DNA of 64,000 bases from Octopus sinensis (Eukaryota): positions 147,622,001-147,686,000 of the forward strand of contig NC_043000.1 of assembly GCF_006345805.1 (NCBI RefSeq). Reading direction: 5' to 3'. How positions within the stretch are numbered: the stretch's first letter is position 1; each line of letters opens with the position of its first letter. The position numbers and the translations under genes are program-made. Below the pieces are notes generated by a model. That model saw only the letters and a list, made by a program, of their open reading frames with translations, was not told where the DNA came from and did no database searches. Shown here one piece after another: positions 1 through 64,000 of the stretch.

Positions 1-1019
1 ATAAAATATTGATTGATTGTTATGCTTCATGGATATGATGTTCAGTGTCATGTTTATGTACCCTTTTTTTCTCTCTTTTTTTTTTTTTTAATAATAAAAA
101 AAATACTACTGTCTCATGTAGTAACTCCACATTTGGTTTGATTTCAGCTTAATAGCCAGCTAATTCCCACTAACAATGAAATTGTTCTGTATTAACCATC
201 ATCATCTCTCTTTACTATTTTTCTGTTCATTCATTGCTGCAACCCAATGGTAATTCCCTGCTTGGTAGATCATTTCATAAAACTAACAATTTTTCATTAT
301 TTTATCTGTTTTTTCATGAAAATAATTCAAATGCCAAACAAAAAAAAAATTAATAAAATGGAATAAAATTATAAAAAAACGCAAATGGAATGATTAAATT
401 CTATTGAAATAATGTCGACATTGCAGGATATTTCTTAGATTATTCCACATTTTATTTATATATATCATTTTATCATTATTCTCATTCTAGTATGTTTTTG
501 CATTTTTTGTGAAAGCAAAAAATTTCAAAACAAAATAAGCTCAACTTAAATTATAATCAAATGGTTTACAACTGTATAGTGTGGGAAATGTTAATCTTTT
601 ATGTAGAATATCAAGACATAAGTGTGGTGATGTTCATCTACTTCAAAGATAGATTATCATTTTCAGTTGTATTATAATCAGTCAATAGGAAGATAATGAA
701 TCAACTGGAAATTGTTTTTGATAAAGGGTGCCTCCCTCTTTTAGTACCACAAAAGCAATCTAACATCAAGAAGTTGAATTTAGAATTGAATGCCAAATTT
801 AGGTACATCAACAATATGTTAGTTGCCGAACAACAAAGGCTGTTTCAGTTGGTTATAGCTAATCAATGATTCCCAGTTTAGATGTCATGAGGCAAACTCC
901 AGTGTTTGAAATAGGATTATATTTTAATTGTTCACCAGTAAAATGAAATTTGTGGTCATTTCAATGTCATTTTAATTACTTTTTCTTTATACATCAGTTA
1001 TCTCATTTTGTTTTCATAG

Positions 1020-1260
1020 GGGAGGGGGCGCAGGACATTGGCAAATTTTTTCTTATCTGCTTCCCCTCTGGCTAAATACACCTGCCTCCTAGCTTCCCTT
1101 CTGGCAGTCTGATACACTTCCCTGCTACCACCGTTCTTCCAGTCCTTCCAAGCCTGTTTCTTTTGTCTAATAACCCTGATGCAGCCTTCCGGCTTCACAG
1201 ACCCCAGTTGAACCATCCAACCCATGCTAGCATGGAGACCGGACGCTAAATGATGATGAT
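1020..1260. mobile_element. RTE-like LINE fragment (- strand) joined to SINE-B 3' tail (+ strand)
   Basis: Minus translation KQAWKDWKNGGSREVYQTARREARRQVYLAR resembles the RTE EN-RT linker. 1178-1260 matches the SINE-B end with (GAT)n. Confidence 0.6.
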
Positions 1261-2222
1261 TGGCTTGAATTGGGTGGTTTTTAAAAGTTCATGATACTTG
1301 TATGAGTGGTTGGATTATTTTCTACCAGACTAACTCCTTAAGCTCTACTGTCATCAAAGTGTTTGAGTTAGACAGTAATTAAACATCTTAGGTAACTATG
1401 TGCCATATGTCATCAAAATTATTGAAACACAGTTTCTGATAATATTTCATGAGTGAAATAGAAAATGGATATTCACAGGGGAAATAGTGTTTCCTTTGTG
1501 GTTAGTGATAGCCACATAATCAGATTAGAGATTCAACTGTCAAGACAGTTTTAAAGTTGACCTGTTAATAGAATATGTGTCAAGAGAAATAGCTATTGAA
1601 TTAAAAAAATAAGGCCTTTATAGATTTTCTTCATATAAATATTTTTTTGATTGATATTACATTTTGATGTCAGATGTCAAATATTGAATTCTCTGTACAA
1701 GTTTATATTGGAAAAAAGATCCAGTAAGGGATCCTACAAGAAATAACAACAAAATCTCCTTCAAAATCACACCCTACTTACTGTCTTGAGTAAAGGAAAG
1801 AATACATTGGACTATGCAGTACTACATACTCCTAAAAAACAGAATAGCCATTGATAACTGGAATGCATTTGGTGATTGGGCTTTTCAATCATTTTAAATT
1901 GGCCAAACACAACAATGTAGAAAAGCATAAACCAAAATATTATTGACATTTTCTTAGCATCATGTGAATGAGTGAAACAGATTGCTTGTTAGAGTAATGA
2001 ATTTTACTACTGGATACTCTTCTTAACTCTAGCCACTTGACCCTGAAGTAAGAGTGAACACTTTGTTCAGTTAAACAAACTGGAGCATGTAGAAGTATAT
2101 TCTGTTACACAGTATAAATAAGAGATCTCTATCAGTTCCATAATAAGTGTTCAGTTTGATTAATTGAACAATCAGCTTGTTGAATTATTTGCAAGTGGCT
2201 GAATATGTCACAGTTACATGTA

Positions 2223-2414
2223 CCCTCTCTCTCTTTCGGAGAGGCACTGAGCAGCTATACGCACACATACACACACGGCAGTAACTTCCACCTACCGAAT
2301 TCAATCACAAAGCTTTGGTCGACTCGGGGCTATAGTGGAAGACACCTACACAAAGTGCCACGCAGTGGGACTGAACCCGAAACCATGTAGCTAGGAAGCA
2401 AGCTCCCTAACCAC
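2223..2414 (-). mobile_element. Short tRNA-headed SINE subfamily with (GA)n tail, 5'-truncated
   Basis: B-box GGTTCAGTCCC on the minus strand, near-identical to 5185-5388, flanked by accct direct repeat. Confidence 0.85.
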
Positions 2415-4319
2415 CCTTAATGTAATTCTTAGGCAGAGTCAGCATGACACAGTGTGCAACAAGTGGAATTACTGAAATAAAACACCATTAATAAATTAAT
2501 GATTTACTGAAATAATTGTCAGAAATGCATTATATATGCACATCCATCTCTCCAGGTTACTTGAACCCTAATAACAGTGAGTGTTTAAGCAGTATAATTG
2601 TGGACAGTTAATAACAGTACTCTTGCTAATGAAACCCCAATAGACCTCTCTATTTCAGACTACAAAGATATTGTGTATACACATAAGAAGTTTACATCTT
2701 CCTGTATACAGAGTTTGCTTAAAAAAACCAAGAGGTATATTCTGTGTGTATTAACTGGAAAGATAGTAAATAAATGTTCTGATACTTAACCATTGAGAAA
2801 ACTAAAGGAAACCTTTAAGTGAAATGAATGCTACATTTGTATAGCAAGTGTGTTTTCTCACTATAAAGACTGGAAAACTATGAGTAGAGCTGGAGCTATA
2901 CATAAACTATAGTATATAACATATCTCTATAGCAAAATTGGTGGTAATTATATATTTTTGTACAGTATCACTTGAAGAAAAAAGTTACTCTCAGAGCTGT
3001 ATTAATACAGTACAGACCTACAGGTTGAAGAGTTGAAGTGTCGAAAAATTTTCATCCTGGTCTTTTGAAATAAGCATCGGAAAAAAAGTTCAGTGTATCA
3101 CCTTTCTATACACCATCCAGATTACCTAATAAATGTTGTAACTTGAAAGATTCAGGATGGAAGAAGAATATGTATCCCCTTTTACACTGATCGACGATAC
3201 ATTTTTGAATAAGCAACAATATATTTATTACATATCGCTATTTGTTCAAATTGTTCTTACATAATATACTAGTCTTTACATAGTCTAAATTAACTAGTCA
3301 TTGTACACTTATGATGTGTCCACATGTCAAAAGCTACAGCAACAACAATTTTTGACTTTGAAACTGTGATGTGACTGTATTCCACAGAAGCTCAAAAAAA
3401 TATATATAATTATATAAAGACAAGTCCTGCATCATAAATGTTTTGATAACATATCCTTGTCCTTTAGCTATTATTGGTATTAAGAAGGGCATCCAGCCAT
3501 AGAAACCATACCCCAAAAATGGACCATGTGTACAAGTTCTGTTCCTCTAACTCATCTAGGAGAACACTAAGTCTAAATAAGAACTTGAGCTGTGATGACT
3601 TATGGAACCCATTTTGCTACAAAAGCAGAAATAAAAGATGATGTTGATTGTCTTACAGCAATCCCTGGACACCAGTAGGTCATGAAGATGCTGCCTGATG
3701 TTCATCTCCAACTTACACGCATCCCATTGTTATTCATTTTTTTCTTTCTTTCTTTCTTTCTTTCTTTATTTTGCAGCATGGTATGATATAATTAATTGAA
3801 ATAAAAAATAAATATTTTTGATCTTTTTAGACCTTTATAGACCCTTCTAGTTAAAAATGCACTTATGTCAATGATATTACTCCTGTACCCCTGCTGTTTA
3901 GAACTGTATCTATGCTTAGTAAACGTTTTTGGTGCAGATATGTGAATGGCTATTATAAGTAAAGCCGCATGCTTTTAGTGCTAGGATAAGGAAAAAAATA
4001 TATTGACTCTTTGGCTAGTAGCATATCGATGAACCCAATTGTTAATCTCTCCTACCATTCAATAAAATGTGTTTACCTCTTTTCTGGAAAGCATGTGAGG
4101 AGGATTCAGCATATTTCATGACAATATACACTGACTTTTACTGGTAAGTGGGAAGAACTGTTGTTGAACCAACAAACAAGCAATGGAACATTATATGTAT
4201 ACTGCACAAAGAAAGAATGGAATGAGTGTGACATGAAGAAATGTTGAGAGATACTGTTGAATGTATTCAATATTCCCATTGGTGCATGTTAAATACATTT
4301 GAACCTGTTTTAAGTTAAC

Positions 4320-4600
4320 TTAGTTAGTTAGTTAGTTAGTTAGTTAATTTTTTGGCTCAAAAAGCAAAAAGCAAGGCCATGTAGGGGGATATGGAGTTAT
4401 GTACAGGATGGTGTTCATGTAAAGAGTTCAGGCCACTTGTGGTCAAGGGAGACTTTGAACCAAGCGGTCATCGGCATCTTCACCATCTCGTCCAGCAGCT
4501 TATTCCACGGATCCGCAACCCGGACGGAGAAAGCCCCTCTCCTTCGATTGAGATGAAATCGTCGCAGATAGAGCTTTTTGGAATGACCCCGCAGCCGACT
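4320..4600 (-). mobile_element. CR1/L2-clade LINE 3' end with (TAAC)n tail
   Basis: Minus translation RLRGHSKKLYLRRFHLNRRRGAFSVRVADPWNKL is the typical CR1-group ORF2 C-terminus. Tandem TTAG on + at 4320-4346. Confidence 0.85.
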
Positions 4601-5184
4601 TTAAATACAGCTGTTTATATTTTGATGAAGATTGCTTGGTAATCTGGGACAATAACAATAGATAGTTGTAACATGCTTAATCTGCAGTACAATATTTAAT
4701 ACTTTGTTGATAACTGCTTAACCAATGAATAAAGTGTGACGGTGGCCATGGCTACTTTATTTCAACTGTCACTCAACTCTAAATTAGAAAAGTTTTATAT
4801 GTTGAGTTCACTTCATATTTTCAAATTTACCCTTGGTTCTTCTGCATTAATTATTCCTGATTAAGCTAAGATTTAAGATTTTGCATTTAGTTGAATCTCC
4901 TTTAAAATTTTATCTTAACACCTTTTCTTTTATCTTTTACTTGTTTCAGTCATTGGACTGCAGCCATGCTGGGGCACCACATTGAAGGGTTTTAGTTGAA
5001 CAAATCAACCCCCATAGTTATTTTATCATTCACATAATCTTCAATTTTTATTTGTGTGACATTCTTTAAAAGTGTAGTTCATAATTCTTAGTTAAGAGTT
5101 CTTTTGAAATAAATCAGTTACGGTTCAAGAAAAGTTTCGGTTCATATTTAGTAGAAGCAAATGGTAGAACCAAGTAAAGCATTT

Positions 5185-5388
5185 CCCTCTCTCTCTTTCG
5201 GAGAGGCACTGAGCAGCTATACGCACACATACACACACGGCAGTAACTTCCACCTACCGAATTCAATCACAAAGCTTCGGTCGGCTCGGGGCTATAGTGG
5301 AAGACACTTACCCAAAGTGCCACGCAGTGGGACTGAACCCGAAACCATGTAGCTGGGAAGCAAGCTCCCTAACCACACAGCCATGCCC
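5185..5388 (-). mobile_element. Short tRNA-headed SINE subfamily with (GA)n tail
   Basis: A-box TGGCTGTGTGG and B-box on the minus strand, near-identical to 2223-2414. Confidence 0.85.
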
Positions 5389-8300
5389 TACATTATGGCC
5401 TGATCGAAAAGGCCTGTCATTAAAGATGATCCAGTCATGACCACCTTATCTCTTTGTGCATCTATTAATGCATTGTCCAATGTATCCTCTTTTTTGAAGG
5501 TGGTAGGTTGTGATTTGAGAGGGATTTGGCTGCTATTACTCTCAACTTGAGCAACCATTTGGAGACTCTTTCATTGACAGAATGATGGTTAAGTTTGAGA
5601 GTTATAACCAATTGATTTGTGGAAACACGTAATCAAATGTCTCACAGCTATTATCAATTCTATGTAAGTAAACCTATGGGGCCTGGGTAGGTTGATTCTG
5701 CATTAACTGAAAAACTTATATCTACTCTAAGCTACTAAATTTCCTTGGGAGAAACAGACTTACATTAAATGTATTGAAGATAGTCATAAAAAAAATTTAA
5801 TATATTAGCTATAATAATTTTTCTAATAGATAAACTTACATAGGTTGTTCAGTATACAGAAATAGATATATGAATTCTATAACTTCTACAGTATAGATAC
5901 ACAGAAATTGTCTCTGCTTCAATGGGAAATTAGCACCCTGTTGCCTCAACCACTGAAAGTATACCAATTCAAAAGTGTACTTAACAAATGTGAACATTGT
6001 ACTGTATAGTATTGAATTTCTGAAGCTAGATATGATTGTAATTTTGTAGACGGAGTAATTTTAGTGCTTCTGTGTATATTAGTCTATATGATGTTCCCCT
6101 ACATATGAAATAAACATTTCTTTTGATGTGTTATTATATACAGGAATCACGAAACTCAAAAACTATTGTTCAATATATCGACAACATATATTGTCATCAG
6201 TATTTTGCTTCTGTTTTTTATATATGCATGGGTTGGACAGTTCTTCTCTAGTACACCATCTTGCCAGTTGTTGCAGTTTCATATATTCTCCTCCATGAGA
6301 TTCAACCTCCTAAAATCAGTTTTCACCAAATTTTCCCATGTTTTCCTCTTCCACTTTAATCACTTTCACTTAGCACTCTTTTACTCATTGTCACTCTCCA
6401 CACACATCACACATCTGTACCGATGCAATTTTCTCTCTCACTACAGATGATTCCTCTTAAACCAAATTTCTTTTTCAATTCACTTGTTTTCTATTTTTCA
6501 TGTACACTAACATGACACATTCCAGTGAAGTGTGCTTGCCTCATTTTTTCCTTATGTTATAGTTTTATAGGTGGTGTGCTTAAATTGTTTTAGGTGTGTG
6601 TTTTGGTGATTTTATTGGATAATAATTTAGCATGTGTGAACTTTGGCTCTTATATTTGTTTTTGTTTTATTTGAAACACATGGTTGATTGAAAGGTTTCC
6701 TTTGGTTGTTTAGGATGTTTTAGAAAGAATTAATTGGTTTAGAGTCATACTCTTACATACTTTTAACTAACTGATATTGACTTCAATGTTTCCATCTTAA
6801 ATAGAAATTATCATGTATTGCAGATTATGCATAAAATTTTGGCACCTGTTTCGCAATTTTAAAATTGACAGTACTTAACAGTCAGCAGTGTATGGTATTC
6901 CTCTATGCACCAATGTTCAGGTTATGCAAGCATATTCAATTTCATGATCCCTTAATTTCCAAACAAATTGTGTTGAAATAAAGAATTTTTTCTGTTCTTC
7001 AACCCCAGTAAGTCTATATGTTGGTTGTATCATGTCTTAAATGTGTTTGTAGTGATTTTCTTGTAATTCCTCTTGGCGCCATATATGGGTATTATGCTTT
7101 CTCTCTCTCCCCACATATATATCATAACCTTAGGCACAGTCTTCTCAAGTGAATAATCTAAACATATGTACTTACTTGCTGAATGTTAAGATTGGGTTGG
7201 CTGGATGTGTATCTTGCATTTCTGGTATGAGATCCAGGAATTCATACTGTCCAGACAAGTCTAGCTCACTTTTACATTGTTGTTAATGAGTTTGTAGTAT
7301 TTATCTATAGTTGAGAAATGTCTTTTGAATTGAAACAGAAAGTTCTTTGTTGATGATCATATTCATGGCAAAGGTGGATTGAACTCAAATTATTTTCCTC
7401 TTCCTGCTTCTGCTCTTGTGTAGTCAGTGTTCTTTGTATAACAGTTTCTTGCTAAAGCCATTTCATCAGTAAAATACATACACACGTGATTGCTCAAGAA
7501 ATGAATTATACATATATATGTAATTCTACACTTGAGAATTATTCTATTTCCGGTTTTGACTGTGGTGTTTTCTAATAAATTTATTTAATTTTGCACAAGT
7601 AAATAAAGTGCGTGTGTACGTGCATGCATGTGTGAGATGATAAAGAAGCCATAAACATTCATGTTAATTAATTTAGATACAAATTAAACTCAAATATATT
7701 TTAAATAAATAACTTTAAAACTGAAAATGTTGGATGCTTCGGATGAGTGTTTCTGTGCCAAGTAAATGTTTTTAGAAGGTTGTAATTTCTTCCTCATGAA
7801 GTAAGAGTGGTTAAGAAGTTCATTTTGTGATCAGGAAGTCCTAGATTCAATCCTGCTGCATGGTATTCTGGGTGTCTTTGGCCTTTCATTGATCCAGGCA
7901 TTGTGAGTGAAACTGCATCGGCGGAAACTTTCTGGAGGCCTACCAGATGGTTTGTACTGTACCTGTGATTTAAAGGCTCAACATATCACATTGATTCAGC
8001 CTTAGATTTACATGTAGAGCAACGTGCCTCTAGAATACTGAACCATTTGCTTATTAAATTTAATGATTAGGCTGTTTGTTAACTGAGCATGAGTATGCTC
8101 TTTGTTGAAATCATTAGAGCATCTGTCATCAAATAAGAATTATATTAGGTTCTGTGTGAACAGGGAAGTTAATGGAAAATCCTATTGAAATTAATTTCAG
8201 AAAAATATAGCATAAGCAGTTCCTTACAATAAAGAATGTTAATGATTGTTATACCTGAAAAACATTTTGCATATCCTTCCATTAAAAAGAGATTAAAACA

Positions 8301-8793
8301 AAAGATAATGAGAAACGTCAAACGTTTTGAGAAATTTAAAAATAATAGCCTTTATTTCAAACAGCAAATTGTAAGCTATTGTTAATTATTTTTTGTTTGG
8401 GGGTGGAGAGAAATCAAAATGAATAATGAAACTTGCTTTCATCTGCAACAGAACTATTCATAATAAAGTTGCCTGAAAATGTCCTTTATATTGATGTTGA
8501 TCTACCAATCAAAGATTTGTGTTGTTGTTTCTGAGATGATGACCTTTTTTCTTTTTAATTAACTGCACCTGGCTGAGTAGGAGTAAAGTACATAGGTGAA
8601 AGTAATAATTTGCAGCAAGCAAGAAAACTAAAAGCAAATGCATTAATAGAAAAGATAAACCAAAAATTCCACATTTATTATTGCACATAACAAAACCTAT
8701 ATGAAGTGTGTTGGTGTAATACTAAATTTACTGTAGAGTATTTCATAACTTTATTAAATCTCAGAACGAGATGTAAACAGTAATCGCTCGACA

Positions 8794-9277
8794 ATGTAAA
8801 GTATCATAGCCATCTCAATATGGCTAACCACAAAGAGGGGTGCTACTGTAGCTTTTTAGCCCCAGGAGATCATCGTCTCCAGCTGGCTTTAGACACAATA
8901 CCTTATCATCATCATTGTTCGACCGTGGTCGAGACAATGGAATTTACCATGCTACGCCAGACTTCACGGTCCATCATGGCATTACGGAGGTCCTGTTGCT
9001 GGATGCCTGTATCCCTGGAGATTACATCAGGGTAGGAGAGTGTGCGCCCCCTGGTATTGCGAGTAGATGGCTTCCAGAGGAGAAGAGTAGAAATTACTTC
9101 TTTTTCAGCTCTACAACAATGTCCAGCAAACTGGACTCTCCTACCTTTCACAATACCTTATGGGCACAGAAATTGTGTCTAAAGCCAGCTGGAGACGATG
9201 ATCTCCTGGGGCTAAAAAGCTACAGTAACACCCACCTTTGTGGTTAGCCATATTGAGATGGCTATGATACTTTACAT
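8794..9277. mobile_element. Foldback element with 106-bp inverted arms (8794-8899 / 9172-9277), interrupted by an RTE fragment
   Basis: Arms are near-perfect reverse complements. 12-bp direct repeat tatttcataact at 8739-8750 and 9277-9288. Confidence 0.85.
8907..9148 (-). mobile_element. RTE LINE 3' end, 5'-truncated
   Basis: ORF 8912-9151(-) VQFAGHCCRAEKE...DREVWRSMV, (ATG)n tail, flanking repeat cacaataccttat (8894-8906 / 9149-9161). Nearly identical to 32063-32300. Confidence 0.9.
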
Positions 9278-10095
9278 ATTTCATAACTGTTGGAGAGAAA
9301 TGTTCTCTGACAGATTCAGTGGGGGACATGAATGGTGATAAAGTTGCTAACAAATTTCATAGAACTGCAACATTACTGAAATCTAAAATATTTGCAGTAT
9401 GTAACATCACAGTTATGGTATTCACACCTCTGTTGATAATGGTCCAACAATATTTATATTTTGTTTTCAGTTTTTGGCTTAGAAAAAACTGTCACAGTTC
9501 ATCTATAATTTACTTCTAAGCTGACTCCTTTCTTCTGGAATACTTCATAGAAGCTGGCTGTTGCCTCCCCTTCTCTCTCTCTCCCCCCTCCCTTTCTCTC
9601 ATAGGAGTTGAATCAAGCAACATGGCTTTGCCCCTTTCATCCCATATTATTTACCCATTTCTGTTTCACAGGATCATCTCTTCCCTCATCTCAGATTTTT
9701 GCTAACTTCTTTATTCCAGTGTCAAATGAACACACGCATAGAACCTCCGTCTACATGCATGCATCACCCACAGGTTTATATGTTTACATGTTTACAAAAT
9801 AAAATCCAAATGACCTAAAAGTGTGATACTATCATTCCTGTTTTGTTCTTTACCATTTCTTATGGAAAACCGTCAGCGCAATATTTTTAGTATTTTCTTT
9901 CCAGTTTCCAATAAGACAGTATTTACATTTCTTTTCTTAAATGTTCGAGTCTTCTTATACGTTGTCCATTACTTCTCCCTGTGCCACAGTTTTACGTGTT
10001 GCCCTTTTCACTTAGATTTTATTCCTACAACATTCGGATTACTCTATCAAATATATTGCATATTTATTCACATTGTTTTGAATTTATCACACATA

Positions 10096-10470
10096 GGGGT
10101 GGCTGTGTGGTAAGTAGCTTGTTTACCAACCACATGGTTCCGGGTTCAGTCCCACTGCGTGGCACCTTGGGCAAGTGTCTTCTACTATAGCCTCGGGCCG
10201 ATCAAAGCCTTGTGAGTGGATTTGGTAGACGGAAACTGAAAGAAGCCCGTCGTATATATGTATATATATATGTGTGTTTGTGTTTGTCCCCCTAGCATTG
10301 CTTGACAACCGATGCTGGTGTATTTATGTCCCCGTTACTTAGCGGTTCGGCAAAAGAGATCGATAGAATAAGTACTGGGCTTACAAAAAATAAGTCCCGG
10401 GGTCGAGTTGCTCGATTAAAGGCGGTGCTTCAGCATGGCTGCAGTCAAATGACTGAAACAAGTAAAAGAG
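10096..10470 (+). mobile_element. SINE family A (tRNA-like head, CORE-like CCTTGGGCAAGT, internal (TA)n(TG)n, AGTAAAAG tail)
   Basis: A/B boxes present; about seven near-identical copies in the window. Confidence 0.9.
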
Positions 10471-13400
10471 TAATCTTGCAGCTTTGAGATTTCAGTGATG
10501 TGATTGTTTATTTTTAGAATGAAATTGTGAGAGGCTGGATATGGCCGATATATTTTCACAGGAACATATTTTAGATTTTTAGACATTCAACAGAATATAA
10601 TGGAATACACTCAACAGAATTATATTGCAATACATTACCGATTAACCTTATTTAGTTTCATTATTACCTGTATCATCAGATTTTGAGGTGTTTGAACCTT
10701 CCTACCTGATGGTCATGAATTCAACACTTACTGCTTCTATTGTCCTTGCCTTTAATTCAAAGCTTTTTACTGTGCTTTCTTCAATCTGTTCATCTGCCAA
10801 CAGATGCCATTTTACTACAAGGCCGATTGATTAGCAATGGGAATGGCACATATCTGTAGTAGATATTCAGATGAACAAATATGCAAAAAGTATTCTCATG
10901 TGCTTTCATGAAAAGTACAAATAAAGCAGCAGAAAGAAAATTATCTATAAATATATTTAATGAAATCCATGTTTGTTATGAAAACATCGAGACATGTTGA
11001 AAATGGAAGTCTTTGTAAACTGCTTTAAATTGGTATTGCAATACAGTTGATGGTATACCATAGAACCAGTTGTGGGTTTGGTAGTTTGTGTATTGTCAGT
11101 GATACTTTACTTTGGCCTAAGTTTTTTCTGCTGATTTCTTAGCTAGTTCTTCAAAGAAAATAATAAATGAATAAATTCTTGTAAAATACAAAGTGCTGAG
11201 AACTTTTCATTGTAAAGTGAGAATTTCTCAACAAATTGAATGGTCAGCTTTTAGGAATGTTACGAAACTACATCATAGTCTTTATGCCTCTTCAAAAAAT
11301 TCCGAGTTAAAGTATTAATGTAAGATTATTTTTATGTTTTCATCAAAAAAGCCATAAAATTTTATTTTAACAATAAAATTTAAGTTTATTTTAAAATTAG
11401 AATATCTTATAGCAGCTGTATTCAGTTCTGTAAATTTGTTTTGAAAACAAGTGCATAGTGCCTTTCTAAGATATTTCTAATATAGACATAAGGCCAGAAA
11501 TTTAGGATGAATTAAATCAACCTGAGTACATAACTGGTATTTTTTTCTTTTGATTCTGGAAGAATGGATGCAAAGTTGACCTCAGCAGGATTTGAACTCT
11601 GAATGTTAAGTGACAGAACTAAATAATGCAAGCATTTTGTTTTGGGTTCTACATTTTGATTAAGCTGGAATTGGTTCACCCTGAAAATAAGTTGTTAGGG
11701 AATTGTGGCTAATGTTAATACTAATTAGAAAATGCTAAACCTTATGACTTAATTGTGAATTGCAAATAATTGAAGTAATCCACTGCTATTATTTGAACAC
11801 ATAATTTATGCTTTAGAATAAGTGCAAAAGAATTTACTTTTATTGATTTTATTTGGGTCAATTAAACACATTTAAGAGCAGCATTTTGCATGGCAAGTTA
11901 TACTAATAATTGTTCAATGTATGTGTGTGTGTGTGTGTATAGTACAATGCAGTAATTGAGTTATTAGATTAAAGGATTGCTTGGTTGAATTTCCATTTGC
12001 TTTAAGGACTAAAATCAGGCTAACAAAGACAGGAAAAGAACTCTGATCTTTGTTTAGTTCTGAACTACTTAGCAACATAAATAATAAAAGGAGCAAACAG
12101 AGCCACTAACTAGATTCAAATTAAGCTTTCCATTGTTTATCACCCAGCATGCAATTATAGATACATGTTTGAGTATCATTAGTAGATCTATTGTTTTTTT
12201 TCTATTTAAAATTGGTACTGTAATGTCTAGTATTACTTCAATATTAAAAATGTATATTGGTTAATTTATGATTTATTCAACAACCTTCCTATTTTTGTGC
12301 CACAAAAGTAATCACCATTCTAACGAGACAATGTAATGCGTGTACGAGTGTGTTTAGAAATTTAAATAATTGAACTCAGTTTTGGCAGTTAATGTTTCTA
12401 GTAGCAAATGAACTATGAACAGCATAAGATTAAACAAACTATATTTAGCAAAAGTTTATTGTAGTACATACATAAATAAGTATACAAAAAAATTTTATAC
12501 AAAAGAGTAAATGATATTGTTAATTGCTCTGTCACAAAAATAAAAGCTACATGAATATAGTTGTTTGACCGTCTCTCATATTACATTTGAAGACAGCTTT
12601 TCATGACATCTCTCTCTAAATTCATTAACCTTGATGACTTCAATGCACACAACTCCATCTGGCCCTGCATTCCTTACATATTAACATAGCTAACAACACA
12701 TCAACATTAGGTAATCTCTTTCCTCATCTAAATTCTTATAAATGTTACCTAATCCACTGACACACCTTTTTTTTAATGAATATGATGTAAGGAATACTCT
12801 TCCATTAAATCCACTATCTTTACTAACCTGTTTTCCTTGTACATATTTCCCAATGGGTGTAATCTCTCTGACCTGGTTAATTATTTGCCAATTACAAAAA
12901 CCATCCATCTTAAAAATAATCCTTAGCTAAGTCAGAGTTTCTGACAGCCACCTAGTATAGTTTATAGTGCTACCATTTCTCATTTCTGGGATTTGCAGTT
13001 TGCAGTCAGATTGCCCTGTTACAATTTGTCAACAGCAGTTCTTTGACCAAAATTCTGTATAGTGTATCATAGAGTTTGAGAAGGACCCACCCACCCCCAA
13101 AAAATCCTACAAGCTGTTACATTCAGTCAACATCTTTATCTGCTTCAGCAGTAGTAAAACAGTTAATACACATGCCAAGAAAATATACAACTTTGTGTTC
13201 TCTTTTTTTTTTCTGATTATGAATAAATCATGACTACAACATTTGGGAACTCATAATCTGCGACCATTTAATTATAACGTAAAACCATGTATTTATAGCA
13301 TATCTTAAAAGACTGTCTGTTCAGGATTAGAAGTTACTTCAACTTTGAACAGCTGTTGATCTTATATCACACACTGTGTCTCACACTGCAGTGGTGCTTA

Positions 13401-13859
13401 CATATCTGCTACACACAATCATTCTACATCATATTCCAAAAGTTTTTCGACTGATTGACAAAACTTCATTCATTAGCATACTACAACCAGTGGTACAATG
13501 ACAACGTTGTATCCTTTCTCTTGCTATTTTATCATTGCTAAAATTATTCTTGCTTCTTTGAACCAACAAGCTTTGTATGACTACCACTAACCCATCCTGC
13601 TGAACTTGCAAGCTTTGTGTTACTACCAAGCAATCCCACCTGCTTTTCTATCTCACCCCATAAACTCTGCACTATATGTTTTGCCTGAACCTTTATGACC
13701 AGCACTGCAACTCTCTGAAACACTTTGCCTTTCCTGTGTGTATGTGTATATATATATGTATATATATAGTCATAAGCATGCATACACAAAAGGTTTCTAA
13801 AAGCAATTGATAGCTTCTGTTACCTAGCTAATCTACTTAGTTGTGTAGCTGGGTATTTT

Positions 13860-14300
13860 AATGGTTGGAAAAAGTTGAAGGAAATGTTACCTCTGCTGAA
13901 AATAAATGGATTCTCTCTCCAAGTGAAGGGTAAATTGCATGATGCTTGTGTACAAAGCACAATGTTGCATGATGGTAAAACATGAATGTTGAATGTGAGA
14001 ATATGCCAAGCTTGGAAATAAATGAGGTGAGCTTGCTCTGCTACATGTATAAATGTTAAGTGTGCATGAATGGAGTACAAATGAACTAATAGAACAACTG
14101 AGTTTAAAAGGAATCAGATTTAGAATGAAAGAGAGATTACATTGTTATGGATATGTAATATGTATAGTGGATGATGGCTGGCTTAAGAAGTGCTGATGAT
14201 CCAAGTAAGTAGAAAGAACCTGCTGAAGAGGAAGACATGGAAAGGAGTGGTGAAAGCTAATCTCAAATGGCCGAATCTCGAAAAGAAAATGATAAAGGAC
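13860..14300 (+). mobile_element. Degenerate RTE-like LINE ORF2 remnant
   Basis: WKKLKEMLPLLKINGFSLQVKGKLHDACVQSTMLH resembles the RTE post-RT region, with stops. Boundaries approximate. Confidence 0.6.
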
Positions 14301-14597
14301 ACTACAACAATAGTTATGACTGAAACCAGAAATGATTTAGGAGGATAAGTTATGTTGGTCATTTACTGTCCTTGACTGCAAAGTAATTTGCTTGAAATTA
14401 ATATCTAATATGTAAAGAAAATCTGCTGATATGGAATTACAAAATTCAATATAATAGCATCTAATTCACCAGACAGCAAAAACACACATGGAGTCACCAT
14501 AGGTGGGTACTAAAATAGGTGTCAGCTTGCTGGAGCAAGGGACATAACCTGTCTTGAATGAAAACGCTGTTCAAGATACCCATGTTGTGCTAAATAA

Positions 14598-15199
14598 TCT
14601 CTGTATATATAAACGGCAAAATGTCTGCGTGTGTGTCCTTTATACAAATCCACAATTTTTCAGTTAGACGGCTCGCACTTTCTATGGTCATTCAAAACCG
14701 TCCAAGGGTGGTCGTGCACATCTTAACATTTCCCCAGTCACCCCGCAAAGCTATTAAAAAAATCAATAGAAGGGACTTTTTTTGTGAATTTTCTATCCAA
14801 AACCCAATCAAAATGCCCGAAACTTGATACACCAATTGAATGCCAGCTAGCTGTATGTGATTGGTCAGAGATTTGGACAGTACTCGCGTGTATATGTGCA
14901 TGCACGCAGCTGTATATGTTTCTTTATTACCCACAAGGGGCTAAACATAGGTGGGGACAAACAAGGACAGACAAACGAATTAAGTCGATTACATCGACCT
15001 CAGTGCGTAACTGGTACTTAATTTATCGACCCCGAAAAGGATGAAAGGCAAAGTCGACCTCGGCAGAATTTGAACTCAGAACGTAATGGCAGATGAAATA
15101 CGGCTACGCATTTCGCCCGGCGTGCTAACGTTTCTGCCAGCTCGCACGCAGCTGTATATACATGCACCATAACCCAGCAACGCCGGGTCATAACGCTAA
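14598..15199 (+). mobile_element. Non-autonomous Helitron carrying a nested SINE
   Basis: A|TC start (TCTCTGTATATATAAA), subterminal hairpin ACCCAGC-AAC-GCCGGGT (15172-15188), CTAA|T end (CTRR), no TSD. Confidence 0.75.
14918..15145 (-). mobile_element. SINE family C (tRNA head + Nin/Deu-like domain)
   Basis: Minus strand GAGTTCAAAT B-box then GGTCGACTTTGCCTTTCATCC...GGGTCGATAAATTAAGTACCAG. TSD gcacgcagctgtatat at 14902-14917 / 15144-15159. Confidence 0.88.
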
Positions 15200-18100
15200 T
15201 CATACATAAAGCATAAATGTGGACAGCAACGTTCCAATATTAACAACAAACAAGATAAAGACAAATATCCGTCAAATGTAAATAATGTACACCATTCCTC
15301 ATCTCTTAAATATAGAACTGAACAACGTTCCAATTTCAGCATTAGAGATTTGGTTGACTGATTAAGCAACTCATTTCCTAACCCTGTTATCCATTTTGAC
15401 CATACCATGCATTTCTACCATAATTAAATTGTGAATTAAATGTAGGTGAGTACTGTGTAGAAGCTCAGCACCCATCAGCCATGGGTGTGTTAGTGGAGCA
15501 GTAGTGGCAGTGGCAGAATTAAACATCAAACAAAAATACCTTGTGATATTTCATCCTCTATTTTAAGACCCTTAAACCATGGGTAACTTTGTCTTTCCTG
15601 TTAGGTGACTGATGAAATAAATTAACAGACCAAATACTGAGTTGGTGTAATCAAACTAAAACCATGAAAGGCAGTGCTGTATCATGGTTTTCAGTTCAGT
15701 CCCACTGAATGGCATCTTGTGCAAGTGACTGCTATAATCCTAATCTGACCAAGGCCTTGTGAGTGAATTTTGTAGAGAGAAACCAAAAGATAGCAGTTAA
15801 GTGTGTGTGTGTGAGCATGTACTTGTGCACGTGTGTCTTAGTCTTCTTGATTTGGTATCATGCGCTAGCTGTAAGTAAATGATACTGACATGCAAATGGT
15901 GCCTTCCATTTCCAGTCTCCTAAGAAAACATCTGGCCGGGTTAAAAATATTACTTGGCTTGCAAACAGCTGAGGGTTATTGGTAGGAAGGGTATCCAGCC
16001 ATAGAAAATCTACTGCAAGGAATTCTGTCTAACCCATGCAAACATAGAAAAACATCAACATTTAATGTCCATTTTCTATGATGGCATGGGTTGGATGCCT
16101 TGAGAGGGATTGGCAAGGCCTGGGGCTACACCAGGTTCCCTAGTCTGTTTTTGCTTGGCTTCTACAGCTAGGTGCTTTTTACATGGCACCTTGGTTTTAG
16201 GGTTTTGGTTATGTTGTGGTGGGTGGGTCTTCTTGAATACAGCAATGTGTCACATATTTTGCTCCTCTGTCATCTTCATATGGCTCAGCATTTTGAGATA
16301 GCCTTCAAATGCTTTGTCCTATGTCTTCCTGGGTTTCCCTCATCCACAACTTCCCTAGGGATACAAGTAAATGCTAAAACAATAATGCTGATGCAATGAT
16401 GATATCTATAGAAAGGTGCAGACTTGGCTGTGTGGATGAAGTTTGTTTCTCAACCACCTGATTTTAGGCTCAGTCCTACTGTGTGACACCTTGGGCAAGT
16501 ATGTTCTACTATAGTTCTGAGTTGACTAAAGCCATATGAGTGGATATGGTAGAAACTGAAAGAAGCCCACCATGTGTGTGTGTGTTTTCATTTTCTCTTG
16601 TGCTCACTGCCTTGTAAACAATAACTTAACAGTGTTATTTGCTTCTACGCCACTCCAAAAGTATGTCCAGACTTCTTGATGTGCCTTCACTTATTGCATG
16701 TCTTCGTCTGATAAGATCCAATATGTCGAAGAACTTCATCAGTTGCCCCTTTCCAACACCAACCACTTTACAGCATGTACTGGGTACCTTTTTTCATGCC
16801 ACCAGCATTGATGAGGTTGCCATGCAGCTTGCAAGACTACAAAACTTGAGTGGATGGAGATGAGGCATTAAAGTATGAGATTAGGAGGCAGAGTAGAATT
16901 GGTTTCTTATTGTAGAAGAGCTACAGGACTACTCACCTTTTAGGTGAGAGTAATTGAATGGAGCTGGAAGGAGATAAAAGTAGTGGTGATGAGGTGTGCA
17001 GGTAACCCTCAAGGAATGAGGTGTGTACAAGTGAATGGTTAACAGAAGAAACTGGAGTGTAGGTGGGTAGAAGTTGCAATAGTGAGAGATGGAAAATGGG
17101 TGAGGAGAGGGGAGTGATGTTAGGTAAGTTGCAGGAGTGTGGGAGGAGAGTGAGCGTCAGGTGGTGGAGTGATCAATATAAAGTATGGGCAGAGAGAAGA
17201 GTATTAATGAATGAAGGATGAATAACAAGTGAAATGGTTTCAGATAGTAAGAAAAATAAGTAGCATCAAGGAAGAACTAATTAGAGAAATGATGGGTGGT
17301 AGGATTAGGTAGGTCTTATCGATAATGGTATATCACAATAATCCTGGGCCTTTGTAATCTCATGAAGGTCCTGAGATCAGCCTTCACCACTTTGTCCCAT
17401 ATCTCCCTGGGTTTTCCTCTTCTGCAAGTCCTCTCTTGCAAATGTTTGGACCAGGTTTTCAGTCTTCGGATAACATTCTTCCTTACACCTCACACCAATT
17501 ACAAAGGCTCTGAAAAAGGATCATTAGTCTTCCTCCTCTGACTAAACCATTAAAAGGAAGGTGCATTCAGGTGTGTGTATGCATAATCATTAATATGATT
17601 TAGTTCAAGCAAAATGGTACTACCCTTATCCTCTACGGACCCTTCTAAGCTTGTAAGGTTACTAAAATTGATATACTTCTAGAAGTCCATGTCTGTAAGG
17701 AAAATATGGGTCGAGTATGAACTCCCTTTAGTGATAAAAGTTTGAATAAAGTTCTTTGAATTGGGTTTATGGTGTGTGATATACTAAGGAGGATGAGTTG
17801 TGGTTTGAGTATGCTTGACTTAAGCTTTAGATCAGACATGGAATATTGTTGTTTGTTTGTGGGTATGTATTGACAAGTAGGAGTTTGTTTATCATGCAGA
17901 TAGCCCCTTTTTTTGCCATCTACAATGTATGTGTACCAGCTGCACTATCACAGATATGTGATCAATACTCCATTGCTTGGAGCATTTTTTTTATCATGTA
18001 GAATGTCAGCAACTGTTAAGATATAAAATAGTTTTCGCTTCTCAAAAAAAGGAGGTCTCTCCTTTAGGATACAGTTTTGGTTATGAAAAGGCATCCAAGT

Positions 18101-19462
18101 TATTAGATGTTTTAGTTTTGTTTTGTTGATGAATGAACAATATTTGTTTGACATGTATGTTTAGCTGCCTTGTTGCTGGTGAATAAATGTGATAGCGTGT
18201 GCAGACGTGTTATATAAAAGCTTAAATATTCTCCTTTCTTCACATTTACCATTTTCTCCTTTTACACTACATTTTCTCTTTTCACAACCTTCTCTGTTAG
18301 TTTACCTAATGTAATGGTTATAGATGAGGTGTTTATGGTGAAGTATAAATTTAATCAGTATAAGGAAAACCTTATCTGACTTTGATTTATATGTGTTTGG
18401 AGAACCATAGCAATAATGGTTCTTATTTTTCAATTTTCAGTAAATTCAGTTAAATCGGAATTGATCAGAAATCTGGCTGTACACCCATTAAACTTAAAGT
18501 CTTCAATAGGGATGCAAGGAAAAAGTATGTTTTTACTTTTTTACCCACTTTCTTTTATTTTCACTTTCTCTTTATTTAACACCTGTGTAGATCTTTTATA
18601 AAAAAAAACACATTATTAAATATAATCAGATAGCAGATTGTCACTCTTTCACAATCAGTTCTATTTTAACCAAATTTATAGTAATGAATGATTTAGATGC
18701 ATTTTTATTTATTTAGTATATGCCAGGAGGTTATGGAGAAAATAAGAAAGTAAAAAAATAAGCAAGTAATGAAATGGAAAAAAATTCTGTTCCAATTATT
18801 GGTTTTATTTAAGTTCTTTTTTTCAGCCTTTTCAAAACTAAATAGATAGATAAGCAATAAAACATATGTGGATAAAGTGGACAAAAACCTGATGAAATGA
18901 ACACGTGTGTTGATGAAGATTATCTCATATTTTCAGTTGAGTAAAGAATCAGTACGAGAAAATTTTGAATTACAAATACCTCTATGGATGTTGTGAACTA
19001 GATGTGGGGTTGATAAAATTGATAATCAGCTTGAACCTCTACAAATCCATGTCTAATGAAAATATGGGCAGAGGATGAACTTCCCTCTGGTGATAAAAGT
19101 TTGGATTATATGCTGCAGATTGCTTTGAGGTTAGGAATGTACTAGTGGTTGAAAACTTAAATGATATCAAATAATGATCTTTGTTATTGAGATTTTGTTA
19201 ATTAGGCTCAAAAGGGGTAGGGGGGAAGGGTTTGAAACTAATAATGTAGCCCGAGCAAATTGTTTACAAGATGGGAGGTTTTGCTGTTTACTGAAAAGTT
19301 TAGATCAATATCTTGGATCCGTGTAAGGATGTGACATAATAGTTCTACAAGAGATACAATTCCTGTGACCAAACAGCAAGTTGTTGATTGCTTTTCCATT
19401 CAATCCTTCATATCTGGTACATAGGCTAGCTATTGAATGTTAAAAATTATTTGTGAATTTAA

Positions 19463-19683
19463 CCCTTTAGTGTTTAAGCTGGCCAAATCCGGCCCAATAT
19501 ATTCTACATGTTTTATATTCAAACTGGCGATGTCTAGCCTCTCACACCTAACCTACAATGCCATTCTAAAAATAAGTAATCACATCATTGAAACCTCAAA
19601 GCTGTAAGATGATCCAGGATTAATTCAAAACAATTTGAGTGAAAAAGTATTACATTTAACAGAGTAATCTGAACACTAAAGGG
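19463..19683. mobile_element. piggyBac-type MITE family 1
   Basis: TTAA|CCCTTTAGTGTT ... AACACTAAAGGG|TTAA. Related copies at 48909-49084 and 63821 to window end. Confidence 0.85.
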
Positions 19684-22600
19684 TTAAAATAGTGAACAGT
19701 GTGGTATGGGTGCTTGCTGTTACTGATAATTAATGCTTCATAATCAAAAATAAAATGTATTCAATTTATGAAAATGAATTATTAAATGAATTGTCAAAGT
19801 CACTTTACTGAGGAACACTTATAGATAATTAAAACTTAACAAATATTATTTATGGCAATTATCATCCCATCATTCTCTGTTAAATTTACTCTCTTAAAAA
19901 TCAATAGATACATATTTTAAATGTATTTCAAGTACACAAAATGTTTTACATACATCACCACTGGGGTGACCTCAGTTTTTGTTGCTAATAACGATCCCTT
20001 TAGACAGGCACACTCTAATTGTATTTTAAAAAAAAGGCTAACATACATGAATAAATGCATCACTAGATTTGAGTTCAATTGGGAGTGGTGAGGAAATCCG
20101 AGGAGTGGGTGCATGATATAGCTTGCCTGGAGAATGTTCTTTAGACTTGCTCATTTACTGTGAAAGAGTGCTTTTATTTCAGTTGTGCTATAAAGCTAAT
20201 GTTTATTATTTCACACTATATAATTTTTCACACTATTTTCTGCACTGTCATTTAAAACATATTACATCTATTTAAAAAAAAAGTAAAATTATATCCAAAT
20301 TTATCCTCTTAAAATATTCAGAGTATTTTGTTTCAGCACTCATGTTATGCTACCATTTAGATTATTTGATTGAAATAAAAACGAACAAAGATTTATTTGA
20401 TTGGTATTCCACCAGCCTGGAAAGGTACACACACAAATGCCTGAAAATAAGAGTTGTAGGATTCTTGACTAAAATATCTGGAAGAAAGAATAAAAAAAAA
20501 AAAAGTTAAAATAGTTATATTTGTATTATTTTTTAATTTTATTTAATTTTCCTTCAACATCATGAAAACACTTGAAACATCATGAAAATATTACTTGTTT
20601 CCAGAAAAATTAATTTTTACCACCATAAGTCTCTGCTTGCAAGCCATGTACCACTTCAGTCACCATTATCATGATGTTAGCTCTGTGTAATTTTTTTTTG
20701 TGTATCACATTGATAGTCAGATGGCATCATCATGAATATGTCAGGTATATCCTGTCAAATATTTTCTTTTCTTTCTTTTTTTTTTTTTTCATTTCTTTTT
20801 CCAGTCAAAAGAAGGAAGACAGTTTCTTTGGGGCCTTTTAAAGTTGAAGGCTTAATGAATACAGTTCCGAGCTTATAAATATTGGCAAAATGATTAGCAT
20901 ACAGTATAAGTAAAAAATAAAAAAAAATTATTGACTGATGATTGTTATAGGAATAAAGAAATTTTTAGCGGACTCACAAGTGCCATAATAATGAATATAT
21001 TCAAGAAATAGTGAGAGTATGACTTAATAGTGAGCTAGTAAGCTGGAGGCTGCCTCTGGTGGGGGTTTCTTTGTGGAGTTGTTACTTTCTCTTTAGACAC
21101 TGTTTAATATTAGTAATTTGGTATGTCTCCACATTTTCAGGCACAGAAGCAATATTTCATAATTGTAAAGGTTTTATCTCTCAGTTAATGCTCAAGTCAA
21201 ATACATTTTAGCTATGGAAAGGACCTTAGTCTCTTTAGTGCAGTTTTAGTTATGGTGACTTCAAGGATGTGGGTTATAAGACAGCAAGAACTAGATTAGA
21301 GAATAAGTTGAAGATTTTAATCAATGGCTATTGTGTTGGTTATTTGACAGATTTAAATGCAACATGGATTAAATCAAGAAACACCATTAAAACATCAAAT
21401 ATTCTTGGGCCAAGTCCACATGCTTTTTAAAGAAGGAAACAGTCAATTTGCACTGTGATGTGCTGTAGTGTCAAGGATTAAAGAAAAAAGTTCATTTATT
21501 CAACACTTTTATTGGAAGATGTGCCATTTTATTGAAGTTCATCCTATTCATCCTAGTGTTATTAAGTAGATAGTTTAAATGAATAAGTTTGTATGATATG
21601 GCAAGAAGAAGAATCTGACATTTTGGGAATCATCATTCATCTGAGAGAAAAGAAATGCTTCAACTTCCCTATGTTTGGTTACAGCTTATTGATGTGGGTT
21701 ACTGAATGCAGCATTGCTCTTTCATCCTGTAGACAGGCACATTAATGTTTTGACCAATTGCAATTTCCATGGAATAGGACAGTTTACTAGAATTAGTCAG
21801 ACCACATTGAAGAAAACGAAAAAATTGTGTGTTGGATAAAGCTTTATTTTTCACTTTGTTTGCTAAAGAATATGAAAGATTATTGTTTGACCTCACTGGG
21901 AAATGTTGCTTTTGAAGTACTGGAATTATTAGATAGCAAGAATATACTGCCAAGAAGAAAAGTTCAAAAGCAGTGTTGTCCTGATAAAATAGACCTCATG
22001 AATTCTTCAGTTTAATAATTTGAAAAGTGCAATAAAAGTATTTTGGTTTATGTCCATGATGCATCTACTGAATTCAGAAGACTGAGCAGTTAAAATGTAA
22101 GAACATGTATGGAATTTGCTGAGCTGTCATGGATGTGGATATAAAAGAGATTTGGCCTTAAATGGAGTGTAACATATAACCTAACCAAATTTTAGCCAAT
22201 AAAAGTCACAGAGAGTGCACATAGGATATTGGCATCTAAAATGTGGCTAAATGCATTACACTATTTATAATCAATCAGCAGTTGTTCTGAGTCAAAACAT
22301 TTTGGAGTTCTTAAAAGATCCAGATCTTGAAATATTTGCTTTCTTTCAGCATCATCAAGACATAGGAACTAAATACAAAAATAATAGTTCTTTTTTTCCT
22401 TTCTTAATTATTTGATACCATTAAAAGAGTCTTAGGACAAACTGAATTTCTAGTGATGCTGCAAATTTCAGAGTGTTGCCTACCACCAGGAGGACTTGAA
22501 TTCACAACTGCAAGCAAATAAAAAAATACATTCATTCTGCTGCTACATAAGTAGTGATCTGTATATGTGTATAACCTATATTTAAAACAATACAGTATTG

Positions 22601-24929
22601 TATCACTTAGGCTTAATGATTGTGAAGTTAAGGGTGCAAGATATTGACCTCATGGTCTTAGGTTTACCTTCTGATTTGCACCAATTCAATTTATAATGTA
22701 TCCAAACTTAACCAGCATGAAAAAATGGATGTGAAACAGTAGAGAGAACTGAAAGATTACATATTAAAATATTTAAAGGACTATTTGATTCATATAATTG
22801 TATTTCACTTTTTATTTTTCCATTAAAAACAAATTGTTGAAATAATCTTTAAAAGTATTACTTCCAACCAGGATGTAAGTTGCAACTTTCTATCGCTATT
22901 CACATTTGGAAAACGCTAAAAGCAAATGCTTCAATTCAGAGCCCAACGATATTTTGGTCAATGAATAACTTGACATATTTTTCATGGGGAGAAATATAAA
23001 ACTTTCCTCATAGTGCATGAATTAAAACTGATTTTAAATAGTCATAGAAACTCTCACACTCTTGCGTAAAAACAGGTTTTCTTTGTTTAGGAATGAATTC
23101 AAATTTTAGAGCTATTTTTATTATATTTTCCGTGATTATATATTCAAGCACTCATACACCTCATATAGTTAATATATGAAATGCAGAAAGGTGTATGTAT
23201 GTAAGAGAGAGAGAGAATGTAAGTCTTCATGCATGGGCCTTGGTTTGTTTCCATTTAAGCTCTGCACAACCACACTCACATGTTAAGTGTGTGTGTGTAT
23301 GTTTGACTTCATGCCAATCGACATCAAGCACTTATATCATCAAAAGCATTCCAGCCGTGCCCACTTTTTTTAGAAGTGGGATTATCCAGGCTGTTATATA
23401 ATGTACCTTCCTTTTAAATGCGTTTCGTGTACTTTGAGTGAAATTTGGCTGTTACTTCAGAACGATCACTAAGCGGTTCTTCTATCAATGCAGAAACATA
23501 TTTCCCTAAACCGATACGAACAAAGATTAGTCTTATTCATTTTGGCTCAAGTTCTAATAACGAAATTTTATTTCCTCGCCTCTGTTCCATATGATTGCAA
23601 CGATTACCTCCCCTTTTTACAACCCTCTGAATGTGACATACTTTTCGTAACCATTGTTTGTCACGAGTCAGATATGTACTTTTTTTTTATACGAACTATT
23701 TTTACTATAAATATTTCTCATTTTACGAAAACAAATTTTTTGATTAGGAAAAATACATTTATTTATACTCTTTGTATAGGTACTTTTGGTTTGACGAATA
23801 GCAATCGAATTAGGCCTCTGTCAAGGTTCCAACATTTCTAACTTTACTGCATCGCTGTCGAATTCTCTGCTGCTTTAAATAAAGTACATATATATATATA
23901 TAATTATAATCGGGCCTCTTGACTATATTTAAATTTTATTTTTTGGAGGAAAAGACTTAAGTTTGCGTTGATTATAATAAATCTATTGAACAAAGCCACA
24001 ATATTGGGCCTGGACACAGTTTGGTAGCACAAAGTATTAAACGAAAGCAGGCTCAGATGTAGCAGCATTAACGACGACAGCAGTAGGAGTTGGTGGTGGT
24101 AGTAGGTGTAACAGCAGCCGCCGTCGGAGTAGCGGTGGTAGTAGTGTTCGACAAGGAAAGGAGCAGCTGTATTAACAACAGCAGCAGCAGCGGCAGTAGT
24201 ACAGGAGTAGCGGTTGCAGTAGCAGTAGTGTGGTGGCGGTGGTGGTAGTAAGTTTTTCCTCTGAATCTTACGAACACAACACTGTTTAGACGGTCGGTCA
24301 AGTAAACAATTAATTTTTTTTCCTTTATCATACCGCTTGGCTCCATCCGCGAGACCCACACACACAGACCAAATGAACTACCCCACTCACGGACAGGTTA
24401 TGCTGGCCCTGGACTTGCTACCAGAAACGCTAGGTTCTGACCTTTCTGCTAACTTTGACTTCTTTTCCCCCGCTGCTTTCCCCCAGAAACTAATGGATGC
24501 CACTTTCTCGGCCGACTTCGCCCATTGAGACAGAGAAGGAAAATAATAATAATAATAATAATGTACAAATAACCGCGAATTGACGGGAGAGTCGTCGTCG
24601 TCGTCGATTGCATGCAAGTTTTAGACCTAATTATCTATCATTTACTGCTGATTTAATTTGTTTCTTTAAAAATTTACCCTGCGTATTTTGATGATAGAGA
24701 GGAGAAAACAATCTGGTTTTTTTTTTTTTTTTTTTTAATATAGAGTCACGTTGTTAAATTCTGGGCCTTTTATTATTTTTTTTTTGCCCCTAATCAAATA
24801 TATATATCAAATATATAATCAAAAAATCTCTCCTTGTCCTCCCAGCTCGGCATTTACAGGAGTTGTGAGTGTGTGTAAGATTATATATATTGTATTCCAT
24901 TTGGGTGTTACCATCATGTTAGAGTAATA

Positions 24930-25047
24930 ATGGCGCCTAAAAAGTCGACAGTGTCAAACGTTCTTCCGTTTCATGTAGTGGATAAAACGGCTTTATCACC
25001 GGGATATACGCATTGGGACCATCACGATATAATTTATACTAAAAGTG
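24930..25047 (+). CDS. PIAS: Candidate alternative first coding exon of PIAS (MAPKKSTVSNVLPFHVVDKTALSPGYTHWDHHDIIYTKS-G)
   Basis: ATG in good context (ataATGG), 39 open codons, then consensus donor G|GTAAGT in phase 1, matching the phase-1 acceptor at 29282. Lies in a CpG-rich island. Peptide not recognised as SAP. Confidence 0.6.
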
Positions 25048-25175
25048 GTAAGTCTATGGAGGCGATTTGCACCTCTCAGAATTTGTACATTTCATAAAAA
25101 CTAATGATGAAGCTGCTGCATTGTTTGAGGTATATGAGGTAGTAAGAAGAAGAAAACTTAATCCTGCTTTTAAAA

Positions 25176-25210
<35 letters not shown>

Positions 25211-25389
25211 AACACAGCAACACAGCTCACATATATATATATATATCTATATATATCTTTTTCTCTCTCTCCGGTGGGTGCTTTTTGCTGCGATGGACAT
25301 TTCTTGTTCAGTTTGTGAATATCAAAGTCTCAAGTCTCTCACTCTTGCTGGAGAATATATATAGCTTTACTACAAATATATATAATGGG

Positions 25390-25542
25390 GGCCTTTTATA
25401 TATATATATGTGTATGTATATATATATGTGTATGTATATATATATGTGTATGTATATATATGTGTATGTATATATATATGTATGTATATATATCTATGTA
25501 TATATATATATCTGTATGTATATATATATCTATGTATATATG

Positions 25543-25586
<44 letters not shown>

Positions 25587-25610
25587 CGTGTGTGTATATA
25601 TATGTATATG
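25390..25610. repeat. Compound (TA)n/(TATG)n microsatellite
   Basis: Directly visible; source of the YIYI ORF artefacts. Confidence 0.95.
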
Positions 25611-26112
25611 TAGGTCCCGGGTTGAGTCGGGGTTAACCACAGTAAATAAGGTACTCAATACATTTGCAGAGTAACGTAATTTATTTTATAGAAGGAGCCT
25701 TCTACAAGGACTAGAAGAACTGTTCCATTCGGATTAGAAGCTCCTTCTATAAAATAAATATACATATATATATTATATAGGTTGCTGGCTTTTCGATTAA
25801 CAATAACAACGCTGTTAATGGATTATCTTCGTCGTCCAGAAACGGCCTCCAGAGAAACTAACTAAAAAGAAATCCCTTAGGTTTAGAGAACGAACACAAA
25901 TATTGCTTCTTTATTTATTCCTTGTTGGGGAAATAAAAAAAAAAAAAGGTTAGTGTTGTTGTTGGCTGACGTTGTTATTATAAAGAAAAGCTAACCAAGA
26001 CGAACTACTAAAGAAAGAGATTTCATTCCTGATCAGATGAAAAAAATATTTCTTAACACTGCTATTTTCTGCTAGTATGCAAAAGCGACTGTTTATAAAA
26101 ACTTGAGCAAAT

Positions 26113-26282
26113 TATATATATAGATATAGGTATATATATGTATATTGGTATATGTATATAGGTATATATATATATATATAGGTATATATATATATATATA
26201 TAGGTATATATGTATATAGGTATATATGTATATAGGTATATATGTATATAGGTATGTATGTATATAGGTATATATATATATA
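26113..26282. repeat. Minisatellite of ~16-20 nt GGTATATATGTATATA units
   Basis: Repeated AGGTATATA... units with variable TA count. Confidence 0.9.
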
Positions 26283-29281
26283 CACCATAGTGTCTCGTTG
26301 CTTGTTGGAAAAATACTTCGTTATTAGGGGGAGTTGAAATGGTAGTTTTTTTTCTCTCTCTCCTTATTTTTTGTTCGAAAGATATTTCTTTTTTTAATAT
26401 AGTTTTAAATGTAATTAATTTTTGTTTAGTTTAACGGAATAAGAATCCTGTTGACTGGAAAAGTTATGCAAACGATTTATAATCCAGTCTTGATTGATAC
26501 ACGAATCTTTTTCTCGTATATACAGTCAGCATTTTTAGATAATATATAAGGTCTATATAATGGTCATAATAACTGCTATAAAAATACGATCTAGATTCAT
26601 CGAAAATTAATATATTTCATTCGTCCACGACTCTATAAAGCAATGACGTATATATATTATTACTTTCGCAGACATAATGTGTAGCTTTATGCTGAAAGAG
26701 ATTTAAAATTAATGTGAAAGTCAGTAAAACTTTTGTGTTCGTGCTAAGAAGATAGTAAATTCGAAGTAATTTCGATCTTAATTGCTATTCTTGAAAACAA
26801 CAGCAACCTTTTTTTTTCATGCAGATTATCAAAATGTCTTTTCTTCATATGTTTGGAGTATTTAAACTCTGGGTACTCTGTAGGTAGATTACTCCTTTAA
26901 ACTTCTGGTCGATTACTCAAGAGTTTGTATTTGCCGTCAATATTGTGTAGTTCCCTTTCGTCAAACAAATTTTGACTCTCCCGCAAATAAATTTATCGCC
27001 TTTGCTTATTTATGATTCCTAATTAAAGAGGAAAAACGACAATATATTCTTTCCGCAATAACCAAACTAACATTTATTTATTAAAAAAATTTTTTTTAAT
27101 GATAAAGTTTCAAATCGAAGTCTTGGGTTTTGTATTACAATTGTCAAACATGGCCTATTAAAGAGAAAGTGTCATCCATCCATCACTCTCAAACCCTACA
27201 CTCGTTCACCTCTAAGATGTGGTTACTAATTATTTCAACTAACATCTCTCTTTCTCTCTCTCCTACACTCTTTCTCTATCTCATTAAATTATAAAAAAAA
27301 AACAATTTCTAGTATTTCTTGATCATAACAAGTGATTTGTTTTGTCTTGAATAACAATGTCAAAACTTCAGTTTTGTATAGATTGTTTTTATTTTTCAAA
27401 TATTTTAAGCATAGAATAGCCCCTTTTCCCCCCCTTCCAATGAAAAAAAAATGCTATTTTGACAATGTATTATAAAATTTCTGTATTGTAACCGATTTTC
27501 ATTTCTTCTTGCTTGGACTACCCAGACTTATAACTGCGAGATTGAAAAAGTGTACAAGTAGAAATGAGACTTATTATTATGATTATTACTACTATTATCA
27601 TCACTATTACTGCTACAGTTAGATTTTCATCTTTAGATTAAGAAGTCATTCGAATTATAAAAGCTAATAGTTTGGGAAAAACCAGGAAAAAGAGATCTGA
27701 TCTTCACACAGAAACTTCCATATGCAAATATGCAGAATAACAAACGACTTAGGCAAAATAGTGCGAGATTGTAGCCACCATTGTTTGGTAGGGAAATTGA
27801 CATATTGGTTGGTAGTAGTTGTGGGTTATTGCGATAGACTGCCTAAAATAGTCACATTTGTAGGTCGATTATTTTCCCCCTTTCTTTTAATAATATTTGG
27901 ATTTTTCTATAGTTATTCAAATGTTTCTGTTAGGGGAGGGAGAGGAAGAAGGAAAAAAAAGAGGCAATTATGGCGAGAGTAATTTCGAATCTTTATTTGT
28001 GGCAAATTGCATTTGGCTTCTTGCAAAAAAGGCCAGCAATAATATCGGAGACATGTTGTGGTATTTATACTTTCTCTCCAATAAGCAATAAATAAATCGA
28101 GCAAATTCCAGCTGGGAACGAAAACTAGGTTGTGGTTAGTTTTCAGTGAATTGTTTTTTATTATACGTGTAAGAGAATATATATACAAAAGCTCTCACAA
28201 ACTAGTTTCGGTTCATATAGTTATTACTTCCGCTCAGCTTTTTGGAAGGAGAAAGTCTTGGCTGTTAGTTAATCCATGTTTAGTTGGACTAACCATTTAG
28301 TTAAATGCATCAGCTTGCAAAAGAAATGAATTTGATTTGCATGGGAATGGATGGATGGGTATTGAAAGGGACTTCCGAATTGATAATTACTAAGTTAGAT
28401 GACGTATAGTTCAGATCCCTTGTAATATAAACAACATAAACCTTTTTTTTTAATAATGGCCGTAGAGCGCCGGACAAAATGTTTGTCTATATCTAGTTAA
28501 GGCCGTTTATATTCTGAGTGGGGCCAGTAAAATGAGTCAAAGATTGATGTAATCAACTGCACAACCACTCCCAAAATTTATGGCTTTGTGCTTAAATTAG
28601 AAATCAGTACGTTTGTATTTGTTAGAAGAATCACCAAGGCTGTTATATAAAATGTACTTGGATCTGACAAAATTAGCATTGAGGACGTTTTCTCTCTATA
28701 TTAGTAAATAATTCATGTGGCGCTGATTTAGATGTTGCATTTGTAAGAAAAATAATGGGGATGCTATAAACCTAATAATGCTTTGTATACATATGTTTAT
28801 TAACTCTATTACTTCCGGCTCTTGTGCATTTATACATGTATGTTAGCCTTTTTTTTTTTAATACAATTAGAGTATGCCTGTCTAAAGGGATCGTCTTCAA
28901 AGTGAAAATGTTATTACATGGCTGACATAATGTGCAATTTCAGTTAGTCAACACTGCACAATACACTCAGCAAAGTCTCAATAAAAATGAAAATTAACTG
29001 AAGCACTTCAGCTACTTCCTCGTTGGAAATATATAGTCATGAAAGAATAAATAGAAGAATTTGTACAAAAGCTTGTAGATATCTGGAGAGATATAAATAT
29101 GATAGGTATCCTAGATTTACTCTTTATGGAATTTGATTTTAGTTATCCTGAAAGACAAGACTCTTTTTTTGCTGTTTGCTATCCTAGAAAAAAGTATATT
29201 CAATGAATTTACTTCAATTTCATTTCTTTTTGAAAAAGTAAATTGTTTCCCAATTAATATGTTTCTCTTTTATTTATTCAG

Positions 29282-29413
29282 GTCCAATTGATTTTAGCAG
29301 TAAGCACAATCACTCAAGTCCTGTGAGTTCATTACCAGTTCATCCAGATGTGAGGTTGAAACGGCTACCGTTTTATGACATTTTAGGAGAGCTTCTGAAA
29401 CCAACTAGTCTGG
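29282..29413 (+). CDS. PIAS: PIAS exon, start of PINIT domain (GPIDFSSKHNHSSPVSSLPVHPDVRLKRLPFYDILGELLKPTSL)
   Basis: Pyrimidine tract + CAG acceptor, donor GTACGT. HPDV-L--LPFYD-L-EL-KPTSL is the conserved PIAS motif. Confidence 0.95.
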
Positions 29414-30632
29414 GTACGTATGCTAAGAAAAATAAATTCCGTTTGAAATACTGTATTTTGTCTCTAGTTAAGCATTAAGCACTATTAACGAAGAGTTATA
29501 TCCCTTCAAATTAAAAAAAAAATTCATGTGAAGTGTTTTGATTTTTACTTTGGTCATTCGATAAACAGAAAATATTTCAGTATAAATATATAAGCGGTGC
29601 CTTAATACTGGGTAATTCTTTTTTAATTTAAAAAATCTGAATTTAGGTATACTAATGTAATCTTTGCATGCGAATTCTATTAGCTTAAGTCTTTATGGGA
29701 TAAATTTTAACTTATAAACAATTGATATCGTCACATGTCTGTACCAGATATTGTTATTGAAAGAGAAATGTGCATAGAAACTTGACAGATTTCGTTAAAA
29801 GATAAAGTTGGGAAGTGTATATGAAGTTACCGATTAGAATTCATCATTAATAGCAACTACTATTTTGAGTATCTTGTAACAGATGGCTCATGAGTGTTTT
29901 TTAATAAGCTTCCTGCTTTGTTTCATGTGAGATATATTTGACTTTAAAGTATATCATCATTATGAAGACTAATTTGAGATGTAATTATTTGCCTTTATTT
30001 TACATTGATTTAGTTTTTACCTGAATATCTTCATATTCTAATGAATCACTGAAAAGATATGGACTGTTGTGCAAGAAAATTTTTACATCTAAATATATAT
30101 ATATAGGAAATCTAATAATGTCTAAATTTCACAAATTAGTCTTTACAGTTTTTTTCTTTTCCTCCAGAAATTTAGTAAAATGAATACTATATGTATATTA
30201 TGAAAATCTAATCCACAAAACTGGTAACTCTTCAGCACAGTAGGACTACCATTAATGAAATTAGTATTTATGTTGAAATTAACTACAGGATGGTGACAAG
30301 GTGGTTGAAATTCATGATACCTTACATTGGAAATAAAGGTTCCAAGTTTTGAATTAAGGGAAATGTATATATGTAGGAGCAAGGCAACTGAAGATGATTG
30401 AAGAGAAACCAATTGAACAAAGAAAAAAAAGTAATAACTGCAGGAAATTTTGTGTACTTACCTAGATTTGTGCAAAATATTTCAATACTATAAGCTTAAA
30501 AAAGCTATGTGAAGAGTAAAATAGACATAAGAAATTCTGAGCATCGAATGTGAAAAATGATCATCAGAGAAGACAGTTAAGATTTTTAGAATTACTTATT
30601 GATTACTATCCCTGCTCCCCTTAACCATTCTA

Positions 30633-31048
30633 TTAGGTTGTCCCAAAAGTTCATAAACACTTGCGAAAATTGAATTTTTACTCGCCAAGTACTAACAAAA
30701 ACTACAAAAAAAGTACATGCAGTAATGTAGAAATGTCTGGAAAGTGAACATGCTTGTGTGTGTATGGAGGGGAGAAAATCAAGTGTAGTGTTGGCGAATC
30801 TCAGGAAGCATGGAAGTCTTGAAGGATGCAGTGCTCCGATAACTAACAACCGATGCCGGCAGTTTGTTCCACGCTTCAGCAACTCTCAGCGTGAAAAAAT
30901 GTTTCCTGAAGTCATGGGAGCTGTGCTGTTTTCTTACTTTGTAAATATGTCCACGGGTGTTAGATGGGTGGAGTTTGAAGAGGTGCTCAGTGTTATTGTT
31001 TGTGCGATGGTTGATAATTTTTTTCTACGAACTTTTGGGACAACCTTA
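30633..31048 (+). mobile_element. Internally deleted mariner-type DNA transposon
   Basis: TA|TTAGGTTGTCCCAAAAGTTC ... GAACTTTTGGGACAACCTTA|TA, ~23-bp TIRs with TA TSD. NRCRQFVPRF resembles the mariner N-terminal HTH region. Confidence 0.85.
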
Positions 31049-31244
31049 TATTATGAAATGAGAATGGTTCTTATTTTAAGCCTGACAGATTGAGAGAAAC
31101 GGAGAATGTCTTTTGTAAATAGGTGTTATTGTAAGTGTGCGTATTTGCACTGGAGGTTTAAAGTTGAAATTTTAAATTGTCATCTTTTGATTTCTCTATT
31201 AACCTTTTATTTGATATATTTTGTTTTCTATTTAACTTTTGCAG

Positions 31245-31329
31245 TCCCTAAACCTACTGGTCGTTTTCAAGAAACATTCTTTATATTCCATCTCACTCCT
31301 CAACAAGCACAAGATATTGCTATGTCCAG
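31245..31329 (+). CDS. PIAS: PIAS exon, PINIT domain (VPKPTGRFQETFFIFHLTPQQAQDIAMSR)
   Basis: ttttgcag acceptor, AG|GTAAAT donor, phases 1 to 2. RFQE..F.F.LTPQQ motif of PIAS. Confidence 0.95.
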
Positions 31330-31809
31330 GTAAATAATGTCTGCGTGTGTTTACTAGTTGACTATTAAATTGTTAGAATCTAAAATATTATTGGTGGCTA
31401 ATTAAGTTGCTGATAATATAATTTTGCTAGTTTTCTTCTATATCCTCATGTTAATAAATTCCTTGTGGGTAAAGTTAGGCGAAAAATTGTCCAGAAGCTG
31501 TGTGTGTGTGTGTGTGTGTGAGAAAGTGCAAGGTTGAATGACCAGGGTGTTCAACACAAAAGATTGTGGGTTCAATTCCTGTGCCAGGTGACATGCTCTT
31601 GAGCAAAACACTTGATTTCATTTTACTCCAGTTCACTTCACTGTAAATGAAATAGCCATTATGTCTGCCAGGTCTACTGTAAATGAAATAGCTATCATGT
31701 TCTGCCGGGTCATGGATGAGCAGATCAAAAGAGCATACAACAACTGAGGACAAAGAGAAACTAATTTGTAAAATAACGTGTTCAGCTGTATATCTATATC
31801 AAAGAACAG

Positions 31810-32030
31810 CCAGTGCCGGTGGCACATATGAGAACTATCCGAACGTGGCCGTTGCCAGCCTTGCCTGGCCTCCGTGCCGGTGGCACGTAAAAAGCACCCA
31901 GTACACTCATGGAGTGGTTGGTGTTAGGAAGGGCATCCAGCCGTAGAATCATTGCCAGATCAGACTGGGCCTGGTGCAGCCTCCTGGCTTCCCAGACCCC
32001 AGTTGAACCGGACGCTAAACGATGATGATG
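31810..32030 (+). mobile_element. SINE family B copy
   Basis: GTGCCGGTGGCAC internal repeats, TAGGAAGGGCATCCAGCCGTAGAA, (GAT)n tail. Confidence 0.8.
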
Positions 32031-32062
32031 ACATCAATGGAAATTGTAGCTGTAGCTGTGAT

Positions 32063-32473
32063 CATCATTGTTCGACCGTGGTTGAGACAATGGAATTTAC
32101 CATGCTACGCCAAATTTCACGGTCCATCATGGCATTACGGAGGTCCTGTTGCTGGATGCCTGTATCCCTGGAGATTACATCAGGGTAGGAGAGTGTGCGC
32201 CCTCTGGTATTGCGAGTAGATGGCTTCCAGAGGAAAAGAGTAGAAATTACCTCTTTTTCAGCTCTACAACAATGTCCAGCAAACTGGACTCCCTTACCTT
32301 TCACAAGAGATGACACAGGTGGTAGTTTCCCATATATTTGCATTTTGGTTGGATGGCGCTTCCACGAGAGATTTTGAGCTCTCATAAGGAGGCGAGTGTA
32401 GGTTCCATCCAACCGCCTCTCAAGCTTCTTTGATAACGTCCGGGTTTCTGAGCCATATAGTAGAATTGTGATA
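32063..32473 (-). mobile_element. RTE LINE 3' end with 10-bp TSD
   Basis: ILLYGSET.TL....ERRLDGTYTRLL...QFAGHC RTE C-terminus. TSD tagctgtgat at 32053-32062 / 32474-32483. Confidence 0.92.
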
Positions 32474-33563
32474 TAGCTGTGATACCAGGCCATTCAGCAA
32501 AACACAGTTTCAGTGCAACCATGGTCACAAATACAAACCAAGATCAAACAGCCCTATCCATACTGGCTACAATTCCTACAATGATGTAGCTCTGGCAGGT
32601 TCTAATGTGTGCCAATGATGCCCTTAGATATAGTTGTCTCGTGTTTTTGAAATGAGATATGTTGGGGATCACATCATCACAATAGATGTTCTGACAACTA
32701 CTTTTAGGTCATAACAGCTTTAAGGGAAGGAACAGATCCTGTGGAAAACTCCCATTGCTAAGTTTGAATAACATGTCCATAGTTCTGAGGTTCTTGCAGA
32801 AGTGAGGGTACACAGTAAGGCTGTCTTTGCTCATACCTCCCAGTGATAAGGGGAATAATGGGATGTGGTCAGCAGGTTGGTGTTTATGCAGAGCTGCCCA
32901 TCACTTCTGTTTATTTTTTTAGTTCTGCTCAAAGTTCTCATAGGGGAAGCCACTAGCATGGTGAGTTTATTAAGATGCTTCTGTCAGTTAACCAAATGGT
33001 TCAGCTGGATCTTTTTTCGTTTTGGTTCTGTCGATCATGAACTGCACTCTTATAAACTTGTACTTGATGGTCTCCTGTACTATATATATGTGTGTGTATG
33101 TGTGTAACAATAATGAGCTAAGGGAAATAACTCTGTAGATTGCGGCAGTGTTTGAACAAAGACAAATCTAACGAGATAAATACTTGATTTATTGAAATTA
33201 TCTCTACTTCCAGAAAGGCTTGGTGACAAGTCTCAAGAATCGAGAACTTTCCAAAATGACCATGCCATTAAAGAAAAGATATATTTCGACTTTTTGGGAG
33301 ACAATTGGACAGTTGTAGAAATGTTTTCACCTTAATACACAGCTGTTGCTCAACATTGTCTCCAGCAGATCGAAATATATTTTAGCTGTACAAGAAATTG
33401 TAGAGTACATTTATGGCAATAAGTAATACGAATATATGTACAGTGGGTGGGTTTGTCCCTGTCCCATGCTGACATGGATTGGACTTCGACTGGATCCTGT
33501 GTATCCAAGGCCTGCATCAAGCTCCAATGTTTGCTTTGGCATGGATTTTACAGCTGGATACCC

Positions 33564-33940
33564 TTACTCTTTTACTTGTTTCAGTCATTTGACTGCGGCC
33601 ATGCTGGAGCACCGCCTTTGGTCAAGCAAATCGACCCCGGGACTTATTCTTTTGTAAGCCCAGTACTTATTGTATCGGTCTCTTTTTTGCCGAACTGCTA
33701 AGTGACGGGGACGTAAACACACCAGCATCGGTTGTCAAGCAATGCTAGGGGGGAAAACACAGACACACACATATATACGACAGGCTTCTTTCAGTTTCCG
33801 TCTACCAAATCCACTCACAAGGCATTGGTCGGCCTGGGGCTATAGCAGAAGACACTTGCCCAAGATGCCACGCAGTGGGACTGAACCCAGAACCATGTGG
33901 TTGGTTAGCAAGCTACTTACCACACAGCCACTCCTGCGCC
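33564..33940 (-). mobile_element. SINE family A, full length
   Basis: Reverse complement of 10096-10470. Confidence 0.9.
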
Positions 33941-34421
33941 TTCTTTACACTGCTTTTTTTTTTTTTTTTGGTGCTGTCTGTTCCATTGACGTTGCCTTGC
34001 ATTTTGCAGTGCTACAAACCCTGGAAGGTTGGGGGGCAGTTTCATGCTAGAAGATGAGGTTACTATGAGAGAAAGAAAGCTGTGCAAAGCAAGTTCCTGC
34101 AGCGATATCTCTGCATGGCTACTAATATATTATAGGGAAAATGTGGAGAGGGGTTAAACGAAAAATGATCAGTAGAAGCTGCAAAGTATAGATGAAGGTG
34201 AGAAGGTGGCCCCAACAAGGCACAACCTGAGTAAATGTGGGTGGGTGGTTTCCACTATACTCACACAGTTAACACTTGCTAAACCATACTAGTAAGAGAT
34301 GATGAAGAGTATCTGGTTCTGCCGGTTATCCAAGTTAGCTGATTGTGTGGGTTATATGATATTGGAAATATATACTGTATACAATGAATGTGATAATCTA
34401 ATAACATTACAGAAAGCACTG

Positions 34422-35021
34422 AGGTGTGGCTGTGTGGTAAGTAGCTTGCTTACCAACCACATGGTTCCAGGTTCAGTCCCACTGCGTGGCACCTTGGGCA
34501 AGTGTCTCCTACTATAGCCTCGGGCCCACCAAAGCCTTGTGAGTGGATTTGGTAGACGGAAACTGAAAGAAGCCCGTTGTGGCCATGGGCGGAATGCACC
34601 AATCCGCCCGTGGCCGATGCCTGGCTCCAGTGCAGGTGGCACGTAAAAAGCACCCACTACACTCACGGAGTGGTTGGCGTTAGGAAGGGCATCCAGCTGT
34701 AGAAACATTGTCAGATAAGACCGGAGCCTGGGGCAGCCTTCTGGCTTCCTAGATCCCCGGTCGAACCGTCCAACCCATGCTAGCATGGAAAACGGACGTT
34801 AAATGATGATGATGATGTTTGTGTGTCTGTGTTTGTCCCCCCCTAGCATTGCTTGACAACCGATGCTGGTGTGTTTATGTCCCCGTCACTTAGCGGTTCG
34901 GCAAAAGAGACCGATAGAATAAGTACTGGGCATGCAAAGAATAAGTCCCGGGGTCGAGTTGCTCGACTAAAGGCGGTACTCCAGCATGGCCGCAGTCAAC
35001 TGACTGAAACAAGTAAAAGAG
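34422..35021 (+). mobile_element. SINE family A with a SINE-B segment (~34579-34816) at the position of the internal microsatellite
   Basis: Head and tail match family A; the middle matches family B including (GAT)n. Confidence 0.88.
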
Positions 35022-35356
35022 ATGTTAACACTGCACTATGTAAAAACTAAGGTGATAACTTATCCAACTCATAGAAATATGTGTGTGACTGAACTGGAAT
35101 TGCATCAACGTTGGATGGGTCGAGATCATCAGCAAGGTTAAGGTAAAATGACTAATGAATTTCAGTTGTTTACTTACTAATACTAATTTCAAATAATGAA
35201 TCCCTTTAAGTCTCTAAGATGCTGATCATGTTCTTGAACATCAGTTTCTTTTGATAATTCATTGTACAAAATGTTATCCAGGGATTCTTGTATAACAGAA
35301 AAAGTTTATTTCTTGGGCAGTATCAAATTATTAGTTCCTTTTGAAAAGATGCTTAA

Positions 35357-35576
35357 CCCTTTCGTTACTGTATTTATTTTGAGATGCTCTGTATTTCTTT
35401 CAATTACTTTAAATATGACAAAGAATTTAGTAAAATAACTTGGTTATCATTCAGCTGGTGTTAGGAACATAAATTGTGACTACGGTTTGGTGGAAAATTT
35501 TAATTCAAAACTTATGGAAACAAGACATTTGCACTCAGAGCCAGAGCCGGTTTCAGCCGGGTTGGTAACGAAAGGG
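35357..35576. mobile_element. piggyBac-type MITE family 2
   Basis: TTAA|CCCTTTCGTTAC ... GTAACGAAAGGG|TTAA, perfect 12-bp TIRs. Related inverted, deleted copy at 63158-63306. Confidence 0.88.
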
Positions 35577-36965
35577 TTAATCAGTGAAATATCACAAATT
35601 GCAACTAGTTGTTGCATATTGTACTTATTTTACGGTATAGACTCGGCTGTACTGACTTGTCTGGAATAAATGTTACTCTGAAAATATACAAACTGGGCTA
35701 TTTTGACCTATTTAATCTTTAATGCTGAATGCAATATGAAAACATATTAGATTATGTCATAAGGCTGTAAGTACCTAATTTGTTTCAGTTTATAGATTTT
35801 CAATAGATTTATACATACTTCTCACTCACAAAATCTTATGAGTAACAGGCTGAGCATTGAACCAAGAAGAGGAGGTGTGAATGAGAAAGAAAGTGAATTA
35901 AGACGTTAGATAAAGGGGCGTGCAGGCTGCTTGAAGGAGTATATTTATTAAAGACAGTCTAAGTGCAAATGATACAAGATGTGCCCTAGTGAAATGCCAT
36001 TCACCTTTTGACAGGCGGGTGGATACAGTACTCTTAGAGCAATTTCCCCATTATCATTTTTATTTTTCATCACAAACTTACCATTTTTTGTGAGTGAGGA
36101 ACTCTTGCATAACACACTACAATGCTGAAGTCAACACTGAGGGCCCCTCTTAGAATTGAGGTGTGTGTATAATTGTAAATAAATGTGCATCTATATTTGC
36201 AGATGAGTACATCTCTATATATTTGCATGCACGTACACGTGTGTGCAGGCATGGCTATGTGGTCAAGTTCATTTTGCAACTACATGGCTTTCTGTCCCAT
36301 TGCATTCGCTTTCTGCAAGTGTTCTTGGAGCCTGTTTGCACACATATACATATCTTCAATATTAGATACTTATGTAATACCAAACCTCGATACTGCATGG
36401 ATTGAAATCTTTTTTGACAGGACACTAGTATATAGTTTTAGTTATTTAGGTTAAGTTTCTTAATTTGGGTAGTTACAGATCTGGTGTTGCTTTGGTACAT
36501 TGGTTAATATGGTTGGTTTAAAGCAGGTGTAGTGTTTGAACCACATGGGCAATGTTACATTTTTATCTTGTGTGTATCTTGGTCTGCCTTGACATTGCAT
36601 GCTAATGTAAACAAAACATCATCATCATTGTACAAGCAGTGTCATTTGTTTACAGTTTTCTGTGAAGACAGGCGTGACTTTGTATTGTGTTCAAAGAACT
36701 AGGTAAATTGTCATACTTAGGAAAAAAGGTGTGGATTGGTGAGAACAAGAGCATTTGACCATAGTAAATCTGCCTTAGCAAATTTTGCCTGACCCATGCA
36801 AATACTGAAATTTGAATATTGAAGCAATGTTAATAATAGCTGTAGCTCCTGTTGCCTACACTGGCTTTGTATTCAGAGTAATAAAACATCATTTAACTTA
36901 TAATAACTCTAACATTATCCAAAATGAATGAAATTTTGTTAGCTCTCCTTTAGCTAATATCACTG

Positions 36966-37300
36966 ATACATGAATGGAAATTGTAGCTGTGATACCAGTG
37001 CCGGTGGCACATGAGAGAACCATCCGAACGTGGCCGTTGCCAGCGCCGCCCTGACTGGCTTCCGTGCCGGTGGCACGTAAAAAGCACCATCTGATCGTGG
37101 CCGTTCGCCAGCCTCGCCTGGCATGTAAAAAGCACCCACTACACTCATGGAGTGGTTGGCGTTAGGAAGGGCATCCAGCCGTAGAAACATTGCCAGATCA
37201 GACTGGGCCTGGCGCAGCCTTCTGGCTTCTCAGACCCCAGTTGCACCGTCCAACCCATGCCAGCATGGAAAGCGGACGCTAAACGAAGATGATGATGATG
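36966..37300 (+). mobile_element. SINE family B, longest copy
   Basis: Internally repeated GTGCCGGTGGCAC / GTGGCCGTT units and (GAT)n tail. 3' fragments also at 37863-37984 and 46940-47058. Confidence 0.85.
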
Positions 37301-38357
37301 AAGGCATAAATTTTCAATGACTGATTGATCTGTTTAACCACAATTCAAAGCTTTTATCAACTCTGTAATTTTCCATTATGTAGCCATTTGAACTACCATT
37401 TTATCTAACAGCCCTTCATACTAACTCGTTTGTGTTTCAGTTCTGTTGCGCCATACATATATTTGCCTAAGATAGGAAAATTGGCAGAATTTGCTTTTGT
37501 TAAACCATATATTGATAACAAAAACTTCTTTTTTCATTCTGGTTAAGTGTTTTGGTTTTATTAGCTTTTGAAACCATTGGCTTCTTTCTTGAACTCTTCA
37601 GTCATATCTAAAATCTTTTTTTTTTATGTAATATGGTGACAAATCCATAAAATTTAACTCTCTAATGGTTGTACATCAATAATTAATAACTTCCTCTGTC
37701 CTTTCTAAAACTTCTATGATCTTCCAGATCACTTTACTGTTATTCACCCTTTAATTAAAACTGAAAAATTGAGTTATTTCTTAATGGAACTTTGCAGATT
37801 AATTGGCCATTGATTAATCTGTCACTGATTTTTATGTTGTCTCATGAAAATTAAAGTTACAACCAGCTGTAGAAACACTGCCAGATCAGACTGGAGCCTG
37901 GTGCAGCCCTGGCTTCCCAGACTCCGGTCGAACCGTCCAACTCGTGCTAGCGCGGAAAACGGACGTTAAACGATGATGATGATGAACTAGTCTAAAAATG
38001 TAATTTTATACATTTACCTGCAAAGAAGAGAAATCATACGTAATTAGAAAAACAAAATCAGTGAGCAGCTGAGAGCTGTTCATTAGGTCAGTGAATGTAC
38101 TTTTTACATCTGTTTAACATCTGCTTTTACATGGCTTAGATGAAATTAGGGCTTTGAGGGTGCGATTTTATTGTTGGATGCCCTACCAGTCTTCATTTGC
38201 TTTTCCTGTAAGGGATTGGTTTTATATTCTGCTACTCATTGCCAATGCAGAGCGACCAGTCTGTAATGTCAACAAGGAATGACAATATCAGTTTCACTGC
38301 ACTCATTTTGCAAAGTGTCAGCATTCATATATGTGTATGTACATATATTTGTATGTA

Positions 38358-38730
38358 GGCGCAGGAGTGGCTGTGTGCTAAGTAGCTTGTTTACCAACCA
38401 CATGGTTCCGGGTTCAGTCCCACTGCGTGGCACCTTGGGTAAGTGTCTTCTACTGTAGCCTCGGGCCGACCAAAGCCTTGTGAGTGGATTTGGTAGATGG
38501 AAACTGAAAGAAGCCCGTTGTATATATGTGTGTGTGTCTGTGTTTGTCCCCCTAGCATTGCTTGACAACTGATGCTGGTGAGTTAATGTCCCTGTCACTT
38601 AGCAGTTCGGCAAAAGAGACTGATAGAATAAGTACTGGGCTTACAAAGAATAAGTTCCGGGGTCGAGTTGCTCGATTAAAGGCGGTGCTCCAGCATGGCC
38701 ACAATCAAATGACTGAAACAAGTAAAAGAG
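38358..38730 (+). mobile_element. SINE family A, full length
   Basis: GGCGCAGGAGTGGCTGTG...AAACAAGTAAAAGAG. Confidence 0.9.
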
Positions 38731-39272
38731 TATACCTTCCAAATCCACTCATAAAGCTTTGGTTGGCTCAGGGCTATTATAGAAAGCATTTGCCCAATTG
38801 TCTGTACAGTGGAGTTGCATAGTTTCCTCTTATGACAGGGATACATTTTACCTATTCTTAAAACTAATGTATGCCCATATACCTATATAGACATGTGTAA
38901 TAGGAAATTTGTTTCCCAACCACATGATTTCAAGTTCAATACCACAGCATGACTCCTTGGCAAGTGTCTTCAACTATAAGTCTTGTGAGTGGATTTGGTA
39001 CTTGGAAACTGAAAGAAGTCTGTTGTATCTTTCATTTCTTGGACTTGCAGTACATTGTGTCCTAGAACAAGTTACTTCAGTGAAATTTCTCTAGTCTACT
39101 CAATTGAAATTGAATACTGAGTGCTGGTGCAACTGCCTGTCTCCGTGTATCTTATTTTTGATGCTCTGCACCAGTAAAGAAAAGGCTAAAAGGTCTGTTC
39201 ATGATGTATGGTACTTCTTGGCTACTCAGACCTGCTTGCAAGTGACAGCTATGTTTTACACACATACACACA

Positions 39273-39420
39273 CCATCATCATCATCATTATTTAGCGTCC
39301 GTTTTCCATGCTAGCATGGGTTGGACGGTTTAACTGGGGTCTGTGAAGCCGGAAGGCTTCATCAGGCCCAGTCAGATTTGGCAGTGTTTCTACGGCTGGA
39401 TGCCCTTCCTAACGCCAACA
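39273..39420 (-). mobile_element. 3' part of (GAT)n-tailed SINE family B, fused to the 5S copy
   Basis: GTTGGCGTTAGGAAGGGCATCCAGCCGTAGAAAC...CATGGAAAACGGACGCTAAA(TGA)n, the same as the copy at 36966-37300. Confidence 0.85.
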
Positions 39421-39427
39421 TTGCGCT

Positions 39428-39539
39428 ATGCTTACTGCACCTAGGTTTCCCAAGCGGTCACCCATCTAAGTACTGACTAGGCTCGACGTTGCTTAACTGC
39501 GGTGATCAGACGAGAACCGGTGCTTTCAACGTGATATGG

Positions 39540-39540
<1 letters not shown>
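39428..39540 (-). rRNA. 5S rRNA-derived copy (retro-pseudogene or SINE head), first ~7 nt missing
   Basis: Minus strand reads GCCATATCACGTTGAAAGCACCGGTTCTCGTCTGATCACCGCAGTTAAGCAACGTCGAGCCTAGTCAGTACTTAGATGGGTGACCGCTTGGGAAACCTAGGTGCAGTAAGCAT, a mollusc-type 5S. No oligo-T terminator. Confidence 0.9.
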
Positions 39541-39588
<48 letters not shown>

Positions 39589-40169
39589 CATATGTTTTGC
39601 CACATGCAGGTATTAAAATAATACTATACGTCACTTTTGTGTATACATTTATGTATATGTATATGTGGATATATGTATGTATAGACATATATCCCCAACT
39701 GCTATCCCATCTCAACCTATATATAACTTTCCTTCCATACATTCTTGCATCCTCTTATCCTACCACCCTTCCCATTCTTCTGTCATTCCTTCTCTCTTCT
39801 ATTCACCTTGTACTTTAAGGGCTAACCTTGACACATTAATTCTCTCTCTAGCTCCATCCTAATTACTCTTACTATTGTGAGGCTACCATATATCTCTTCT
39901 ACAGCAAGAGGCATGTTCTTGCTCACACTGATGTGCATCACATACACACACGTGCATGCAAATAGTTCTTTTAATTTGTCTTCCAAATCCACTCATAAGG
40001 CTTTGGTTGGCTCAGGGCTATTATAGAAAGCATTTGCCCAATTGTCTATACATTGGAACTGCATAGTTTCCTCTCATGACAGGGATACATTTTACCTATT
40101 CTTAAAACTAATGTATGCCCATGTGTGTATATGTTATATACATCTTCATGCATGTAATATGTGTGAATA

Positions 40170-40380
40170 AGGCAGCGAACTAGCAGAAACGTTAGTACGC
40201 TGGGCGAATACTTAGCAGTATTTCACCTGTCTTTACATTCTGAGTTCAAATTCCTCTGAGGTTGACTTTGCCTTTCATCTTTTCCAGGTCGATAAATTAA
40301 GAACCAGTTGCATACTGGGGTTGATCTTATTGACTGGCCTCCTCCCGGAAAATTTCAGGTCTTGTGCTTAGAGTAAAAAA
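40170..40380 (+). mobile_element. SINE family C, diverged
   Basis: GAGTTCAAATTCC...GGTTGACTTTGCCTTTCATC...GGTCGATAAATTAAG. Confidence 0.7.
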
Positions 40381-41264
40381 AAGAATGTTCATGTATTTGT
40401 GTATTATCTTGGCTTTTTCTTGTTTGTTGGGTTAAAAAGGACTTCTTGAAGCAGTGTTTCACAGTCAGTTGTTTTTCCTAATGCCAGCTGTTTTAGTAAT
40501 TTCTTGTCACGTGTATCTGCTGCAAACATGTGTTAGTGTGTTTGTATTGCTGTTTGCGTATGTGTGCATAGCAATGGCTACACACACAATTATCATCGTT
40601 TAATGTCTTGTCTATGCTGGCATGGGTTTGACCAGGGTTGATAAAGCTAAGGGGCTGCATCCGACTCCACTCTGATTAGCATGGTTTCTATGGCTGGATG
40701 CCCTTCCTAATACCAACCTCTCTGTGAGTGTAATGGGTGCTTTTACGTGCCACTGGCAGTTGCATAACACCAGTATCTGCCATGACTGCAATTTCACTCG
40801 ACTTAATGGGTCTTCTTCTCAAGCACAGCATATTGATAAAGGTCTCAGACATTTGGTCACTGCCTCCATTGGTTTAATGTCCATTTTTCCATGCTTATAT
40901 AGGTCAAACAATTCTTTTGAGGCAAATTTTCTATAGTCAGATGCCATTCTTGTCACCAACCCACACGTGTTTCCAAGCCAAGTAATATTTCCCCATGGCT
41001 GGACATGTTTTTGTGGAAGACTGGAATTGAAGAACACTGCTTGTACAAGGTGACAACTGCTGCATGATGTCAAGACAAGAAACATGGTTTTGGTTGACTT
41101 TGGGCTATACTACTGGACACTTCCCCAAGATTAGAAATTGAACCATTGTTATCCTGCTAGCTCCTTCACAACCATTGTTCCCCGTGCACATACATATAAT
41201 ATTAGTGTGGAAAGTAGTTGCATGATAGTAATGCACACACACACACTCTCTCTCTCACACAATT

Positions 41265-41332
<68 letters not shown>

Positions 41333-43140
41333 TGCTTGCATTGGTGAGAAAATTCATCAAATATTTTAAGTTATACACACCCCTTAACATGCTGTTCATA
41401 AAATCTATAAGTCATTTAACCCTTTTGTTACTATATTTTTCACTAAAATACTCACTCCCCAATCCTATGTGTTTTAGTTACAGCCTTATGATTTATTGAT
41501 ATTAAATTTGACAATTTTTCTCAAAGTTAATCTAACTACAGGTAAATCCAGCAAAATATAAAATTATTTAAATTTTGTCTAAACATCACTATGGGCTATT
41601 AGCTACTATTTTACTACGTGTAATGAAGGACCATAATTTTCTCCCCCACATTGGTGACCAGTGTCTTGCACGTGCAAGTATTGACATAATTTGAAAAACT
41701 GACCACCGAAAGGTTCAGCTATACTTCAGTAGTTTGTAATCCTGGGTATCTTTCTAATTCCTCTTATGTTTATAGCAAAAAATAAAAAGTCTCTCATTTC
41801 CTCCAGGCATGTAGGAGACCATAAACTGTAATTTTTTCTTTATTTATATTATGTTAAAGTTTGTTTCTGCTGTTATTGTTTGGAACAGTTGAAGAGATAA
41901 AAAGAAATAGTTGATTGTTTTTAGCTTAGTGGAAAGCCTGAGAGACTTCTGCTTCTTCTGAGAAAAATCTTTTAAGATAAATACTTTTTAAATTCCTACT
42001 CCATTTTGTTTCTAGTAGAAACTCAGATCTGCCATCATCATTATTAGAACTTTTGTCAGAGTTAGAAGTTAGATATCTAATTCTCTTTTCTGTGCATGGT
42101 TATGCATATTTCATTTGATTTTTTTCTGTAGTTTCTCAATGACTATTTGTGAATGTGAATTTGCATACATTTTTTCTTTCACTCATAAAATATTACAGAT
42201 AATGTAGTTGTTACTGTGTGGAAAAAAAATATTGAAAACTTGGAGAGTACAATTATCTTAAACTATTAAGCAGTTTATCTATTGAAGCTACGTTTTCTAC
42301 ACATATAGTAGCGAAATTCTTGTTGAAATTCTCATTTAATTATGAATAGCTTGTTTTGGGAAGGTTTTATGGTAACAGAATATTAAATATGGTATCAAGA
42401 ATGACAGTTGTCATCAACTCAATACCAATTGTATATCCATTTTCTTGTTTACTACTAGTGTTTATCTTCCATAGTTGTATTGTGTAATGGAGATGACTAA
42501 AACAGCAAATTAGTTAATTTAAAAAATTATATATTTCAGTTTGCAATTATGATATCTAATCATGCCAGGATTGTCTCCTCCAGCAAGAATTGACAATCAA
42601 CTAAGCTATATTTTCATTTCTGTTCAAAAGAAAGTTAGCATGGTCGGAACCATTAAATGCATATTCAAAATCAAATATTCCCCTTTTTCAGGTGATTAAA
42701 AAGTTTTTTAAAATTCATTAGAAATGTTAAGAGTATTATCCACACATCTAGGGACAGCTCTCCTCCCACCTACATATTTTGCATTAAACCAAAGATGTCT
42801 ACTATAACAAGGGTTTTTTTTTCCTTTTGAACTTGATTGTCTGCAGCCTTCACTAAAACACACTAGTTTCATTGGGCTTTTTTTATTTTTTAAATCCAGC
42901 CATCTTATTTGTCTACATTTTCCCCTACCAATGGTTTTTTTCACTTAAATATGTATTTACAAATCTGTACATATATTAACATGGAAAGCAACCATAAAAC
43001 TGTGGACGTAATGTTTATGTTTAGATATATGCATCTCTGATACAGATTACATATGTGTGTTATGTATATCATATGCGTATTGAACAGTAAAGTAGATGTA
43101 TTTTTTTTAAATCTCTCAATTATTTTCCATTTTTTTCCAG

Positions 43141-43191
43141 AGATTTTAGACCTGGTGCTAAATGTGAATACACAACACAAGTGCAGTTGAG
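43141..43191 (+). CDS. PIAS: PIAS exon, PINIT domain (RDFRPGAKCEYTTQVQLR)
   Basis: ttttttccag acceptor, AG|GTGAGT donor, QVQLR motif. Confidence 0.95.
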
Positions 43192-43330
43192 GTGAGTAAT
43201 TATTTTAAGGCCTTTATTGTTCCATGTACAAAAATATTTCAATTTTGCTTTGTTGTTTTATCAGCTCAAATATTCAGTGTGTTAATATTTTGAGTGTTTA
43301 GTACTGAGTGACACACTTATATTTTTATAG

Positions 43331-43421
43331 ATTTTGCCTTTTGGAAACAAGCTGCGAACAAGATGACAACTTCCCTCCAAGTATATGTGTGAGAGTGAAT
43401 GGGAAACTCGCGACATTGCCA
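43331..43421 (+). CDS. PIAS: PIAS exon, PINIT domain (RFCLLETSCEQDDNFPPSICVRVNGKLATLP)
   Basis: tttatag acceptor, GTAAGT donor, FCL-ETSC-Q-D-FP motif. Confidence 0.96.
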
Positions 43422-43579
43422 GTAAGTGAACAATATTTATTGTGGAATTTTTTATAAAGTATTTAGATTTTGCATATCAATGACAAATGTTTTTTCTTGA
43501 TTTTGTCTTTTATAGTGTATATTTTTTGAGTGTCTTTTATTTATTGGGTTATTGTAACAAAAAATTATTTCATTTTCAG

Positions 43580-43714
43580 AATCCAATACCAACAACTAAA
43601 CCTGGTGTGGAGCCCAAACGTCCAGGACGTCCAGTTGACATCACAGCTTTATGCCGGTTGTCACCAACAGTGCCCAATCATGTTGACGTGTCATGGGCTT
43701 CAGAGTTTGGACGG
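43580..43714 (+). CDS. PIAS: PIAS exon with PINIT-motif equivalent PVDIT (NPIPTTKPGVEPKRPGRPVDITALCRLSPTVPNHVDVSWASEFGR)
   Basis: ttttcag acceptor, CGG|GTTTGT donor, GVEPKRP-RP..IT...LSPT..N motif. Confidence 0.96.
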
Positions 43715-43730
43715 GTTTGTACTGTTTTTT

Positions 43731-44122
43731 ACTCTTTTACTTGTTTCAGTCATTTGACTGTGGCCATGCTGGAGCACTGCCTTTAATCAAGCAGCTCGAC
43801 CCTGGGACTTATTCTTTGTAAGCCCAGTACTTATTCTATCGGTCTCTTTTGCCGAACCGCTAAGTTACGGGGACATAAACACACCAGCATCGGTCGTCAA
43901 GCAATGCTAAGGGGACAAACACAGACACACACATACATATATATATATATACACATATATGACAGGCTTCTTTCAGTTTCCGTCTACCAAATCCACTCAC
44001 AAGGCATTGGTCGGCCCGGGGCTATAGCAGAAGACACTTGCCCAAGATGCAATGCAGTGGGACTGAACCCGGAACTATGTGGTTGGTTAGCAAGCTACTT
44101 ACCACACAGCCACTCCTGCGCC
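43731..44122 (-). mobile_element. SINE family A, starting ~16 nt after the splice donor at 43715
   Basis: Reverse complement of family A; makes up most of a 523-nt intron. Confidence 0.9.
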
Positions 44123-44237
44123 TAGAAAGTATTCATGTTGCATTTATCTTGTTTCACTTCAGATTTTGAACCATAACTATGTGGTATTTTAACATGCTGA
44201 TATTGAAATGTTCAGTGTCGTTCCTTTTCTGTCCCAG

Positions 44238-44343
44238 GGTTACTGTGTTGCAGTTTACTTGGTGAAAAAGCTTACCTCTGACATTCTACTACAAAGATTA
44301 AAACAGTTTGGTAACCGCCATCCAGATCATTCCAGAGCTTTGA
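44238..44343 (+). CDS. PIAS: PIAS exon (GYCVAVYLVKKLTSDILLQRLKQFGNRHPDHSRAL)
   Basis: gtcccag acceptor, A|GTGAGT donor, VYLV..LTS..LLQRL...PDHSRAL motif. Confidence 0.96.
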
Positions 44344-44603
44344 GTGAGTATATTTTTACTTTTGTAAATATGATTTTTAGTTAATAAATTTTTTATATTT
44401 TAAAATTAAAAGTTGGAGTAACTTGAACAGCATTTACAGAAACTTAATACTAATTTTGAGAAGATCATTATGTACAATAATATTGTTAGTGGAAACTTTC
44501 TGTAAGTGCTAATAATATAATTTTAGCATAGTGGTACTATCAATGTGAAGTATGAATAAATTCAACTAAAATGTTTTTATCATAATTATTTCTTGAACTA
44601 TAG

Positions 44604-44677
44604 TTAAAGAAAAATTACAACATGATCCAGACAGTGAAATTGCAACTACTAGCCTTAGAGTATCATTGATGTGTCCA
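44604..44677 (+). CDS. PIAS: PIAS exon, start of SP-RING (IKEKLQHDPDSEIATTSLRVSLMCP)
   Basis: tag acceptor, GTGAGT donor, DPDSEIATTSLRVSL-CP signature. Confidence 0.97.
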
Positions 44678-44840
44678 GTGAGTATTATATATATTTTCCT
44701 TTTAATTTTCTTTGTTTATATGATCATCTTTAGGTGGTTTTTCAATTGGTTCATACTCTATGGTTAACTTTCTTGGTTATTGCTAAATATTTATTGTTTT
44801 TTTAAGTTTCCCTATTTAATGAAGATATTTTTTTAAAGAA

Positions 44841-45257
44841 TACTCTTTTACTCTTTACTCTTTTACTTGTTTCAGTCAGTTGACTGCGGCCATGCTGGAG
44901 CACCACCTTTAGTCGAGCAAATCGACCCCGGGACTTATTCTTTGTAAGCCCAGTACTTATTCTTTCGGTCTCTTTTGCCGAACCGCTAAGTGACAGGGAC
45001 GTAAACACACCAGCATCGGTTGTCAAGCAATGCTAGGGGGACAAACACAGACACACAAACATATACACACACACTTATATATATATACATATATACGACA
45101 GGCTTCTTTCAGTTTCTGTCTACCAAATCCACTCACAAGGCATTGGTCGGCCCGGGGCTATAGCAGAAGACACTTGCCCAAGATGCCACGCAGTGGGACT
45201 GAACCCGGAACCATGTGGTTGGTTAGCAAGCTACTTACCACACAGCCACTCCTGCGC
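44841..45257 (-). mobile_element. SINE family A, full length
   Basis: Reverse complement of family A with a repeated TACTCTTT tail. Confidence 0.9.
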
Positions 45258-45586
45258 TACATTGCACATAAAACTATTAATTGATCTATCATTTAATTAA
45301 AATTTGCTTCATCATTATTTTAGCATCTACTTTTCTATGCTCACATGGGTCAGACAAAATTCATTAATGCCATCAGATTTTCAATGGCTTGGATACCCTT
45401 CCTGTCAGCAACCCTCACCTGTTTCCAAGTAAGGTGATAGTTCTCCATGGACAGACACTGCATGATGGTCGTGTTTGTTAACAACTATCATGTGATGTTA
45501 ATGTAATCAACAAATTTGTTGTTTGCTTTTAAGGGATTTGTCATTAAAAGGGTTTTATCAGATTTGTGTATTTATTTATTTTACAG

Positions 45587-45747
45587 CTTGGAAAAATGCG
45601 TCTTCAGATTCCCTGTCGTTGCAGTACATGTACACATTTACAGTGTTTTGATGCTTTCACATTTCTTATGATGAATGAGAAGAAACCTACATGGATCTGC
45701 CCTGTCTGTGATAAATCTGCAGCATTTGATAAACTTATTATTGACGG
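45587..45747 (+). CDS. PIAS: PIAS exon, SP-RING (zf-MIZ) core ([54 protein letters not shown])
   Basis: ttttacag acceptor, GG|GTAAAT donor, C-x-H-x2-C...W-x-CP-x-C SP-RING pattern. Confidence 0.98.
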
Positions 45748-45995
45748 GTAAATATATTAACAGCTTATATTATAATTCAAAGTAATTTGAAGCTAATAAA
45801 TATAGTTTGTGTAAAATTATCTTACTTTCAATCTCCCTAGATTGTTTTAGATTTGAAACAATCTGATATTGACTTGAAAAAGTCACAATGTTTGAGAGGT
45901 GAGCCTGCATTGTTCCAATATGAGTTGAGGTTAGTGTGTTTTTCTCAGTTATGAGTTAGATGGTCAATATCATAGTGATCATTTCTCTCTTTCAG

Positions 45996-46135
45996 ATTAT
46001 TTGTGGAAATTCTTCAACAGTCTGCTGGTTGTACAGAAATTCAATTTGGTGAAGATGGTTCTTGGAGTCCTTTGAAGGCTGTAAAAGAAACATTACTTAT
46101 CAGCAGCCCAGTTATTAAAAGCTCATCAATACCAG
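45996..46135 (+). CDS. PIAS: PIAS exon after SP-RING (LFVEILQQSAGCTEIQFGEDGSWSPLKAVKETLLISSPVIKSSSIP)
   Basis: ctttcag acceptor, G|GTAAAA donor, LF.EIL....EIQF..DGSW motif. Confidence 0.95.
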
Positions 46136-47379
46136 GTAAAATGAAAACGATTTGCCTTCAGTTTTGGTGGGTGGGTGGGTGTGTGGTGATTTTGACTGGA
46201 TTCTTTGCTAACCATTACTCTGTTCTCAAGAGAAAGTAAAAGGCTTGTCCTTTGGTTTTGTGTGTGAATAAACAAGTTATCACAGGTAAGGATACTCAGT
46301 AGCCAAAGAATAAAATTGTTTACTGGGATTCTTTTTTCCTACCAACCTGTTAATCAAGAATTCAGATTATAAGGCACATAAACTCCTACATAGTCAAGTC
46401 TCAAAGCAACTTCAATCAATTCTATCCAAATATAAAACTTGGTCACTTGAGCTGAATTAGTTATTTCTTGGAAGTGTTTAACAACTGGTGTTTGAGATGA
46501 ATATTGCATGGTCATCTCATTGTAGAGGTATGTGAATATCTCTGGGTATATTTTCTTAAAGCCATTATTATTTTTCTCCAAGTCCGGCAGCTACAGCATT
46601 AGTACTGATGTGTAGAGAACTGAAGAGGTTTCCAGATAACATTGATTGGTTTCAGCCCCCCACTGCATGTTATCTTGGGCAAATGTCTTCTGTTATAGCT
46701 TGGATGGGGGTTTATTAATAGATGGAAGCTGAAATAAGACCATCATGTGGGGTTGTTTGTGTTCCCTTGTTTCAATATCATATGGGGTTATAAATCAGAT
46801 GCATTGTCACTAGAGGAGTGCTATTCATTTCTAGTATTCTGTTAAAACATGTCTGGCCAAGGAGAACTATTACCTAGCTTGGAAACAGGTGAGGGGTGAC
46901 TATAGGAAGGACATCTGGCCATAGAAAATAATGCAAGCATGAAAACATTGCCAGATCAGACTGGGCCTGGTGCAGCCTTCTGGCTTCCCAGACCCCAGTT
47001 GAACCATCCAACCCATGCTAGCATGGAAAGCAGATGCTAAATGATGATGGTGATGATGAAAAGAGGACATTAAAATGATGGCATATTGGAAATATGTTTG
47101 TTGCATTGACTAAAAGAAATAGAATAACATCTTACCTAAAAATCATTTTAATGACTATTTTTAGAATACAGGTATTTGTCTATCTCTACATTTTAAAGCT
47201 TAATTTTGGAAAGTCATGTATGCTGAATGTATTAACTTCTTTAGAATAGGAGGCTGAGAACGGCCCCCAATGCCTTTTATACAAAATCAAAAGTATGTTC
47301 TTGAAATCTTATTTTTCTAAATAATTCAATTTTCTGAAGTTATTGCTTCCAAAACTTGTGTATATTTTATTTTTAAAAG

Positions 47380-47576
47380 GATCACCTGAGAAAAAAGCAA
47401 GTCCACAGCAAGATGTGATTGATTTGACTATGGATTCCTCATCTGACGAGGAAGATCTCACACAGCATGTTACTCCATCACGAACTCCAAGTACATCACA
47501 AACCAGTAATTCTTCAGGGTGTGTGAGTCCATATGTTATTCCTATTGGCACGCCATCTCCTCCCTCACACTTCTGA
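47380..47576 (+). CDS. PIAS: PIAS SIM exon (DVIDLT-MDSSSDEED); reads through to TGA for a short isoform, or splices at internal donors 47519/47521/47523
   Basis: Phase-1 aag acceptor. VIDLT + Ser/acidic tract is the PIAS phospho-SIM. Frame stays open to the stop at 47574-47576. Confidence 0.92.
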
Positions 47577-48504
47577 ATGCTGTCTGTGACCACACTGTAC
47601 AGACTTCAACATTGCCTTGAACTGTTTAAGCTGCATGTTGTTTCGACTTGATGGCTGGACTTTGTATATACATAGATATTCCATTTAAGCACAGAAACTT
47701 GCAATTTCTCTTTTTTGCAAAACTTAGTTTAATAGAATGTTTTTTAAATTCAAGATACTTATCTTGTTTAGATGTCTACATACTTGCAATTCTGGCTTAT
47801 CATCACTTGGTTATTCCATACAACATGTATCTACAATTATTTTAAATTACATTTCCCTCTCCTCACATTTGTATAAATTGTCTAAAAGAAAGAAAAAGAA
47901 AGTTTATATAGACCAAATGGAGAAAAAAAATGATTTCCCTCTATATATAACTTATTAGATCTCTCTACCTGCACTCTTCCATTACTTTGGTCATTTTCAG
48001 TTAGTTACATTGTACGCATATATGTTGCAGAGAGAATGTATGTGTTTAAAGATATATATACACTCACATACATATTTTTGTCATTTCCCCGCCCCCACCC
48101 CCTTCACATTCATTTAATTGTAATATATTTTGACATTTGGTAAAAATTCTCCCTCCATCATTGTCCTCATCTTTTTTGTCTCTTCATCATTCCATTTTAA
48201 TTGTTTTATGGTATCAGATTTGTTTATATCATACATCTGAGAACAAATGTAAGTTGGTTTTAATACATTTTTGTTACTCTTGTTCAACAATTCTTGAATA
48301 ACAGCAGTGAGGTCCTGATTTGCCTCAAATGCTTTGATTTATAGTCTCTATAGTCTTGAAGTGGACTGGTTTGGGTAAACAGATTTTTCAGATCTTTAAA
48401 TCAACTAAGTATAATTAAAATATTGATGAATTTGTAAAAAAAATTATATTCAAATGTTTCAATTTTTTTGAAATATTAAGTTGATTAGTCACCCTTATTT
48501 TACC

Positions 48505-48552
<48 letters not shown>

Positions 48553-48908
48553 TTTAAATGGTTCATTTCAGTAGGTTTCTCTGAATTGATATTTTTTATA
48601 ACAAGCATAAAAAAAACTTTTTCGAGTGTCTTATGAAGAATGCAATTTATAAAAATAAATCATTACAGTGAATTAAGAGGACACACTATAAGATAGATAG
48701 GTTATAAAAAATTGTAATCCTTCAATTATATTTTCAACAGGTGTTTAACTCACAATCTGTTTACTAAGGATAATATTGTTATCTAGTTTTGCTGTTTACT
48801 ATCAGGTTGTTTTAAACTGGGTGTTTTTTTTTCTTCTTTTGTTACCTTGTAGTCTTGCTTTCGTTACACATTTGTCATTTTCTCAAACGTTACTGTTTTC
48901 TAGTTTAA

Positions 48909-49084
48909 CCCTTTAGTCTTCAGATTGCTCTGTTAAATATGCTTTTTCACTCAAAATTGTTTTGCATCAATCTTCTAGCTTTGAGGTGTCAATGTAGGTT
49001 ATGTGAGAGACTAGATGTGGTCAGTTTAAATGTAAAACGTTTGGAATATTTGAGCTAGCTATGGCTGTTTTAAACACCAAAAGG
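48909..49084. mobile_element. piggyBac-type MITE family 1, diverged
   Basis: TTAA|CCCTTTAG ... AAAAGG|TTAA, inverted relative to 19463-19683. Confidence 0.65.
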
Positions 49085-52000
49085 TTAAAATATTTTGTAG
49101 ACAATACTTAAATTTTATAATAGGGATTTAATTTAAATGTAATTCTAAATGTTTCTGACGTAGTTATTAAAAGTTGCATTCTTAACTAATTTCTTAGCAT
49201 ATTTAACAAAATCTTCTTAATTTCCTCATCTATAGTATCGTATATCTTAGAACATGTGTACCTCATATTTTTTCATTAAACTCCCCCCTCCCTCCCTTTT
49301 ATTTATTTTGCTTTGTTTGCTCTGGAATCTTTTAAGCGTAAGGTTTTTATAGTTTGGGTTAAATCTTTTTTTTTTTTCACTTTCTCTCCCTCACCCATAT
49401 CTTTCTGACACTTCATTCCCTTTCATCTTCCCCCAAAATACACAAGTTAAAAAATTAGCAACTTAGTAAATAATTCTGCTAAATAAGTTGTTTCTGTAAC
49501 TTTTTTAACATGTGAATGCTACTAATTGAGTTTATGTATTTAGAATATTTTTTGAGTAATTTAGAGTAAATGTCTTTTCGTAAGCATTTTGATCATGGAG
49601 TGCCTTTATATTAAGATTTGTAATATTTTCTTAATAGTTTTTAAAAGTATTTGATTTTTCCAATAAATAACATCTGACTTATTTAGTAATACTGTAGTTT
49701 TAATTTACTTTTTAGTTCAGTTTTTAGCAGTGTAATTATACTTTTGGTAAAATGACAAAAAAAAAAAAAGCATTTAAGAAATATATATGTGAAATTAAAT
49801 CAGGCTAATAAAGAATAATATTTAAATGAATTATTAACTAGAAATAGTTTTCACTGTTTCCTCCCAGTCTGCTCAGGATTATTTATATTCCTTTACTCAT
49901 TACCTGTGATAATTAAATTTATCATTGGTCTCATGATGTAGAGGTGAAAATATTGCTACTGTTATTCCAGAAATTGTTAAACTGATGTTTAATTGTACAC
50001 AAGACAAAAAGGAAACCCTTTTTGTGCCATTGTACTGGAAACTGTTATTTGAGGCTATGCCTCCAACAATGTGCAAGTTCAGTCCTTATGTTCCTAATTG
50101 TTTTACAGATGTACAAGTAATGGCAATAAAGTGGCAGCCATTGGCAGTGAAATTCAAACTATTTCTTTGTTTTGGGTTTTTATTTCATTTATTGAAAACT
50201 TGCAGTCTAGGTTGGTAATAAACATCCCAGTTTTGCTATCAAAACTAGAAAAATTTTAAGTGTTTAATATTATTGCATTTAAAAAAAAATTAGCAATATC
50301 AAATTTTATTTTATCTTTCTTAAAATATATTTTTATATTGCTAATTAGATTTAAATTGGAAGACAAAATTTCAATTAATTAACCTGCCTTTATTGTAATT
50401 GAATTATTTATATAATTTACTTTTAGTTCTTATTTAGAAATTAGAGTACAAAATAAAGGAGTTTTTTTTTTTTTTTTTAAGTTAGTGTAGTAATAAGAAA
50501 CCTTTACAGAATCTTATATTTTTACTAATATTTCAGATGTTATCTACTGGAATAATGAGTGTCAGTGTTTAATTTTCCTGTTTATTGTTGATGCTTTCTC
50601 TTCAACAAATTTAATGGCCTGTTTAATAGTCCAGTATAAGTTAATTAATCTTTCATATTTCAAATATTAATGTCAGTTAAATTACTCAAAAAAAATTATT
50701 AAATCCATCTCATTTACACAAAGATCTGATATGTTATTTAGACAGTCCTTATTTCAAACTGATAGTGGAATATTTAAATTTAAACTATAGTTGCATATTA
50801 TTTGCTTTTATTTAATTAAGACTGGCTATATAGTGATGAATGGATAACTAACTATAATATATTCATGCACATAAAGGCAGATATTTTTTATTTATTATTC
50901 AGTGATCATTTTTAAAGCTTCAAATATTGCAGTATAGAAAATAAACCTGTTTAACTTCATTCCCAACCTGGCTGCTTTTTCAAAGTTTGTATGCAAGACA
51001 TTCAACAAAATTATTTGATGATACAGTTTTTCAGAAAAAGTTGTCAGTAAGTCTGACCCCCTCTTGTTCTTAATGCTCAAGATTTACATATTTAAAAAAT
51101 ATTATCTACTTTATTCAGAGATTTTCTCAACAATGTGCAACTGTTTCTTTAGATCTGTATCTCATTTTGAAATGTCCTGTTATTTCATTTTTGAAACACA
51201 TCTGATTGAAGATTTATCATACAAATTTTTTTTTTCTTTATATTCATTAGAAAGATATGAAAAGTTGCACGCATGCCTAGTGTCAAAAATTGTTTTCAAT
51301 GTATTGACTTAGCTGAAGTTTTCTCAAATCTTTTACTTGCCTACCCAATGCAGGTTGTCCTGTATCAGGTTAGGTTGGTAACTATTCCTAGTTCCAACCT
51401 TTCAGCAGCCTCATTATTTCAACATGATTCCTTTGACCTTGTTATATTAAATTACCTGTGCATCTACAAAGCATAGTTCCCTGCTGTTTGATGCTTCTAA
51501 TTTTCAAGATACCTTACTTCAATCAACATATTGTCCCCATTACACTGTAAAGGCATAATATAGCCAAATCCAAATAGTAGTTTTTGTATTTCACTTCAGT
51601 AACAAGGTCGAAACGATTTTAAATCATTCTTGTCACTCTATACTATCCTCCATAGATTTGGATACTGACCATTTGTGCTGCTGTGCAGAAATTTCTGATA
51701 ATACATTCTGTGCATTAATTTGTTGCAATATGTTTTCATTTAGAATACTGTATTTCATACCTATCTGTCATTTCAGCAAATCTGAACTTGTGCTGAAAAT
51801 CTTATTTTTCTGTCTTTCTCTCTCCCCACAAATTCAAACTCTTGAAGACATGTACATAAACACACTCACACAAACACTGTGCAAGGAAAGATCACTGAAA
51901 AACAATTCACTGCTTACTCAATGTATTGATAATATTTAAGTGTTAACTTTTGATATATATATTCTAGTAATTGTTTAATGAAAAAATATTGAAAAATTTT

Positions 52001-53623
52001 TCAGTATGCTTTTTTCTCAGCTGTTGTGTTAAATATTTGGGTTTAGTTGTATTTTTAAAAAAAAAAACTATCAGGTCTTTGAGTTGTGTTTTCATTTGCT
52101 TACAAATGTACAACACTTTAATAGAAAATTTGAGTGTTTTGTGCAAGTGCTTGAGATATATTAACAATTTAAGTGAACAATTTTTCACTTATTTTGGTCA
52201 TTGCTTCTGTTATTTGTGTGTGTGTGTGTGTGTACATACACACACATATCTTTTTCTTTTTACAGGTAAGTTAATTTAGTCAGGCATATGCAAAATATAC
52301 TCTATGTACAATTACGTATTTTTTTCTTAAATACCACACATTTTAACTATATATATATATATGTGTTTGCAGTGAATTATTTTTGCTGAACTTTCCAAAC
52401 TCTCACACTCTCTCTCTCAGCCTTCTGGTTGAAACATTACCATTGTACTTGTATTGTTTAGTACGAGGTTAACCCTGATTGAGCAGGCCTATGACCAAAG
52501 GCACTCCAATTTTGATAGCTCTCTCTTTTTTAATCTTTCTTTTCTGAAAGTGGACTACATTATCTAAAGTGCCCTTCCCTTTTGAGACAGTAAGGTGTTA
52601 TTTGAGTGAGATTTAGCAGGTCGAGTAATCGCACAGAAGATCCCTCATTCCCTCTTGTGGGTTCATTATATATGCTGGTGTTTGATAGAGCAAGTCTGTG
52701 GCACTTGTCTATTCTTCCTGCAATATTCATTTAGGATCTTACTCAGCAGTTTATTCATCTGTTATCTGTATATGTTGTATGCAGATGTCTTTTGTACACT
52801 TGTAACTTATTAAGCTAGCTAAAGATCTATTGAACTTTAGGCTGCTGCAGTGTTTGGTACCTCTCCAGGGCCGTGTTGCCATCAATTTGACACATCTACA
52901 TCCTGTATTGTAGTGATCCCAAATCAAGTTTGATGCTAGTTCTAATCATTTCCATATCTGTTATATAATTGTCTGCTTCAGAGAATAGCCTCTTAGCTAT
53001 TCCTGGTTGTTAAATAGGCCATAACATCATTGTTGAGACGTGTGTGTATATTTCTGCAGACATTATATAATGCAAAATGTTTGAAACAGTTTTGCTTGTC
53101 TCATAATTATTTTTTTTTTTAATTTACATTTCAGAAAAATTTCATGTTCATCATATTTATTCTTGACATCCCAGATGCTAGGCCTAATCACTAAAAATTG
53201 ACAGAGTATTTTCTACAATATCACTTGAAATATCCATCAAAATGCTTTAAGATCATCTTTTATGTTGTTATTGTTCTATTTTTGAACATTGGTGCAGTGT
53301 AAATTTTTTGGGTCATTGAGATTCTAGTTTTGATTCTTAAGAATGCTTTACATATTGACTCTGGAAGTACATAAAAACTTTTTTTTTTCTTTTACTCTGT
53401 AAATCCAGAAATTTATTGTAAAAAATTTACTTTTTTGATAAGAAAAGATTATCTTAATCTTCAAGGAGAATTATAAAGACCTGAATTGTTTTATGAAAAC
53501 GTTTTAGATTTTTCTTAAATTGATTTGATTCTTTAACTGTTTGTAGTTAAAGATTATAAATATACTTAAGAATGAGACAAAACATTTTCAAATTGATGTA
53601 GATACTTTTTTGTTTTTCTTCAG

Positions 53624-53700
53624 ATGGATTAGCAAAACCTACTAACCACTCAGATTCAATGCAATCAGCTATTGAAAACCCATCTTTAATGAATCATTAG
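53624..53700 (+). CDS. PIAS: Possible alternative terminal exon of PIAS (xGLAKPTNHSDSMQSAIENPSLMNH*)
   Basis: Strong acceptor (ttttttgtttttcttcag), 77 nt open in phase 1 to TAG. No homology recognised. Confidence 0.35.
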
Positions 53701-54871
53701 ATTAAAGTTAAACATATGGAATGGGAGTAAAACTTTTGATCCTGTTAAAATATTTTTACTGATAATTGTTCGAATGCTTTGGATGATGTTTAGAACATAT
53801 TTAAACCTATCGCAAGTAAATTTACAAAATAATTGAAGTGTTTTGAAGTTACTATTTTTACTATGTGTTACTACTAATAATTTCTCACATTTAATACTAA
53901 AGACTGCTTGTAAAAATATATGAAGGTAAGTTGCGAATGGAACATGAAATCCTTTTTCTTTTTGTCCTAGTACAGATGTTCTTTCATTATTACTATTATT
54001 ATTAAGTACTCGTACATACACATGCACACATACATATATTTATATGTGGTTAAGTTCTATAATTTTTTTTCTATCTGATTTGTCCATACTTAGATTGCTA
54101 TAAAGAACTGCAACATGTAATTTATTTTATAAGATTACTTATTTCTGTTGATATTTTATTAGGAATATGGTCGTGTTCTTGTGAAGATATTTCCCCCAGC
54201 CATTGAGATTCTTTCTCCACCATGTATTGCTTGTTTATAAGCTTATTGCAATAGGCATCCTTAAATAGTCTTATTACAAGGTCCTGTTACTGGTTTTTAT
54301 ATATTTTGCCCATTATAAAGAATGTTCTCATTGGAATGAACTAGATGTATCTATTTTCCATTAATTAAGATTTTTTTGCTTAAGCGATTCCTTAAACTTA
54401 TTAGGAATTGTATTTAAAAATTTCATTACTAATTGTGTGATTTGATATAAAAGCTAAGACAGAAGTTCTACAATTAGTGATGGGAATTTTGGGGGACCCC
54501 CCCCCCCAATCCTTAGTATTTGTTTGTTCTCTAGTTTCCTTACTATAAAATTACTAACAAAATCAATCCAGTTTTAGATCTGCCTTTTTTAAGGATTTTG
54601 TGTGATAGCTTTATAGCCAGATAATTAGTTTCTTTATTTTTATAGCAAAACATTTTATTAGTGTTCCATTTTTATATGATATGGTTAAACGTGACAATCC
54701 TGGGTAAATGGAAGAATAACTAAGGTAGGAATCATTTGAGAAGCTAATTTTCCATTGGGATTTAAATTTTAAAAATATGTAAGGATGAAGAAAATAAAAC
54801 CCTTAAGAAATTTTTTTTTTTTTTTATTATTGCTAATGTGTTTGTTTTGTCTCTTTCTTTATTTCTTACAG

Positions 54872-55158
54872 ATCATCAATTGCGACTTCAGTTAATTCAT
54901 CTCCTGCGTATTCCAACAATGTATATCTTCAGCAGCCTTCCCTTCCTGTTATCACCTCCAACAGTATTGCAGCAGTATTTGGCTCGCGGTCATCTCCTGT
55001 GTTGAAATCTGCACACTCATTGTACATAGCACCTACTCCAAACTTTGCTGAACTGTCAGCTAATGATATTTCTGAAAATTTTACAAAACTACCAGTTTTC
55101 CCTGGAGCCAATTCCAGTTCGGCAGCGGCAGCAGCAGCTTCAACACCAAACCCAAGGG
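54872..55158 (+). CDS. PIAS: PIAS long-isoform Ser/Pro/Ala-rich exon (SSIATSVNSSPAYSNNVYLQQPSLPVITS...AAAAAASTPNPR)
   Basis: Long pyrimidine tract + acag, 287 nt open, phase 2 in (fits GG|GT at 47519) and phase 1 out (G|GTAATG). Confidence 0.8.
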
Positions 55159-56068
55159 GTAATGAGATTCACTTTATATCTATCTGAATTCCTCTCAAAA
55201 TGGCAGAGAGATTTGAAACTACAATTGCTGGATGGCAGTAGCTCTGTGCATATAGGTATAAAACTAGTATACTATTTGGACAATAAAAAAAAAAAAATCA
55301 TTTTAACGACTCCAAATTTGGGTTGGCATCATCAAATATTCAGAGAGGACATAGACAGTCCTTGATACATCTTCATTAGTTTTTTTTTTTTTTCTTCCTT
55401 TTTTTTTCCTCCTTTCTTGTTACAATCATTTTGTCTGTCTTTGAGAGTTAAGGATAAATAGCTTAAACAGGTTTTCTCATTGTTTTCCCCCCATTAACTA
55501 TTTCTTGCTTTTAGTTAGCATAACTATTATTGTCTCTTTCGTTAAAGATTTCTGCTGAGAGTATGTGAATTATTCTTGCCTTTTTTTTTTGTTTTTGTTT
55601 TAAGTATTTTGATTAGTGTAATCTGGCTGCATAAAAGGTGTAGGCTTGATTAGATGGTATGGGCAATCATCTCTCAATTGTAATATAAATATTTATATGA
55701 ATGAATGTTTAGACTATTGTAAATAAGAATTAATGTATGAAACGTTAGAACTAAATTCCAGGTGGTGAAATCTGTTAAGATCAGAACATTTCAGCAATTA
55801 TTGATTGATAACTTAAATTTTCTGAAGAGATTAGCAGTTGCTTTCAAATCCCTCGGCTTAAAATTATTGAAGATCACACACACAATAAAAGCGAGTGTTT
55901 TTATATGCATCAAAACGCGAAAATTAACTTGGTAAAGGTTTGTGAGTTTAAAGTCTGATATCAAAAATATTTTGACTTTGAAGTTTCACAAGAAGTATGG
56001 CTTATTCGAACTGGGTTTGAATATGCCACACATCTAATAAAAGCTTTAATAGAAATTTATGTATACAG

Positions 56069-56230
56069 GGCGCAGGAGTGGCTGTGTGGTAAGTAGCTTG
56101 TTTACCAACCACATGGTTCCGGGTTCAGTCCCACTGTGTGGCATCTTGAGCAAGTGTCTTCTACTATAGCCTCGGGACGACCAAAGCCTTGTGAGTGGAT
56201 TTGGTAGACGGAAACTGAAAGAAGCCCGTC

Positions 56231-56265
<35 letters not shown>

Positions 56266-56470
56266 CGTGTGTGTGTTTGTCCCCCTAGCATTGCTTGACA
56301 ACCAATGCTGGTGTGTTTATGTCCCCGTCACTTAGTGGTTTGGCAAAAGAGACCGATAGAATAAGTACTGGGCTTACAAAAGAATAAGTCCCGGGGTCGA
56401 GTTGCTCGACTAAAGGCGGTGCTCCAGCATGGCCGCAGTCATATGACTGAAACAAGTAAGAGTAAAGAGT
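56069..56470 (+). mobile_element. SINE family A, full length
   Basis: Matches 38358-38730. Confidence 0.9.
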
Positions 56471-59055
56471 ATATGAAACAAATATATGTAACTAAATTAA
56501 TCCAGAATTTCAAGACAATAGGCATATGCAAAGTATTTTACTGAACTCTGAATATTGTTGTTTTCACAATGACAATTACTATATTTATTATATTTAGTGT
56601 TTTGTTACCTTCAGAAATTGATAGTTAGGGGTGAGACAGGTTTTAAGAGGGATTCAGTTTTCAGGGGTGTGGTTGTGTGCGAGTGTGTGCCTGTGGCTGT
56701 TTATTCATTTTAACACCAATAAATAAAATGTGGACCACAAAATTACCAGCAATCAGTTGGAAAATTTGTTTCTAGAATCCCCTTTTTCTTTCCCAGCCCC
56801 TTATTTTTCTTTAAATTTATATTTATTATTATTATTTTTTTTTTTTTTTAATAAAGACTTGTCTTGTGAAAAAAATGTGTTGAAGTTATTTATTTTCTTC
56901 TGCATCTTATTTACTTAATTTATAAATAAGTTCACATTGACACACAGCGACTTTAAAAGATGAATTAGTAGCAGGTTATGTGCATGATTGTTGTTCTTAT
57001 TTTTATTTATGTTTGATTGTTTACATTGATAATAGCCTAAGTCCTTTATAATCTGCCCTGTTTTTGAATGTGTATGTATGTGTGCATGATGCATGCATAC
57101 ATACATAGAAACATTTATGATGAGTTCATACAAAATAATGATATTGCAAAATGTATATTGAAAGATTATATTTTAAAAATCATATGAAGTTTATCAAAGA
57201 CTCACTATACATATTACAAAATTGTTTTTATTTGTTTTTAGTCTCTAATTTCTAATTATTAAACTCAAGCTAAGATTGCTATTAAAAAGATTTACTTAGC
57301 TTAAGTAACAGAAAATGCATACAACAAAAGAAAAATGTTCTACTTAAAACTTAAGCTATTTTTTTAAAACTAGCATTATTTCTCCTGTATAATAGAGATA
57401 TCAGGTTTGGATGCCATTTTGGGTATTTTTCCCTCTTTTTTCTTTTTTTTTTTTTCTGTGCCATAGTATTTTTGAACAAGCTGTTGTTTCAATTGTCTAC
57501 AAATAATGATGCAGCAAAATTTAGAGAGGAAAAAAAGCAGTTCTATTGCTTAGAAAACTAAGCAGAAAATATTTTTTTTACTTCATCTCATTTATTTATA
57601 TTTACATATATACATTAACATCCATAATTCTATTAAAATCTGAAACTCATTTCTTTTTTCTTTGCTTGTGTTATCTTATTCTACCCTTTAGGTTATTTCA
57701 AATATTCTGTAGTACTTCTGTTGAACATATATTAGTTATCATCCATTTCATCTTTCTCTGGAACAATCAAGGGTCAAAGCTGAAAAAATGCCCCGATTTC
57801 ATTGATTTAGTTTTCTCATTTCTAACAGATATGGTAAATTCATAGAAGGCTTGGCTATGGCAGCTGCTTGAGAATCTGATGTCATGTTGACTCTTGTCGT
57901 TGCATGTTGTGAAGTTCCACTGAGTGACAAGCAACATACATTCAAGTGAGTGGCCTGCTCTACTCTCAATTCCTTACATTTTGAAAACCGGCTGCAAAAT
58001 ATAAGAAAATAGAAAACTATAGCTATATATTTTATAATTTAGTATGCAAGTTTATTTACATACTCAATATGTTTTAAATTTTTTTTCTGCATTAACTCAG
58101 ATATTTTCTATTTCTTTTGAGAGTAAATCATTCCTTTGTGTCACACTGCTTTTTGTGTGTTTGCAAATATCATTATAAGCCTGTAGTTTCTTTGCACATT
58201 GATTTTTAATAAATGCATTGTAAACTATTCTTAAAATATATGCCTTACATATATTTGCATTAGTCAACAGTGATATTGGATCTTTAGTGAAAATCTGCAA
58301 CCAAAGAATATGCTGCTGCTTTCAACTCCTTCCCAGGTTCTTAGCTCAGAATATTTTCTAATTTTCATTATAATTTCACAATTTCTGCTCTTCATTTTCA
58401 GACTTTTTTTGGTATTATTATATTTCTATCAAATTCCATATATATATATATTGCCTACAAAAATTTATATCAGACTTGAATGTAGAATAATCAATTATTT
58501 TGTTTGAATTTCATGATTTTGTTCTTTTAAGGCACTAAATTTACTAATTATCTTTTGTGAGTTCTGTTTTTTAAAATTCTCCCCTATTTCAAATTTCAGA
58601 AGACATTTTAATAAAATTATGAAAAACAAAAACCTTAAAAAAATCAAAACTAATAAATCTAGAATTTATTGTATTTATTTTTTTAAAAATCACTGGAGTT
58701 TACTTGTTCATCTGGAGAATTTTGCACTAAAATGTTTATATTTTTGGAAACATCTGTTTAATACATGTATTTTGGTATCAGAATTCCTTTGTCAGTTTGA
58801 AGCCTTCTTGCTTACTCCTCTGACATTAGACAGTCATCTTTAAACAACACTTTAGGATTTAGGCTTAATACAAAAACACATAAATACTGCACTCAGTTAT
58901 TAACAATCTGAAAAGCAGCAGCTTGTTCAAATATTCTTAATCGTTCTTTTTCTTTTTACTATAGACTCTCAAGACATTTTTCAATATGTATCTTGTTTAA
59001 ATATTGTATTCTAGTTATTAATGCATGTGTGTGTGTGTTTCTTATCTTTCATCAG

Positions 59056-59105
59056 ATGTCTCCATGTACTCATTGCTATCACCAGAGGCCAGTGATGATA
59101 TGGAG
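59056..59105 (+). CDS. PIAS: PIAS long-isoform exon (DVSMYSLLSPEASDDME)
   Basis: ctttcatcag acceptor, consensus GAG|GTAAGT donor. Bridges phase 1 (55158) to phase 0 (60910) exactly. Confidence 0.78.
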
Positions 59106-60072
59106 GTAAGTGAAATGTTTGAATCATAGCAATGTGCATCATATTTTTTTTTTACCTTTTGCAACTGTGGATTTTGCAAGTTCACTTTGCAATCTGAATG
59201 TCTGGGTTCAATCCTACTGTGTGGCATTTTTTTACCATAGCCCCTAGGCAACCCAGGCTTTGAATTTGAGTACACAGAAACTAGTATGCCTTAATAGGCA
59301 TACTATGTTGAACTTATTCAAAGGTTCAGTTTTGTCATGCAGTTACTGCCTGCAGGTTACATTGAGTACCTGGTGTCTGTGGTATGCTCAACCACTTACG
59401 CTGTAATTCATTAAGTTGGTAGTTCTGTTGATTGAACAACAGGAATACTCAATCATTGAACCCAACAGAGAATCTATATCTACGTTATGTCAATGAATAA
59501 TTCTATTGTTTCTGTACTATTTATTCAAGTTTAGCTTTAATTTAAGCCAATCCACTTTTAATAGTTTATTCAGTCCCAATATTATGCTTGTGAGACTAGG
59601 CTTCAGTGTAGTTATGTACATAGTAGATAGGAAAATATTTCATCATAAGCAACTAATTTCTCTCTTGAAAATAAAGGGGTTATTCAGAAGGATTTGTTAA
59701 ATTCTAAATGAAATTCTGCTATCATAAATTGAATGAGACTTCATTCTTGGCAATGGGATCAGTGATATTTCATTACTCTCGTAAAAGCAATTGACAAATT
59801 TATATTGTATAGAAATTAATATTGTTGTTTGTTTATGCACCACTGCCTTATATAGCCCTCATTTTCAAGGCAAAGATTTGCTACTGTGCTGAATTTTTAT
59901 GCAAAGCGGGACACTACATGTGCCAGTAAATTATAATCACTCTAAGTGCCATTCCGTATTTAAATTATCATATATACAGAGAGAAAACACCAAGCTTATT
60001 TTAGTTGTTTCCCTTGGTTACTATGTATGTATGTACATATATATATGTGTGTATATATATATATATGTGTGT

Positions 60073-60106
<34 letters not shown>

Positions 60107-60540
60107 CATACACACATGGATACAAGTTATTTATGCTTCTAATTCACCTGTAATGGTGATTGAAATGGAAAATAAAGCAAAGGAACAAAAAACGGTAGCA
60201 GCAATCTGACTTGTCTCAAGAACATTTAGAGTCAAGAAGAGAAACTGACTGTATTCCATTGCCTCACAAGAGAAAGATCAGATGCAATCAAAAATGAATG
60301 AAATTCAGAAATGCCAAAATTAAATTCTGGAAAAAAACAAATTTAGAGGGCAAATATGTAAATTTAAAAATAAACATAGTTTTCTGTATTATATTTACCA
60401 TTATCATTTATCATACTAGCGCACCTTATGAGATCTTCTTCTATGATCTTAGATGCTTTGATTTTGTAGCATAGACAACTAGCCTTCATTCAATAGATTT
60501 AAATTATGAGATCACAATCCTACATTTGAATTGGGATATG

Positions 60541-60753
60541 TATTTCTTTATTACCCACAAGGGGATAAACAAGGACAGACAAGGGTATTAAGTCGATTGC
60601 ATCGACCCCAGTGCGTAACTGGTACTTATTTTATCGACCCCGAAAGGATGAAAGGCAAAGTCGATCTCGGCGGAATTTGAACTCAGAACGTAACAGCAGA
60701 CGAAATACGGCTACTCATTTCACCCGGCGTGCTAACGATTCTTCCATCTCGCC
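60541..60753 (-). mobile_element. SINE family C with 15-bp TSD
   Basis: Matches 14918-15145. TSD ttgaattgggatatg at 60526-60540 / 60782-60796. Confidence 0.88.
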
Positions 60754-60909
60754 ATCAATTCATTGACTTTTTTTTATTTTGTTGAATTGGGATATGGTCT
60801 CACAAAATCCTTAGGAACTTTTAATAGAACTGTATAGCATTTCCACAATGATCACTTTTTACATGCATTTTGAAAGAAAATGTTTTATTTTTCTGTTCTA
60901 TTTCTCTAG

Positions 60910-61182
60910 ATATCTAACTTGATTGGTATACCAGGCTACCCCCCTAACAGTAACATTGTATCCAGCATGAATAGCAGTAGTAGCTGCAGTAACAGCAGTA
61001 GTAGTATTAGCAGCAGCAGCAGCAATAGTAGCGGGTGTAAGAGCAGCAGCAGCATCAGTCATAGCCATCCACCCTTACCTACCACAGTTATGACCAACTC
61101 CATCGCTGTCACTACTTCATCTGACTGTTTGAATTCAAACCTCAACCAACTCAATCAACCTGATGTCATATCACTTGATTAA
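60910..61182 (+). CDS. PIAS: PIAS terminal exon, poly-Ser, ending NQPDVISLD* (C-terminal SIM)
   Basis: tttctctag acceptor, phase 0. PDVISLD matches the PDIISLD C-terminus of vertebrate PIAS1/PIAS2-beta. AATAAA at 61244. Confidence 0.88.
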   Translation: MSNLIGIPGYPPNSNIVSSMNSSSSCSNSSSSISSSSSNSSGCKSSSSISHSHPPLPTTVMTNSIAVTTSSDCLNSNLNQLNQPDVISLD

Positions 61183-63157
61183 AAACATCTTGATGCATCT
61201 CTCAAAGTATCAATATACACTCATAAATACTGATATGTTTGTAAATAAAGAGTACATTCAAACTTGTTTCACAGTTCACAAACTGTTTCTGTATACTGGT
61301 ACTATATACTAGCAAACCCACACACACACACGCAATATATTTGTGTGTGTATGTGTATGTTTTATATATGTATATATATATATATATATAAATGTCGAAC
61401 ATGTGCATATGTATAAAGATTTAGAAAACAACATTGACTGATTGCGCAAGGCAGCAACATTATATATACATATATATATATAGTGATTATTTATAACACT
61501 TGTCATTACTTTTTATAATATAAAGTTTTGAATTTTATCACAGCATCGTACAGTTGTCAGTGATGTAAAACTTAGTTGGTGGTTGCTTTAAGCCTTTTTA
61601 TACAATCATTTCTGTTCAAAATTTATTAGGCTAGTACTGCATACATTTGAATTGTAAAGCATTTTCATCCTCAAATAGGTATCAGGTACTATATTATTAG
61701 GATTCATTTGCAGTTAGATACTTAACTGTCTTACTTCAAAAATGTAAGTTATGAAAGAAAAAAAATATTTCTATTTTCATAAAATTGTTCAGAGATTCAA
61801 GTGTTTACGAATCTAAAGTATTTAAATAATGATTAACTATATTTATAGTAAACAAGCGATTAAGCTCATCTGATAAGTGTGATCTACATTTATTGCATAT
61901 GATTAAATATCCTTAAAAATCTAACATCAGGAAAATATATTTACATTAAAATCAATATTTATCATTTGATTTGTGTCAAAATTGGACTTAGCTGAATTTA
62001 GACATACCAACTATTGATTTGAAAAGAAAGTGTGAATCTTATAAATCAATTCATTGACTTCTTTTTTTTTTTTTGTTTAATTTTTCTAAACCTCTCTAAA
62101 GATGATATAAAAAATAATTCAATAATATTTCTGAATTAAATAATAAATACATAGATAGATTTGAAGACTTATTTTATTCAAACTATAAATATTAGGGAAG
62201 GAAATTAAGAAAACTTAACAAAAAACAAACTAATCACATATTGTAATTGTAAATTACTGTTGCTAATTGTTGATGTTTTCATAGGTATTTTACCTAAGAA
62301 TAAACTCTGGTTGTGATCCAATCATTTTCAGTGAGTGTGTGTGTGTGTGTGCGTGCATGCATGTGTGTGCATGTCTAATACCTTCACATTCTTATAAAAT
62401 TTTGTTTTGGGAAGGGGCTTAATGTTTATCACAAGATCCTGTGGAATCACATGCAGCAGAGTCTGATGTGGTTTCCTCCTATTTCATTCTATACCATGTC
62501 ATTTTACCATTGCAAATATTCTGATATGTTATTTACATCCGTTTGATGTTTTTGAATTTGATTTTCTTTATTTGTTCCCAACCATGAACCCGAATACTAT
62601 AAGTATAAATCACATTTCTTAAGCCACATTGACAAATGTAGATTATATTGAATTCTTGTTTAAAGGTACAATTCTTAACCTGGAGAAAATTTAAAGCATT
62701 CATTCAAGTGGCAAGATTGCTTTTAGGTTGAAAATTTATTTACATTGAATTCATTTTTTCTTGGTGTTGATTTTTTACACGACTAATTTTTTCTTAATAT
62801 ATAGGAAACAGGGTTAGATAGTAAACTGGTAAGGAAGGCATGCTGGATAAAAAAAAAGATTAAGAAACAGTGACTTGAAGCAACTAAAGTTTATTTCATT
62901 TATAATAATCTTTCTTGGACAAAGATGAAACCTGAGTGCAATGAACTTCATATTGTCCTGCAGTATTGCAATATTTTACAGTTGAAATGGCTGTAAAGAA
63001 CAAAACAAGTACCCAGCTCTCAGCGAGAATTTGTTAGAAACATATCAGTGGTGGTAAACTGTATCAATATATTGCTTATCTATAAGAAACATTATTTCCA
63101 ATTTTTCATGTCTCAGGGGCATTACCAGGCTTGAGAACTGATTTGGTTATTGTTTAA

Positions 63158-63306
63158 CCCTTTTGTAGGGTTCTGTAGTACAAATGTCTTGTTTTCATAA
63201 GTTTTTCACTAGCTTAATGATAAATTATTTTACTAAATTCTTTGTTATATTTAAAATAATTGAAAGAAACACAGAGCATCTCAAAATAAATACAGTAACG
63301 AAAGGG
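63158..63306. mobile_element. piggyBac-type MITE family 2, deleted
   Basis: TTAA|CCCTTT ... CAGTAACGAAAGGG|TTAA; reverse-complement match to 35357-35440. Confidence 0.75.
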
Positions 63307-63820
63307 TTAAATAAATAAATTATAGTTGGTTTATTTAGTATAGTTACAGAACTGTATAGGAGTTGCAAGGATGACTAGTTTAAAGTTAATGAAAAAGGAA
63401 ACGAAGTCGAGTGCTAATATTAATCTAGCTGTTATTATCTACAATTTTAGGTGTTTTTGTTACTATACACTTCATCCTACTTGAATATTGACAAAATATA
63501 AAATACATATCCATTTAGATAAGCTAATAGTAACTTGACAGCTGCTATCACTAACATCCCCCCTCATGACAACCACCTCTTTTTGAAACCAATAAATATG
63601 CTTTACTAACATTTAGACTACATCACTAACTTCATACTCCTTAAGTTCATAATCAAATTACACTATCATTGGATGGTATACAAATTGGAATAAAAACGAT
63701 TTAATTAGAAATATATTCCTATTTGAATTTAATCAGAGATTTCTTTATTTTCTGTTTATCATTTGAATCCTTCAGGTCTAGACATAGTAAAATGGCTTCC
63801 ATGAAATGGCAAACATTTAA

Positions 63821-64000
63821 CCCTTTAGCATTTAAATTGGCCATATCCGGCCAAAAGTATTCTGCCTGTTTTATGGTCAAACTGGCCAGATCTGGTCTCT
63901 CACACTAACCCTACAATATCATTTTAAAAATTACAGGTACCTCATCAAAATCTCATAGATTCAAGATAATGCATGATTAGTTCAAAACAATTTAGATAAA
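63821..64000. mobile_element. piggyBac-type MITE family 1, cut by the window end
   Basis: TTAA|CCCTTTAG, colinear with 19463-19640. Confidence 0.75.

What the first reader, a model, noticed from the sequence alone, without database searches (positions are those of the whole stretch)
39273..39540. 5S rRNA fused to a SINE tail: candidate 5S-headed (SINE3-like) retroelement
Seen: on the minus strand a near-complete 5S rRNA with recognisable internal promoter boxes is followed, after a ~7-nt linker (AGCGCAA), by the 3' ~150 nt of SINE family B and its (TGA)n tail, with no TTTT terminator in between. Known: 5S-headed SINE3 elements exist in fish and some other animals, and LINE RT template switching makes snRNA/rRNA chimeras. 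Inference: this is either a member of a 5S-promoted SINE family that borrows the family-B tail for mobilisation, or a one-off template-switch chimera showing how such families arise. I do not know of a described cephalopod SINE3.
Basis: partly seen in the sequence, partly recalled or inferred. Interest (0 to 1): 0.75.

Follow-up and report, generated by a model that had tools for sequence, protein, structure and literature searches.

The report
One-off 5S–LINE chimera, not SINE3
This is a copy of an unprocessed 5S ribosomal RNA joined to the last 145 bases of a LINE retrotransposon; it is not an amplified SINE family but one of many different 5S and U6 fusions in this genome, each likely made anew when a reverse transcriptase jumped between RNAs.

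Summary
The fusion is real, but both labels need correcting. The 'linker' is the 3' trailer of a 5S precursor, and the 'SINE B tail' is the 3' end of a single-ORF, RTE-like LINE (endonuclease plus reverse transcriptase). The junction occurs at only 2 loci genome-wide with up to 2 mismatches, and their tails are only 90% alike; the focal tail is 99% identical to stand-alone LINE copies. In a sample of 100 of 220 exact 5S matches, 91 are dispersed. Of these, 84 are fused in sense to LINE ends or full-length SINEs (77 by script; 0 antisense; background 1.2%). Junctions differ at 120 of 121 loci, and U6 does the same. So this is a young, independent retro-chimera, most likely made by template switching, of the kind described for U6 with L2, RTE and SINEs in platypus and lizard. 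It is not a SINE3 family. The scan had already noted this phenomenon at other places in this genome and in another genome. Dfam and Repbase could not be checked, and most of the ~1,200 5S-like matches were not examined.

The parts
39429..39540 (-). 5S rRNA copy, nt 8-119 (first 7 nt missing), internal promoter region retained
   Evidence: Rfam RF00001 97.8 bits; alignment starts at nt 8; 98.2% to gene-like copy L197
39417..39428 (-).
   Evidence: same trailer after many dispersed copies and after a gene-like copy on C5
39417..39419 (-). 3-nt overlap that fits both the trailer and the LINE 3' UTR (junction microhomology)
   Evidence: read from the sequence against the trailer and the LINE
39274..39419 (-). 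last ~145 nt of an RTE-like LINE 3' UTR with (GAT)n tail, young subfamily
   Evidence: 99.3% to stand-alone copies; 98.7% to ORF-bearing copies L280 and L286, 94.5% to full-length L292
39541..39575 (.). (TA)n run at the 5' side; with the CA/TG repeats on both sides it is likely the target microsatellite; no TSD can be assigned
   Evidence: TRF; flanks; TSD search
39180..39191 (-). first two T4 runs downstream, where a Pol III read-through transcript would end (inferred)

Best explanation
The locus is a single, young insertion of a 5S precursor copy fused to the 3' end of an RTE-like LINE, likely made when the LINE's reverse transcriptase switched templates during insertion. Inferred steps: the LINE protein primed on its own RNA at a microsatellite target, copied ~145 nt, jumped through a 3-nt overlap onto the 3' trailer of an unprocessed 5S transcript, and stopped 7 nt short of its 5' end. 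Shown: the parts, the near-unique junction, and that many independent fusions of this form exist. The copy has likely not spread further.
For: The junction has 2 matches with up to 2 mismatches; those two tails are 90.4% alike, while the focal tail is 99.3% to stand-alone LINE ends. In that tree 9 5S-fused tails are interleaved with stand-alone ones (no support values read). 21 5S fusions to this LINE start at many points, from inside the ORF to ~52 nt from the end. Of 91 dispersed 5S copies (sample: 100 of 220 exact matches), 77 have a retroelement motif within 45 nt in sense, 0 in antisense; 0 of 9 gene-like copies and 35 of 3000 random window positions do; 84 of 91 with by-eye assignments. 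Post-5S sequences differ at 120 of 121 loci. Six units, two of them 5S+RTE, interrupt a host repeat whose halves are contiguous elsewhere. L004 has a 10-bp TSD with one mismatch. 20 of 26 non-array U6 copies viewed are fused the same way. Precedent: PMC4476161 (passages).
Against: No TSD or empty site could be shown for the focal locus itself. The short-TSD signal is weak: at least 3 nt in 25 of 66 versus 25.5% in permutations (1 of 1000 reached it); at least 5 nt not significant; 17 of 83 loci with microsatellite flanks were dropped. A 3-nt overlap is short. Template switching and RNA ligation cannot be told apart at this one locus. Breakpoints cluster (4 of 21 at the focal point), which a family would also give. 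3 of 91 dispersed copies have no assignable partner.
Confidence: 0.8

Rival explanations
1. Same one-off chimera, but the RNAs were ligated first (RtcB-type: cyclic-phosphate 3' end to a 5'-OH LINE fragment) and the fused RNA was then reverse transcribed.
For: Shown for human U6/L1 (PMC6789731, passages). The focal partner is 5'-truncated, and LINE breakpoints cluster at three points, as cleavage sites might.
Against: 45 of 91 partners are SINEs joined at their own 5' start, which as Pol III transcripts would bear a triphosphate (inferred); that end sharply lowered ligation by purified RtcB in PMC6789731, though extracts still gave products. Trailer lengths vary (strict prefix 4-16 nt). 5S is not normally cyclic-phosphate ended according to that paper.
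Confidence: 0.13
2. Member or incipient master of a 5S-promoted SINE3 family that uses the RTE tail.
For: Internal promoter region and no terminator before the tail's end; 5S head + RTE tail SINEs exist (CoeSINE5, HaSE3; PMC5786205, passages); four chimeras share the LINE breakpoint and two share the whole junction.
Against: Two loci, not 100 or more; different tail lineages; trailers come from different 5S genes; the LINE itself is far more abundant than the fusions; the +1 region and the upstream element seen before gene-like copies are absent.
Confidence: 0.04
3. Two separate insertions: a LINE fragment landed by chance just behind an existing 5S pseudogene.
For: No TSD at the focal site; LINE ends are very common.
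Against: Adjacency 77 of 91, all sense, against 1.2% background; lone dispersed 5S copies are rare; units interrupt host repeats as one block.
Confidence: 0.03

Closest known systems
U6/L2, U6/Mon-1 (platypus) and U6/L1, L2, RTE, AnolisSINE2 (anole) chimeric pseudogenes; Doucet et al. 2015, PMC4476161 (passages seen)
   Same: Small Pol III RNA in sense, 5' of a short non-L1 LINE or SINE end; independent events; very short TSDs; with stringent LINEs, small-RNA copies occur almost only as chimeras.
   Different: Here the RNA is 5S carrying its gene-specific precursor trailer, the host is an invertebrate (octopus-like, inferred), and about half of the partners are whole SINEs.
Human 5S/L1 chimeras; PMC11838501 (passages seen)
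   Same: 5S fused to a LINE 3' end in one insertion; that paper says of U6/L1 chimeras that each is unique and does not propagate.
   Different: Human 5S segments are often antisense and truncated; here 0 of 91 antisense and mostly near full length with trailer.
SINE3 with RTE tails: CoeSINE5, HaSE3, SINE-1_Pmo; PMC5786205 (passages seen)
   Same: 5S head plus RTE 3' end; template switch proposed as the origin.
   Different: Those are amplified families; this has no shared junction and no RTE 5'-UTR-derived body.
RTE-2_OV and the recently active RTE of Octopus; PMC9115989 (passages seen)
   Same: Single long ORF with endonuclease and RT.
   Different: Identity with the LINE here was not tested (1109 aa there, 1037 aa here).

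Membership tests
SINE3 (5S-derived SINE) | Head with at least 60% identity to 5S over 60 nt | tested here: met
   Rfam 97.8 bits; criterion from SINEBase PMC3531059 (passage)
SINE3 (5S-derived SINE) | At least 100 interspersed copies of one structure | tested here: not met
   2 matches of the junction with up to 2 mismatches; 5 with a 0-30 nt gap pattern; 21 5S+RTE fusions seen, with different joints
SINE3 (5S-derived SINE) | Copies descend from a master (shared junction and diagnostic changes) | tested here: not met
   120 distinct post-5S sequences in 121 loci; each of 9 fused tails is at least as close to a stand-alone tail as to another fused tail
SINE3 (5S-derived SINE) | Tail shared with a partner LINE | tested here: met
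   16 of 16 ORF-bearing loci end in it
SINE3 (5S-derived SINE) | Pol III transcription of the element | not testable with these tools
   only assembled contigs were available
Small-RNA/LINE chimeric retrocopy | Small RNA 5' of a 5'-truncated LINE or SINE, in sense | tested here: met
Small-RNA/LINE chimeric retrocopy | RNA origin: ends at the RNA's ends, without the gene's upstream flank | tested here: met
   dispersed copies start at or inside +1 with unrelated flanks; gene-like copies share an upstream motif
Small-RNA/LINE chimeric retrocopy | Single insertion (TSD or empty site around both parts) | tested here: inconclusive
   not shown for the focal locus; met for sister loci L050, L105, L004 and four others
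RTE-clade LINE (partner) | One ORF with AP endonuclease and RT, short tandem-repeat tail | tested here: met
   1037-aa ORF, Exo_endo_phos + RVT_1; (GAT)n end
RTE-clade LINE (partner) | RT phylogeny places it in the RTE clade | not tested
   no reference set at hand; the label rests on architecture and recalled motifs

The most novel reading that the evidence does not exclude
This genome is a SINE3 nursery: its LINE reverse transcriptases keep capturing unprocessed 5S precursors, building hundreds of promoter-plus-tail units, and at least one of them (this young locus, or one among the ~1,100 5S-like matches not examined) is a transcribed master of a first cephalopod 5S-headed SINE family.
Probability: 0.07. 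Interest if true: 0.65.

Novelty: new member of a known kind. Interest (0 to 1): 0.3.

Why it matters
The locus alone is ordinary retro-debris. The class has modest value: it shows the head-acquisition step proposed for SINE3 birth happening repeatedly in an invertebrate with non-L1 enzymes. The trailers identify which 5S genes were transcribed in the germ line. The joins at SINE 5' ends and the breakpoint clusters give a natural data set for telling template jumping from RNA ligation. I found no paper on these octopus fusions in the searches.

Tried and rejected
Orthologous empty site: contigs of four runs laid on 38900-39540 gave no spanning record; one related organism's contig covers the 3' flank and ends 6 letters past 39273; inconclusive. 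A second lay on sister locus L004 gave joints across the unit with sides of only 25-36 letters, most likely other copies of the host repeat; not counted as an orthologous test. RNA evidence: only contigs, mostly guessed to be RNA, with small shares; nothing on expression. Long-TSD test was dominated by microsatellite matches and replaced. In one search, 9 of 96 loci were flagged; I dropped L056 (self-match) and L173 and L182 (14-nt offsets). The script's 'gene' flag was corrected by eye at two loci (L112 out, second L044 copy in). The LINE 3' end folds no better than shuffles (z -0.58), so structure does not explain the breakpoint clusters on this test. The focal-versus-gene match line was off by one base and not used. 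No host gene was identified in the window (ARAGORN 0; ORFs of 120 aa or more look like repeat or LINE debris by eye, not scanned). The 30 loci were not examined, so more diverged 5S copies remain unsampled.

Full report
Observation. Rfam finds one 5S match in the window, 39429-39547 on the minus strand, 97.8 bits. Against a gene-like copy the homology starts at nt 8; a (TA)n run lies upstream. After the 5S come 12 nt, then ~145 nt of a repeat that ends in (GAT)n and has several other copies in the window. The first T4 run is ~85 nt beyond the tail. The window lies at G000:C4:147,622,001 in a 2.72-Gb genome. 'Octopus-like' is my inference from recalled repeat types and the scan's earlier notes, not a tool result.

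The linker. The 3' end of this 5S variant plus the first four trailer bases occurs at 44 exact places. Their continuations agree for a variable length (strict prefix 4-16 nt) and then diverge. One of the 44, on C5, has an upstream motif also seen before the clustered 5S genes on C4 and runs on into T tracts; it is 98.2% identical to the focal 5S. Its trailer differs at one base from the commonest form, so the exact source may be a paralogue or allele not seen. Other dispersed copies carry other trailers, several of which resemble those of other gene-like copies. The linker is therefore the 3' trailer of a 5S precursor; that the template was an unprocessed transcript is inferred.

The tail. Upstream of 23 young stand-alone copies lies either a tandem-unit 3' UTR or unrelated flank, never a SINE head. 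One continues into an RT frame (RVT_1). Full-length copies have a single 1037-aa ORF with Exo_endo_phos and RVT_1. All 16 ORF-bearing loci fetched end in this tail, two at 98.7% identity. The partner is a LINE 3' end. 'RTE-like' rests on architecture and recalled motifs; no tree was built.

Family or one-off. The junction pattern with up to 2 mismatches has 2 matches genome-wide; a looser pattern with a 0-30 nt gap has 5. The two share trailer length and breakpoint, but their tails are 90.4% alike, while the focal tail is 99.3% to stand-alone copies. Each of 9 fused tails is at least as close to a stand-alone tail as to another fused one. Among all loci held, 21 5S fusions map to this LINE, starting inside the ORF (2), in the 3' UTR, or in clusters at three points near the end (5, 4 and 5 loci). 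The clustering is against a fully random picture and is unexplained; the fold test gave no support for a structural cause.

The class. A 30-nt 5S pattern that ends before the 3' end has 220 exact matches; I examined the first 100 in contig order. Nine are gene-like and 91 dispersed (two flags corrected by eye). A motif screen finds a retroelement start or tail within 45 nt in sense at 77 of 91, in antisense at 0, upstream at 2 (sense) and 1 (antisense), after 0 of 9 genes, and at 35 of 3000 random window positions. With by-eye reading: 45 SINEs joined at their 5' start, 4 SINE 3' parts, 25 short tails of a second type (the commonest traced to another LINE), 10 this LINE, 4 two further putative repeats (not verified), 3 unassigned. 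The SINE labels are mine, from stand-alone copies, not from a library. Across both samples 120 of 121 post-5S sequences are distinct (one tandem duplicate merged). A 19-nt core with up to 2 mismatches has 1,236 matches (control 11), genes included; most were not examined. For U6, I viewed 29 of 48 top matches: 3 array genes, and of 26 others 20 are fused to the same partners (two duplicate pairs), one to this LINE's 3' UTR.

Single insertion. The focal site lies in a microsatellite and gives no TSD; laying contigs was inconclusive. For sister loci, 6 of 96 tested interrupt a host repeat whose halves are contiguous elsewhere with 0 to 5 nt overlap, two of them 5S+RTE units (three further flags dropped). 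L004 has a 10-bp TSD with one mismatch. Short TSDs are weakly enriched: at least 3 nt in 25 of 66, 1 of 1000 permutations; mean 19 of 1000; at least 5 nt not significant.

Mechanism. Most likely the LINE RT began on its own RNA, copied ~145 nt, switched through a 3-nt overlap to the trailer of a 5S precursor and stopped at nt 8 (inferred). RNA ligation is the rival: shown for human U6/L1, needing a cyclic phosphate and a 5'-OH (PMC6789731, passages). The many joins at SINE 5' starts and the variable trailers favour jumping for the class, but do not decide this locus.

Known relatives. Doucet et al. (PMC4476161, passages) describe U6 fused to L2, RTE and SINEs in platypus and anole, with short TSDs, and note that such LINEs give only chimeras. 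Human 5S/L1 chimeras are often antisense and truncated (PMC11838501, passages). SINE3 families with RTE tails exist (PMC5786205, passages). Kojima (PMC4494074, passages) argues that independent chimeras should be a minority beside many copies of the LINE, which is the case here. SINEBase asks for 100 copies (PMC3531059, passages). PMC4824008, PMC4758252 and PMC9115989 were seen as passages and, in those, mention no octopus 5S fusion. No supplements were read, and Dfam and Repbase were not available; a database entry could exist there. The scan's earlier notes reach the same reading at other loci; I had recorded mine before seeing them.

Verdict. Real feature, SINE3 family not supported, new member of a known kind. 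Interest 0.3.

Noticed in passing
dispersed full-length 5S copies (e.g. L035, L040, L045): 13 of 32 have a G just before +1 against 9% in the flank (p about 3e-6); gene-like copies do not. Possibly a non-templated base added by the RT.
   Followed up: partly
L204-L233: A second LINE (1,390 exact matches of its last 42 nt) is cut at nearly one point ~46 nt from its 3' end in about 21 of 30 stand-alone copies, read by eye; 5S and U6 join at that same point.
   Followed up: partly
L292:4617-4727: 5S fusion breakpoints on the RTE-like LINE cluster at three positions; unexplained.
   Followed up: partly
G000:C4:131.78-131.97 Mb and 135.79 Mb; C5:50.223 Mb: Clusters of gene-like 5S copies in mixed orientation with a shared upstream motif and differing trailers; two divergent variants face each other on C5.
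   Followed up: partly
L002:1459-1510 and L269: Fold-back (inverted) duplications of the small-RNA part beside 5S and U6 copies.
   Followed up: no
L184: A 5'-truncated 5S copy with an antisense LINE 3' end directly upstream and no partner downstream; resembles twin priming.
   Followed up: no
G000:C1:141.83-141.95 Mb: Tandem array of about 20 variant U6 genes.
   Followed up: no
window 38736-38878 and about 39980-40122: A ~140-bp local direct repeat, ~1.2 kb apart, brackets the chimera.
   Followed up: no
L292-L295: Several LINE copies with open frames over 1,000 aa suggest a recently active family.
   Followed up: partly
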